Made by a program: the position numbers and the translations under genes. DNA of 64,000 bases from an uncultured Methanosarcinaceae archaeon. Lineage in GTDB: Archaea; Halobacteriota; Methanosarcinia; Methanosarcinales; Methanosarcinaceae. The DNA lies in assembly GCA_963727895.1 (NCBI GenBank), contig CAVSHT010000004.1, forward strand, positions 416,001-480,000, read 5' to 3'. A model generated the notes under the pieces. That model was not told the origin of the DNA, searched no databases, and worked only from the letters and a program-made list of their open reading frames with translations. Shown one piece after another: positions 1-64,000 of the stretch (position 1 is the first letter of the stretch; each line of letters opens with the position of its first letter).

Positions 1-130
1 TACTTTTTTGGTAAATAGGGGTAAGACTGTTCATCTATTACTCATTTAGAGGTTTCAATACTTGAATTTAATGTTTGAGACCACCTTGAAATTAAAAATA
101 GTGATAATGTTAAAAAATAGGCAACTCATA

Positions 131-247
131 TTATACACAATTTTTATTAAAATCTGTGTATTTCAAGCACTTTTAGCCTCATTTTCGGGTAAAAAATGAG
201 TCAAAAAGGGCCAAAATACACAGGTTTTACAATAAAACCTGTGCATA
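131..247. mobile_element. Putative MITE with long imperfect terminal inverted repeats
   Basis: TTATACACAATTTTTATTAAAATCTGTGTATTT at the left end approximates the reverse complement of AAATACACAGGTTTTACAATAAAACCTGTGCATAA at the right end; no ORF. Confidence 0.55.
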
Positions 248-477
248 AACAAAACAAAAAAGCAGAAACTTTACTAGCTAAACAGTAATGAGATATTTTT
301 ATAGAACTCATTGCTTATTTTGCCTTTTTGGGCGTTGGGCAAAAAAATCTTTAAGACATTAAAAAGTTGAAGACTTGAAATTCAACAAAAAATTTATATC
401 TATTAATTGTGTAGTAATGTTAACACCTAAGATATTTTTATAACATTACTTCAAAATCGTTGATTCCATTTATTACT

Positions 478-552
478 AGGATTTACGCGGTTGAGAAATA
501 AAATCAGGTGCAAATAGCCTTATCAGAATTTCAGTTCAACTACGTAAGTCCT
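478..552. mobile_element. Short MITE-like element (AGGACTTACGCA-type TIR)
   Basis: AGGATTTACGCGGTTGA ... TCAACTACGTAAGTCCT inverted pair; TA dinucleotides at both ends. Confidence 0.6.
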
Positions 553-658
553 ATATTACTATATCCATATGTGGAATCTTACGAAAATGGATCTCTTAGT
601 AATTTTACCTTGTAGATATATGCAAAGCAGAAAAAAATAAAAAAGTCACTGAATATAA

Positions 659-774
659 TAAGACTTACGCCCTTCTGAGGCGAAAATCAACTACAGTAAA
701 AACCGCATGTAAGATTTTGATTTCCGAAATTTTCGATTATTGGCGTTGATTTTATACCCAAATGCGTAAGTACT
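659..774. mobile_element. Second MITE-like element of the same TIR family
   Basis: AAGACTTACGC ... TGCGTAAGTACT inverted pair. Confidence 0.5.
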
Positions 775-795
775 GTCTAAATAGGGTGATTAAGA

Positions 796-1542
796 ATGGA
801 ATATGAATTGGATATTAATATAGTTAATACTGATCAAGACCCGACTCTAACTAAGCTACACAATGGTAAATACAATTTATACATATTTAAGGCTGTACAG
901 AGTAGTGCAGCAGGAGGCGCTCCTCTTGTCTGGCAGGGTTATAGGTATGATGAATATGAAGATGATACCACACTAACTTGGACTGAAATTTACTCAGGTT
1001 TTATTTCAAAAATTGTAATTGCTCCTGACGTAAGCTTCTTGAGTACGAAATCTATATCAATGGATTTTGGTGATATGCTTGTCGTTGATTCAAGTGGTAA
1101 CATAATAAAAAATAGCAGCGGTCAAAAAACTGATTTCGAATTCCAAGATACTAACACCGATATTGATTATACATGTGGAATTTGTCAGAAGGATCGAAAT
1201 GGTAAAATGGTTCCAATGTGTGCCTTTCCCCTAATTACAGGTGCGACAGATTATATAACACCAATTGAAAAAGTAGGTCTATTTTTTGCAACAGCGCCAA
1301 TAAACACTGGTTCTGTAAAAGAATATTCAAAAGCCAACGATGGTATTATTATTGATTTAACTAATCCAAATATAAAACGCTCTGTAGAATTCAGCCTTAA
1401 AACTGGATGGAAAACAACAGACAGTATTGACAATGGGCAACACTTTGGGCCTAATGATAAGTTAGTCGATATTCTAATCACATCGGATCAGGATATGAAA
1501 TTAGCCAAAGCAGTAATTGCTCCAAGCATATCTAAAAATTAA
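796..1542 (+). CDS. Hypothetical beta-rich protein resembling an uncharacterised bacterial family (RhiA-like)
   Basis: 248-aa ORF with GGTGA SD-like motif; motifs FKAVQSS-GGAPLVW, TCGI-Q, PMCAFPL, PIEKV-L-FAT, IDLT recalled from bacterial hypothetical proteins. Confidence 0.6.
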   Translation: MEYELDINIVNTDQDPTLTKLHNGKYNLYIFKAVQSSAAGGAPLVWQGYRYDEYEDDTTLTWTEIYSGFISKIVIAPDVSFLSTKSISMDFGDMLVVDSSGNIIKNSSGQKTDFEFQDTNTDIDYTCGICQKDRNGKMVPMCAFPLITGATDYITPIEKVGLFFATAPINTGSVKEYSKANDGIIIDLTNPNIKRSVEFSLKTGWKTTDSIDNGQHFGPNDKLVDILITSDQDMKLAKAVIAPSISKN

Positions 1543-2165
1543 ACTTGATTGTACGTTTAGGATAGGACTCATATACTTGAGCCAAAAAACGATAGCGTTG
1601 AACATTTAAATTGACATTCCGCAGAATCTTCTGGAAATTAAAGTTAAAAGCTTTCATTAAAGGCATATAATCGGAAAATGTGAAATGTTTCTAAAATATG
1701 CTTAGATAGGCAAAACAATTTCCAGAAAAAAAACGATAGCGAGAAATTTGTGGAATTTTAGTGAACATCTAAGGAATGTCAGTTTAAACATTTAAAATAT
1801 TAATTTTAACCATAACGTCTAGGTACTTAATTTTAAGTCTCAAGTGCGTATGATCTTGTGGGATCAAGTGATAGCCTTAAAGACAATTTGTACCTGAATT
1901 TCTGAAAATATTATAATCTGAACTTCAAGTTATTACTTCACATTATCCAATGATAGAAAAGATTTAACTTTTTAATAAACTATAACTAAGTTTAACTGTT
2001 GTAGTGTAGAAACAAAATTTCCACAGTTTGATACTATATAACTTTCCTTTGTATACCTTTTTCTCGATAATGAGAATGGTTAACTTTTCTAATTATAAAG
2101 GTTTCGCTAATTTTGCGATAAAGCTAGGTTTTTTCACTGCAACATATTTTTTAGAGGGATTGAAA

Positions 2166-2576
2166 ATGTGGAATAGAATAAAAAAAGAAAGATTTATTAA
2201 AGTATTAGTGGTACTTGTATTAATCTTCATTTTGTTCTTCAGTTCGGTGACATTCGGGCAAGTCGTAAGTTTACCAAGTGACTCTGGTAAGGCAACTGGT
2301 GTAGTTTATGCTAGTGATGGAGTTACTCCATTACTTGTAGCTGATGTAGTTAATGGCTCATATATAGAATTATATAATGCAACATCTGACTTATCAGCCA
2401 ATATTTGTGTTAGTGACACAAAAGGATTATACACCACCAAAACAGTACCATCGGGCAAATACGGTTTGAGAGTTTATTTTAAAAGTAAAAATGTCGGGAA
2501 CTCATCTATTTTTGCAATTCAAAGTGGTCAACTTACACAGGTAGACTTACGAACCTCAAGAATATCAACGAGCTAA
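2166..2576 (+). CDS. Secreted/membrane-anchored protein with carboxypeptidase-regulatory-like (beta-sandwich) domain
   Basis: ATG 2166 after GAGGG; basic N-terminus plus hydrophobic signal; G-V...SD-G-Y...VP-G-Y-L pattern. Confidence 0.6.
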   Translation: MWNRIKKERFIKVLVVLVLIFILFFSSVTFGQVVSLPSDSGKATGVVYASDGVTPLLVADVVNGSYIELYNATSDLSANICVSDTKGLYTTKTVPSGKYGLRVYFKSKNVGNSSIFAIQSGQLTQVDLRTSRISTS

Positions 2577-2810
2577 AATATAATCCTTCTATTCTTTTTG
2601 TGATTCATGTGATAGACTATTTCAAATAATTTTAATGCACTTTCCATGTCTTTTGTAGATACGAGAAATAGGACAATTAAGATTTCGAACCATCAGTTAA
2701 ATAAGCATAGATTTATGGGGGAATGGATAGGTATTGTATCTTTTTGAGATAGAGTTGAGATTTGAACCCATCTTCTTACTTTAAGTCGTTAATTATATGG
2801 TACTTTTTTC

Positions 2811-3876
2811 TTAACTCTCAGCCAAGTGTTGTAATCCCTTTTTATCACTAATAAAGAATGCAGTAATTGCCCCTGTCAAAAATACAGCTAAAGAACAATA
2901 TTTTTTTACAGAACGCATCGTATATCGGTGTAAATTCTCCATATTGCACGTTTTTTTGGCTAATTTAAATACGTCCTCAATGAGAGATCTAATAGGCTTA
3001 AGTCCTCCCCAATTTTCCATCAAAGTTTTAAATTTTGCTACAAGTCTATTATATATTTTCTTTTCTTCTTTCGTATTTCTTTTTGAATCAAATATGTTCA
3101 GAGGATAGCTTAGCATATCGAAAAGTTTATTATAATTGCAATTTATCCTTGGAAAAAATAATCGAAACTATTTTGTATTTCGCTATTCCTATTACATAAT
3201 TTTCATATGAAAAATAACCTTTATCGAAATAAAGTACATCTCCTGGTCTTATTTTCTTTCTTCTCTTTAGCTCTTCTAGAATCTGAGGATAAACCGTGTA
3301 TTCACTAACATTTGCTTCATTAACGATGAAAGCTAACGGTTTTAAGCTTGGATATTCCATGGCAAGACTCAGTTTCATTCCTATGAAATAACCTCGATGT
3401 TTAGAGTGTCCCCATTTAAATTCTCGATCTTCTAACATCTTTTTGCTAATTTTTCTCTTAAACCAGTTAAGATCAAGATTGATGTCTGTGCTATCGATTA
3501 TGATATGGCTTAAACCTCTTTTACGCCGAGAACAAACATTGTTAAGTAATCCAATAACAAAGTTGATAAATTGCTTAGGATCAAAGCTGCTCATGACACT
3601 GTATACTTCATTTTCAGAAGGTACTGACGTTATTCTCATAAATTTTCGTAATTTTTTCTTTTCGTCTAATTCTCTGACTACATAGGAAATTTCAAGGCAA
3701 AAATACATGCTCAGAATAACGATTTTCAGAGCAGGTATTGATTTTTCGAGAGGTAAGATTTCATGTTGTGAAAGAATTTGCTTGGTGGATCGTAAATCAA
3801 AAACGTTTAATATCTCTGAAAGCAATTTCCATTTGTAATCTTCGTTTGTTGGGATAAGCGGAGGTTTCACAAACAA
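2811..3876 (-). pseudogene. DDE transposase (IS4/IS5-superfamily DDE_Tnp_1 type), frameshifted
   Basis: IDST, FDKGY and IRSLIEDVFK motifs split over ORFs 3130-3876 and 2811-3116; extra base in a T-run near 3150. Confidence 0.85.
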
Positions 3877-4204
3877 ACACCAGAGGAGGATTATACGTCC
3901 TCCTCAATAAATTTTACGATTTTTAACGAAATAAAATCAAGTTTTAGACAAAAATAGAATGTATTTTTTAAGGGAAATCTAGATTTAATGTTATTTGAGG
4001 GAATAAAACATTTATATGCACTTATTGTTTCATAAGATTTTTTAGGTCCCTAGAGTTGTATTTACGTATCCTCTTCAAATTTGATGGGTTTTCAATCACA
4101 GAAAAAATGTATTAGTTGTTCCATTTACCCATATTCATATTTTGGAGAACAAAAATGGATCTTGGAGCTCTTGAACAATTGCTGTTATCACTGAACATCT
4201 ATCC

Positions 4205-4460
4205 GATTCCGTTGCAACAAATCTTAGAATCAGTTTGTAAATCTATGGATTATGAACAAAAGTTAAAATATTCAAAAAGATGTATCAATATTATAGAAAT
4301 ATATTAAATAATTGATTTAGTATATATAATGTAATCAAGACCAGAGTAATTTAGATTATTGACTTGTCCTTTTTTATCATATTCGTTTTGGTTCCGGTAA
4401 TCGAATTTATGCAGATCTCCTAAAATCTAGTCAACATTTTGTGTAAAATGTTACTTTTTT
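4205..4460 (-). mobile_element. Degenerate IS6 3' end joined to a second repeated module
   Basis: GATTCCGTTGCAACAAA IR-like end, IS6 C-terminal remnant, then TTCGTTTTGGTTCCGGTAA...AAATCTAGTCAACATTTT; same arrangement at 8803-9060. Confidence 0.7.
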
Positions 4461-4665
4461 GATATTATTTCAAAATTGATATACGAACATAATATCGAGA
4501 AGTTCGTTTTTAATGCTTATTCTTGAGGGACAGGATAGCAAAACTTGCTGTAAATTCTAAGTTAATTTTTTGTATACAGTAGAATAAATTGATCTTCTGA
4601 TATGGAATTTTTGGCTCAAAAACTTTTTAAAATTTGTAATTTTACCGAACTTATGTTACACTGTC

Positions 4666-4770
4666 GGTAAGTCATGTTTCTGTCCAAAAATGGATCAAGA
4701 AATTTGGTCAAGAGTTAGAGAACCTAAAAAGTGAAAATGCTATATCTATTGTTGAAATGGATGAGATGCA
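4666..4770 (+). mobile_element. IS1-family internal fragment
   Basis: Near-identical to the VSHVSVQKWIKKFGQELENLKSE...MDEMH-coding part of the other IS1 copies. Confidence 0.85.
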
Positions 4771-4796
4771 TTTTGTCTTAAAGTAAATATCATAAT

Positions 4797-6353
4797 TTAC
4801 CAAAATTTATACCATGGTTTTTTTGTTTCCGGTATTTCAATTGATTTTTGATTGATTACATGAGTATTTAAGCAAGAAATATGAGCATTTGTTTCATTAC
4901 TTTTAGGTTTCTGTTTTTCTGCTTCTTTTCCTTGAGCTATTTGTTTTAGGAGAAAGTCGTAATTCTTTTGTGCGTTTATATTTTTAGGATCATATTTTAT
5001 AGCAATCTTAAAATGTTCTTCTGCCTCTTTTTTTCTCCCTGTTTCTGCAAGAAGAACACCATAATTATTGTGCGCATTTGCATTGTTAGGCTCATATTCT
5101 AAAGCCAGTTTATACTGTTCTTCTGCCTCTCTTTTTCTTCCCATTTGTCTAAGGAAATCTCCATAATTGTTGTGTGCAATTGCAGAAGTAGGGTTACATT
5201 CAAAGGAAATCTTAAAATGTTCTTCTGCCTCTTTTTTTCTCCCTGTTTCTGCAAGAAGAACACCATAATTATTGTGCGCATTTGCATTGTTAGGCTCATA
5301 TTCTAAAGCCAGTTTATACTGTTCTTCTGCCTCTCTTTTTCTTCCCATTTGTCTAAGGAAATCTCCATAATTGTTGTGTGCAATTGCAGAAGTAGGGTTA
5401 CATTCAAAGGAAATCTTAAAATGTTCTTCTGCCTCTTTTTTTCTTCCTGTTTTTGCAAGAAGAACACCATAATTACTGTGCGTATTTGCATTATTAGGCT
5501 CATATTCTAAAGCCAATTTATACTGTTCTTCTGCCTCTTTCTTCCTTTCAGTTTCTGAAAGTAGTAATCCATAATTATTGTGCGCATTTGCATTGTTAGG
5601 CTCATATTCTAAAGCCAATTTATACTGTTCTTCTGCCTCTTTCTTTCTCTCCATTTGTCTAAGGAAATCTCCATAATTTATGTGTTTGTTTGCATTATTA
5701 GGCTCATTTTCTAAAGCCAGCTTATATTGTTCCTCTATTTCTTTATTCCTTTCTTGTGGTGAGAGATATCCATAATCATTGCATACAATTGCTCTAGTAG
5801 AATTAGAGTCCAGAGAAAACCTAGAATCTTTTTTTCTATTCTCTAGTTTTCCCTCTTCTTTGTTTTTCTCTATAAATCTGTTCTTATTTTCTGTATGGTA
5901 TCTAGAGTCATTTAGTTGCACATCTAAATCTACAGCAGTTGAGATGAGTTTAGATTCCTTTTCTTTACAAGAATCAAGGATCCTGGCATATGATTTGTTT
6001 GAGTGCATTCTCCAGTCTATATAAGAAAAATGAGCAATGATATCAGGTATAGTGCAATCTATAATTAGTAGTGGAATTAAACGACGCTTTGTATTTGTAG
6101 GATCACGAAAAAGTATAGACTGATGCTCCAGTTTTCCCCATTCTGAGCCAAAATAATCTGGAGACATACACATTAAAAGCGTGTAGGATTTTTCTAAACC
6201 TTGTTGAATCTTTAAAGGAATAGAATCTCCAGGTTGAATAACCCATGAGTCCAGCCAAACGCGCACACCATCCTTTTTAAGTCTCCTAGCAAGAGCATGT
6301 ACGGTCCTTCGATTATTCGAACTGTAGCTAAGGAAGACATCATATTCGAACAT
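4797..6353 (-). CDS. TIR domain + tetratricopeptide repeat protein
   Basis: N-terminal YDVFLSYS...WLD...PGD...EWGKLE TIR; 34-aa repeats ANAHNNYG..L...GRKKEAEE. Confidence 0.9.
   Translation of the reverse strand: MFEYDVFLSYSSNNRRTVHALARRLKKDGVRVWLDSWVIQPGDSIPLKIQQGLEKSYTLLMCMSPDYFGSEWGKLEHQSILFRDPTNTKRRLIPLLIIDCTIPDIIAHFSYIDWRMHSNKSYARILDSCKEKESKLISTAVDLDVQLNDSRYHTENKNRFIEKNKEEGKLENRKKDSRFSLDSNSTRAIVCNDYGYLSPQERNKEIEEQYKLALENEPNNANKHINYGDFLRQMERKKEAEEQYKLALEYEPNNANAHNNYGLLLSETERKKEAEEQYKLALEYEPNNANTHSNYGVLLAKTGRKKEAEEHFKISFECNPTSAIAHNNYGDFLRQMGRKREAEEQYKLALEYEPNNANAHNNYGVLLAETGRKKEAEEHFKISFECNPTSAIAHNNYGDFLRQMGRKREAEEQYKLALEYEPNNANAHNNYGVLLAETGRKKEAEEHFKIAIKYDPKNINAQKNYDFLLKQIAQGKEAEKQKPKSNETNAHISCLNTHVINQKSIEIPETKKPWYKFW
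5008..5415. repeat. 204-bp direct duplication (two TPR units) inside the TIR-TPR gene
   Basis: Sequence from about 5008 recurs at about 5212 and partly at about 5416. Confidence 0.85.
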
Positions 6354-6651
6354 CTTATCATATGTCCGAATTGATTGTTTAAATGTGTAAATTTTGACAA
6401 AAAATCTATTATCAATGAAGAACCTTGCACCTTACGTTTCTCTTCATGAATAATCTGATATTAAAAAATAGACATTATTTTAAAACTTTTCTATTTCTAA
6501 GTGGTTGTTTATAACTTGATATTGTCAAATTGGTTCAATACACAGAACTGACATAACTTTGCTAAAAGCCGTAATACTAAAAATGTTATTTCTGTTTTAT
6601 CGTCTGATTATTATAAAGAAATTGCCCTTTCTGGGCTGAATTTTCCACAAT

Positions 6652-6759
6652 TGCCTATGTGTTTGTTTTCTCGATCATTCCATATTATATAGGAATTCAC
6701 TTGTTTCCTTCGATAACCGGTCCATCAAATGCAAAAAAATACACAGAAACACATAGGCA
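6652..6759. mobile_element. Putative MITE/IS remnant
   Basis: 13-bp perfect inverted repeat TGCCTATGTGTTT ... AAACACATAGGCA. Confidence 0.5.
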
Positions 6760-6937
6760 CTCTTCTCAGTGTCTGTAGATATCGATTAAAATAAGTGTTA
6801 CTAAACAGAAACTATATTTTTGTAAAAAATAGGCAATGAAGTTATAGATACCTTAAGCCAAATGGGAATTTAGGTAATTCAGTACAATATACCTACATTT
6901 TTAAATAGGCGAAATAATTCTAATATAGTTAAAACTA

Positions 6938-7804
6938 CTACAGATTTTTATATATATCTGTTTTAGCTTCCATGTAAGAATTAATTGCTATCTTCATTGT
7001 CCCATTTACGTTGATAATATTCATGTTAAAAATTTTTGCAAATTCAGACGCATTTCTATGAAAATTAATATCTTTATAGTCTGGGTTATTAATTTTAAAA
7101 AGAAGACTATACATAGGGGAATTTAGATATTTGCTAATCTTTTTATAAGATTCAGAAGATTTGTAATTAGTTTCATTCAGGTCGGAAAGCACCATTGGTG
7201 TTGCATATATAGCTCCTTTACCATTTCCCGATAACATTGTTTTTGTGTAAATCTCGTTTCCGCCAAGTGCTATGCTTATACAGTCATCAACAACGTTTCT
7301 TCCATCATCCCTCAGAAAATAAACAGGACAATCAAGTTGCTGCAATTCTGCTTGAACTTTTACAGAACTGAAGCCACATTTTCCATAGAATAGAAGAATA
7401 CCATTTGAGATTTTTGACATTTCTTTGGCATTCAGATAAACTTCAGATTGCAAAAAATCAATATCAGAATGTAAAGCTTTTCTAAGAAGATTCACAACAA
7501 CAGTTAATTCTTGTTTCTTTTCTTTATTGAATGGAATCATACACATTTTTTTGCAGAGAGGGATATTCGAGAACTTTCTCACGAAACTACCGAGTGATTC
7601 TCTATTGATTTCCGATATAGTAGGATACAACTTGTCAGAAGAAAACGTAAAGGGCTTAAGATTTTCATACCTGAGTTTTTTTATAAATCGCAAGCTGTTT
7701 CTGTTCTCTACCACAAATAGCCTTTTAATTTCAGGGTCTTTTGAGAGAACATATACTAGTTCATCTTCAAGTATTTCACAAGCAACTATACTTAATACAG
7801 GCAT
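6938..7804 (-). CDS. DUF1638 domain protein
   Basis: SIVACEILEDE, ALH, LLFYGKCG and VDDCISIALGG motifs. Confidence 0.85.
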   Translation of the reverse strand: MPVLSIVACEILEDELVYVLSKDPEIKRLFVVENRNSLRFIKKLRYENLKPFTFSSDKLYPTISEINRESLGSFVRKFSNIPLCKKMCMIPFNKEKKQELTVVVNLLRKALHSDIDFLQSEVYLNAKEMSKISNGILLFYGKCGFSSVKVQAELQQLDCPVYFLRDDGRNVVDDCISIALGGNEIYTKTMLSGNGKGAIYATPMVLSDLNETNYKSSESYKKISKYLNSPMYSLLFKINNPDYKDINFHRNASEFAKIFNMNIINVNGTMKIAINSYMEAKTDIYKNL

Positions 7805-7819
7805 TCAAAGACCCTTTAA

Positions 7820-8167
7820 TCAAACTATATTCATGATTTCTTTCTTGATGGAAAGATAGCACTTTTCAAATATCTTCTGGGTCCCGCTGACCTCAAATGT
7901 ACTATATCCAAACAATTTTGCGTATTCATTGATCTTTTTATCGATATCTTTTACATATGTAAGACCTGTATTGACCTTTGCAACTCTTGAGTACCCCGCT
8001 AAGTCATTGATTTTTTTTGCCATTTTTAATGCTTTATCAGGATTTGAATGAAGTTTATCGATATTTAAAAGTTCTCTCCATGAACTTGCATACATAGGTG
8101 TAAAGAAGAAAGCAGGCTCTTTGCTGTGGGTTTTAAGGAGTTTAAGGTAGTTTGCACCACCGCCGGA
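7820..8167 (-). pseudogene. C-terminal remnant of a second DUF1638 paralogue truncated at an IS6 inverted repeat
   Basis: GGGANYL...FFFTPMYASSW...GYSRVAKVNTG abuts IR TTTTTTGCAACAGAACC (8168-8184). Confidence 0.75.
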
Positions 8168-8457
8168 TTTTTTGCAACAGAACCGCTTTAAATATCTACG
8201 TACTTTCTTTTCAATTTCAGGAGAGTATTGATGTACCCATCTCATTATCGTAGTGTGATCAACTTCTACTCCTCTTTCTACCATCATTTCCTTTAAATTT
8301 CAATAACTTAATAACTATTTTAAGTACCATCTGATATTTAGTAAAATAATCTCCCCTGCATAATGTTTCCATTTAAAGGAATTTACTGGCATAACATATA
8401 CTCCTACATTTCTATTATTTCAGTAAATCCCTTTCATAATTTTTTTGCAACGGAACC
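8168..8457 (-). mobile_element. Truncated IS6 (5' part) between two co-oriented IRs
   Basis: IRs ending at 8184 and 8457; NSFKWKH...HTTIMRWVHQYSPE remnant with stop and frameshift. Confidence 0.8.
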
Positions 8458-8668
8458 GATTTTTTTGATGTAAAAATATTAGAAAATAAATAAATTAATT
8501 TAATATCTGTCTTTAGCAGGTATCACTTTGTTTTTAAGCTTTTCTAACTTCATTTGCTGTTTTCTCTTCTTCTTTTCTTCATTTGTTAATTTATTATCAG
8601 TAATTTTATCAACTCCACGTTTTAAAAAAGAAAAACGTTTTATAGTTTTAAATTAATTTATTTATTGT

Positions 8669-8724
8669 TTATTTGAAATCACTTATTTGAAATCACTTAT
8701 TTGAAATCACTTATTTGAAATCAC
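8669..8724. repeat. Perfect tandem repeat TTATTTGAAATCAC x4
   Basis: Four exact 14-bp units with no spacers. Confidence 0.95.
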
Positions 8725-8802
8725 TTTTATCCGGCTTTTGTTCTTGGCAGTTCTAAGGCCGGATATTAAGCTTCTATTGCTTGACAATATACTCCTTTTC
8801 CA

Positions 8803-9060
8803 GGTTCCGTTGCAAAAAATATTAGAATAAGCACGTCAATCTGCAGACAATGAGCAAAAATCAAAATATTCAAGAAGATTTATCAATATTATAGAACTAT
8901 TCCAAATAATTGATTAATATATTTAGCTTCATTAAGACCAGAATAATTAAAATTTTTGATTTGTCCTTTTTTAATCATATTCGTTTTGGCTCCGGTAATT
9001 GAGGTTATGTGGATCTCCTAAAGTCTAGTCAACATTTTAGGTAATATGTTGCTTTTTTCT
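8803..9060 (-). mobile_element. IS6 3'-end remnant plus repeated module (second copy)
   Basis: GGTTCCGTTGCAAAAAA IR, IS6 C-terminal coding remnant, then TTCGTTTTGGCTCCGGTAA...AAGTCTAGTCAACATTTT. Confidence 0.75.
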
Positions 9061-9191
9061 TGAAATTTTCGTATCCTCTTCAAATTCAATGGAGAATTTT
9101 CCAACTCGAAAAATGTGCAACAATTTTATCATACAGTTGTAAAGTTGAATGCATTGCTTGAGGCTGTTTATTAGACTTTATTAAATTTTTA

Positions 9192-10048
9192 GGTTCCGTT
9201 GCAAAAAATATCTGCTAAGGATATAATTAAAATAAAAATGAAATCAAAGATAGTGATATGCTATCTAATTCCTTTAAATGGAAGCACTTTGTTGGTGAAA
9301 TTATTTTATTGAATGTTAGATGGTACTTAAAATACCCACTTAGTTATAGAAGTTTAAAGGAAATGATGGCAGAAAGAGGGATAATAGTCAACCATACAAC
9401 CATTATGAGATGGGTACATCAATATTCACCTGAAATCGAAAAGAAGGTCAGAAGGCATTTAAGACCAACAAACGACTCTTGGAGAGTTGATGAAACTTAC
9501 ATCAGAGTTAAAGGTGAATGGAAATATTTTTACCGAGCAGTTGACTCAAATGGAGATACAATTGATTTCATGTTAAGTGCAAAACGAAATAAAAAAGCAG
9601 CGAACAGATTCTTCAAAAAAGCTTTGAACTCTAATCATAATCAAATTCCAAGAGTAATCACAGTTGACAAAAATCCAGCTTATCCACCTGCTATAGATAA
9701 ACTGAAAAATGATAAAATACTACCTATAAACGTAGGCATTCGACAAATCAAATATTTGAATAACATTATAGAACAGGATCATAGATCCATTAAACGAATA
9801 GTTAATCCAATGTTAGGATTTCAGTCTTTTCATACAGCCATTAAAACTTTAAAAGGAATTGAAGCTATGAATATGATTAAAAAAGGACAAATCAAGAACT
9901 TAAATTACTCTGGCTTTAATGAAGCTAAATATATTAATCAATTATTTGGAATAGTTCTATAATATTGACATATCTTTTTGAATATTTTAACTTTTATTCA
10001 TTATTCATAGATTTACAGGCTTATTCTAAGATTTTTTGCAACGGAACC
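9192..10048 (+). mobile_element. Complete IS6-family element
   Basis: IRs GGTTCCGTTGCAAAAAA / TTTTTTGCAACGGAACC enclosing an intact transposase; no matching TSD. Confidence 0.95.
9258..9962 (+). CDS. IS6-family transposase
   Basis: WRVDETY, TVDKNPAY and NNIIEQDHR DDE motifs. Confidence 0.95.
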   Translation: MLSNSFKWKHFVGEIILLNVRWYLKYPLSYRSLKEMMAERGIIVNHTTIMRWVHQYSPEIEKKVRRHLRPTNDSWRVDETYIRVKGEWKYFYRAVDSNGDTIDFMLSAKRNKKAANRFFKKALNSNHNQIPRVITVDKNPAYPPAIDKLKNDKILPINVGIRQIKYLNNIIEQDHRSIKRIVNPMLGFQSFHTAIKTLKGIEAMNMIKKGQIKNLNYSGFNEAKYINQLFGIVL

Positions 10049-10078
10049 ATTTATTTGAACTATAGAATCTCACTTGAT

Positions 10079-10209
10079 GAGGCCATCCCAAAACCAATTT
10101 TATTCTCAAAATCATAAAATTTTCAGTATTGTTTTCATTATCCGAAGCTCAAATTAATGATTGCAAATTCAAGATCTAAATAAACGATTTTGAGTTTTGG
10201 GATCGGCTC
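10079..10209. mobile_element. About 130-bp MITE (GAGGCCATCCCAAAA-type TIR)
   Basis: GAGGCCATCCCAAAAC ... GTTTTGGGATCGGCTC; GAT on both flanks. Confidence 0.7.
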
Positions 10210-10667
10210 GATGGTAAAATAATATGTTTTAGGGATACTTCCAATTAATTTTTAGAAACAAATTCTGATTTTTTTCAATATATTTAAATAATAACAGTAA
10301 TAATGTACACTGATAACAAGTGTCATGCTATTGATTATCATATTATTGAATCTATCTCTAAATATGAAATTTAGGTCTTGTAGAAAAATTATATAAATCA
10401 GCTACAATAGACTGGAAAGAGTATACACTTAAGATGCAAAATCAAGTGCATTAGACATTGAAATTAGATTTACGTTTTAGATAATTGAAGGTTTAAAAGC
10501 TTACTGGTTTATAAAGAACCAAGATTCGCTTTTTAAATCTCGCATTTTGGATTACAAATCAAGTCTCCACTCATGAAAACAATCCGGAAAAGTGAGACTT
10601 TCTTAATATTCATTTAATGTCGGTTAGTCAAAATAATTCAAAAATTAATATTGGAAGGACTGTTTCC

Positions 10668-11867
10668 ATGGATAGAACTAATAACAGATGGTTTTACGTT
10701 GTTATCGGTATAGTATTATTTTTATTTTTAGGAATGCTTTATGCGTGGTCTTTATTTATTGCACCGCTTGAAAAGGACTTTGGATGGACTCGTGCTCAGA
10801 CATCTCTTATTTTCACAATTTCAATCATATTCTTCTGTTTAGGAGGGATGGCAGGAGGTTTTATCACTGGTAAAAAGTCTCCAAGCTTTACTACCTTGAT
10901 TTCAGCCGTTTTCCTATTGTGTGGCTTTGTTGCATCTTCAAAGATAAACAGTCTTACAGGCATTTATATAACATATGGTATCATAAGCGGCTTCGGCATT
11001 GGTCTTAGCTATAATGCGGTCATAAGCACAGTGACAAAGTGGTTTCCAGATAAAACAGGTGCAATTTCTGGCCTTCTTCTTATGGGGTTTGGTTTAGGAG
11101 GTATGCTACTTGGCTCCACTACAAATGAGCTCATCACAGCAATAGGCTGGCGTGAAACCTTTTTGTATCTAGGTATAGCCTTTGGAATAGTGGTTTTTAT
11201 AGGCTCTCGATTATTAGTGCTTCCACCTTCAAATTATGTTTTCCCAAAAGCTGTTGCCAAGGCAAAAGATGCTGATATTGTAGGTCTGGAAATAAATTCT
11301 TCTTCAATGATAAAAAGACCCACTTTTTGGATATTTCTGGTCTGGAGCATTCTATCAACTGCAATGGGTCTTGCTCTGATTGGACACGCAGCTCCTTTTG
11401 CAAGTGACCTTAAAGCCACAGCATCGCTAGCTGCCTTTGGAGTTGGTCTGATTTCGGTTTGCAATGGCTTAGGAAGGGTAGTTCTTGGGGCAGTTTGCGA
11501 TAGGATAGGTTTAAAAAAGACAATGACTATAATCAATGCAACTTATATCACAGCTATAGTGATATTAATCGCTGCAGCCGTTTCAAAGAACATTTCTCTT
11601 CTTCTTCTAGGATTTGCGCTTACAGGTCTTTCTTATGGTGGAGTTCCCACAATGAATACCGTTTTTGCAAGTGTCTTTTATGGGAAAAAATATTTTGCCC
11701 AGAATTTGGGGATAGTAAATACCAGCCTTATTGGTGCTGCACTTATTGGTCCTTATGTAGCTGGTACGCTCCGTACCGCTACAGGTTCATATTTATCAAC
11801 CCTCTATGCTATGGCCGTTCTCGCAGTCGTCGCCTTTATTGCAAACGTTCTTATCAAAAGGCCTTAA
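10668..11867 (+). CDS. MFS transporter, OFA (oxalate/formate antiporter)-like family
   Basis: Many hydrophobic helices; YAWSLF..PL..DFGW, KWFPDK.G..SG and NGLGR...G...DRIG motifs; ATG 10668 follows GGAAGGA (longer start 10617 possible). Confidence 0.88.
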   Translation: MDRTNNRWFYVVIGIVLFLFLGMLYAWSLFIAPLEKDFGWTRAQTSLIFTISIIFFCLGGMAGGFITGKKSPSFTTLISAVFLLCGFVASSKINSLTGIYITYGIISGFGIGLSYNAVISTVTKWFPDKTGAISGLLLMGFGLGGMLLGSTTNELITAIGWRETFLYLGIAFGIVVFIGSRLLVLPPSNYVFPKAVAKAKDADIVGLEINSSSMIKRPTFWIFLVWSILSTAMGLALIGHAAPFASDLKATASLAAFGVGLISVCNGLGRVVLGAVCDRIGLKKTMTIINATYITAIVILIAAAVSKNISLLLLGFALTGLSYGGVPTMNTVFASVFYGKKYFAQNLGIVNTSLIGAALIGPYVAGTLRTATGSYLSTLYAMAVLAVVAFIANVLIKRP

Positions 11868-12045
11868 TTTTATATAAAAAATGCAAAGTGGAAACTTATC
11901 GAAACCTTAGGTTTCGGTTTCCTCTTTATATGTATCTATTTATATTTAATTTATTTTTTAATTTATATTTTAAGATATTATTTTAATAGATGAGCTAGTT
12001 TTTTAAAATCTATAGTTCAATTAAAAATAAGCTCATAAAGAGTTA

Positions 12046-13308
12046 TCAATTGTTATCTTTTCTGACCGGCAGAGTCTGCCCTCCATGAGGCATAAGGTGA
12101 ATTTTTGCATCAGGATTTTCTGAGAGCACTTCAGATAAGGCATCTTCTACACTTGCCATCGGAGTAAAGAATGCATTTCTTGTTTGCTCGTCTGAAAGCT
12201 TTGAGACCAGATAAAGCTTAAATTTCTTTGAGGTTTTTGCAATGATTGCCGTTTTGTGCCCACCAAACTCAAAACATTTTTTGAAACGTTCAATTGCATC
12301 ATCAGGGCTCTGGCACTCTCTGTTCCAGCATTCATATACCTGATTTCCTATCCCTTCTGCACATTCGGCTACAAGGATAATGGAGCCTCCTTCTTTCACA
12401 GCCTGAGTTGCATTGTCAAGCGACTTATTTGCCTGGAAAAGATTGATATCTTTAGGGAAACCTCCACAGGAAACGATTACAGCATCTGCAGGTTCTACGG
12501 GCACTTTGTACATAGAGTCAACAGCTTTTACGCCTTGCCTATGCGCCCCTATAAAATCCCCTGCAACAGCCGCAACAATCTCTTTTTTGCTATCAAGAAC
12601 CACATTCAAGATAAAATCAAGACCGAGAATTTTTGCAGCTTCTTCCATATCCTGTCTGACAGGACCATCAACCCTTCCGGAAACAGCTTTTTCATCAATC
12701 ATCATTTTATGGTTTGTGATAACTGTTTCTCTCGAACTTACGCCGGGCAGAACTGACTTTGCTCCACCACTGTACCCTGCGTAGTAATGGAATTCGATGC
12801 TTCCGGTTCCTATGATAACATCGGAGTTGATTACTTCTTCAAAAACCTCAATTGGAGTTCCTCGAGATGTTATACCGATACGCCTGCACCTCTGAGTATC
12901 ATGCTGAATACACCTCCTTTTTTCGAAGATCTCATCTCCAACCAGTTTTCGGGATTCCTCTTCAGTCTGGTTTCTATGGAGTCCGAGAGCAAAGAAAATA
13001 GTGATGTTTTCGTCCTTTGCCCCTCCAAGATGAAGCTCTTCAAACAGAGGCAGGAGAAGCTTTGCAGTAGGAGTTGGCCGCGTAACATCGCTAACTATGA
13101 TTGCAATCTTCGAATCAGGGTTTACAAATTCAGAAAGCCTTCGACTGTTTATGGGTTTTTCAAGGGCTTTTTTAATTAGAGAAAACCCATCTTCCTTTTT
13201 CTCAGGTTCTGAAGGCAGAATAATACTGGATACATTTTTTTCCGGAATTTCAAACTCAATTCCAGAGCTTCCAAGAGCAAGTGATATTATTTTTGTATTT
13301 GCAGTCAT
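12046..13308 (-). CDS. larA: Nickel-pincer-dependent lactate racemase (LarA) family protein
   Basis: SDVTRPTP, ALGLHR, HYYAGYSGGAKSVLPG and GGFPKDINLFQA.K motifs. Confidence 0.9.
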   Translation of the reverse strand: MTANTKIISLALGSSGIEFEIPEKNVSSIILPSEPEKKEDGFSLIKKALEKPINSRRLSEFVNPDSKIAIIVSDVTRPTPTAKLLLPLFEELHLGGAKDENITIFFALGLHRNQTEEESRKLVGDEIFEKRRCIQHDTQRCRRIGITSRGTPIEVFEEVINSDVIIGTGSIEFHYYAGYSGGAKSVLPGVSSRETVITNHKMMIDEKAVSGRVDGPVRQDMEEAAKILGLDFILNVVLDSKKEIVAAVAGDFIGAHRQGVKAVDSMYKVPVEPADAVIVSCGGFPKDINLFQANKSLDNATQAVKEGGSIILVAECAEGIGNQVYECWNRECQSPDDAIERFKKCFEFGGHKTAIIAKTSKKFKLYLVSKLSDEQTRNAFFTPMASVEDALSEVLSENPDAKIHLMPHGGQTLPVRKDNN

Positions 13309-13451
13309 GTTTATGCCGACATTTTAATCCTGGGACTATTTTTCTTTATTTGTAAAATAATAAGAATAAACAAGTATAAAAAGAACTAGAAGGTGATTTT
13401 AAAGAAAAAGTAATAAAGGTAGTTAAAACCTTTTTCTTTGTATGTACTTCT

Positions 13452-14720
13452 TTATAGTTTTACAGGCAAGGTCCATCCACCATCTGGCATAATATGAATT
13501 TTAGCATCAGGATTTTCGGAAAGAACCTTTTCGAGAGCTTCATCTATGCTTTTTGCTGGAATAAAAAAAGCATTTTTACTTTCGGTCTCTGGAAGCTTCG
13601 ATACCAGATAAAGTTTGAATTCTTTTGCAGCCCTTCCAACGATAGCAGCTTTATGCCCGCCGAACTCAAAACAATTTTTGAAACGTTCAATCGCATCTTC
13701 AGGATCTCTGCATTCTCTGCTCCAGCATTCGTAGACTTTGTTTCCTATTCCTTCGGCACATTCGGCTACAAGGACAATGGAACCTCCTCTTTTTACAGCA
13801 GCGGTGGCGTTTTCAAGGGATTTAGTTGCCTGATAAAGGTTTATATCCTTTGGAAAACCCCCACAGGAAACAACTACAGCGTCTGCAGGTTCTACTGGAA
13901 TCTTATACATGGAATCGACATACTCTGTCCCTTTCCTGTGAGCTTCAATAAAATTCCCTGCAACGGCTGCAACTATCTCTTTTTTGTTGTTGATCACAAC
14001 ATTAAGGATAAAGTTAAGACCTGCAATTTTTGCAGCTTCTTCAATATTCTTTCTTGCCGGACTATCGACTCTACCTGAGAGAGGATCACCTTCAAAGAGC
14101 TTGCTATAAGAGCTATGGAATGAAAGAATGGATTTCTCAGAACTAACCCCAGGAAGAATAGACTTTCCTCCTCCTCCATATCCCGCATAATAGTGAAATT
14201 CCACAGTACCTGTGCTTATGATGACATCGGAATCAATGACTTCTTCAAAAATCTCAACTGGAGTCCCAAAGCTAGTCTCTCCAAGCAATTTACACCTATT
14301 TCTGTCATGCTGGATGCACCTTATTTTTTCGAATATCTCATCTCCTACAATCTGGCGGCATTCTTCTTCAGTCTGTAAACGGTGAAGTCCGAGGGCAAAA
14401 ACAATAGTAATATTCTTATTCTTTGCTCCTCCAAGATAAAGTTCTTCAAGCAGAAGAGGAAGAATTTTTGCAGTAGGAGTTGGCCGCGTAATATCACTTA
14501 CGATAATTGCAATTTTTGAATTGGGGTTTACAATCTCAGAAAGCTGTCGGCTCTTGATGGGATTTTGAAGCGCTTTTCTCATCAGAGAAGACCCTTCTTC
14601 CTTTATTTCCAATTCGGAAGGTAAGATGATGCTGGATATGTTTTTCTCAGGAATATTCAGCTCAGAAATCCCGCTTCCAAACGCTAATGGAATCGTTTTT
14701 ACATTCGTAGTCATGGTCAT
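13452..14720 (-). CDS. larA: Second LarA-family paralogue
   Basis: SDITRPTP, ALGLHR, HYYAGYGGGGKSILPG and GGFPKDINLYQATK motifs. Confidence 0.9.
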   Translation of the reverse strand: MTMTTNVKTIPLAFGSGISELNIPEKNISSIILPSELEIKEEGSSLMRKALQNPIKSRQLSEIVNPNSKIAIIVSDITRPTPTAKILPLLLEELYLGGAKNKNITIVFALGLHRLQTEEECRQIVGDEIFEKIRCIQHDRNRCKLLGETSFGTPVEIFEEVIDSDVIISTGTVEFHYYAGYGGGGKSILPGVSSEKSILSFHSSYSKLFEGDPLSGRVDSPARKNIEEAAKIAGLNFILNVVINNKKEIVAAVAGNFIEAHRKGTEYVDSMYKIPVEPADAVVVSCGGFPKDINLYQATKSLENATAAVKRGGSIVLVAECAEGIGNKVYECWSRECRDPEDAIERFKNCFEFGGHKAAIVGRAAKEFKLYLVSKLPETESKNAFFIPAKSIDEALEKVLSENPDAKIHIMPDGGWTLPVKL

Positions 14721-14791
14721 TTCGCTGTCATAGTATTAATTGTATAAAATCGTATAGGTAAACAATAAAGAATTCAATTATAAATATTTGT

Positions 14792-15607
14792 GGTTCCGTT
14801 GCAAAAAATCTTAGAATAAGCCTGTAAATCTATGAATAATGAATAAAAGTTAAAATATTCAAAAAGATATGTCAATATTATAGAACTATTCCAAATAATT
14901 GATTAATATATTTAGCTTCATTAAAGCCAGAGTAATTTAAGTTCTTGATTTGTCCTTTTTTAATCATATTCATAGCTTCAATTCCTTTTAAAGTTTTAAT
15001 GGCTGTATGAAAAGACTGAAATCCTAACATTGGATTAACTATTCGTTTAATGGATCTATGATCCTGTTCTATAATGTTATTCAAATATTTGATTTGTCGA
15101 ATGCCTACGTTTATAGGTAGTATTTTATCATTTTTCAGTTTATCTATAGCAGGTGGATAAGCTGGATTTTTGTCAACTGTGATTACTCTTGGAATTTGAT
15201 TATGATTAGAGTTCAAAGCTTTCTTAAAGAAACGTTTTGCTGCTTTTTTATTTCGTTTTGCACTTAACATGAAATCAATTGTATCTCCATTTGAGTCAAC
15301 TGCTCGGTAAAAATATTTCCATTCACCTTTAACTCTGATATAAGTTTCATCAACTCTCCAAGAGTCGTTTGTTGGTCTTAAATGCCTTCTGACCTTCTTT
15401 TCGATTTCAGGTGAATATTGATGTACCCATCTCATAATGGTTGTATGGTTGACTATTATCCCTCTTTCTGCCATCATTTCCTTTAAACTTCTATAACTAA
15501 GTGGGTATTTTAAGTACCATCTAACATTCAATAAAATAATTTCACCAACAAAGTGCTTCCATTTAAAGGAATTAGATAGCATATCACTATCTTTGATTTC
15601 ATTTTTT
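14792..15607 (-). mobile_element. IS6 element, near-identical to 9192-10048, inverted; 5' IR lost at the IS1 junction
   Basis: IR at 14792; ORF 14878-15612 nearly identical to 9258-9962; upstream end replaced by IS1. Confidence 0.92.
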
Positions 15608-16346
15608 GGCATTGTTAATTAAACATAGTTAACTCTTTATTTCTGTATTTCATCAATAGAATAACCGAGTACTTTAGCATTTCAAGACTTTTTTATAACA
15701 CTTTGTCTTTCTTCTCAATCTTGCTAGAAAATGCCTCAATATGCTGTTATATCCCTCAACTGTAAATGTTTCTGCTTTTGATTGAGTATGGATCTTTTTT
15801 GGAATAAACTCTGCATATGCTCTCCAGTGATCTGTCATTACTTCTCCAATCTCTTTTTTCTTCACTTTTTCCCAGAGTAGTTTTCCAGTTTCTGTTCCTC
15901 TGCTACCAAAAGAGCAATTGATGAACTTTTTCCCAACTCTATCAACAGCAATCCAGATCCAGCAATATTTTTTTTGTTACCGATGTAAGTGTGCATTTCA
16001 TCCATTTCAACAATAGATATCTCATTTTCACTTTTTAGGTCCTCTAACTCCTGACCAAATTTCTTTATCCATCTTTGGACAGAAACATGACTCACCCCTA
16101 AAAATCGTCCTATTGAACGAAAGCCCAATCCTTCAAGATAGAGTTGTAAAGCCTGTCTTTTTACAAAAGCGGAAAAAGCAGTTGATTTTAGCTCTACTGT
16201 ATAGTTATAGCCACAATCAGAGCATTTGTACCGTTGACGCCCGCCAACTATACCGTTCTTTTTGTGACTGGAACTATTGCATCTGGGGCAGTTCATGAAG
16301 AAATATACTTTCTAATAGTATATAACTATGTTTAAGTATCAAAGCC
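15608..16346 (-). mobile_element. IS1-family element (InsA/InsB with A8 frameshift site; extra 3' frameshift)
   Basis: Ends GGCATTGT.../...ATCAAAGCC; zinc finger CPRC...C..C plus HTH; MDEM, TDHW and VEGYNS motifs; no TSD. Confidence 0.92.
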
Positions 16347-16383
16347 AAAATTTAATATTCTGTAAATTTCCTTAATCTATTTC

Positions 16384-17067
16384 ATGTATAGTGGGTTGAA
16401 GAGAGATGTAATAAGACTTCAAAATATACTGGTTTCGCGCGCAACTGGTCGTATAGATCCCGATGAAAATAAGTTTCAAGAACTCAGAAAAAAAATAATT
16501 TTGCAAAAAGAATTTGATGACTATATCCCTGATTTTATTGTTAGTTGTAGGACTTTAGATCAATTCTGGTATTATATAAAACCTAAATTCAGTCATTATG
16601 ATGAGCGTCAAAAATATTTGCAGGATGAATTCAATCCTCTTTTAAGTTACATTGAGGAAAAGCAGCGTTCTAGAGCACAAGAACAGCTATTTGAATATGA
16701 TGTGGCTCTCTCTTTTGCAGGTGAAGAAAGAATATACGTTGAAAAAGTTGCTAAATACCTTAAAGATAATGGTGTCAAAGTTTTCTATGATAAGAATGAA
16801 GAGGAACAAGCAAAGCTATGGGGCGTGGATTTAACTGAATACTTATATAGAATTTATGCAAAGGAAGCTCTCTACTGTGTGATGTTCATATCAAAAAATT
16901 ACTCTGACAAAATATGGACTAGACATGAAAAAAGAAGTGCTTTAGAAAGAGTAATTAAAGAAAAACGAGAATATATATTGCCTGCGCGTTCTGATGATAT
17001 AGAAATAGAAGGATTACCATCGACTCTTGGATATATTGACTTAAGAGTAAAAACACCTGAAGAGTAG
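16384..17067 (+). CDS. TIR domain protein with Abi-associated (AbiJ-NTD-like) N-terminal domain; last helix probably frameshifted
   Basis: LQNILVSRATG...CRTLDQFW.YIK...ERQ.YL..EF.PLL N-domain; YDVALSFAGE...VFYD...WTRHE TIR; shifted frame continues GKIILIKL. Confidence 0.8.
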   Translation: MYSGLKRDVIRLQNILVSRATGRIDPDENKFQELRKKIILQKEFDDYIPDFIVSCRTLDQFWYYIKPKFSHYDERQKYLQDEFNPLLSYIEEKQRSRAQEQLFEYDVALSFAGEERIYVEKVAKYLKDNGVKVFYDKNEEEQAKLWGVDLTEYLYRIYAKEALYCVMFISKNYSDKIWTRHEKRSALERVIKEKREYILPARSDDIEIEGLPSTLGYIDLRVKTPEE

Positions 17068-17225
17068 GGAAAATAATTCTAATAAAACTACGAAATCACA
17101 GTTAAAAACTCTAAGTAAAATAATGAAAGATGAAAAACTAGCTACTGACTATATAGATACAAAAGCACCATAAGAACACAAGTTTATAAAAGTTCTCTTG
17201 AGCTTAATTCAGCATCTTTTTTATA

Positions 17226-17337
17226 AATTCGTCCGCTTGAACGAGCAAAGCGAGTGAAACGGACAGCGCACTGCAGAGCCGCAACTCTGCCGAAAAGTGC
17301 ACCGTCCTCCCGAGACGGGACTCGGGCGATGGAAACG
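17226..17337 (-). repeat. Structured intergenic repeat, copy 1
   Basis: Contains the 24-mer CGTCCTCCCGAGACGGGACTCGGG shared with 19905-19928 and (reverse) 24077-24100. Confidence 0.85.
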
Positions 17338-17343
17338 CAGCTT

Positions 17344-18327
17344 TTAACTCTCATCGTGAGTTTCTCTACGTTCTTCTATGAAATTAAGGAGTTCCTGAGA
17401 ATCACTTATTTTGTCAAGTTCCTTTTTCTCGATCATAACCGTGTTTTCTACGGATTTTATTTTAGAGTGTCCATTGATTATAAATACAGATTGGGTCTCT
17501 GTTATGCAGGAGATACTGCTCATCAAATGAGCCCTTTTGACCACGGTCGTATTGAATTCACTGACTCCTGTAAGGATAACTGAGGATTTATCCCGTGAAA
17601 TAGCCTTGAAAGGAGCCTGTAAAGTAGGAAGTACGTCATAACCAAGCATGGAAATGGTATTGAGGATCAAATCTTCCGGCAAGAGCGTACAGGTTTTTTT
17701 CTGGTTTTCAGCTTCGGATTCTGCCTTTTTCCGGGGTTTTCGGCTGCCACAGGATTTCAAGATATCAATAGGTTTTGCTAGTTCAACTCCAAAGATGTCT
17801 TCAAGCTGGATTACAACGTCTATCGATGCATCCATACCTTCTTCTTCATACTTGCTAATTGTTCTCCTTGAAACTCCTACCATTGAAGCAAGAGTACCAA
17901 GAGACATTGACTGATCCATCCGGGATTTTTTTAGAATTTCTCCTTCTATTGAGATATATAGCCCACCTGGAGCTGCTGATACCAGAGGAGGAACATTTTC
18001 AATAAAGTAGTCATAGAGAGTCTGCACGTTCAGGGCCAGAATATCATAACGCATATATACAACGCTATCTTCAAGCATCTGATCTCTGGTTTTTGCCCCC
18101 ACGACAATGGCAGAACCTCCAAGATATTCGGCCAGATACTTCATTTCCCTGGCAGTTTCTTCATTCAAGCCGTCAATATTAAATAAAACCTTGCAAAGTA
18201 ATAATGTTTCATTTTTCCGTGCTGCAACGTCAAAACTCCTCGGACGAATATTGCAGCGATCAGAAAGTGCAAAACCTGCACGTGCCAATACATCAATAAT
18301 TTGATGTATAAGAACTTCTTTTGTCAT
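17344..18327 (-). CDS. Conserved archaeal HTH (XRE-type) transcriptional regulator, COG1395-like
   Basis: RPRSFDVAAR, KVLFNIDGL, PGGLY and LASMVGVSRRTISKYEE motifs. Confidence 0.9.
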   Translation of the reverse strand: MTKEVLIHQIIDVLARAGFALSDRCNIRPRSFDVAARKNETLLLCKVLFNIDGLNEETAREMKYLAEYLGGSAIVVGAKTRDQMLEDSVVYMRYDILALNVQTLYDYFIENVPPLVSAAPGGLYISIEGEILKKSRMDQSMSLGTLASMVGVSRRTISKYEEEGMDASIDVVIQLEDIFGVELAKPIDILKSCGSRKPRKKAESEAENQKKTCTLLPEDLILNTISMLGYDVLPTLQAPFKAISRDKSSVILTGVSEFNTTVVKRAHLMSSISCITETQSVFIINGHSKIKSVENTVMIEKKELDKISDSQELLNFIEERRETHDES

Positions 18328-18477
18328 TCCAGTATTAATTTCTGTTTGAACATCTATATATATGTTTCTTCACTTTTGACAATCCAAAAGTGTAAAAATA
18401 CGTCGGAGAATAGCGAAAAATGTAATTATATGAAAATACATCTGGGAAATTAAAAAGCAATAACTGGAATCGAAAAA

Positions 18478-19764
18478 ATGATTATTGGAATCGATGATAC
18501 GGATTCAAACGAAGGAATGTGTACGACATATCTGGGAGCTCTGCTGCTGGAAGAACTTCAAGTCTATGGAAAAGTGAAAACTCTTCCACTCCTTATACGC
18601 CTTAATCCTACAATTCCCTACAAAACAAGAGGAAATGCTTCAGTAGCACTGAAACTCAAGACTAACTACCCAGAAAAAGTAATTGATCACGTTGTGTCCA
18701 GAATAGAAAAATTTGCACGTATGGAGTGCGAAAAAACCAATCCTGGCACGGTTTTTATCCTGGAAAATGATTACGAGAAACTCAAACCTATCCTTATGAG
18801 CTTTCTGGAAAAAGCAGTAAGGGATGTGATCGAAATAGAGGAGGCAAAAAACCTTATCTCAAAATATGGAATTTCCTCAAGAGGATTCAAAAACGGAAGG
18901 GGATTAATAGGTGCCCTTGCAGCTTGTGGAGCCATGCTTAACTCCGAAAAATGGGATCATACTTTCGAATACCTGGCATACCGTCAAAAGGAAAAATGGG
19001 GAACCCTTCGCGAGATTGAAAAAGGAAGCTTCTTTGAAGCTGACAGAGAGACTTATCCAGAAACCTGGGACACAGTGGATCTCAAAAATAGACTCATTGT
19101 TTGTGTACCTCATTCTGCCGATCCTGTGCTTTTCGGGATCAGAGGAAAAAATCCGGCAATAGTTACTAAAGCTGCATCCTTGATAAGCACTGAGCCTATT
19201 GAACGCTTTGCCATATACAAAACTAATCAGGGTACTGATATGCACCTGCTTTCTGCAGAAAGTCTTGCAGAAATAAAGGATATGCACTCTTACAAGCTAG
19301 AAGGCACAGTCTCAGCAATTCCAGAAACCATTAACGGAGGACATGTTATATTTTTCATCCAAGATCAGGAAGGAAACAAAATTGACTGTGCAGCCTTCGA
19401 ACCCACAAAGAACTTTCGGCTGCTTATAAGGAAACTGAGAACAGGAGATAGAGTTATACTATCTGGAAGTGTAAATTCCCAAACATTAAACATTGAAAAA
19501 ATAGAGATCAAAAATCTTGTAACTCTTTACAGAGAAGAAAACCCGGTATGTCCTACCTGTAGAAAACATATGAAATCATCAGGTCAATCCCAGGGCTTCC
19601 GCTGTAAAAAATGTGGAACCCAAGCCACCTCAAAAATAAGATCTGAAATAAAAAGAAACCTTACAGCAGGATTATATGAAGTCCCTCCCTGCGCCCGCAG
19701 ACATCTTGCAAAACCCCTAGTAAGAGAACAAAGATCTGATATAGAGATTCACCCTTCTCGCTAA
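18478..19764 (+). CDS. tiaS: tRNA(Ile2) 2-agmatinylcytidine synthetase
   Basis: IGIDDTDS..GMCTTY, RLNP.IPYKTRGN, GRGLIGALAA, TNQGTD.H, zinc ribbon, RRHLAKP. Confidence 0.95.
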   Translation: MIIGIDDTDSNEGMCTTYLGALLLEELQVYGKVKTLPLLIRLNPTIPYKTRGNASVALKLKTNYPEKVIDHVVSRIEKFARMECEKTNPGTVFILENDYEKLKPILMSFLEKAVRDVIEIEEAKNLISKYGISSRGFKNGRGLIGALAACGAMLNSEKWDHTFEYLAYRQKEKWGTLREIEKGSFFEADRETYPETWDTVDLKNRLIVCVPHSADPVLFGIRGKNPAIVTKAASLISTEPIERFAIYKTNQGTDMHLLSAESLAEIKDMHSYKLEGTVSAIPETINGGHVIFFIQDQEGNKIDCAAFEPTKNFRLLIRKLRTGDRVILSGSVNSQTLNIEKIEIKNLVTLYREENPVCPTCRKHMKSSGQSQGFRCKKCGTQATSKIRSEIKRNLTAGLYEVPPCARRHLAKPLVREQRSDIEIHPSR

Positions 19765-19807
19765 AGAAAATTCACGTGAGCAAAGAAAAAATGAAGCTTG
19801 TTTCCAA

Positions 19808-19952
19808 CTCAGAATTCGTATAAATTATGCATTTCAATGTTGGAAAACAATTCCTTTTACCCCTATTCAGCTCTCTTGAGCGAACAAAGTGAGCGAAAAG
19901 GGCACGTCCTCCCGAGACGGGACTCGGGTGATGGAACTCGGGTGACGGAACT
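19808..19952 (-). repeat. Structured intergenic repeat, copy 2
   Basis: Same 24-mer core plus GAGCGAA...GCGAAAAGGGC module. Confidence 0.85.
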
Positions 19953-19974
19953 ATAGAGAATGAATTAAGGAAGT

Positions 19975-20742
19975 TCAAATGGATGGTGCAGGAGGAGCAT
20001 ATCTTTTATGCTTGCTTCTCTCTATACGGCTCATAACTGAGTTCATCTGTTCTGCAGAAATCCCGAGAGTTTTCATAATAGTTTCGGGATCTTCTTTCTG
20101 TTCAAGCTTTTTGAGTACTTCGTCTACTTTTAAGTAAGAGATTCCAAGTTCAGCTTCATCTGTCTGACCTGCCCAAAGGCCTGCTGAGGGTTTTTTCGTG
20201 ATAAGAGTCTCCGGAACCCCAAGCATGCGTGAGAGTTCCCATACCTCGGTCTTGTAAAGCCCCCCAATAGGTTCGATATCAACGCCTCCATCTCCATATT
20301 TAGTGAAATAACCAAGCAAGAGCTCAGTTTTATTACCGGTTCCTATAACCATACGATTCATCTGGTTTGCGTGGAAATAGAGAAGAGACATTCTGATTCT
20401 TGCCTTCAGGTTACCCATAGTGAGTCTGTCTGCAGATTCTTTTTCCGGAACTGCAGACATGAAAACCGAAATAATTCCTGAAATATCAATAGTCTTAAAT
20501 TCGATTCCCAGCCAGTCTGCAAGAGCTTTTGCATCGTTGCTATCTTCAGAAAGAGTAAGCCCAGATTCCGGCATGTGAATTCCAAGCACTTTATCCCTTC
20601 CCAGAGCTTCTACTGTGAGAGTTGCGGCAAGGGCTGAGTCTACTCCTCCGCTTATACCTACAACAGCTCCATTTACACCTGCTTTAAGGGTTTCGTTCCT
20701 AATAAAATCAATAATTCTGTTCTTCGTGATTTCAAGGCTCAT
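19975..20742 (-). CDS. nadE: NH3-dependent NAD+ synthetase
   Basis: GISGGVDS, NLKARIRM, GYFTKYGDG and PSAGLW.GQTDE motifs; likely ATG at 20742. Confidence 0.95.
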   Translation of the reverse strand: MSLEITKNRIIDFIRNETLKAGVNGAVVGISGGVDSALAATLTVEALGRDKVLGIHMPESGLTLSEDSNDAKALADWLGIEFKTIDISGIISVFMSAVPEKESADRLTMGNLKARIRMSLLYFHANQMNRMVIGTGNKTELLLGYFTKYGDGGVDIEPIGGLYKTEVWELSRMLGVPETLITKKPSAGLWAGQTDEAELGISYLKVDEVLKKLEQKEDPETIMKTLGISAEQMNSVMSRIERSKHKRYAPPAPSI

Positions 20743-21331
20743 AATATCAGTTCCTAGGTACCCGTAAGGATATAATTCAAAATGACCTGAAAAACCTGAA
20801 TTCAGGATAGAATTCAAGATCATAAAGATAGGAAATTCAAAAGATATCAAGTTTAAGTGATTATTTTGAGGATTAAATAATTTTATACACAGAAGTTAGA
20901 GATATATAAATATTCAGAGGAAATACGGAGTTGTGGTAAACTTATTTAATAAATGGAAGATATAGGGAGTAAGATATGTCTGGTAATATAATATAAATAA
21001 ATAATTATTAAATACACTCTAACCAATAACGAATTATCAAATATGCCTTTAACCGACAAATTATTATCAGGACAATGCTACAGTTATAAAGGGGTTTCTT
21101 TGGATCGGAAAACTGAATAGAATATTCAAGGCGTAGCAGTTCCATTACAAACTCTCATGGATGAAAATCTACCTGATCAAAGGTATTGAAATAAAAAGAC
21201 ATCTAATATAGAAAACAGGTAGTTCCATAATATGTATTCCGGAAAAACCGGAAAGAGACGTTGCCTGTTTATGTTATGTAATTATTAAATAAAGGTTACA
21301 ATCAAAAAGACAACTATTTTCGGGATGATCT

Positions 21332-23658
21332 ATGGAAGAAATACAGTTGAAGGTTGAAAAAGCATATCCTATCGACCTTGGAAGAGGAATTATCCGACTG
21401 GACCCTACAACTTTGTTGAAGCTTCAGCTCTCACCAGGCGACATCGTGGAAATTAGAGGTAAGAAAAAGACCACGGCAAAGGTTTGGAGAGCTGATCGGC
21501 AGGACTGGGATCAGGGACTCGTGAGAATTGATAACTTCATCCGGCAAAATGCAAGTGTTTCCATAGGAGAGAAGGTAACCATCAAAAAGGTTGAAGCCCC
21601 TGAGGCGAAAAAACTTGTTCTGGCACTTCCGGAAAGCATGATGCAGGGAGGTCCTGAACTTCAGTTTGGGGAACATGCAAATGAAATTATAAAGCGACAC
21701 ATTCTCAAAAGGCCGGTTTTTAGGGGAGACATAATTCCTATAATAAATTCAATGTCTCAACCAATGACGGAATCTCTGACTACAAGCCAGGTAATTCCTC
21801 TTGTTGCTGTCGAGACTGAGCCTTCAAATACTATCGTTCTTGTTACAGAAACTACGCTTATCGAACTTCGAAAAAAGCCGGTACAAGGATACGAAAAAGC
21901 AACCCGAGGCGTAACTACCTATGAAGACATAGGAGGTCTCGGGAATGAAATCATGCGTGTCCGAGAAATTATAGAGATGCCTATGAAGCATCCTGAGCTT
22001 TTCGCCCACCTTAATATCGAGCCTCCAAAAGGAGTCATTCTCTATGGCCCACCCGGAACCGGAAAAACTCTGATTGCAAAAGCCGTAGCTAATGAATCTG
22101 GGGCAAGTTTCCATTACATTGCTGGTCCTGAGATTGTAGGAAAATTCTATGGAGAAAGTGAAGAAAGGCTCAGGAAGATCTTTGAAGAGGCAACTCAGGA
22201 TGCGCCGTCGGTCATTTTTATTGATGAAATCGACTCCATTGCTCCAAAAAGAGAGAATGTAACAGGAGAAGTGGAAAGACGAGTGGTCGCCCAACTTCTG
22301 ACTCTTCTTGATGGAATGGAAGAAAGAGGACAGGTTGTGGTTATCGGAGCCACAAACCGTGTGGATGCTATTGACCCCGCACTCAGGAGACCAGGTCGCT
22401 TTGATAGAGAAATCCATATAGGCGTGCCTGATACAAAAGATAGATATGAGATCCTCCAGATCCATACAAGGGGTATGCCCATAGAAAGAGACGAGGAAAA
22501 GAGGAAATCGAAAAAGCTGAAAATGAAGTTGATGAAGCTACTCTGGAGAGAGAAAGGAAAGAAAAGGCAGATAAATACCTGATGTATCTGGCTGAAAGAA
22601 CCCAGGGGTTTGTAGGCGCAGATTTGCTGGCCCTTGTGCAGGAAGCCGCTATGCGGTGTCTCAGAGAAAATCTGCCGGATCTTGACCTTGAAAAGGAAGC
22701 AATTCCACCAGAAAGACTGGAAAAAATCGTTGTAACCAAGAAAAACTTTGAAGATGCCCTGATTGAGGCAGAACCCTCAGCTCTTAGAGAAATTTATGTA
22801 GAGATGCCCACAGTTAGCTGGAATGATGTGGGAGGGCTCGATGAAGCAAAGCAGTCCATTATTGAGGCTGTGGAATGGCCCATTAAAAGTCCGGAAAAGT
22901 TCACTAAGATGGGTATAAAAGCTCCTAGAGGAATCCTACTTTACGGCCCACCAGGGACTGGAAAAACCCTGATAGCAAAGGCTGTTTCCCATGAGTCAAA
23001 TGCGAACTTCATAAGCGTAAAAGGACCTGAGATTTTTTCAAAGTGGCTTGGAGAATCGGAAAAAGCCATCCGAGAAATATTCAAGAAAGCTCGGCAAGTT
23101 TCCCCATGTGTGGTATTCTTTGACGAAATAGATTCGATTGCTTCGATGCCAGGAATGGAATCTACGGATAGTCGAACTTCAGAAAGAGTACTCAATCAGC
23201 TCCTGACAGAGATGGACGGACTTGAATCTCTCAAAGATGTAGTGGTAATTGCCGCAACCAATCGCCCTAACCTTCTGGATCCTGCAATTATCCGCCCTGG
23301 ACGTTTTGACAGATTGGTTTACATAGGTTCTCCTGACCGAAAAGGCAGACTCAAGATATTCAACATTCATACAAACGATACACCTCTTGCTGATGATGTG
23401 GCTCTTGAAAACCTTGCTGATATTACTGAGGGATACGTGGGTGCTGATATAGAGTCAGTGTGCAGAGAAGCTGTAATGATTGCGCTCAGGGAGAACTTCG
23501 ATGTAGAAAGCATAGAAATGAGACACTTTAAGGAAGCTCTGAAAAAGGTAAAACCAACAATTACGGAAGATATTGCTCAGTTCTACGAGAAGATCGAAGC
23601 TCATTTCAAAGGAGGCCAGAGACTCACAAATACAGCTGGTTATATTGGTTACAGGTAA
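21332..23658 (+). pseudogene. cdc48: CDC48/VAT AAA+ ATPase split by a frameshift near 22500
   Basis: N-domain plus D1 ([13 protein letters not shown]) in 21332-22582; end of D1 lid plus D2 in 22582-23658; may be a sequencing indel. Confidence 0.8.
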
Positions 23659-23668
23659 AATTTAAATG

Positions 23669-23691
23669 AGTTGCTCCTTTAAGGAGCAACT
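23669..23691 (+). terminator. Perfect palindrome after cdc48
   Basis: AGTTGCTCCTT-T-AAGGAGCAACT about 10 nt after the stop. Confidence 0.45.
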
Positions 23692-23803
23692 TATAAAAGG
23701 AAAAAGTTTTAAGGAACCTAGTTTCAAATGGAATAAAATATTCGAAGTGAAAAGCCAACTTTACCCAGACCGTATAACACGCTGTGAACGGAGATAAGAT
23801 AAA

Positions 23804-24058
23804 ATGTCAAAGGAATTTGCAAAGAACCTCTTTAACAAACAGATAATGGCTACCGACGGAACAGAAATAGGAATACTGAGCAATATTATAGTCGAGATTA
23901 AAGGGGGAAACATTATTGACATGGTAGTGGCCCCAAATGTCAATTTTGATACTTCCAGATACAGAAAAGCAGACAACTTTATTCTCATTCCTTTTGATTC
24001 CGTAAGTGCTATCAAAGATTACATAATAATAGACAAAATGAAAGCAAAGGCAAACTAA
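23804..24058 (+). CDS. PRC-barrel domain protein
   Basis: L.NK.IM.TDG..IG.L.NI...IPFDSV.AIKDYIII. Confidence 0.88.
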   Translation: MSKEFAKNLFNKQIMATDGTEIGILSNIIVEIKGGNIIDMVVAPNVNFDTSRYRKADNFILIPFDSVSAIKDYIIIDKMKAKAN

Positions 24059-24065
24059 AATAAAT

Positions 24066-24240
24066 GAGTTCCATTGCCCGAGTCCCGTCTCGGGAGGACG
24101 GTGCTTTTTTCGCTACCCGAATTTCGCTTCGGGAGCACGGAAGCCCTTTTCGCTTCGCTCAAGAGGGCTGAATTAGGGACGTGAGAAAGTGTTTTTCAAC
24201 TTGCTGAAGAGGGCCTGATTTGTCTGAACTCCGCTTGGGG
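24066..24240 (+). repeat. Structured intergenic repeat, copy 3
   Basis: GAGTTCCATTGCCCGAGTCCCGTCTCGGGAGGACG followed by nested hairpins. Confidence 0.85.
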
Positions 24241-24752
24241 AGTAGGGACCCCCTTTTCGTTGAACTCAGGGAAGTAGATTTCTCCAAAACTATAGCTTTC
24301 CTGTTCTAGCTATGTTTCCTGAATATTCCGCCTTTTTTTGGTTTCTAAAAAATCAATTCTTTAATTAATTAGAATACAGAACGTCTTGATGTATATAATG
24401 AGCTATTACTCATTCCAAATCTCGATAGTGCTTTTGATTATGGTTACATTAGTTTTGATAATATAGGAAAAATAATCATTAGTAGTTCACTTAAAGAAAA
24501 TAACAAGATTAAGCTTGGTATTCATTCTGAACTGAGAATAAGAAAGGTAGAACAGGACCATCCCAATTATTTAGAATAACACAGACAAAATATTTTTATA
24601 AAGTTAAAATACAATGAATATAAGTAAGACTCTATAAGGCTTTTGCCAGTAAGTCTTCTGTGGAAGATTTCACGGCGAGGCTGGAGTATATAATACTATG
24701 AAGGGACTATAAAGATTAAACTAAATAAAATAAGTGGAAAAATAAATGAAAA

Positions 24753-25172
24753 GTGATCAAACAGTGCTTAAAAAGAACCCAAGCAGTATTTAAAAAGAGC
24801 CTCAAATATGATGCTGATTTTCTTAAAGAAAACATGATGGGTCCAAATTCAATGAAAATAAGTTCGGAACTTGCGGAGTCTTTGAAACTTGAAAAAGGCA
24901 TGCGAGTGCTTGATCTGGGCTGCGGGCGAGGGCTAACATCAATTTTCTTGGCAACAGAGTATGATGTTGCTGTTTTTGCAACTGATCTATGGATAAATGC
25001 AACAGATAACTAGGAAAGAATCAAGTCAATTGGACTGGAAGATCAGATAATTTCAATCCATGCTGAAGCCGATGATTTACCATTTACTTATGAGTTTTTG
25101 ACCTTGCGATATATGTTTGCCTATAATTATTTTGGAGTTAAAGAAGACTATTTGGCAAAGTATCTTTTCTGA
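24753..25172 (+). pseudogene. Class I SAM-dependent methyltransferase with in-frame TAG, 3' truncated
   Basis: NMMGPN, VLDLGCGRGLTS and ATDLW motifs; family-like sequence continues in frame past TAG at 25011-25013 (ERIKSIGLEDQII.IHAEA.DLPF); true start uncertain. Confidence 0.75.
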
Positions 25173-25568
25173 ACATAGGTTCAGAATAGGAAATCGAGGC
25201 GCAAAACCAAGTTTAATGACATTTTTTTCCTAAATAATATTGTAAACTTTAGGGGGTTTTGGGGAAAAAAGCAAGATTATATAAAGATATGAGAATAATA
25301 TATCTTTCGATAATTCGAAAAAAGATAAGGTTAAGTAAAGCCAGATGTTACAAAACAAATAAAACTATCCAGTAAAAATTCTGGCTTATTATAGTCTTTT
25401 AAGCTTGCCTATAGGCTTGATTTTTACGCTTTTTATTATATAATGAATAAACGCCTTACGAAAAAAGAAAGATGAAACCTTAAAAAACTGAAAAGAGGGT
25501 AATTTTACCAAACTGAGTATTGGTAACAACACTAATAATTTTAAAGGCAGTATTAATCAAAAATAAAA

Positions 25569-27297
25569 ATGGGGGTTAAATTTCTGGAGTATACGCTTAG
25601 AATAGGAGGAGAAGCTGGACAGGGACTTCAGACGATAGGAGGAGCTCTTGCAAAAGTATTTTCTCGCATAGGTTATCATGTTTTTACTCATCAGGACTAC
25701 ATGTCCAGGATACGAGGAGGACATAATTTTTACCAAATCCGGTTTTCTAACCAGGAAATAATGTCTTCCAGAGAGACGCCTGATATTCTTCTGGCTCTTG
25801 ATCGGAATACCATTGAAGTTCACAGGAAAAGTGTTAGTGATGGAGGATTTATTCTCTATGATTCTGAAATTGCCAAAGTGAAATATGAGGAACCTGAGTT
25901 CATAGATATTCCTTTCAAGAAGATAGCTCTTGATGTAGGGAAAAATAGCGTTATGGCAAATACCGCAGCAACTGGAGCTGCACTTGGAATACTTGGTATT
26001 GGACTCGATGCACTTAAAAAAATATTAAGAGAAACATTTGAGAAAAAAGGAAATGAAATAGTCCAAAATAATATTGCCTGTGCAGAAGCTGGGTACAATT
26101 ATGCCGTTAAGAATTGTCCTCGCTGTGAAGCTTTTGGAATCCGTGAACCTGAGAACAAAAAAAGGCTTATGCTTATAACCGGAATTCAAGCAATCGGGAT
26201 GGGAGCAATTATGTCCGGCTGTAAGTTCTATTCGGCATATCCGATGTCACCTTCAACAGGGATTATGAATTACCTTGCTTCAAGAGAAGAAGAATATAAT
26301 CTCGTTGTTGAACAGGCTGAAGACGAAATTTCAGCCATCAATATGGCTATAGGAGCCTCTTTTGCAGGTGTAAGGTCTATGACTGGAACTTCTGGTGGAG
26401 GATTTGCCCTGATGGTAGAAGGTCTTTCCCTTGCAGGAATAACCGAAACCCCTCTTGTGATCGCAGAAATGCAACGCCCTGGGCCGGCTACGGGATTGCC
26501 CACACGTACAGAACAGGGAGATCTCCTTTTTATTCTGCATGCAGGCCACGGAGAATTTCCAAGAGTAATTTTTGAGCCCGGAACCCCAGAGCAAGCTTTT
26601 TACCTGACTAATAAGGCTTTCGAATTTGCGGAAAAATATCAAATACCTGTTTTCATTCAGTCAGATCAATATCTTGCAGAGTCCGAGTGGACTTTTGAAG
26701 GCTTCGACCTGGACAACTTGGTTTATGATGATTATCGGATGAGAGAAAAAGATCTTGAAGGCGTTGAAGTTTATAAACGCTATGAATATTTTAGCACAGG
26801 AATTTCTCCTCTTGCCATTCCTGGAGAAGCAGGAAAACACCTTGTCGTAGCGGATAGCGATGAACATGACGAGGAGGGGCATATTATAGAAGATTCTGAG
26901 ACCCGAATTACAATGGTTCAGAAAAGGTTGCTAAAGAAAATGCCGCTTATAATGGAAGAGATAGATGCTCCGCTTTTATATGGAGATTCTTCTCCAAAAA
27001 TAGTGCTTGTAGGACATGGTTCTACCTACGGTGTAATAAAAGAAGTCATAGATACAATTCCAAAGGACAAAAAAGTCGCAATGGTTCACTTCAGCCAGAT
27101 TTATCCTCTTTCAGAGAGGGACAGATTTGATTATATTGAGCTTTTTGAGAATGCAGACTTTACGATTTGCATAGAAAATAATGCTAGCGGACAATTTGCA
27201 AAAATCATTCGGGCAGAAACAGGATTTGAGTTTTCCCACTTGATCTGCAAATATGATGGTAGACCTTTTACAATCGAAAACCTAAAGGAGGAGCTGC

Positions 27298-27311
<14 letters not shown>
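25569..27311 (+). CDS. korA: 2-oxoacid:ferredoxin oxidoreductase alpha subunit (gamma-alpha fusion)
   Basis: IGGEAGQG, SRIRGGHN, YPMSPS, QAEDEI, TSGGGF and QRPGPATGLPT motifs. Confidence 0.9.
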
Positions 27312-28150
<839 letters not shown>

Positions 28151-28517
28151 AATCTTCTCTTTCTATTTTTATTTAAAATAATTTCTTGAAATATTGGCTT
28201 TTTTAGGATAATTTCAGAATTGAGAATAGCTCTCGAATCATTGGAAACTATTTTATCGGTTCTTGATTAAATTTCCACCATATAACTTGTCATTTTTTCA
28301 GAAAAGTTAATAAATTAAAAGATGTTAGTTATCTATTGTAAATTTATTGGTATGTGTATGGGGGTTATTAATAGGGAACCATGTAGATCAGCTCCTGAAT
28401 ATCTCAACTTTCATAAAAAATTCCAGTCAAAAATTAAAAAATGCAGGCGCTGAGAACTTGACCCTTTAATTTCTCTATATACTTTCATTCAAAAATAATA
28501 TGTAGGAGTGAAATCGA

Positions 28518-29114
28518 ATGAAAGGGATTTTTAGCATTTTTAGAAAAGACGATAAAGCCTTTACAGGGCTCGAATCAGCAATTGTGCTGACCGCTTTCGT
28601 AGTTGTGGCAGCAGTGTTTTCTTATGTGGTGCTCGGGGCAGGGTTTACAACCTCCGATACCGCCAAGAAAACCATCGATGAAGGTGTCAAACAGACTACT
28701 TCTTCAGTTGAACTTGCAGGCGATGTGATCGCAAAAAGTAACGATGCAAAGACTACGGTAACTAATATTCTTGTCACCCTTCAGCTTACAGCAGGGCAGT
28801 CTCCTGTAGATATAGGAGAAAATAATGGTACGGGAATGATGGTGGTAACTTATGCAGACAATAATACATACAACCAAAGCGTGACTTGGACTAAGAAGTT
28901 TGTAGGGGACAGCGATGGAGACTCGATTTTAGAACAGCATGAAAAAGTTGAATTAAATCTCAGTGTTCCTAGTGACTCAATGCTTCAGAGTAACACCGCT
29001 TCTAATGTTGTAAACAGAGAATTCAGGATGGAGATAAAACCGAAGGTAGGCGCAATTGTTCCAATAACAAGAGTGACTCCGGCACAGCTCGATGGGGTTA
29101 TGGTTCTGAAGTAA
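28518..29114 (+). CDS. flaB: Archaellin (archaeal flagellin)
   Basis: Class III signal KA/FTGLESAIVLTAFVVVAAVFSY; GDSDGDSILEQHEK. Confidence 0.93.
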   Translation: MKGIFSIFRKDDKAFTGLESAIVLTAFVVVAAVFSYVVLGAGFTTSDTAKKTIDEGVKQTTSSVELAGDVIAKSNDAKTTVTNILVTLQLTAGQSPVDIGENNGTGMMVVTYADNNTYNQSVTWTKKFVGDSDGDSILEQHEKVELNLSVPSDSMLQSNTASNVVNREFRMEIKPKVGAIVPITRVTPAQLDGVMVLK

Positions 29115-29194
29115 CCCCTTGAGATTTCAAGGGGAACTTCCCCCTTCTCTTATTTAAAAATTGGAAAATTAGTTTTTTTCAATTGGTGGTTAAT

Positions 29195-29930
29195 ATGGAA
29201 CTGGAGAAAAGAGTAGCAGATATGGAAACGGAACTTAAAGTAGTAAAAGGGGAAATCAAAGATTTACTTGTGGATATAAGGGACCTGTAAACAAAAGTGA
29301 AAATCCCTTCTATAACAGCCAGAAAAATGGAATCTCCAGGTCCTGAAACTAAAGAAAAGGAGACAGAAAATAAAAATCAAACACTTGATTCTGATAAAGA
29401 AAAAACGGATTTAAAGAAATCTGAAGGTGTTTCGGAAACTGGGGTCGAAAGATGAAAAAAATAAAGAATATCGCCCAGGAACCGGTTAGAACCAGTTCAA
29501 GGCTCCTTCATATGAGGTTCCGGAGCAAAATATATCACGACAGAAAAATACGATAAGTGAAACGCAGACGATTGAGCCTGAAAATCAAGTCCGAAAAATT
29601 GATACGTTCACCCTTGTTGAACTCATGCGCTGGGTGGATTACGCTGTCAGGACAATTGGGCACAGCAACCTCGAAGTCCTGCTTGACCTTTATTCACTTA
29701 CCGGACAGCTTCCTGAAGAAACAAAATACATTATAAAAAATATTGCAAACCTTTCCATTGAAGAACCTGCATGTGAAGACAGGGTTAGCATGAAAGATAA
29801 TATCACAGTACTTTCACAATTGAATGCAATCCTCAACCCAGAAGAATTCAAAAATAGAATCCAGCCTCTTTATGAAGATTCAGGCTGGAGAGAAGATACA
29901 AAAGGAAAAAACAGGCTTGCCTTCAATTAA
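29195..29930 (+). pseudogene. Archaellum accessory FlaC/D/E-type gene, disrupted
   Basis: MELEKRVADMETELKVVKGEIKDLLVDIR start; ELMRWVDY C-terminal domain; intervening frameshifts and stops. Confidence 0.75.
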
Positions 29931-30191
29931 ATGTACGAACTGATGAATCAACTGAAAAACAGAATTAATTGTTCCAACTAATATCAACTAATTGTTATCA
30001 GTATCAATCAAATCAATGATTGTCTAGATTAATAATTATTGTCTGGTATGATCAATAATACCTTGATCTGACATAATATGTATCATTACATATAATCATT
30101 TATCTTATATTGATCACTTATTATCTTGAACTGGGTATCAACTTGTTCAAATCGATAAGGAAAAGCCGGAAAGTGAGGCGGGGGCTGAAAA

Positions 30192-30686
30192 ATGAGTGGG
30201 GAAGCGATAAGCTCTGCAATTCTAACAATAGCATCCATTATCTGTGTATTTTCATTTGTTTCAGTTGTATACCCGTCTGTAATTTCTGCAGGAGACCCTA
30301 TAATCAGCCGTACCAACGCAATGGGAGACCAGATACTGACAGATGTGGAAATTTTGCATGAAACGACTGCTGCTGAAGGTTCTGAGGTAAATATATGGGT
30401 CAAAAACGTGGGACCTAAGGGAATATCTTCTGGTTTGATTTCAGAATCTGACCTTTTTTTTGGAAAGTCCGGAAACTTTGAACGGATACCATATGATGAG
30501 AATGGAAGTCTGGCTCCTTGCTGGAATTATTCAATAGAGCAAAGTAAAGACGATAACTGGGACAAAGGGGAAACACTGCAGATCAAAATAAAACCGACTG
30601 ATGTACCTGTCAGTGGAGAGAAATATTTCATTAAATTCAGTGCATACAACGGGGTTTCGAAAGAAACCTATTTTACGGTGTCATGA
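30192..30686 (+). CDS. flaG: Archaellum accessory protein FlaG
   Basis: MSGEAISSAILTIA, IWVKNVG, DLFFG, W..GETL and YNGV motifs. Confidence 0.88.
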   Translation: MSGEAISSAILTIASIICVFSFVSVVYPSVISAGDPIISRTNAMGDQILTDVEILHETTAAEGSEVNIWVKNVGPKGISSGLISESDLFFGKSGNFERIPYDENGSLAPCWNYSIEQSKDDNWDKGETLQIKIKPTDVPVSGEKYFIKFSAYNGVSKETYFTVS

Positions 30687-31195
30687 TGGGATTCGGAACA
30701 GTTATTGCAGCAATGGTTTCGGTTGCAATTATCCTCCTGGCATCTTATGTCTGCTCAAACGGGGGGTTTTACATGGCAGATGTAATTACAGATTCAGTAA
30801 TGGAAATGCAGGAAAATGAGAATGAGATTCTGAAAACAGAGATCGAGATTACAGGCATCTACGCAGATGAAGCCGACGTTTTCGTATCCCTGCATAATAC
30901 GGGCTCCACAAAGATAGGAGACTTCGATTATATGGATGTAATCGTTAATTACTCCAATACATCCGGCAATGCAAAGACAATATGGATTCCCTACCAGGAA
31001 GATGCAGGCAATTAGAAAACAGATGGATTGTAAGAAGTATCAGTCCAGATCTGATAAATCCCGGGATTCTTGACCCAGATGAGAAGATGGAATTACAGAT
31101 TATACTTGAAGATTCCCTGGAAAACGAGAAGTGTAGACTGGTTGATGGTAGCTGCTCCAAATGGAGTAAAAGCTTCAGGATACTTCGATACATGA
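30683..31195 (+). pseudogene. flaF: Archaellum accessory protein FlaF, frameshifted
   Basis: MGFG...NTGSTKI..F..MDVIV, then INPGILDPDE and APNGV in shifted frames. Confidence 0.82.
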
Positions 31196-31312
31196 ATTTA
31201 ATGACTGATTCAGATAGTCAAGAATTATGCAGGCAGAATCAGTTTAGCTAAATTAGATGAACTACTAAGTAAAAGATAATGAAATCTTTGAAAAAATAAA
31301 GAGGGGGAGAAA

Positions 31313-32857
31313 ATGGGAGAAAATGTGGGAGAAGAGATTATTTCTTGAAAAAGAATCATTTCTGTGAAGAGATAGCAAATAATTCGGAAACTGAGAAGAG
31401 AAAAAATCTTTAGAATTTATATCATCAGGAAATATGGAAATTGATAAGAAGACTGGACGGAGGCATCCCTACTAGGTTCTCTATGTCTTCTCGAAGGTGC
31501 AAATGATAGTGGAAAATCAATTTTCATGCAGCAGATTATGTGGGGAGCCCTTAACCAGGACAAAAAAGTTTTAGCTATAACAACTGAGAAAAACATCCAG
31601 AGAATCTGTTGAAGAATATGGAAAACCTGAAACAGGGCATTTCAGACTACTTCATAATAGGAAGATCTAGAATATTTGAAATAAATCCGGATTCAATTGA
31701 AGAAAATCCCAAGCTAAGCGAAAGTATGCTCCAGACACTTCTAGAATGTATAAAGGAATGTGAAGAGGAATTAATCTTAATTGATTCACTGACTCTCTTT
31801 GCAGTGAATACTTCTGAAAGTATACTATTAAATTTTTTGGCATTGATACTTAAACATAGTTGTATACTATTAGAAAGTATATTTCTTCATGAACTGCCCC
31901 AGATGCAATAGTTCTAATCACAAAAAGAACGGTATAGTTGGTGGTAGTCAACGGTACAAATGCTCTGATTGTGGATATAACTATACAGTAGAGCTAAAAT
32001 CAACTGCTTTTTCCACTTATGTCAAAAAACAGGCTTTACAACTCTATCTTGAAGGATTGGGCTTTCGCTCAATAGGAAGAGTTTTAGGGGTAAGTCATGT
32101 TTCTGTCCAAAAATGGATAACGAAATTTGGTCAGGAGTTAGAGAACCTAAAAAGTGAAAGTGAGATATCTATTGTTGAAATGGATGAAATGCACACTTAC
32201 ATCGGTAACAAAAAAAATATTGCTGTATCTGGATTGCTGTTGATAGAGTTGGGAAAAAGTTCATCAACTGCTCTTTTGGCAGCAGAGGAACGGAAACTGG
32301 AAAACTACTCTGGGAAAAAGTGAAGAAAAAAGAGATTGGAGAAGTGATGACAGATCACTGGAGAGCATATGCAGAGTTTCGTCCAGAAAAGATCCATACT
32401 CAATCAAAAGCAGAAACATTTACAGTTGAAGGATATAACAGCATATTGAGGCACTTTTTGGCAAGGTTGAGAAGAAAGACAAAGTGTTATACAAAAAGTC
32501 TTGAAATGCTAAAGTACTCGGTTATTCTATTGATGAAATACAGAAATAAAGAGTTAACTATGTTTAGTTAACAATACCAATTTTTTACTGAATGTGTAAA
32601 ACTTTGCGATAATGGAAAGACCATTTTTATAAGTGTTCATAGGTACGCTTTCTCCCAGGAAGTTCTTTACAGGCTAAGATCAGTTTGCGACTCCTGTATT
32701 GAACTAAGAATAGAACAGGTTGGAGACAAGCGGATAAAGACCATGGAAATTCAGAAGCTGAGAGGTGCCATAAAAACTATTGGAAATATGTTAAGTTTTA
32801 ATGTGGACAGCGAATACTGGGCTGAAAATAATTCCAGTTTCAAAAGTCAAAGCCTGA
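31313..32857 (+). pseudogene. flaH: Archaellum ATPase FlaH, frameshifted and interrupted by IS1
   Basis: Walker A LEGANDSGKS, LIDSLT before the IS; RLRSVCD and KLRGA after it. Confidence 0.85.
31839..32578 (+). mobile_element. IS1-family element inserted in flaH, apparently intact
   Basis: Ends GGCATTG.../...CAATACC; 8-bp TSD AATTTTTT; A8 slippery run at 32210-32217. Confidence 0.95.
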
Positions 32858-32914
32858 AAAAAAAAGTAAATCGGAAATTGTAATGCTGTTAAAAAACCCG
32901 AATGAGGATTCAAG

Positions 32915-34727
32915 ATGGAAGGTCTACCGTTTAACCCGCTGCCTGCACCGATAAATGGAAGGCGTTCCAGAGAAGAAGTACGTTCCAGACTTTCTTCAGA
33001 AATGCAGGATTTTGTGGGCAGGGAAGAAAATCGTCATATTCTCGATTATATCTGCAGACTTCCCTTAGAAGAAATAGCAATTCCGGAATTTCACCTGAAA
33101 ATTTCACGAGCTATGAAAAGCATCAAGCACCCTAACCTTATCTATCCTGTAGGAAAAGGAGTTGCTGTTCACATTTACCCTGATAGAGAGGATATAAGAA
33201 ATTATTACATTCCCATAGAGCCCTGTCTATTTCAGAATATGGACAGTACTCTTGAGGCTGTAGAAAAACTGCTTATTGATGTTATACATAATCAGGATAT
33301 CAACACAAAAGATCCTGAAGAAAAGAAAAAACTCCTGGAAAAGGCACTTGAAAAGGTTTGCACTATAGATGAAAACGCAAAAGAAAACGCAGAAAAAAAA
33401 AGTAAAGATATTAAGAAAAAACTGCCCAAGATCGAGCTAAAACGGTAAGCTCCAGGTGGGGATTTTAGGAAATATAAAGGAAGTTGGAAAAGTCTTTAAA
33501 ATGGAAAAATATGAGACTATTCACGTAACTTCCGAGGAATTTAATGCTATCAAATATCTTATGATTAGGGATAAGATCGGAATGGGACTTATTGAACCTT
33601 TACTGATGGATTCAAATATAGAAGATATAAGTTGCAGTGGACTTGGAAGGGTTTTTGTCGAACATAAGGTATTTTCGTCCCTTAAAACATCAATCTCGTT
33701 TCAGGAGACAGAAGAACTCAACTCTTTTGTAATTCAGATGTCCGAAAAGGTAGGAAAACCGATAACCTACAGGGATCCTATAGTTGATACAGCTCTTTCT
33801 GATGGGTCAAGGATTAATATAGTTTTTGGAGAAGACGTGTCCAAGCAGGGAGCAATTTTACCATTAGGAAATTTATGGGCACTCCTATTTCAATCCTCGA
33901 ACTTATTGATTTTGGAACAATTGACTATACAATGGCTGCATATATGTGGATGATGCTGAGAGCAGGTATGAACTGCTTTGTTTCAGGGGAAACAGCTTCG
34001 GGAAAGACCACTATGATGAACGCCATAACTACTTTTCTCCCGCCTGAATCCAAAATAGTTTCTATTGAAGATACTCCGGAACTACAGGTTCCACACAAGA
34101 ACTGGACTAGGGAAGTTACCAGGACTACAAGGGATGATAGTGGTTCTGATGTCTCAATGTTTGACCTGTTAAAGGCAGCCCTTCGACAGCGTCCAAATGA
34201 GATTATGATTGGAGAAATCCGTGGGGTGGAAGGCAATATTGCTTTTCAGGCTATGCAGACAGGACACCCTGTTATGTCTACATTCCATGCAGCATCAGTC
34301 GAAAAGCTTATTCAGAGGCTTACAGGAGATCCAATAAATGTACCAAAGAATTATGTGGATAACCTGAATGTAGTAATAATCCAAAGTGCAGTGAATGTTC
34401 CAGGAAAAGGTATGGGACGAAGAGTTCTTAGCATAAACGAGATAATAGGCTATGATTCAATAAATCAGGCCTTCAATTTTATGGATATATTCAAGTGGGA
34501 TCCTGCTACAGATACATTCAAGTTTACGGGAAAGAACAATTCATATTTGCTGGAACAAAAGATTGCTCCACGTCTCGAAATTCCGGAAAACCATGTAAGG
34601 AAAATAGATCTAGAACTTGACAAGAAGAGCAAAGATTCTCAGAAAGATCCATCAGGCAAAAATTACTAACTTTTATGAGATTTTCAATACATTAATCCAG
34701 ATTGAAGAGGCTGGAATAACATCATGA
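32915..34727 (+). pseudogene. flaI: Archaellum motor ATPase FlaI, broken
   Basis: IEDISC, GETASGKTT, IEDTPE and ALRQRP..I.IGEIRG spread over three ORFs. Confidence 0.9.
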
Positions 34728-36280
34728 ATCCTGAGGATAAGATTGAGTATTTGAAATTAGAAGCTTCAAAGCACAGGTTTGAAGGATACTTTAATCTTGC
34801 TCGGAAATTAAAAAACACTAAAATTGTTGAGAGGATTAGTGACGATATTCTCTTCCTGCTTACATATATGGCAGCAATCTCAACAGCAGATATTCAAAGA
34901 GACCGAATCTTTGATTATGCAGGATTACAAAAAGAGTACGAAGCTTCAAAATATTTTAAACAAATTCATATACTGGCTTCAAAATGGGGATATGCATATG
35001 CAAAAGCCTGTAAATATATATCTCAGAGACTTAAGGATGAAAATCTGTCAAAATTCTTTGGGCGAATGTCAAATATTCTTTCATCTGGAGAACCGGAAAA
35101 AAACTTTCTGAAACAGGAAAAACTAACAAGGGAAGAAATTTATTCTGACGAATATGAAAGAAGTATCGAATCTCTGAAAAAATGGACTGATGGGTAATAC
35201 TGCCCTTATGGTATCCGTCACCCTTGTTGTTACGATAATTCTTGTTTCAGTTATGATCTACAATATAGAGAATATAGAAACTATTGCTTCTCCTTATCTG
35301 TATTATTAACCGTTTTTATATGTGGGATTGCTCTTTTCATTATATACAAGGCAGCTCCTGCTAAAAAGAAAATTCATACACTGAGCAGACGATCAAAAGA
35401 ACAGAAAAAAATAAGGTTCTTGAGCCGAATTTTGCTTCCAATGGGTGCGATTTCAGTCACTGCTTTAATTCTGATGGGAGAAAAGCTACAGTTTATCTTG
35501 CTTGCAGTTACTCTCTTTACACTTCCAATCGGCTTCTTTGCTATGGTAGACGACAAAAATATTGATGAAAGAGACAATAGCTTTCCTGCATTTATAAAGA
35601 CTCTGGGTACTCTTGCGGGTACAACAGGAATTACTGTCAGAAGTTCAATGGAAAATCTTGATATGGAGACTTTAGGCTGTCTCAGGCCTGGAGTTGAAGA
35701 ACTACATGCAGGTCTTTCGATGGGATTTAAGTCGAAGCTTTGCTGGGAAAAATTTATCGGAGAAACAGGTTCTGAACTGATAAACAGGTGTTCAAGAATC
35801 TTTACAGACGCAGTAGAACTTGGAGGAGATCCTGCCGAAATAGAAGATATAGTCTCAGCTTCAAGCCTCGCAATTGTTCTTCTCAGGATGAAACGAAAAT
35901 TTGTCAGTTCCGGTTTTCGTGGCCTTGCCATAATTCTCCATGCTGTTATGATTGGGCTTCTGATATTTATCATGGAAATAATTGCTAAATTTAGCGGGCT
36001 TGTTTCTGAAATGAGTGAATCTTATAATTCTACGCAGGGAGGCGCTTCAGGAATTGGAATGAGCATGTTCAACGTTGCTGAAAGTGTACCCCTACTGTAT
36101 AAATTTACCTTTTCAGTAATAATTATCCTCACAATTTGAAACACTCTCGTGGTAAAGATTGTAGAAGGTGGAGGAAATTGGAAACTTTTATTTTATGGAG
36201 GATTAACGTCAGGACTTTCTGCACTTTGCATAATACTTATACCACCCGTAGTGGCAAAAGTATTTACATTTCAAACTTGA
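34724..36280 (+). pseudogene. flaJ: Archaellum membrane platform FlaJ, broken
   Basis: LTYMAAIS, LKKWTD, F..F.KTLG and ELGGDP motifs; internal stops at about 35195 and 36137 plus frameshifts. Confidence 0.88.
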
Positions 36281-36299
36281 AAAAAGTTAAACTGAAATA

Positions 36300-37115
36300 A
36301 TGAGTTATATTTCCTGTATATATAAGAACAGAAAAGGTTTGTGGGGCAGTAAGATGAATTTACTGAAAAATCTAAAGATTAATGGATCAAAAAATCTAGA
36401 AGGGATCGGATTAAAAAATCTGATAATTGATAGATTAAAGAATATGATACATAAACTACGACATTCTAAAGATACGGACATTAAGAATTTGACAAAAAAC
36501 AGAGATGAGATTCAAGAAAAGATAAAAAACTTGGTTAGAGAGAAAAAAGAAATTGAATCCAGGATTGTTCAGCTCCAGAATACAGAAGAAGAAAAAGCCG
36601 AAAAAATATCTGAGTCCAGGCTGCAAGAGAAAAAAAGAGAAGAGAGAACTGATAATTTAGAGGAATTGAAAAAAACAGGTGAGGAAGAAAAGAGAGAAAA
36701 CATAGGGGCTATAGATAACATAGGGACAAAAGATGAAGTGATAGAGGCAAAACCTGATAGTAGAAATAATGCCGTAGAAAGCAGTGGAACAGTAGATCTT
36801 GATAACAGTGCCAGCAAAGTTGGAAAAGTTGTTATTTCTATAGAGGAAGAAAATACAAAAGATGAAGAAAAAATAAAAATTGCGAACTCAATCTTACAGG
36901 AAAATAGAGAGAACAGTACACCTGAAAAGATTAAAACTGAAAATGAAAAATTTCAGTCTAACACATTTAGAAATAGCCTTATTGAAGAGCTAATGGAAAG
37001 CGAGGATTTGTATCAGGAAGAAGAACCAAATTTTATGAAGTATATAGAAGAATCAAGCGTTACAGAGATAGTTGCAAATTTAAAAGAAGTTAAAAAACTC
37101 CTTGCCCAAACATAA
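36300..37115 (+). CDS. Hypothetical charged coiled-coil protein at the end of the archaellum cluster
   Basis: 271-aa E/K-rich ORF; true start may be ATG 36354. Confidence 0.6.
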   Translation: MSYISCIYKNRKGLWGSKMNLLKNLKINGSKNLEGIGLKNLIIDRLKNMIHKLRHSKDTDIKNLTKNRDEIQEKIKNLVREKKEIESRIVQLQNTEEEKAEKISESRLQEKKREERTDNLEELKKTGEEEKRENIGAIDNIGTKDEVIEAKPDSRNNAVESSGTVDLDNSASKVGKVVISIEEENTKDEEKIKIANSILQENRENSTPEKIKTENEKFQSNTFRNSLIEELMESEDLYQEEEPNFMKYIEESSVTEIVANLKEVKKLLAQT

Positions 37116-37270
37116 CTTTAGAAATGTAATTCACAAACAAATAACTTTAGAAAAATAGCTCACAAAAAGAAAATGTAATGATTGTAAAAATCCAACTCAC
37201 AAAAAAGAAAAAGTAATGATTGTAAAATCCAAAGTAGAAATAGAAAAAATCAGGTTTTAAGTTTTAGCTT

Positions 37271-37486
37271 TCACTTATGGAAAAGTCCTTCTTTTGCCTT
37301 AGAAAGATACTCATTTGATTCCTCTACTTTACTGGCAGCTTCTAAGATATCCTCTGCAGCTTCAAGAAAACCATCTTTTTTGGCTTTTTCAGCCCATTCC
37401 TTGAAACTCTTTATGTGACTGTCGTTGTGCTCGATCCAGTGCTCAATCAAATGTGAAAGGTTTTCGTGACTGAGTTCTTCAGTAAT
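37271..37486 (-). CDS. Small His-motif helical protein (HWIEHNxSH), probably metal-binding; ATT start
   Basis: 71-codon frame ITEELSHENLSHLIEHWIEHNDSHIKSFKEWAEK...GLFHK after SD GGAGGG; absent from the ORF track. Confidence 0.65.
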   Translation of the reverse strand: MTEELSHENLSHLIEHWIEHNDSHIKSFKEWAEKAKKDGFLEAAEDILEAASKVEESNEYLSKAKEGLFHK

Positions 37487-37732
37487 AATTGTCCCTCCTA
37501 TTCAAATATATGAGATTCATTGTATAAATGACCGCTGGCTATAATTAAAACTTTTGTAAGGATACAAGAAAAATATAGAAAATACAGAAAAAGGAGAATA
37601 TATTGAAAGCCTGGAGAATAATAAAAGTTAAATGAACAGATCAATTTGAAATTTAGAGGGAAAAAGACCAGTTTTCAAACGATGTTGCCCAAATGCTAAC
37701 ATTAAAAACTAATCGGCTTTCAGTTCTCAGCT

Positions 37733-38974
37733 TCAAATTGTCCTTGGATCAGTGATTTCACCTGACAGTGCCGAAGCTGCTGCGGTTGCAGGAGATGCAA
37801 GGTAGATAAAACCACCTTTTCCCATTCTGCCCTTAAAGTTTCGGTTTGCAGTTGAAACACAAACTTCTCCTTCCCCAATCACTCCCTGATGGGCTCCAAG
37901 GCAAGGGCCGCAGCCAGGAGTTGCAAGAGTTACGCCTGCTTTGAGCAAAGTTTCCATTGTTCCATTCTCAATTGCTGAAAGAAGAGTCGTGCGAGATGCT
38001 GGAATTACGATAGTCCTGACAGAAACTTTTTTTCCTTTAAGAATTGATGCTGCAACCTCAAGGTCTTCAAGTCTTCCATTCGTACATGTCCCTATAAAAA
38101 CCTGGTCTACGGGAGTACCTGCAACCTCTCCTACAGGTTTTACGTTGTCTACCTGATGCGGACAGGCTACCTGAGGTTCGATATCGTCGGCTGAATAAGT
38201 TAATTCTTTTGCATAGACTGCATCTTTATCGGCATAAACCGACTCATAAGGAGCAGCTGCCCTATTCTTCAGAAAATCAAAGGTCTTTTCGTCCGGTGGG
38301 ACAATTCCGGTTTTTGCTCCCATTTCTATTGCCATATTGCAGAGAGTCATTCTGCCTGAAACCGATAGTTCGGAGATAGCCTGTCCATAAAATTCTACAG
38401 CTTTATAAGTGGCACCGTCAATTCCAGTCTTCCCGATCAGGTAAAGAGTAAGGTCTTTTGCATAAACCCCATTCCCAAGACTTCCTTCAACAGTGAACCT
38501 TAAACTCTCAGGAACCTTAAACCAGAGCTTACCTGTAGCAAAAATCTCAGCCATGTCCGTAGCTCCTACGCCTGTGGCAAAAGCTCCAAAAGCCCCATAG
38601 GTGCAGGAATGTGAATCTGCTCCCACAACCAATTTTCCAGGTAAAGCAAATCCATTTTCAGGAAGTACCTGGTGACAGATTCCTTCTCCAAGCTCATAAA
38701 AGTTAGGAATCCCCTGCTCCTTTACCCATTCCCTTATTTCTTTTTGCAAGGTAGCTGAAGTCTCATTATTTGCAGGTGCGATGTGGTCAAACGGGATTAT
38801 GATCCTTGAAGGGTCCCAGACTTTTTTCATCTCCATTTCTTCAAAAGCATTAACTGTAAGTACTGAGGTACCGTCATGTGCCATTGCATAATCAATATCT
38901 GCCAGGACAAAATCATTTGCCTTCGCATCTGCTCCCGCTGCTCGAGATAAAATCTTTTCGCTAATTGTTCCCAA
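37733..38974 (-). CDS. leuC: 3-isopropylmalate dehydratase/homoaconitase large subunit
   Basis: [35 protein letters not shown] and NRNFKGRMG motifs; could be hacA. Confidence 0.88.
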
Positions 38975-39378
38975 AAGTAAGTCTCCTGTCTAATAATCAA
39001 TAATAATGAAGTATGAGAAATTCAGATTTCGGAATTCAATATTAAATTGTTGCATATGTATGACAATATTAAAGAATTAGGAATCCGAATATACAAATCG
39101 AAATTATACTAACAAAAAAACCTATATTTATTTTCTCCATTTTTTTAGATAATTCATTTAAGTTTCTTTCAGAAAATTCACATTTTTGAACTGAGCGAAT
39201 ATTATGTCGTATTAAGTATTCATTTTAAATCCATCGTATTAAGTACTTATTTTAACCCATCATCTCAGATATTCATTTTGAATTTATTGTATCAAATATT
39301 CACTCTTAACCTTTTGAAACTGATTAGATAGATCTTTTACAAAGCGAAATAAACACTACATTTTATATAATTATATAT

Positions 39379-39508
39379 GAGCTCATCCCAAAAGTAGTTT
39401 TTATTCAACATCTCCAATAATTTCAAAACCATTTTCCGCATCATAAGGTTTATTGATTATTTCAAATTCCAGATATGGTGACATAACTCTAAGTTTTGGG
39501 ATAGGCTC
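39379..39508. mobile_element. About 130-bp MITE, same family as 10079-10209
   Basis: GAGCTCATCCCAAAA ... TTTTGGGATAGGCTC; TAT on both flanks. Confidence 0.7.
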
Positions 39509-39513
39509 TATAA

Positions 39514-41403
39514 TTAATCGTAGCGATGAGACAATGCATGACCGTCATTTTCTACCACAGTGAACCTAATAATGAATTTTGTCCCATTGTCTTTTTTCAG
39601 CTCAAGTTCTCCATCTAACTGGTCGACAAGAAAAGTTACAAGCTGAAGTCCAAGACTATCAAGTTCTTTGAGATCAAGGTCTTTAGAAATTCCCACACCA
39701 TTATCGGAAATGGTCAATGAATAATGCGTATATTTATAGTCTTCACTTTTTCTTTTATCAATACTGTTTTTATATTTTACATTTTCATCTTTATGGAGCT
39801 TGATTTGGATTTCTCCGTCATCAGTATCTGGAAACGCATATTTAAAAGAATTGGAAACGAGCTCATTTATAATAATTCCTAAAGGAACTGCTATGTCCAT
39901 ATCGAGTAATATATTTTCTTCCAGATCCATATTTAACCTGACATTAGCATTACCGACCTTGTAAGTCAAGAAAAGAGCATTAGCAAGTTCCTTAATATAC
40001 AGCGAAAAATTAATTTTATCGAACTTTTTGCCTTTATATAATTCCTCATGAATAAGAGCCATTGATATTACGCGGTCCTGACTTTCTCTGAAGGCTTCCA
40101 GGACTTCCGATTCATTGATATTTTTTCTGTTTCTGAACTTTTCAGCTTGAAGGTCTAATAGTGATGAGATTACCTGAAGATTATTCTTTATTCTATGATG
40201 AAGTTCCTTTTTACGAACAGTTTCAATATTAATAAGAGCTTCTTCAGCCTCTTTTCGCGGGGTTATGTCACTATGAAGATTCAGAGTTCCCAAAAAATTA
40301 CCATCCTTATCAAAAAGAGATTTGGAATTTGTATGCGTCCATAGAGGAGACCCATCTTTACGTATAAATTTAAGTTCAAGGCTTTCATTAATATTTTTTC
40401 CCTTTTTGCTAAAAATAGATTTAATAATAGCTTTACTTTCCTCACTGAGAAAATCCCACATTGGTCTTCCAAGTAGTTCTTCTGAACTGTAACCAAACAT
40501 ATCTTCAATCTGATTATTAAAGAAAGTAATTCTTTCTTCAGCATCAATTATGCTTATACCTTCGTTTGCGGTCTCTACAATGTTTCGGTACCTTTCTTCA
40601 CTTTCTTGAAGTCTTTCCTCTGCCTTTTTTTGGTCGGTAACATCAATGTCCATCTCGAGAATCATGGAGGAACCGTCAACATCAGTAAACGGTAAATTAT
40701 AGGCATCATAAACGCTTCCGTCCGGACCGCTTACTTCCCAGTGATGAGGTTGACCGGTTTCAAGTACTTTATGTGATTCGCAGAATTCACACGGCTGGGT
40801 AAATCCAAAATAATATTCATAACAATGACGACCACCAGGATCTCCAAATTTTTTACGGAATCTACGGTTGGCAAAGGCGATATGATAGTCAGGTGTTAAT
40901 AGAATTATCATTGCCGGGAGCGTATCCATAACATTATATAGACGTTGACGTTCATTTATTGTTTCCTGGTTACGTTTCTCCAATTCATTACTCGTTCTTT
41001 TAAGCTCTTCTTCAGCCTTTTTGCGCTTATTAATCACAATCGCCTTATAGTTACTTATATCAAATCCATAAATATCGACGCATCCTTCGTCCAGTAAAGG
41101 ATAAAAAGTTATCAGATATACCTTATTTCCAACTCCAATTTCTTTTTTTTCAGGAATATTTCGATAAATTGTTTTTGACACTAAATCCTGGATAGAAGAA
41201 GGAAATTTTTCCCCTACTCTCGTGCCCCACTCCTGCAATAAAGGTTCACCTGCCTCGTTTGAGTAAAGAACAGTACTTTCCTTATCGGCACTAAGTACAG
41301 GATTCGGATTATTTACTAGAAATTTTTCAATTTCTGATTTCATGCTCCCCTTCATACTCCACTTTGTGACAGCAATATGATTACTGTCTAGATTCATTAA
41401 CAT
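39514..41403 (-). CDS. PAS-domain sensor histidine kinase (HisKA_2 type)
   Basis: PAS repeats; ELHHRIKNNLQ, NELVSNSFKYAF, DNGVG and SLGL motifs. Confidence 0.92.
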   Translation of the reverse strand: MLMNLDSNHIAVTKWSMKGSMKSEIEKFLVNNPNPVLSADKESTVLYSNEAGEPLLQEWGTRVGEKFPSSIQDLVSKTIYRNIPEKKEIGVGNKVYLITFYPLLDEGCVDIYGFDISNYKAIVINKRKKAEEELKRTSNELEKRNQETINERQRLYNVMDTLPAMIILLTPDYHIAFANRRFRKKFGDPGGRHCYEYYFGFTQPCEFCESHKVLETGQPHHWEVSGPDGSVYDAYNLPFTDVDGSSMILEMDIDVTDQKKAEERLQESEERYRNIVETANEGISIIDAEERITFFNNQIEDMFGYSSEELLGRPMWDFLSEESKAIIKSIFSKKGKNINESLELKFIRKDGSPLWTHTNSKSLFDKDGNFLGTLNLHSDITPRKEAEEALINIETVRKKELHHRIKNNLQVISSLLDLQAEKFRNRKNINESEVLEAFRESQDRVISMALIHEELYKGKKFDKINFSLYIKELANALFLTYKVGNANVRLNMDLEENILLDMDIAVPLGIIINELVSNSFKYAFPDTDDGEIQIKLHKDENVKYKNSIDKRKSEDYKYTHYSLTISDNGVGISKDLDLKELDSLGLQLVTFLVDQLDGELELKKDNGTKFIIRFTVVENDGHALSHRYD

Positions 41404-41655
41404 TAAGTGTTTGCTACAACTATATAAATATATAATATTGTTTAGATATAATCCATTTAACTTGACTTTGCATCCAGATAATGTTTATAAAAATAACTCT
41501 TTAAAATGTGATTATTTAAAATATTATTTTTTTGTCTGTGAGATAATGAAAAGGTAGTAAAAGCAACTTTCATAAATTAAGAATTATTAAATCCAAATTT
41601 TGTTACTCATTTAATATGTAATAAAAAACAGAGGAAAGTAATAAGATATAAGTCT

Positions 41656-42147
41656 TTATGTATATTCGTTGTAAGCTACTATTTCTTCAAGAGATTTCCT
41701 TGATCTGGCAGCGGGAGATTCAGCTGGAATTCCGACAGTAAGTAAAGCGACCACTTTTTTGTCCTGCGAAATCTTGAGCAGTTTTTTGACATCATCTTCG
41801 TTGAAAGCACCAATCCAGCAGGTGCCCAGTCCTAGCTCAACAGCTTCCAGAACGATATGTTCAAGAGCAATAGAAAGGTCGACCTGATGCCATTTTTGGG
41901 CAGGATCTCCAATGCCTGCGATGACGTGAGAGGCCGTGCCTACGAATGCCTGATTATTGCAAGCAGTAACAAGCTGTTTTTTTACTTCTTCATCTTCAAC
42001 AACAATGAATTTCCAGTTCTGCCTGTTTGCTGCCGATGGTGCAAGCCTTGCAACCTCCAGTAATTTCTCTAGCTTGTCCTTTGATATGCGTTCGTCTTTG
42101 TAAGCCCTTATGCTTCTTCTGTCTTTGATTATATCAAATACACCCAT
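41656..42147 (-). CDS. Nitroreductase family protein
   Basis: RRSIRAY, APSAANRQ.W and GLGTCWIG motifs. Confidence 0.93.
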   Translation of the reverse strand: MGVFDIIKDRRSIRAYKDERISKDKLEKLLEVARLAPSAANRQNWKFIVVEDEEVKKQLVTACNNQAFVGTASHVIAGIGDPAQKWHQVDLSIALEHIVLEAVELGLGTCWIGAFNEDDVKKLLKISQDKKVVALLTVGIPAESPAARSRKSLEEIVAYNEYT

Positions 42148-42597
42148 ATTAGATTCACCTGCGATTATAAGAGAATTAGCTATTTCTAGAATATCACTTA
42201 ATCCTATAGAAATATAATACTATAGATATCTGCAATATACGATTTGCGAATTCTCTGAAAATATCAATGGAATAGTAAATGGAAATATTGTTCCAAGTGT
42301 TATAGAAACATGATCTGTTCCCAACATACAAAAAATATATGCACCCCCCTACTTAAATTTAGTTAGATTGTATTTAGAAAACTCTCAAATGAATATTCTG
42401 AGATAAAAAAATCCTCAGTGAATTCAGAATGAAATTTTCATTCTTCAAGCGAAGTTTTAAGCCTACTCACGACTCATATTTACTGCAGTTTAAAGATGTG
42501 ATTAAGCTCTATTCCTAGCAGTACTTTAGGATCAAGCAGCTTGATCATTCAAGATTACAAGGAAAGAGAGAGAAATAAGTGGTAGAAGGGATTTGAT

Positions 42598-43017
42598 ATG
42601 ACATCAAAATTGATGGACTACTTTAACAAGCAACCGAGAATTGGAGTTCTCAGCACATCGAGTAAAGACGGAAAAGTAGATTCGGCTGTTTTCGGCTCAC
42701 CTCAGATGACCGATGAAAAGACCGTTGTAGTTGCAACAGGTAAGAACCGTACATTCTCAAATCTTCAGGAAAACCCTTATGCAATGTTCCTGATTATGGA
42801 ACCAGGAGCAGATATTATGGCATGGAAAGGGATCAGGGTTTATCTAAAACTGAAAGAACTTGCAACTTCCGGAGAGATGCTTGATATGATCAAAAGTCAG
42901 ATCGCAAAAATGGCCGGTGAGGAAGCGGTAAAGATGATATATGCAACTGCCACCTTCGAGATTATTGAGCTGAGACCTCTCGTTGATATGGGACAGGACT
43001 GGGAGAAATCGATATAA
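42598..43017 (+). CDS. Pyridoxamine 5'-phosphate oxidase-like FMN-binding protein
   Basis: LSTSSKDG.V, RT..NL.ENP and G.RVYL split-barrel motifs. Confidence 0.8.
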   Translation: MTSKLMDYFNKQPRIGVLSTSSKDGKVDSAVFGSPQMTDEKTVVVATGKNRTFSNLQENPYAMFLIMEPGADIMAWKGIRVYLKLKELATSGEMLDMIKSQIAKMAGEEAVKMIYATATFEIIELRPLVDMGQDWEKSI

Positions 43018-43069
43018 GTGTTAAAAGTTTAAATTTTTAAAGTTATGGGAAAATTAAAATAAAAAATCA

Positions 43070-43808
43070 GGAATTGATACTTAAACATAGTTATATATTA
43101 TTAGAAAGTATATTTCTGCATGAACTGTCCAAAATGTAATAGTTCCAGTCACAAAAAGAATGGTATAGTTGGCGGACGTCAACGGTACAAATGCTCTGAT
43201 TGTGGCTATAACTATACAGTAGAGCTAAAATCAACTGCTTTTTCCGCTTCTGTAAAAAGACAGGCTTTACAACTCTATCTTGAAGGATTAGGCTTTCGCT
43301 CAATAGGAAGATTTTAGGGGTGAGTCATGTTTCTGTCCAAAAACGGATCAAGAAATTTGGTCAAGAGTGAGAGAATCTAAAAAGTGAAAGTGAGATATCT
43401 ATTGTTGAAATGGATGAGATGCACACTTACATCGGTAACAAAAAAAATATTGCTGGATCTGGATTGCTGTTGATAGAGTTGGGAAAAAGTTCATCAACTG
43501 CTCTTTTGGTAGCAGAGGAACGGAAACTGGAAAACTACTCTGAAAAAAATTGAAGAAAAAAGAGATTGGAGAAGTGATGACCGATCACTGGAGGGCATAT
43601 GCAGAGTTTATTTCAGAAAAGATCCATACTCAATCCAAAGCAGAAACGTATACTGTTGAAGGATATAACAGCATATTGAGGCACTTTTTGGCAAGGTTGA
43701 GAAGAAAGACAAAGTGTTATAAAAAAAGTCTTGAAATGCTAAAGTACTCGGTTATTCTATTGATGAAATACAGAAATAAAGAACTAGATATATTTAAGTA
43801 ACAATACC
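43070..43808 (+). mobile_element. IS1-family element, inactivated
   Basis: 8-bp TSD AAAAATCA; frameshift and stops in the transposase. Confidence 0.93.
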
Positions 43809-43894
43809 AAAAATCAAAATAGAAAATTAGAATTAAAAAGATCAAAATAAAGAAGAAAACCGGCTAAAACTATAGAATGGGATAAACTCAGATT

Positions 43895-44854
43895 TCATAT
43901 TATCCCATTCTTTTCCAGAAACCCTTCAAGTGGCACCGAGTGGGTCTGGAAGCCGCAGACTTTGTAGGGATCAGCGCCCATTGAAAGGGCTACGAACTGG
44001 GCAATATTCATGTGCACCATATCATATTTTACACCAAAATCTTTTTCGATAACCGGCTGGTAGCGATCATACTGGATCTGGCAGTTCGGGCACATATGGA
44101 GCATAAGTTTCACACCTGCTCTTTGAAGGCTGTCGAGTTTAGTCTTAGTCACCTGAAATGAGGTATCTTTGTTAAGATGAAGCTGGGAAAAACCCATTCC
44201 ACATGTAAGAGTTCGGTCCTCGTACCAGCGAACAGGATCAGCTCCGCAGGCTGCAGCTATATTATCTATTAACTGGGGATTTTCAGGGTTTCCGAGGACA
44301 TCGAGATACTTAGCCTTATAGTAATGGCAGGCGTGATGAGATGCCGTCTTGATTCCTGAAAAATCGAATTTTTTCAGTTCCTGAATCTTATCGACCTTGC
44401 TTAAGAGAATCTCTACCGCATGATAGAAGTTTGTTCTCGGATTCATATCATCTTTTTCGTAAACAAGGTTATCAAAGCCCTTTTCCCGAAAGATGGAATT
44501 GACTTTTTCCCGAACCTCGATATTGTTATTAAGGACATCACAGGCTTCTTTATTTATAGCATAACAGGTTGAGCAGAGGCAGGTTATATTGGGATAGCCG
44601 CATCTTTTTGCAATTGCAAAATTCCGAGCTGCAATAGCTGCGGTTGTCAGTCCTTCAAAGATATCAGTATAATGTCCTATTCCTGTACAGCAGGACTGCT
44701 CATCGTTTATATAGTAGTCAATTCCAAGCCTGTCATAGACATAACAAGTGGAGGTTTCCACTCCAGGGTACTCCTGTCCAACCATGCAACTTTTAAATAA
44801 TAAAAGCTGGCTGTCTGGAATATCTTCTATCGCTTTCAAAGCCGAACTCTCCAC
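43895..44854 (-). CDS. hdrB: Heterodisulfide reductase subunit B
   Basis: CCG domains SCCTG...CSTC and HHACH...TCG...CPNCQIQYDRYQ. Confidence 0.92.
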   Translation of the reverse strand: MESSALKAIEDIPDSQLLLFKSCMVGQEYPGVETSTCYVYDRLGIDYYINDEQSCCTGIGHYTDIFEGLTTAAIAARNFAIAKRCGYPNITCLCSTCYAINKEACDVLNNNIEVREKVNSIFREKGFDNLVYEKDDMNPRTNFYHAVEILLSKVDKIQELKKFDFSGIKTASHHACHYYKAKYLDVLGNPENPQLIDNIAAACGADPVRWYEDRTLTCGMGFSQLHLNKDTSFQVTKTKLDSLQRAGVKLMLHMCPNCQIQYDRYQPVIEKDFGVKYDMVHMNIAQFVALSMGADPYKVCGFQTHSVPLEGFLEKNGII

Positions 44855-45503
44855 TCTTATTTTCTTTCTTTATGCACTGGTTTTCCAGGAGCTGATGCAG
44901 AAGTTTTTCCTGTATTCTTGCCTTGAGCCATTTTTCTCTTTCAAAATAACCTGTGGCTTCAAGTATGGTCTGAACCTCTCCGTGTGTGTTTCTGATATCT
45001 TTGAAGCTCAGCCCCAGTTCATTACGAATTGACTCAAGGTTCTTTTTAAAATTGATCCAGCGATCTCCGAGGTCTCGTTCCATATTTTTAGCTCCAGGAC
45101 CAGATATCTTGCTGGCTCCGTTTTCTGCAAGATATTCTCCGATCTCAAGGAAATAAGCAAGCTTTTCAACCCCTATGCCTTCATTAACTGCCATCTGTCT
45201 AAGTACCTGTACAATTGTCACAGGGCTATTATTCCTAGGACAACGAACATTGCAAGAATAGCAGTAGAAGCAGGACCAAATCATCTCAGACTCAAGTACA
45301 CTGCGGTCATTTTCGAGCACTTTTTTCACAATCTGACGAGGGCTGTAATCTGTAAAGCGAGCTGCTGGACAGGAAGCCGTACAGGCTCCGCACTGAATGC
45401 AGCGGTCAAGCCCCAGAGAGGCAGGTGTCCGCATACTTTTCTTTGCGGTTTCTGCAAGGGTTTTACATTCCGGGGTATCGTATTCGTTTACATATGGAAT
45501 CAT
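44793..45503 (-). CDS. hdrC: Heterodisulfide reductase subunit C
   Basis: CIQCGACTASCP and CFYCYSCNVRCP 4Fe-4S motifs. Confidence 0.92.
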   Translation of the reverse strand: MIPYVNEYDTPECKTLAETAKKSMRTPASLGLDRCIQCGACTASCPAARFTDYSPRQIVKKVLENDRSVLESEMIWSCFYCYSCNVRCPRNNSPVTIVQVLRQMAVNEGIGVEKLAYFLEIGEYLAENGASKISGPGAKNMERDLGDRWINFKKNLESIRNELGLSFKDIRNTHGEVQTILEATGYFEREKWLKARIQEKLLHQLLENQCIKKENKSGEFGFESDRRYSRQPAFII

Positions 45504-47917
45504 TCTATCATCTCTTTTTCCAGGGCAAGGCTGGTAAAAGTGCCTGCGAGCCCTCTTGTATTTGGAACGTAAGCTTTTTTGAAATAGAGTCGATTTTCTG
45601 AATCTTCAATTTCTTGTTTTAATTTCTCGAAATGTCTAACAGTTAGAGGATATATAATCTCAGCTTTCGGACTGTCTGGAGGATCTTCTATAAAAAGGAC
45701 TGAGGCTGCCCCACATTTAAAGGCTTGAAGTAACAGGTCTTCATCTACCACCAAATTTGTTGGCACCTTGATTAACTTGACATTTGAAGGATAGGTCAGT
45801 GCACTATTCCCAATATTATCGCAGGTTAAGGATGCAATCCCGCTGTTTACAAAGCCCAGAACATCTCCTTCTTTGACAACTCCTTCAATTTCAGCCCTTA
45901 GCTGACTTTTCGTGAAACTTTCAATCTGGATAGCGCCGTTTTGACAGAGTTCAGTGCAATATCCACACCCTGTACAGACAAGCGGATCTACAGCAATCTT
46001 TCCGTCTTCATTTAAGGAAAAAGCTTCAAATGGACATTTGAGACATTCATTACACTGATTACAAAGAAGCTGGTTGAGCGTTGGAATTTCGTTTACCAGG
46101 GCTTTGGGACTGTCCGCAATAAATGCTCTTGCTCTCACAGCTGCAAGTCCTGCCTGTGAAATAGTGTCCGTAACATCCTTAGGACTCTGAGCAGTACCGC
46201 AGACAAAAATTCCATCCAGTGAACTGTCTACAGGTTTCAATTTAGAGTGTCTTTCTTTGATAAAGCCACTTTCTTCCTGGCTGAGATTCAGTGTACTGGC
46301 AATTTTTCGGGTTCCTTTGGAAGGAACCATGGCCGCAGAGAGTACAACGAGATCAGCAGGAAGCTCTTTTATTTTCTGGTTAAGGGTATCTTCGAGTCTG
46401 ACAACAAGGCTCTTATCAGGTTTCTCCACAATTTCGGCTGGTCTTCCTCTTACAAATTTGACCCCCATATCTTGAACCGCTCGATAGTAGTTTTCGTAAA
46501 AACCAAGAGCTCGCAAATCGACATAGCAAATCGTGATTTCTGTACCCGGATATTTTTTCATTATCAGATTAGAGTGTTTCAAAGCCGCCATGCAACAATA
46601 TCTAGAACAGTAACGGTTCCCACTTTCTTTTTCGTCCCTTGAACCCACACATTGGATCATAACTATTCTTTTAGGTGTTTCAGGTGTCTCCGAATAATCA
46701 ATAGAAGAATTTTTAGAGGAAACTTTACTCCCACAATTGACTGTTGAATTAACAATATTGTTGTCTATGTGGAAATCCGAAGGTCTGATCAATGTTCCTT
46801 TTGTAGGACCGTTGATACCAAGCATTCTTGCAAGTTCCATCTGGGTCATTACGTTTTTGAAAATCCCGTACCCATACTGCGGTTTCTGAGACGCATCATA
46901 CTCATCAAACCCGGTAGCAACAACAACTGCACCGACATTGAGATCAATAATTTCTTCTTTTTGAGAAAAGTCAATTGCTCCAGAGCTGCAGACTTCTGCA
47001 CATTTTCCACATGCTTCGCCCTTAAACTGCAGACAATGATCAGGATCTATGCAGTATATTTTTGGAACAGATTGAGAAAAACGCAGAGAAATTGCCTTTT
47101 TGTCCGTGTACCCACAATTGAACTCATTTTCAACAATAACAGGACAGATACGGCTGCATCGGCCACACCCTGTACAGTTATCATGTACATATCTTGGTTT
47201 TTTTCTTAGTCTGACTGTGAAATTACCTGCACTTCCGCTTAATCGTTCCACTTCAGTCCAGGTTAGAAGAGTAATCTTAGGATTAGCCATGACTTCATTC
47301 ATCAATGGACTTAATGAGCACATCGCGCACTCTTCAGCAAGCTTGTCAGGAGAAAAAACCTTACCTATTTTTGCCATATTTCCACCTATACTGGAATCCT
47401 TCTCAACAAGATAGGTAGAAATTCCATTATCTGCAAGGTTCACTGCTGCAGTTATCCCTGCAATTCCTCCACCAATAACGAGAGCCTGTGGAACAATGTT
47501 TACTTTTATTTCTTCAAGGGATTCGTGATTATTCAGGCGTCCAAGCTTTCCATGAATAAGTGAAAGCGCTTTTTCAGTCGCTTCAGCTTTATCCGGGTGT
47601 ACCCAGGCACAGTGCTCTCTAAGGTTTGCAATTTCAAGCATTGCCCGATTCAATCCAGCTTCTTGAATACATTTTTTAAAGAGAGTGCCGTGTTTTGAAG
47701 GAGTGCATGAACCTATTACTATCCGGTCTAGATTCTTTTCAGAAATTTTATTTTTGATAAGAATCTGTCCCTCTCTAGAACATAGATACTCATAATCGAA
47801 AACCGGAATCCCTTCTACCTTAAGGGTTTTCTTAAGAATATTAATATCAATATGTTCGGAAATATTCCCACTGCAATGGCAGATAAATACAGCAGTTTTG
47901 TCCAGAGAAGCGTTCAT
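45500..47917 (-). CDS. hdrA: Heterodisulfide reductase subunit A
   Basis: FICHC..NI, ANLREHCAWVH, GGGIAG, QCVGSRD, YCSRYCC and ferredoxin motifs. Confidence 0.95.
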   Translation of the reverse strand: MNASLDKTAVFICHCSGNISEHIDINILKKTLKVEGIPVFDYEYLCSREGQILIKNKISEKNLDRIVIGSCTPSKHGTLFKKCIQEAGLNRAMLEIANLREHCAWVHPDKAEATEKALSLIHGKLGRLNNHESLEEIKVNIVPQALVIGGGIAGITAAVNLADNGISTYLVEKDSSIGGNMAKIGKVFSPDKLAEECAMCSLSPLMNEVMANPKITLLTWTEVERLSGSAGNFTVRLRKKPRYVHDNCTGCGRCSRICPVIVENEFNCGYTDKKAISLRFSQSVPKIYCIDPDHCLQFKGEACGKCAEVCSSGAIDFSQKEEIIDLNVGAVVVATGFDEYDASQKPQYGYGIFKNVMTQMELARMLGINGPTKGTLIRPSDFHIDNNIVNSTVNCGSKVSSKNSSIDYSETPETPKRIVMIQCVGSRDEKESGNRYCSRYCCMAALKHSNLIMKKYPGTEITICYVDLRALGFYENYYRAVQDMGVKFVRGRPAEIVEKPDKSLVVRLEDTLNQKIKELPADLVVLSAAMVPSKGTRKIASTLNLSQEESGFIKERHSKLKPVDSSLDGIFVCGTAQSPKDVTDTISQAGLAAVRARAFIADSPKALVNEIPTLNQLLCNQCNECLKCPFEAFSLNEDGKIAVDPLVCTGCGYCTELCQNGAIQIESFTKSQLRAEIEGVVKEGDVLGFVNSGIASLTCDNIGNSALTYPSNVKLIKVPTNLVVDEDLLLQAFKCGAASVLFIEDPPDSPKAEIIYPLTVRHFEKLKQEIEDSENRLYFKKAYVPNTRGLAGTFTSLALEKEMIE

Positions 47918-48364
47918 TATACTAACTCTTTCGAGGATTTATATTTAAGACTTGCCTAATCTAGCAAGTTTACTATCCCAAAAAGGTTAAAAAATTAACA
48001 ATATATGCAAAATAAGGATAATTTTTAAGGAAAAAAGTGAATTATAAATTTTTATTTGATCTCTTGTACTGCAATTCACTTTCTGAAAAAAGGAAATACA
48101 ATAAAAAGACATTTTGATCTATTATGTCTTCACTATATATAGATAAGACCTGTAAAAACCAGAATAACACTTGTCATTTTTTTGCAAATAAAGGATTTCA
48201 ACGCATAAAATTAAAATGTTGAAGTGTAGAAAAGGTATTATATACATATAATTATATATATTAAGAGAGTATTATTATTTAGATAAACTGTGAAAAACAG
48301 ACTTTGTGAGATACTCAACAGTCTCGAAAATTTTCCCCAACTGAGATCTCGATATAAATGGTAG

Positions 48365-48766
48365 ATGATCGTTGTGGCAGATAATGATTTTACATCCAAA
48401 GACAACGAATTTAAGATAGGAGAGGTTGAATATGAAATGGTAGAGCTTTTAAGAAGGCTGAATATTAACAGGCCAGTTGCTCTCACCCTTGCTTGCCTCT
48501 CCAAAGGAGAGGAAATTTCTTCCCAATGTATCGAAATGGTATCAGGGTTAAGGCAGCCAGAAGTTAGCATTGCAATGAGGTATCTTCTAGAAAATGATTG
48601 GATAGACATGAGGGAAGAAAAGAAAAATCAGGGCAAAGGTCGACCAGTTAAATTGTATAAATTAACGGTGCAGATGGAAACAATCATTAACTCAATAGAA
48701 GAAGACATAATGGCCGAAAGCAAAACTGTGCTTCAGAACATAGAGCGCTTAAAAAATATTTCCTGA
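48365..48766 (+). CDS. wHTH transcriptional regulator (COG4738/Msr-like), divergent from hdrA
   Basis: IE..SGLRQPEVS.AM..L...W......GKGRP.K.Y.L motif. Confidence 0.85.
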   Translation: MIVVADNDFTSKDNEFKIGEVEYEMVELLRRLNINRPVALTLACLSKGEEISSQCIEMVSGLRQPEVSIAMRYLLENDWIDMREEKKNQGKGRPVKLYKLTVQMETIINSIEEDIMAESKTVLQNIERLKNIS

Positions 48767-49567
48767 TATTGACTTAAATTCCAGAATCATCAAGAAATAA
48801 TCCAAATATCCTATTATAAAATATGAGTCTGGATTAATAACTTTAGATAAAACTTAAAAAATAATATATAAGAACTAGAACTTTTAATAGAATTGTAGTA
48901 CTATTTTAAAAGTTATACGATCTCTTAATTCTATTCCTGACATCTCTTTTTTCATAGAATCAAAGTTTCAAAAAAGTCAAACTAAGAATATTTCAGGGAC
49001 AGAATATATATTCAAAAATTATCGAAAAGAAACATCTCAATAGAGATAAAGAGTTCATCTCATAAACAGAATAAACTTTTATAGTAATAAGGACCTAGAA
49101 CTCTTTCATACAATCCATATAAGTTTAGAGATTTAAGGGTAGAAAATAATCACGTTTATCCCAGGTCATCCAGAAGATGAAATATTTCTTATTTCAATGT
49201 TAAATATTAGACTTACTTTATGATCAAAATAATTCAACAACCCATAACATAGAAAGCACATGATACTTTAGAATATAGTTCGAGTTTAAAGCAGCTTTTG
49301 AATTTCAAACAAACCTTAAATTGAGATACGGACTTATTCGTGGAGATTGTTTTAAAAAATAGTTTAAATGTAGTGATTATAAAACTTTAAAAGAATAAAC
49401 TTTACAAATTTGATTATAAACGATAAACAGCATCATCTGAACTCTTTTTGAGTTAGCAAATCTCAAAATCACTCAAAAACTTAGATATAAATCAACAAAT
49501 ATAAAAAATGATAGAATAAGTAAATATTTATATTAATCGACTCTATAATGGTCCTTTGGGTGATTAA

Positions 49568-49981
49568 ATGGTAGATGAAAGTGGTTCAATCATGGAACTT
49601 TCTGACACAAATGACCAGAGTCCTATAGTAATAGGATCAAATGAATACGAAATGATAGAATTACTTAGAAAAATAAATGTCAGTAGACCAATTGCTCTTA
49701 CACTTGCATGCCTTGCTAAAGGAAGAGAAATTTCATCTCAGAGTATTGAAATAATATCAGGATTAAGACAGCCTGAAGTCAGTGTTGCAATGCGGTATCT
49801 TCGAGAAAACAACTGGATAGATATCCGTGAAGAAAAAAAATCAAAAGGAAAAGGCAGGCCGATAAAGCTATACAGGCTTACAGTCCCAATGGAATGCATC
49901 GTTAGCAAGATAGAAGAAGAGATAATAGCTGAAAGCAAAATTGTGCTTAGAAATATAGAACGTCTGAAACACCTTGCCTAA
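49568..49981 (+). CDS. Paralogous wHTH transcriptional regulator (COG4738/Msr-like)
   Basis: Same LRQPEVS and GKGRP motifs; clearly homologous to 48365-48766. Confidence 0.85.
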   Translation: MVDESGSIMELSDTNDQSPIVIGSNEYEMIELLRKINVSRPIALTLACLAKGREISSQSIEIISGLRQPEVSVAMRYLRENNWIDIREEKKSKGKGRPIKLYRLTVPMECIVSKIEEEIIAESKIVLRNIERLKHLA

Positions 49982-50277
49982 ATTATTCATTAGAATTATA
50001 TTTCAGGCATTGATACTTAAACATAGTTATATACTGTTAGAAAGTATATTTCTTCATGAACTGCCCAAAATGCAATAGTTCCAGTCACAAAAAATGGTAT
50101 AGTTGATGGGCGTCAACGGTACAAATGCCATGATTGTGGATATAACTATACAGTATAGCTAAAATCAACTGCTTTTTCCGCTTCTGTAAAAAGACAGGCT
50201 TTACAACTCTATCTTGAAGGATTGGGCTTTCGCTCAATAGGAAGAGTTTAGCATGAAAGTACATGAGGAGATTATCC

Positions 50278-51543
50278 TCACGTGCTCTCTTGATCCTTTT
50301 TCCCCATAATCGCAAATATTTCACTAATTATTTTAATCCGTTCATCAACCGAAAAAATCTCAGTCTCAATAATCTTTCTCTTTTGGATTTCTCCCTTTTG
50401 ATATCCGGTTTCATCTTCGTCCATCTCATCGTTTGTAATAAGATGCCATAGTATCGTTGCAATTTTCCTTGCTAAGGCAATAATTGCTTTTGCATGTCCA
50501 ATCGACTTCTTTTTTCTGTTAAAAAACTCTTTTAACCTGCTATTCTTCTTTCTTGCTGCTGCTTGAGCAATCTGTGTCAGAATCCACCTTGCTACTTTTG
50601 ATCCCCTCTTTGTGATTCTGCCGTTATAGTATTTAACTGCAGATTGATACACATTAGAAACTAGACCAAGCCAAGAAGCAAGCTTATTTCCAGAAGAAAA
50701 ATCCTTAAAGTTGCCTATTTCAGCAAGTAAAATTGCCGCACCAAGTTCCCCTATACCTGGAACTGACATTAAAATCTCCATTTCTCGCTTATGATTTCGA
50801 GAAGCATAATTGAAAATTTCTGTTTCTAAAGCTTCGAGTTCATCATCAAGACTTTTTATGAGTTTCAGACAGATCTGAAGTCTGAATGCAGCACTTTGAG
50901 AAATTTCTCGATCAAGAATTTCTCTTATCTGAGCAGCTTTTTTCCGAACATTTGGAGAGAGGCTTGCAATAATCTGATCAACACTCTTACCTGAAGAGAT
51001 TCCTAATAAGATCATTCTGCCATTCTTGCCAAAAACGTCTGTCAGCACATTATTCAGGTGTAGCATTTCAGATGCAAGAATTGAATTTCAGATGCAAGAA
51101 TTGAGTGAGCTTTATTTTTTAAATCTGTTCTTTTTTGTACAAGTGTTAACCGAAGTCGAACATATGATCTAAAATCTATATGATCCTTTGGAAAAACTCT
51201 TGATGGCTGAATCATATTATTAAGTGCAAGTTGTGCAATGACTTCTGAGTCAATCTTATCTGTTTTTGTATGGGTAAATACCTTCATATCTCGCGCATTT
51301 CCAACTATCACAGTTAGATGCTTTACCAATGAATCATGAATCGGAACCCAAAAGTAGCTGGTTGATTCATATGCAACAACATCACATTTTTCTGATATTA
51401 CCCAATTTTTAAGGGCTAAAATTCCTTCATCATCTCTGTTGAAACGTTGCTGTTGTTTTTCACCAGATCTACTGAAAATTGTAGCAATGAAAAAGAGTTT
51501 GTGAATGTCTAAACCACAAGCTTTGTTTATGACTTAAATCAAA
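50278..51543 (-). pseudogene. IS110 DEDD recombinase, inactivated
   Basis: CGLDIHK, YEST, KTDKIDS, SVPGIG, YQSA, ITKRG and ALARK motifs; TAA at codon 3 and a 20-bp tandem duplication (about 51065-51104) causing a frameshift. Confidence 0.9.
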
Positions 51544-51561
51544 TTAGATCACCAAATTTAT

Positions 51562-51777
51562 TTGGGCAGTGGAATTGCCTAAAAGGCCAATTTAGCATCC
51601 GTGATCAAAGTCACACTTGAGCCTTCGATGGCAATTCACTGATTAGTTTTAGAACGGTTTTGAAAAACCAAAATCAAGACAACCTTACTGCCCAAGGTAA
51701 TGAGGGCTTAATAGTCAAAAAAAAGAACGGAGAGTACTTTCATTAGTTGTGCTTGTTATTCGAAGAATATCATGTGC
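51562..51777 (-). ncRNA. Candidate IS110 bridge RNA (target- and donor-binding loops)
   Basis: Enclosing stem 51562-70/51687-95; one loop holds AGTTTTAG (target match), the other TTTAGCAT (element-junction match). Confidence 0.65.
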
Positions 51778-52306
51778 GTTTTAGGGGTAAGTCATGTTTC
51801 TGTCCAAAAATGGATAAAGAAATTTGGTCAGGAGTTAGAGAACCTAAAAAGTGAAAGTGAGATATCTATTGTTGAAATGGATGAAATGCACACTTACATC
51901 GGTAACAAAAAAAATATTGCTGGATCTAGATTGCTGTTGATAGAGTTGGGAAAAAGTTCATCAACTGCTCTTTTGGCAGCAGAGGAACGGAAACTGGAAA
52001 ACTACTCTGGGAAAAAGTGAAGAAAAAAGAGATTGGAGAAGTGATGACAGATCACTGGAGGGCATATGCAGAGTTTCTTCCAGAAAAGAGTCATACTCAA
52101 TCAAAAGCAGAAACATTTACAGTTGAGGGATATAACAGCATATTGAGGTATTTTCTGGCAAGGTTGAGAAGAAAGACAAAGTGTTATACAAAAAGTCTTG
52201 AAATGCTAAAGTACTCGGTTATTATATTGATGAAATAAAGAAATAAAGAACTAGATATATTTAAGTAACAATGTCATATTTCATAAAGAACTTTATTTTT
52301 TAGAAT

Positions 52307-52392
52307 GAACCTATCATAAAGTCCATTCAAATATCCTATTGATGACTTAAATATGAGATTCAAAACTCAAATTTTGAGTTTTGGATAGGTTC
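52307..52392. mobile_element. Shortened MITE related to the 130-bp family
   Basis: GAACCTATC ... TTTTGAGTTTTGGATAGGTTC. Confidence 0.5.
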
Positions 52393-52399
52393 ATAGCTT

Positions 52400-53041
52400 T
52401 TACAGCATTATAACGGCTTTTACAACAATATATCCAAATATTATGAAGCCTGCTATGTATAATGCATCTGTTTCTGTGTTTGGCATTTCATAATATTCAC
52501 ATTGAATAGATTTAGAGTTTGTTTTATTCAATTCGTTTTTTAACCAGTATAAAGTCAAAATAACTACTACTCCAAATCCTAAAATTTCAGGAACATAACT
52601 TTCCGATAACTGAAAATTAAATGACCTATTGAACAGTACTAATAAATATTCTAATCCCGTACGATCCACAGAATTTTTGGGAAAACTCCATCCTAAAAGA
52701 GGCCAGAATAAAGTTCGAGGATTTCCCCACATCTGGTCTTCCATAAGATGGAAAAATGAGCCTGAAGCAAGAGAAAGAATTCTAATGTCCCTTCTTTTAT
52801 CATACAAGTGCAAACCGATAAACAAAAGAGAAATAGATAATATTAGAGTGTGACCTATAATGCGTCCATTTGCCAGAGTCGAAGAAAAAATAACCATACC
52901 TAGAGGTTTGTCTAGAATGTCAGGAAATAGGGCTCCAAGGACAAGATACTTAGGATCTATGATAGTTTTTATTTGATGGGTAAAGACACAAAGAACAATA
53001 AATACTCCAAGTGTAATACCAATATGTCCAAACAGAAGCAT
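52400..53041 (-). CDS. Membrane-bound metal-dependent hydrolase (YdjM-like)
   Basis: FGH, FPDILDK, GHT, HL.ED and LFWP motifs. Confidence 0.82.
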   Translation of the reverse strand: MLLFGHIGITLGVFIVLCVFTHQIKTIIDPKYLVLGALFPDILDKPLGMVIFSSTLANGRIIGHTLILSISLLFIGLHLYDKRRDIRILSLASGSFFHLMEDQMWGNPRTLFWPLLGWSFPKNSVDRTGLEYLLVLFNRSFNFQLSESYVPEILGFGVVVILTLYWLKNELNKTNSKSIQCEYYEMPNTETDALYIAGFIIFGYIVVKAVIML

Positions 53042-53257
53042 AGTAAACAAAACAAATCTTTATTTATATAAAATAACTGTATTCAGAACAGGATTAAAAG
53101 TCCAAATTAGAATATAAAGTGAGAATTGAACAGGTTTTAAGGAGCTCAATTAATTAAAAATTCAGAATTTTGAGAAAATCAATTAATTAAAAACTCAGAA
53201 AATATATTCAAAGTTCAGTATTAATAATAAAAAAACAAAACGAAAATATTTAGTGTG

Positions 53258-53334
53258 TGGTGGGCCCGCTGCGATTCGAACGCAGGACCTCACGGTTATC
53301 AGCCGTGCGCTCCACCAAGCTAAGCTACGGGCCC
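53258..53334 (-). tRNA. tRNA-Ile(GAT)
   Basis: Cloverleaf GGGCCCG...CT-GAT-AA...TTCGAAT...CGGGCCCACCA. Confidence 0.97.
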
Positions 53335-53393
53335 AGGTAAGTCAGATATTTATAAAAAACCTGTAAAGATCTCCTGAAAAATGATGAGAATTC

Positions 53394-53470
53394 TGGTGGG
53401 CCCGCTGCGATTCGAACGCAGGACCTCACGGTTATCAGCCGTGCGCTCCACCAGGCTAAGCTACGGGCCC
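53394..53470 (-). tRNA. tRNA-Ile(GAT), tandem copy
   Basis: Differs from 53258-53334 by one D-loop base. Confidence 0.97.
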
Positions 53471-53702
53471 AAATATCAGGTTTTTTAGAATTATCGAAGT
53501 TGAAAGGCTTTTTTGGGAAAGCATCCCATTTCGACAACACTTCTAATACTCAATTTACTACTTATATCTTTTGCTTGAATAATTTAAAATTTTAAAATTT
53601 GAAATTTCAAAAGTATATTTACAGGGAGCAGAAACAGAGTGGCGACAGATTTATATAATATCCCGAGTGTATGAGGGATGCTGGCAAAGTAAAGCCTTAT
53701 AA

Positions 53703-53774
53703 GGGCCGGTAGATCAGGGGAAGATCGCTACCTTGGCATGGTAGAGGCCTCGGGTTCAATTCCCGACCGGTCCA
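53703..53774 (+). tRNA. tRNA-Ala(GGC)
   Basis: CTACC-TTGGCAT-GGTAG anticodon arm; G3:U70 pair; TATA-like TTTATATAA about 50 nt upstream. Confidence 0.95.
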
Positions 53775-54263
53775 CTAAAAGATAGTTAATGGTTCTAATC
53801 AGTACTACTATTTTTCAAACGTTTTTTACACTTATGTTACTTCAGGGATCGGCAACACCCAGAAGCTTTCATTTCTCCTTTAGAATATCTTTTCGCTTAA
53901 TAACATAACACATTTTAAAACTGTTGAAATTTGAAATGGAACAGGGAGAAACACATAGCAAAAGAACTGGCGTATTCTCAACCACGCTGTTGAGTTTTTA
54001 GAGTAGCACTGGTTAAAATTGCATTAGACTGGTTTTGGAAGTCCCTTAAATCACCTCTGAATAGCTCAATTTTTGCCCTTGAAGGCGGCAGTTTGAGACT
54101 CTGGATCACACCCGAAGTTTTAAAGATAAAAACAAGCTTAGTGAGACACATTAAAGACAACTATTGAGGTTCCAATGTTTTTGTATTCGCCTATTTTTTT
54201 CCGGCTTTTATTTGGAGTCTTTTTAATATTCCTTCCGAACCTTTCAATTTCCTTTAATTTCCC

Positions 54264-55361
54264 TTAAACATCTTTTTTGTTCCCATAATCTTTTTTTGAA
54301 ACTTTTTTGCTGCTTTTGCGTGTCTGTTTACTTTTTTTGGTCTCAATAGCTTTTTCCTCAACTTCTTCAGCGGGTTCTTCAAAGAGGAGGTTTGTTAGAT
54401 AGTTAATCTGATTTCTCAGTTCCTCTTTTATTTCTTCAGGGACCTCTTTTGATTCTTGTATGGATCTTAGGGCTTCCTTAAAATAAAATTCTGCGAGAAC
54501 AGGATCTTTCTCAGCATAGATGGTTCCAACCATAACCTGAAGGGGAGAAAAGTTTCTATGCTTTTCATTGAATTTCGTGTAAAATTCCTGGATTTTATCA
54601 AAGTCTTCTTTCTCCATAAGATCCAGAAAATAATCCTGCATAAGTTCCATATAATCCGGACCTTTTTCCAGAAGAAAATCGAATTTATCGTCATTATTCA
54701 TTAAAAAGAAACCGGTTTCAAGGTAGTCTGCCGTCCTGTCTTCTCCAAAAATATCTTCCGGGCTTAGACCTTCGAATAAGCCCCCTTCTTCAGAAAAATT
54801 CTCCTCACCGAAAAGATCTTTAGCCTCTTTTTTCATGAGGAGCATATCAACCTGAGCCCCGGATACGCCCATTTTGTGTGCAAATTTTTTGAACTGCCTT
54901 TCGTACTTTTTCTCTTTTTCCTCTGAAAAAAAGCCGAGCACGTACGTGATCCACTTTACATAGGCCTGTTTGTCCTCAAGCCAGGATCTGTTGTCAATCA
55001 TCCACAAAACATAGTCAAGAACAAGGGTGAATTCATGGTAGTAGAGCAGATTTTCCTCAAGAGGTTCAATCAGACTTTTCACAATTTCTTTTTCAAGGGG
55101 TTTTTCAAAGAAACTGATCGGTTTGTCACGATTCTCCTTTATGTTCTTTAATGCCCTGATGACATATTTATCCGTTACTTTCCGGTTCTCGTTGTAGTAA
55201 TAGTCGGCAATTGAAAACTCGATTTCACTCAGATATTCGCTGTACTCGTATTCTTTATTGTAAATGCTTTTTATTTCCTTTATCTCCGGAGTGTCCGGCA
55301 CGAGAAATTCAGACAAGGATAAATCGTTTTCAATTAATTCATTGTTTTCATCGGGACTCAT
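54264..55361 (-). CDS. Hypothetical acidic helical protein (possible C-terminal TPR-like pair)
   Basis: 365-aa open frame; no recognised motif. Confidence 0.7.
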   Translation of the reverse strand: MSPDENNELIENDLSLSEFLVPDTPEIKEIKSIYNKEYEYSEYLSEIEFSIADYYYNENRKVTDKYVIRALKNIKENRDKPISFFEKPLEKEIVKSLIEPLEENLLYYHEFTLVLDYVLWMIDNRSWLEDKQAYVKWITYVLGFFSEEKEKKYERQFKKFAHKMGVSGAQVDMLLMKKEAKDLFGEENFSEEGGLFEGLSPEDIFGEDRTADYLETGFFLMNNDDKFDFLLEKGPDYMELMQDYFLDLMEKEDFDKIQEFYTKFNEKHRNFSPLQVMVGTIYAEKDPVLAEFYFKEALRSIQESKEVPEEIKEELRNQINYLTNLLFEEPAEEVEEKAIETKKSKQTRKSSKKVSKKDYGNKKDV

Positions 55362-55660
55362 AAATACTTCTCTATGATTATTGGTTTATATCAATTTCTA
55401 ATGGCCGGGCAGGATGAATGCAAATTATTTCTACCTGGTTGAACTGGTTATTTTTCCCTTCAACTAGAGTCTTTTCAACTTTAAACAGGGTCAAAAAGGA
55501 CCAGACAGAGTCAATTTTGTGTTCACATCAAGAAATAAAGATTGGAAAGCATAGTGTTTTTGATAGTTTTGACAGGGACACAATTGAACTTGAAACGCCA
55601 TGCTAAATAAAAGCGCTACTCGCAAACAATTTACGAGCTCATATTGTTAATTCCCTTACT

Positions 55661-55762
55661 TCAGAGTTCATACCCAAGCCCTGCCAGATTTTTCCTAATC
55701 TTCCTCTCAAAATCCTCTAATTTCCTGAACTGCTCCGAAAGTTTTGTATTTACATTTTCCAT
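55661..55762 (-). pseudogene. Possible C-terminal remnant of type I R-M methyltransferase HsdM
   Basis: KLSEQFRKLEDFERKIRKNLAGLGYEL* resembles typical HsdM C-termini. Confidence 0.45.
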
Positions 55763-55871
55763 GTATTTCTTCAACTCTAATCATTGTTTTCGGTTTTTTC
55801 AAGTCCAAATGTCCTTCTTAGATTTCATTGACAAGGTCGCTCTCCTTCGTCGAGCGTAACAAGAAATACTC

Positions 55872-56015
55872 CATTTGTATTCGGTTAAGATACGATCTAT
55901 AAAAAATGTGTTATCTTTGTTGCCATTTCTGTAAACCTATAAATGTAAATAGAGATGCATAGATTATTACAGTAGTCATTATAACGTTAACAGATTCCTT
56001 AACCGAATACAAATG
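55872..56015. mobile_element. 144-bp MITE with IS4-like CAT...ATG ends
   Basis: Perfect 18-bp TIR CATTTGTATTCGGTTAAG; 10-bp TSD AGAAATACTC/AGAAAGACTC. Confidence 0.85.
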
Positions 56016-56069
56016 AGAAAGACTCAGTATGATGAATAATGGTTGTAAAGGTACAGCTGTAAAGGTCTC

Positions 56070-56445
56070 TCATTTCTCCAGAATTTTCCAGTGGCCGCCT
56101 TTCGCAGGGCCGACTCTTTTGATAATACATTTTTTCTTTAATACATCCATATGTTTTTGAATTGCAGATTGATTTATGTTCAATTTTTCAGAAATTTCCT
56201 TTCTTGAGATAGTAGAGTTTTCATCGATCAAAAGGAGGATCTTACGCTGGTTCTCGTTAAGTTCGGGCCATTTTTCAGACCACTTTTCTGACACTTTTCT
56301 GACACTTTTCTGACCACTCTTTGCTTTCCTTTTCAGCTTTCTTTTCTTCTTCCTTTACTCCAGCTTTTTCTTCTGCTTCCATCTGTTTTCTCTTAAATGT
56401 AACAATAAATTGAGTCCCGACCTCTTTAAAATCAGTTTCAGGCTC
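56070..56445 (-). pseudogene. C-terminal wHTH fragment of an ATP-binding/RecG-like regulator
   Basis: F.E.GTQFIVTFKR, SEKW repeats, and LNENQ.KIL...I.R.GP.KGG.W; frameshift within the CACTTTTCTGA repeats. Confidence 0.65.
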
Positions 56446-57048
56446 TTTTAAAAGAATCAGACTAATGATCCCGTTTCAAGTTAAAAATAAAGTGTTTATA
56501 ATAGATACATCCTTGCAGATATACTCAATTTTGGCTTTGAAAAAATCGCTAAAAATCATCTCCAAGAAACTGTCATATGACTTGGCAACTAATGCCCATA
56601 CTTAGGAGAAATTCAAGGAGGAAAATAAGAAAAAATAAGAGAGTTGGAACATTTTATATATTTAGACAATGTATATGATAATTGGGAAGACATGAAAATA
56701 GGTATACTCTCTTTTATAACACAAAATAAATGTAAATACCGTACTTCATGCCCAAATTTTCAGAAAGGGGGAAAATATTGTGAGGGATTGGACTACTGTA
56801 AATGTGGATTGTTCTTAAAAAGGAAACGAGGGATATAAATATATTTGACTCTATTTTGGAAGTACTTTATTTATTTAATCATACTTTTTTAAGAATACGT
56901 TCTTAATTATGCTACAGATTAAATAGTTTTACGTATATAGCAAAAAAGGTGTGTTTATACACAGAAATAATCATTACATAGTAAAACTTATAATTATTTT
57001 ACATAGATTTGTTTTTTAAATTTTGAGGCTTAAAAATATATACTTTGC

Positions 57049-57990
57049 ATGGTTATAACTTTCGGACTTATATATAAATTAAAAATTTGTTTATTCGATA
57101 GCCAGGGAGTTGACAGCTTGGTTAATAAAAAACTTATTAAGTTTTTAACTATTTTTCTTATATTTGCATTTACCGCTGAATGTATATATACTGTCCTTGT
57201 CGACAAAATCCCTGCTTCATATATGAATTCCGAAGATATGGTAACAGATATGCACGCATTAATATTCAATGAAGAGAATAGTTCCCTACATTCCGAAACA
57301 GTATTAGGAGAACAAAACAAGGTCAAAGAGAATCAGAGCGCTGAAAACTCAAATGATTCTATAAATTATGATATCCCAAAAGTACCGACATACTCTGAAG
57401 AAAAATCAAATATTGTTTATCCAGAAGAATACCGGAAATTATCCCTGAATTTCCAAAGAGGCATTGGATCAGGGAATGAAATAATTTCATCTGAAGTTTT
57501 TAATATAACCAGAAAGACATCAGGGTACAATATTAATGACGCCTGTAAAGTATTTGATTATGTAAACCGTCACTGGAAGTATCGTTCTGAAGGTAATGCT
57601 GACTTTTTCTTTGGAGCCTCTCAGACTATAAGTGAGGGTTATAAAGGTGACTGTGACGACTACTCTATAGTCATAGCAGCACTTTTAAAAAATATGGGAT
57701 TCAATACAAGGATCGTTACTGTAACAAATGAGACCTATGGACATGCCTATCCAGAACTTTACATAGGAAACAATAATGAAACAGCGTATCAAATTCTCAG
57801 GTATGTACAGATGAGATATCCCTATGCTGAAAACATCTGGTACTCAAACAGAGATCTTAAAGATGGAGAAATTCAATACTGGTTGAACTTCGACTGGAGC
57901 GGGTCAAATGGGTATATGCATCCTGGAGGAGTATATTATCTTGAAGGAGCGCAAGTAATTTACTATCCTTCTGGAATAGTTGAGTACTGA
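57049..57990 (+). CDS. Membrane-anchored transglutaminase-like domain protein
   Basis: N-terminal TM; GDCDDY, GHAYPE and WLNFD catalytic triad pattern; true start may be about 57118. Confidence 0.85.
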   Translation: MVITFGLIYKLKICLFDSQGVDSLVNKKLIKFLTIFLIFAFTAECIYTVLVDKIPASYMNSEDMVTDMHALIFNEENSSLHSETVLGEQNKVKENQSAENSNDSINYDIPKVPTYSEEKSNIVYPEEYRKLSLNFQRGIGSGNEIISSEVFNITRKTSGYNINDACKVFDYVNRHWKYRSEGNADFFFGASQTISEGYKGDCDDYSIVIAALLKNMGFNTRIVTVTNETYGHAYPELYIGNNNETAYQILRYVQMRYPYAENIWYSNRDLKDGEIQYWLNFDWSGSNGYMHPGGVYYLEGAQVIYYPSGIVEY

Positions 57991-58207
57991 ACTAGAGTTA
58001 ACTTGGAACCTACTTCCGTAATACAATTTTTATGTAGTATAGTAAATTTGCTGCAAATTATAGTCAATTTTTTTGTGTGTTATGGAAACAATTGCGTTCC
58101 ATACATGAAATTTGCTATCCAAAAACTTTTTAAGATTTACAATTTACAGAAATTGTCACACTGCCAATAGACTTGAACTATTAAAAACTGCAAGCATAAA
58201 AAGCTTA

Positions 58208-58738
58208 TTATATTTTTTTCATTTGAGTTCCTCTTTCCAATAATTCCCTTTTTCCAATATTATCTTCTCCCCACTTTTGTTTAACCTCTTCACTCCACTG
58301 TAACTTACCATCTCCAATCATAGACTTTGGAATTGCAAAAATGTTTGCTCTCGTGTATCTGGAAAAACCAGAATTGGATAACTTATATTGACTTGATTTC
58401 GCATCATATACCATCTGGTAATCAAGTTTAAATGCGCGAACTGCATCTGAAAATGTACAACTTTCCTGTGATTCTTCTTTTTGTTCTTTTCCTTTCTTTC
58501 GCGTCTTTTTTTCGATCTCAATCTCTTCTTTTCTTATATCTTCCAAATACCATAAGCTTTTATCAATTTCACTTTTAAACACAATCATATGCCATTTCAG
58601 AGATCGAGAATAAGGTTTTCTTAAAAGTTCATGCAACTCAGTAATTAGATTAGAATCATTTGTTGTACATTCAATCTCTTCCATTACTCTTTTAATTCTA
58701 GCCAAATTCACCTTTTGTCTTTCCTGACTTGTTGCCAT
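58208..58738 (-). CDS. Hypothetical protein
   Basis: 176-aa ORF with GTGAG upstream. Confidence 0.55.
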   Translation of the reverse strand: MATSQERQKVNLARIKRVMEEIECTTNDSNLITELHELLRKPYSRSLKWHMIVFKSEIDKSLWYLEDIRKEEIEIEKKTRKKGKEQKEESQESCTFSDAVRAFKLDYQMVYDAKSSQYKLSNSGFSRYTRANIFAIPKSMIGDGKLQWSEEVKQKWGEDNIGKRELLERGTQMKKI

Positions 58739-59019
58739 AACTACTCACTACATTATACATTAAATAATACAGTTATGTATGAAAATTATATTTTAAACCT
58801 TCGTTAATAGAGAATAAAGGATAAAAACGGTCAAAAATAAGACCAAACATTCTAAAATATGTCAAAAATAAAAGAGATTAAATTTTAAATTAATGCTTAA
58901 AAACAGAAATTTCAGGAATTCCTGTGATTATGAGACGTAAAACTCTTGTTTAACTGGTTTTCAGTATTTATTTATCAGCACTTTTATCTAACATGTTCTC
59001 ATTTGTTTTATTGATTTTT

Positions 59020-59511
59020 ATGTCCGAAAATATAACAGAAAGTACCAGTAAAAAAGTTGAGAATGGGGATACCATCTCAGTCGATTACGCAGGCAGACTT
59101 GAAGACGGCACAATTTTTGACACTTCCATAAAAGAGACAGCTATTCAGGCAGGGCTATACAATCAAATGAGAGATTACAAACCTCTTACATTTAATGTTG
59201 GCGCAGGACAAATGATAAAAGGGTTTGATGAAGGCGTTGTTGGAATGCAAATTGGAGAAGAAAAAATCCTTACAATCCCACCTGAAGAAGCATATGGAGA
59301 GTACAACGAAGAATTAGCAAGAGAGTTGCCTATTAATTCTGTAGATTTCACTCCTGAAGTTGGAATGCGCTTGGCTACAGAAACTGGTCTAACAGGTATT
59401 ATCACAAAGGTAAATGAAAATAGTTTTGTTATAGATTTTAACCACAATCTTGCAGGAAAAACTCTGACTTTTGTAGTGAAAATAGTTTCTATGGAGGAAC
59501 ACAAAGGATGA
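59020..59511 (+). CDS. FKBP-type peptidyl-prolyl isomerase (SlyD-like)
   Basis: VDY.GRLEDG.IFDTS, GQMIKGF, PEEAYG and DFNH.LAGKTL motifs. Confidence 0.93.
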   Translation: MSENITESTSKKVENGDTISVDYAGRLEDGTIFDTSIKETAIQAGLYNQMRDYKPLTFNVGAGQMIKGFDEGVVGMQIGEEKILTIPPEEAYGEYNEELARELPINSVDFTPEVGMRLATETGLTGIITKVNENSFVIDFNHNLAGKTLTFVVKIVSMEEHKG

Positions 59512-60077
59512 ACACCAGAAAAGGATCAATTTTTTTCATAACGATTCTGCTCCTGATAAGTATAACTCTTGTCAGCGGATGCATGGATAATGGAAATAAA
59601 GGAGAAAATAGTAGAACAGTAAAATCAGGAGATACAGTCCAGGTGGACTATACAGGAATGTTTGAGAACGGAACTGTTTTTGACACATCAAAAAAAGAAG
59701 TTGCGAAAAAAGCGGGATTATACGTTGATGAAAAGAATTATACTCCTCTAACATTCGTAGTTGGTTCAGGTCAGGTAATCCAGGGCTTTGACGAAGGCAT
59801 AGTTGGAATGAAAGTCGGAGAAGAAAAAACATTGAAAATTTCTCCAGAAAAAGCTTATGGAAAATATGACGAAACAAAGATCCTGGCTATTCCCATAAAA
59901 GAGTTAAATCTAACGAATCTCTCCGAACTTCCTAAAGCAGGACAAACTATTAGCGACACATACGGAAATCGGTTCAAGGTAAAGGCAGTAAACAATACAC
60001 ATATCATTATTGATGCCAACAATGGGCTTGCAGGTAAGACTTTGATTTTTGATATAAAGCTCGTTTCTATAAAATAA
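59508..60077 (+). CDS. FKBP-type PPIase with lipoprotein signal
   Basis: Hydrophobic signal ending in LVSGC; same FKBP motifs. Confidence 0.9.
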   Translation: MNTRKGSIFFITILLLISITLVSGCMDNGNKGENSRTVKSGDTVQVDYTGMFENGTVFDTSKKEVAKKAGLYVDEKNYTPLTFVVGSGQVIQGFDEGIVGMKVGEEKTLKISPEKAYGKYDETKILAIPIKELNLTNLSELPKAGQTISDTYGNRFKVKAVNNTHIIIDANNGLAGKTLIFDIKLVSIK

Positions 60078-60202
60078 ATTTAAGTTCCTGAAAATCAAAA
60101 TGATGGTTGTAGAATTTCTTTGAAATGTACATATTTTTGATATCCTGAGAAACATATAGATGACCTGGATACTGAAAGAAAAATGTACAGGAGAAAGGGA
60201 TA

Positions 60203-60675
60203 ATGGAACATTCTCGCATTGTGAATAAAGGAGATTACGTCCTTATTGATTACACCGGAAAATTAGAGGATGGAACAGTCTTTGATACCACTTTGAAGAA
60301 AAAAGCCTTAGAAGCAGGGATATATGACAAAGAAAAAGAATATAGAGCCTTTGTTTATTCAGAGTAGATACGGGTCAGATAATAAAAGGAATGGACAGGG
60401 GCATCCTTGGAATGAGAGAGGAAGAAGAAAAAACCTTTATAATTCTTCCTCAAGACGCTTATGGGGAATATAAGAATTATCTTGTCCAGGAGATTCCCCT
60501 CTCAAGACTTGAACTCCAGACTCCTCCTGAAACAGGAAAGAAAATTGTAACACCCGGCGGAAGTGAAGTTACAGTACTTAGTTCCACGGAAACTTCTGCT
60601 ACCCTGGATTTTAACCATGAACTTGCAGGCAAAACTCTGATCCTTGAGATAAAACTTGTCTCAATTATAAATTGA
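60203..60675 (+). pseudogene. Third FKBP-type PPIase, frameshifted
   Basis: IDYTGKLEDGTVFDT from ATG 60203; shift near 60350; then P.DAYG and DFNHELAGKTL. Confidence 0.82.
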
Positions 60676-60706
60676 TTCCAGACTCTGCAAATGAAGGAGG
60701 CAAAGT

Positions 60707-61121
60707 ATGGAAAAAGAAGAAAAAGTCATGGTATTGCTGTTATTTATGACATTAACTTCTCTTATGGCAGCCTATCTTTGCTTTGGATCAGAACTTACAG
60801 CTGGGCAGGAGACAGGAAAAGAAGTAAAAACCGTACACTCCGGAATCCGCTGAAGGGGAAAAAGTGTTTATTCAAGCCGAAGTTTTGAGTAAACAGCTCA
60901 CCTATAAAGGCGGACACCTGCTTTTACAGGTAGACTGCAACTCTGAAGTCCTGAGTATTTTTATTCCAAAAACTGCAGGAGCTGAGGCTTTTAATGCATC
61001 AATCAAGAAAGGGGATTATATCAGTGTAACAGGTACAGTTTCGGAGTATGAAGGGAAAAAAGAAATCAAAGTGGAAAGAAAAGAAGATGTTCTTCTGAAT
61101 GATCACAGCTCTTCTGAATAA
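60707..61121 (+). pseudogene. Membrane-anchored OB-fold nucleic-acid-binding protein, frameshifted
   Basis: MEKEEKV plus TM; extra A in the run at about 60826; then GGHL...GD.I.V.G.V.EYEG..EI. Confidence 0.75.
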
Positions 61122-61215
61122 ATATCATTTATCTGAGATACCATAATCAATAATCTTTCAAATAAAAGAAAAAGATCGTTAACAATATATTCATATAAGA
61201 ACATCTTGGAAAAAT

Positions 61216-62394
61216 ATGAAAGCGTGTATCATGTGCGGAGGAACAGGGACAAGGCTCAGGCCGCTAACTTTCAAGCATCCTAAACCCAGCATACCGATTC
61301 TTAATAAACCTTCAGTCCTACATCTGATAGAGCATCTTTCAAGAGAAGGATTTAACGAAATAGTCATGACCCTCGGGTACATGGGAGAGCGAATAGAAGA
61401 GCAGCTTGGAAATGGACACATATTTGGGGTACATATCGATTATGTATATGAGAAAGAAAAACTTGGAACCGCAGGTGGGGTTAAAAATGCTGAGGAATAC
61501 CTGAAAGACGAGCCATTTATTGTGCTTGGAGGAGATCACGTCCTGAATCTCGATTTGAGAGAGATGTATCGTTTCCATGAAACAAGTGATGCCTCTGTAA
61601 CTATGGGACTTATTTCAATTGACGACCCAAGAGAGTTTGGAATTGCAGATATGGATATAAATAACAAGATCCATCGCTTTCTTGAAAAACCGAAGGCAGG
61701 CCAGATATTCAGCAATCTTGCAAGTACAGGCATTTATGTTTGCGACCCTTCTATATTTGAATGGATACCTGAACATAAAAAATACGATTTTGCGAAAGAC
61801 CTGTTCCCCTTCATGCTTGAAGAAAACAAGGAAATAAACGGTGTTCTTGTGAGGGGACAATGGACTGATGTCGGAAGTTCAGCAGCTTACAGACAGGCAC
61901 AACGCTGGATGCTCGATGCACTTCCTGGAACGACAATAGAAGGGAACTTCACAACTCGAAACGCCAGAATAAGAGGTCCTTTATCCATAGGGAACAACGT
62001 GTGCATAGGCTCTAATTCTTCTCTTGTAGGACCAATAGTAATTGGAGAAAATACAATCATAGGTGATAACGTCCTTATCGGTCCTTACAGTGTGATAGGC
62101 TCTAACTGTACTATAGAGGAAAATGCAAAGATCCTTTCATCTTATCTTTTCGATAATGTGTCCATAGGAAAGAATTCCAATATCTCAGGCGGAGTGGTTG
62201 CAGATGAAACAACCATAGAAGACCACTGTTTCCTTGAAAATGGAACTGTTATTGGACATAGAGTAGCTATAGGAAGTAATTCAACAGTACATTCTGGGGT
62301 TAAAATCTGGCCTGAAGTAGTCATAGATAAAAACTCAAGCATAAAAGATACCTTAATGAACCCTGATTACGACATTGAACACGAAGGCTCGTGA
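61216..62394 (+). CDS. NDP-sugar synthase (mannose-1-phosphate guanylyltransferase-like) with hexapeptide repeats
   Basis: GG.GTRLRPLT..PKP, LGTAG, EKP and W.DVG motifs; left-handed beta-helix tail. Confidence 0.92.
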   Translation: MKACIMCGGTGTRLRPLTFKHPKPSIPILNKPSVLHLIEHLSREGFNEIVMTLGYMGERIEEQLGNGHIFGVHIDYVYEKEKLGTAGGVKNAEEYLKDEPFIVLGGDHVLNLDLREMYRFHETSDASVTMGLISIDDPREFGIADMDINNKIHRFLEKPKAGQIFSNLASTGIYVCDPSIFEWIPEHKKYDFAKDLFPFMLEENKEINGVLVRGQWTDVGSSAAYRQAQRWMLDALPGTTIEGNFTTRNARIRGPLSIGNNVCIGSNSSLVGPIVIGENTIIGDNVLIGPYSVIGSNCTIEENAKILSSYLFDNVSIGKNSNISGGVVADETTIEDHCFLENGTVIGHRVAIGSNSTVHSGVKIWPEVVIDKNSSIKDTLMNPDYDIEHEGS

Positions 62395-62609
62395 ATTTAG
62401 TTAAAAAGTATAAAAAAGATAATTAAAATAAGTTTGTAGGTTTTCTACAAGACCAAAATTTATTATTGGTTTCTGTAAGTGGTTACTGGCTCAGGAAATC
62501 CAATTATTTTCCTTAAAGATTTTTATTACAATTCTTACAGAAACCTTATAATAAAAATTGATGATTACCTGAAAGTACCAATTTTCTTGTTCTTAGAATC
62601 CTGCCTCAA

Positions 62610-64000
62610 TTAGACTTTTGCCTCAACCTGTGAATTTTGGAATTTTCTCATTTCTTTTAGACGTCTGGCAATGATTTCACCCAGGTAGAGTAAAAGCGCA
62701 GCAAGAAGCACATACACTTTCAGACTTACTTCCTCGTTAGATTGCTTTACTGAATTCTGCTTGGCATCCTTTAAGAGAAAAGCCCTTGCCTCCTTCTCAC
62801 TATAAATTTTCCCTCCAGTTGCAAGAATGAGAGGTTCTATGTCTTTATTGATCCCAACATCCCTATATTCAAGCTGATAATTTACTGCAACTGGATAACC
62901 GGAAATGTCATGAATCCCAATACTTTCCGGGTTAACAGTTGCTTCATAAGTATTTCTTCCTGTAAGAGAAAGATCAAGTGGGCTTCCATCCATATTTAAC
63001 TGTGGGATTCCTTCGTCATAAATTGTAAGTGTTAGATTGGAAGGAGTACCAAGCCATGTATCAGGACTATCCAGAACAACTCCTTCTTTAGCTCTCGGAT
63101 TTCCTATTGCCCAGTTAACCATTCTTGAAATTAATTTAGAATTATTTGATCCGGCATAAATATTAGTAGCCCAACGGGAACCTTCACCTGCTCCATTGTC
63201 TGTGGTAAAAGCTGCAACCCTTCCTAATCCGAAGCGCCAGGTAGTAATTACAGGTTTTCCATTTGGATCAGTTATAACCAGGCGCTCAGCTCCGGCTTTT
63301 GGAGTTACGTCATTATATCCGGTGATACTAGTATTATTATCAAGGGTAATACCTTTTGTAATGAAGCTATCTTGAGAATAGGCATAGAGAGAATAGTCTG
63401 ACGTAGTATTCTCGTTTTCTTTTTGATTATCTTCTTCCTGAGACTTATCAGTTGACTCCAAGCCTATATTTGCTCTTTCTCCCATATTTATACGCATATA
63501 ATTGTTTTCAAGTCCCAGACTCTGCATTAAAGTCTCAGCATAATATTTTCTGGTATTTTTATCAATTTGTGAAGATGTAGCAGGTGAAAGAACATGAACA
63601 AAATAAAGATTTACTTTCATATTCTTCAATTCTTTAGCGACCTCGAGACTCTTATCGTAAGATTCCTCAATTCCTCCATCAGAGATGATAATCGCATCAC
63701 GTTCACCTGTTTCTCCTGTAAGCATCGTTTTTGCAAATGTAAGACCATCATTAAGAGAAGTCTTGGTTTGTTCATCAGGGACTAATTCTTTGATTCTAGT
63801 TTCCAGCATAGCCCGATTCTGGGAAAGCCCCAGGAATACAAGTCCTCCTGAAACGTCATATCCCTGACTTCCAAATGCTATAACCCCTGCATTTGCATCT
63901 CTTATATTTTTGTTCTCAAGAATAGATATAGCATTTCCAAGAATGTCATCGAGAGTTTTTTTGTCTCCCGTTTGTGTACTTGGTGAGATATCAAGAATCA
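62610..64000 (-). CDS. VWA-domain membrane protein (5' end beyond the window)
   Basis: Open to the window edge; ILDIS and IISDG VWA motifs; WRFGLGRVAAFTTD; C-terminal TM. Confidence 0.85.
   Translation of the reverse strand, partial: ILDISPSTQTGDKKTLDDILGNAISILENKNIRDANAGVIAFGSQGYDVSGGLVFLGLSQNRAMLETRIKELVPDEQTKTSLNDGLTFAKTMLTGETGERDAIIISDGGIEESYDKSLEVAKELKNMKVNLYFVHVLSPATSSQIDKNTRKYYAETLMQSLGLENNYMRINMGERANIGLESTDKSQEEDNQKENENTTSDYSLYAYSQDSFITKGITLDNNTSITGYNDVTPKAGAERLVITDPNGKPVITTWRFGLGRVAAFTTDNGAGEGSRWATNIYAGSNNSKLISRMVNWAIGNPRAKEGVVLDSPDTWLGTPSNLTLTIYDEGIPQLNMDGSPLDLSLTGRNTYEATVNPESIGIHDISGYPVAVNYQLEYRDVGINKDIEPLILATGGKIYSEKEARAFLLKDAKQNSVKQSNEEVSLKVYVLLAALLLYLGEIIARRLKEMRKFQNSQVEAKV

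Follow-up and report, generated by a model that had tools for sequence, protein, structure and literature searches.

To our knowledge, the recombinases guided by bridge RNAs or seekRNAs are the only ones in which a single RNA programmes both the target and the donor. Experimental work has been devoted to a few bacterial elements (IS621, ISCro4/IS622, ISEc21, ISEc11, and ISPpu10). All comparisons with described systems made here and below draw on excerpts of the cited papers. The target loop of IS621 is composed of a stem, the LTG (A50-U58), a stem-loop, and the RTG (G77-G80; PMC11208158), while the LTG and LDG read the bottom strand and the donor is the RE-LE junction, written LD-core-RD (PMC11208158, PMC11208160). 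Within the wider family, the non-coding region lies downstream of the gene in IS1111 types and upstream of it in IS110 types, with transposases of 330-350 aa in the IS1111 group and 395-455 aa in the IS110 subgroup proper (PMC11187229), and members of the IS1111 group possess subterminal inverted repeats of 7-17 bp (Durrant 2024, PMC11208160).

Bridge RNAs have been predicted in 85.7% of the ISfinder IS110 elements (Durrant et al., PMC11208160), and a 2026 preprint reports 86 covariance models for 32,190 bridge RNAs, among which many differ from that of IS621 (10.64898/2026.10.21.760802); the RNA described here may already be within these two catalogues. For the archaea, 662 IS110 recombinases have been reported by Vaysset et al. 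(bioRxiv 10.1101/2024.06.21.599552), and the passages of that preprint drawn on here do not describe their RNAs. A literature search found no report of a bridge RNA in Methanosarcina, and none of the publications on IS110 in Methanosarcina concerned guide RNAs as judged by title or abstract.

An IS110-family element in an IS1-family transposase gene

A pseudogenised IS110-family insertion sequence occupies 1528 bp (50250..51777, minus strand) of the window, the whole 64,000-nucleotide stretch of DNA analysed, with the ends (left GCACATGAT..., right ...CTTTCATGCT) placed by comparison of junctions. The insertion target is an IS1-family transposase gene on the plus strand, the left half of the interrupted element lying at 50056..50249, based on comparison with uninterrupted sites, and the right half, which contains the DDE_Tnp_IS1 match (E 6.2e-10), at 51778..52238. 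The assembly from which the window derives (G000; 3.67 Mb, 84% complete) has 19 full-length and two near-full copies of the element at 93-100% identity, and 198 uninterrupted IS1-family sites, 114 of which read CCCCTAAAACTCTTC and 41 of which read CCCCTAAAAATCGTC. For an assembly of this size, at least 198 uninterrupted copies of the IS1-family element represent a very large IS expansion.

When the 198 empty sites are compared with the occupied sites, an ambiguity of 3-4 nt (AAA or AAAC) is left at the junctions. AAAC (GTTT on the plus strand) adjoins the left end at 51778..51781 (minus strand; flank-match overlap and empty sites) and a second copy adjoins the right end at 50246..50249 (minus strand; junctions and empty sites), and, as far as these junctions allow the site to be placed, the crossover, with its putative core within AAA, must fall inside the 4-nt repeat. 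Left junctions end in CTAAAAC in 21 of 23 cases and in CTACAAC in the other two, all 24 right junctions start with AAA, and at least eight left flanks have no likeness to IS1. As in the IS110 family, insertion is site-specific and lacks a long target duplication, with a short core common to target and donor. Eight own-genome copies (L009, L011, L013, L014, L012, L016, L018, and L020) have an IS1-like flank on a single side, four on the left only and four on the right only, which suggests rearrangements between copies or half-matched recombination.

The two ends of the element differ in length: the left end is non-coding, 247 nt long, and carries the RNA, and the right end runs about 28 nt past the stop codon. 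A 10-bp inverted repeat is present, the inner copy ATGAAAGTAC (51734..51743, minus strand) sitting 34 nt inside the left end and its subterminal partner GTACTTTCAT (50253..50262, minus strand) ending 3 nt from the right end; relatives possess an analogous pair (CATGAAAAAC / GTTTTTCATA).

The remnant of the recombinase gene (50278..51542, minus strand; TTG start at 51540-42) has the N-terminal DEDD RuvC-like and C-terminal Tnp domains of the IS110 family, the window copy itself being broken. Its ORF pieces match Transposase_20 (PF02371, E 2.8e-25) and DEDD_Tnp_IS110 (PF01548, E 1.1e-12), and the motifs GLDIHK, ESTSDFW, KTDKIDSE, and YQSAD are conserved in the recombinase. An earlier note on this DNA had reported two visible lesions, and there are exactly two: a change from GAA to TAA at codon 3 after the TTG start (51534-36) and a frameshifting 20-bp tandem duplication at 51065-51104. 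Among the 19 own-genome copies with anchors (four further copies without anchors were left out of the count), the 20-bp unit occurs twice in 15, four times in one, and once in three. The duplication is common to 16 of the 19 copies examined, and therefore the form that multiplied is the non-autonomous one with an intact guide-RNA region, presumably mobilised in trans. The window copy is unable to make recombinase and, like most copies in the genome, would be mobilised only in trans.

Among the recombinase frames of the genome, the longest (390 aa, L018, C4:393128-394297) matches the NCBIfam model NF033542, 'IS110 family RNA-guided transposase', at 261 bits (cut-off 140) and the IS621 transposase 8wt6 over the C-terminal domain (E 3.6e-9). 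In this frame Y replaces the first D of KTDKID and a stop comes 26 codons early; even this best own-genome copy is probably inactive, and no fully intact recombinase copy was found in the 84%-complete assembly. Genomes from the same genus (G004, G012, G029, and others) possess intact copies with 416-aa open frames, equivalent to 414 aa when counted from the conserved TTG start, at 80-84% identity; in G004, G029, and G170 the element is present in 4-18 copies. A tblastn search of the protein against plasmids for IS110/IS1111 grouping returned a best identity of 33% and uninformative names.

Upstream of the insertion sequence, the window also contains two paralogous small ORFs on the plus strand (48365-48766 and 49568-49981; 133 and 137 aa), one of which has a sub-threshold ScpB-like match (E 0.0042).

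Predicted structure of the leader RNA

Based on the fold, the consensus structure, and the covariance model hits, the non-coding left end would encode a bridge RNA of about 154 nt, bounded by the helices P0 and P1 (51548..51701, minus strand). The outer helix, consisting of P0 (AUUACC/GGUGAU) and P1, encloses two internal-loop domains. The 5' strand of P1, UUGGGCAGU (51687..51695, minus strand), pairs with the 3' strand ACUGCCCAA (51562..51570, minus strand), with a GC pair replaced by an AU pair in 8 of 27 sequences. The minimum free energy (MFE) fold of the window RNA (-45.5 kcal/mol, z -2.65, with 2 of 200 shuffles equally good) agrees with the outer stem and two domains drawn in the earlier note, and the strings quoted there lie where it had placed them (TTGGGCAGT at 51562-70, ACTGCCCAA at 51687-95, AGTTTTAG at 51645-52, TTTAGCAT at both 51591-98 and 50247-54, and the reverse complement of TCAAGTGTG at 51612).

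The target loop, which as previously noted lies 5' of the donor loop, is closed by a stem in which GGUUG (51680..51684, minus strand) pairs with UAAUC (51641-51645) in 100% of the cells; as GGUUG/UAAYC this stem is conserved, with a G:U pair in 16 and a G:C pair in 11 of the 27 sequences. It is followed by a 5' strand, UCUUGAUUUU (51670..51679, minus strand), complementary to the top strand of the core and right target, an inner hairpin, GGUUUUUCAAAACC (51656..51669, minus strand; pair 30:39 is UA in 21, UG in four, and CG in two sequences), and a 3' strand, UCUAAAAC (51646..51653, minus strand), which equals the top strand of the left target and core plus one more base. The TGATT/AATCA stem that had been proposed for this domain is complementary in the window copy, but in relatives TGATT falls within a hypervariable guide, and as a closing stem the pairing was rejected for lack of conservation. 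Nor does the 'compact, asymmetric guide layout' suggested earlier apply, as the 5' strand of this loop constitutes a second guide, complementary to the right flank. The donor-loop domain (51572..51637, minus strand) comprises an outer stem (GAAUUGCC/GGCAAUUC), a second stem (GAAGGC/GCCUUU), the 5' strand UCAAG, the hairpin UGUGA-CUUUGA-UCACG, and the 3' strand AUGCUAAA (51591..51598, minus strand), equal to the right end plus core. As in bridge RNAs and seekRNAs, the result is a structured non-coding region with two internal loops beside a recombinase gene.

The consensus of 27 distinct RNAs from the genus has 37 pairs with 96.2% of cells paired, compared to 29-50% when the partners are slid by 1-3 columns. 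Double changes were seen in 4 of the 37 pairs within the genus, a count reached by 50 of 500 shuffles, and, judged from these alignments, the genus stems are too conserved for much covariation. Distant members have compensatory changes in their helices, including GGCUG/UAGCC in the target-loop closing stem, GGGAC/AUCCC, and GCGUC/GACGC, the last type in the donor-loop hairpin, and two of them fold with z-scores of -8.34 (L032) and -5.24 (L048). A scan of positions 49000-53000 against Rfam 15 (E up to 10) returned two chance-level hits and no bridge-RNA family. Two members (L091:1393-1618 and L092:1394-1621) have an insertion of about 90 nt that replaces the loop of the target-loop inner hairpin, with the remaining RNA intact.

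Upstream of the RNA, a T-run (51717..51724, minus strand; 15 nt from P0 and 21 nt from P1) is kept in relatives. Because of this conservation, and because an insertion of about 170 nt in two elements (L042 and L071, from another family of the same order) is located upstream of it, the T-run is a possible archaeal TATA-like promoter element. In both of these elements the insertion sets the outermost ~45 nt of the left end apart from the module made up of T-run and RNA, and therefore the terminal recombination site and the RNA gene behave as separable modules. RNA libraries contain related sequences: one contig from the transcriptome of a cultured relative (X15, record 9, 50815-51703, 58 differences) covers the leader up to 51703, and contigs from a metatranscriptome (X2) together cover it to the left junction, both being assembled contigs that carry no start, end, strand, or proof of transcription. 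Each of 24 sequencing runs contained at most 0.21 of the sampled words, and the four compared with the element consisted entirely of assembled contigs.

Covariation of the guide strands with target and donor

Individually, the matches between loops and DNA that had drawn attention to this leader are weak, as the earlier note itself cautioned: AGTTTTAG occurs five times on the plus and twice on the minus strand of the window, and TTTAGCAT five and four times. The evidence that they exceed chance comes from covariation across relatives. Junctions and loop strands were extracted from 53 elements, no two of which had the same pair of flanks (21 own-genome elements and 32 from relatives in the same genus). 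These elements are kin by descent, some perhaps spread by IS1 transposition or rearrangement, and do not represent independent events. For this reason, the tests were run per guide type, with guide types shuffled among flank groups 20,000 times and composition kept.

The 3' strand of loop 1 tracks the left (5') flank (47.7 observed compared to 28.3 +/- 3.2, 14 guide types) and the reverse complement of the 5' strand tracks the right (3') flank (104.1 compared to 86.2 +/- 3.7, 16 guide types), with none of the 20,000 shuffles as high in either case. A wrong-side control, pairing the right guide with the left flank, was null (15,244 of 20,000 shuffles as high). The 3' strand has the pattern GU-NNN-AAAAC-U and repeats the 8 nt with which the left flank ends. 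Identity is complete at positions -1 to -3 (43/43), remains at 41/43 from -4 to -6, and falls to 37/43 at -7, 28/43 at -8, 11/43 at -9, and 1/43 at -10, and at positions -6 to -8 three or four letters are used in both guide and flank. On the other side, the reverse complement of the 5' strand equals the sequence past the right end at 9/9 positions in L073 and 8/9 in each of L036, L034, and L039; across all right flanks the match per position is only about half, and the right flank of the window copy fits poorly (5/9). In L036 and L073, the guide UUCCAAAAC faces the flank TTCCAAAAC and the reverse complement of the 5' strand, AAATCTAGT, faces the flank AAATCTAGTG, while in L041 guide and flank are both CAGAAAAC. 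The strands of the target loop are thus complementary to both strands of the target and vary with it.

These results bear on the proposal that the leader simply provides the transposase gene with a structured 5' UTR or a promoter region, with matches to flanks and ends that are coincidental or reflect A-rich composition. The sequences are A/T-rich and each 8-mer occurs 7-9 times in the window, as such a proposal would have it, but the permutations kept composition and still gave 0 of 20,000, the wrong-side control was null, and the guide CACAGAGUC of a distant member (L048) is not A-rich and has an identical flank. An ordinary leader is accordingly extremely unlikely.

The donor loop shows the same behaviour in one of its two arms. 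Its 3' strand, AUGC[U/C/A]AAA, is an exact copy of the right end plus 3 nt in 37 of 43 elements, and the one variable base (T/C/A) agrees with the right end in all 43. Loop sequences covary with insertion sites and with this end of the element, the comparison that the earlier note had proposed. The left-end arm, for which there are two possible registers, shows no covariation. UCAAGUGUG does match the left end at 7/9, as pointed out previously, but neither that register (UCAAGUGUG with CGCACATGA) nor one shifted by 2 nt (AUGUG with CACAU, UUU with AAA) covaries in relatives. Left-end positions 1-4 read GCAC, ACAC, AAAC, GAAC, or GCAT, with positions 1, 2, and 4 varying without matching changes in the RNA, and a G/A/C column in the 5' strand of the loop varies without matching changes in the DNA.

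Single-stranded DNA guides are used by IS200/IS605 elements. Covariation alone cannot separate an RNA guide from a DNA guide, and the leader could conceivably act as DNA, either through guides of that kind or as a set of protein-binding sites. Against this, the helices tolerate G:U pairs, which stabilise RNA helices (16 sequences, compared to 11 with G:C, and one further G:U that is invariant), the two-loop layout matches that of bridge RNAs, and the recombinase belongs to a family with experimentally shown RNA guidance (PMC11208160, PMC11208158, PMC11187229); action as DNA is therefore considered very unlikely. With the covariation described above and the public titles of the near relatives, which name Methanosarcina, the earlier assignment of the leader to a bridge-RNA gene of an IS110-family recombinase in a methanogen holds. 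Taken from comparative sequence data, the leader is very probably a genuine bridge-RNA gene of an archaeal IS110-family element in which the guide order is reversed.

Guide order relative to described systems

The element shares with IS621 a recombinase with DEDD and Tnp domains, an RNA gene in a long left end upstream of the recombinase gene (PMC11208160, PMC11208158), a target loop located 5' of the donor loop, guide strands that in the target loop, and putatively in the donor loop, each read a different strand of the DNA and extend over the core, and a short right end; like IS621, it inserts with no long duplication of the target. It differs from IS621 in the order of the guides within each loop, a feature missed in the earlier note: in both loops the complement of the top strand comes first, the reverse of IS621. 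Further, the core of IS621 is CT, whereas the crossover here is in an A-run, within AAA; the protein is about 414 aa compared to 328 aa in the solved chain, with only the C-terminal domain aligning well; the two domains are closed by the outer helix (P0/P1) and meet it in a three-way junction; the 10-bp inverted repeat is present; and the promoter, if any, must be archaeal.

Could the guide order in fact be the canonical one of IS621, with an apparent reversal that arises because the secondary structure, or the choice of left and right, is mistaken? Guides rich in A/U can pair in other ways, the MFE folds of L032 and L048 pair the two strands of loop 1 with each other, and the IS621 geometry used for comparison comes from the text of PMC11208158 and PMC11208160 as opposed to their figures. 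The comparative data argue in the other direction, as every member has the inner hairpin between two variable segments, with compensatory changes, and in all 14 guide types of the genus, eight distant archaeal members, and four bacterial ones the strand equal to the left flank follows that hairpin on its 3' side. The left flank abuts the end with the RNA gene, as it does in IS621 (PMC11208158), and the donor loop has the same reversal. A canonical order is consequently judged quite unlikely, and the reversed order is well supported by the comparative data from these sequences.

The same order, with the complement of the top strand 5' of the complement of the bottom strand, is found in the seekRNAs of IS1111 types (ISEc11, ISKpn4, and ISPa11; PMC11187229). 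These elements also possess subterminal inverted repeats (PMC11187229), to which the 10-bp repeat here, with its left copy 34 nt inside the left end, may correspond. The IS1111 types differ in having the RNA downstream of the gene and transposases of 330-350 aa, compared to an upstream RNA and about 414 aa here, within the size range of IS110 proper (PMC11187229). Neither the downstream guide RNA nor the short left end of the IS1111 group is seen, with the RNA in the 247-nt left end and a right end of about 28 nt. Given an upstream RNA, a protein of about 414 aa, and an IS1111-type guide order, the element therefore combines the placement and size of the IS110 type with the order of the IS1111 type.

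Two other IS110-group elements offer partial parallels. ISEc21 has an upstream non-coding region and targets a conserved stretch of an IS3-family transposase gene, much as the element here uses one of the IS1 family, but in its seekRNA the match to the bottom strand is 5' of the match to the top strand, the reverse of the element described here (PMC11187229). For ISPpu10, a bridge RNA has been mapped to a repeated genomic target, though with a CT core, according to the pairing logic of IS621, and in another subgroup (bioRxiv 10.64898/2026.03.19.712850).

Proposed mechanism

In the mechanism proposed here, a DEDD/Ser recombinase of about 414 aa would use the bridge RNA to recombine the circle junction with sites that read CCTAAAA[C/A]T. 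The predicted circle junction is ...CATGCU-AAAC-GCACAUG..., with the general form ...CTTTCATGC[T/C]-AAAC-[G/A]CACATG..., and crossover would occur inside the A-run; in G000 the corresponding target sequence is that in the abundant IS1-family transposase gene. We infer that the guide acts as RNA, and the same applies to the start and end of the transcript, the exact core dinucleotide, and the recognition of the left end (the right donor arm). Each 3' strand ends in a base (C in loop 1 and U in loop 2) that may provide a handshake-like base pairing after strand exchange. The layout is geometrically equivalent to a complex of the IS621 type whose sites have been rotated by 180 degrees with respect to the genes. 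When read in this way, the terminal C of the loop-1 3' strand equals the first base of the left end and the terminal U of the loop-2 3' strand equals the first base of many right flanks, and both would sit at the places of the handshake bases of IS621.

Distribution and distant members

A covariance model built from the RNA was searched in genome samples and identified the RNA in 21 of 151 order-sampled genomes (three of six families and seven of 23 genera) and in six of 151 phylum-sampled genomes, three of these outside the family. In archaeal relatives, the match is directly upstream of the gene. Public contigs with a protein at 36% identity or above belong, according to their titles, to Methanosarcina, Methanoregula, Methanospirillum, Methanoperedens, Methanothrix, Jordarchaeia, Nitrososphaerota, and Bathyarchaeota.

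The same guide logic is found in relatives at 37-61% protein identity and in bacterial homologues at 23-26%, and among distant members (37-47%) the layout is kept while the letters differ. L048 and L049, at 37-38% protein identity, have CACAGAGUC as the 3' strand and ACCACAGAGTC as the flank; for L048 this guide compares to the flank CACAGAGTC, and ACACAGA in the right flank has its complement in the 5' strand. In both, the donor strand AUACCAG equals the right end ...CATACCAG (ATACCAG in L049). Matches of the 3' strand to the left flank were likewise found in L095 (CAAACAAAC), L096 (TAAACAAAC), L101 (TGCATAAAC), L094 (ACCAAAAC), and L097 (CAGTAAAAC), and AAAACTAA is found in L095 both in the right flank and in the 5' strand when this is read as its reverse complement. 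The donor strands of L094 (ATAGGAAAT) and L046 (ATAGAAAA) equal their own right ends.

The bacterial homologues produce weak hits to the model (13-20 bits), all of them directly upstream of the gene. Left-side matches are present in L191 (TTAAAAAAC), L158 (TAAAAAAC), and L173 (CAAAAAAC), and the reverse complement of the 5' strand matches the right junction in L173 (AAAGCTG in both), L191, and L134, while the 5' strand of loop 2 has only partial matches of 5-6 nt to the left end. Two of these elements, L134 and L191, are located inside the apparent end of OrfA (...LLKK and ...FLKK) of what read like IS3-family host elements, at an A AAA AAG-type run that resembles an IS3 frameshift site.

A broader reading is that the RNA represents an undescribed architectural class of bridge RNA, belonging to a large IS110 subgroup with recombinases of about 414 aa in archaea and bacteria, and the first archaeal bridge RNA to be documented. 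This reading is tentative and on balance somewhat doubtful. Its archaeal hosts would include Methanosarcina, Methanoregula, Methanospirillum, Methanothrix, and Methanoperedens, and possibly the Asgard and Bathyarchaeota contigs. The class could be characterised by an RNA upstream of the gene, the IS1111 guide order, and target guides that are both 8-9 nt long, and could further be marked by a crossover in an A-run, a last base of the 3' strand that is pre-set for the partner DNA, and an archaeal promoter.

The natural covariation indicates that the logic of bridge RNAs also operates in methanogenic archaea, with permuted guide strands, and that the order of the strands is not tied to the placement of the RNA gene. 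Comparative data now exist for how the complex reads DNA, and intact orthologues exist in mesophilic archaea. The biology of this genome is explained as well: the element is a specific parasite of the transposase gene of an IS1 family, and frameshifted copies of the element multiplied while keeping the guide RNA. The advance is incremental because the window copy is dead and computational predictions of bridge RNAs already cover most IS110 elements. Lastly, a public contig of 1855 nt from an alphaproteobacterial bin (L115, Oricola sp. MAG) contains an element at 83% protein identity to those of Methanosarcina, which is probably a mis-binned repeat contig and not a transfer between domains.
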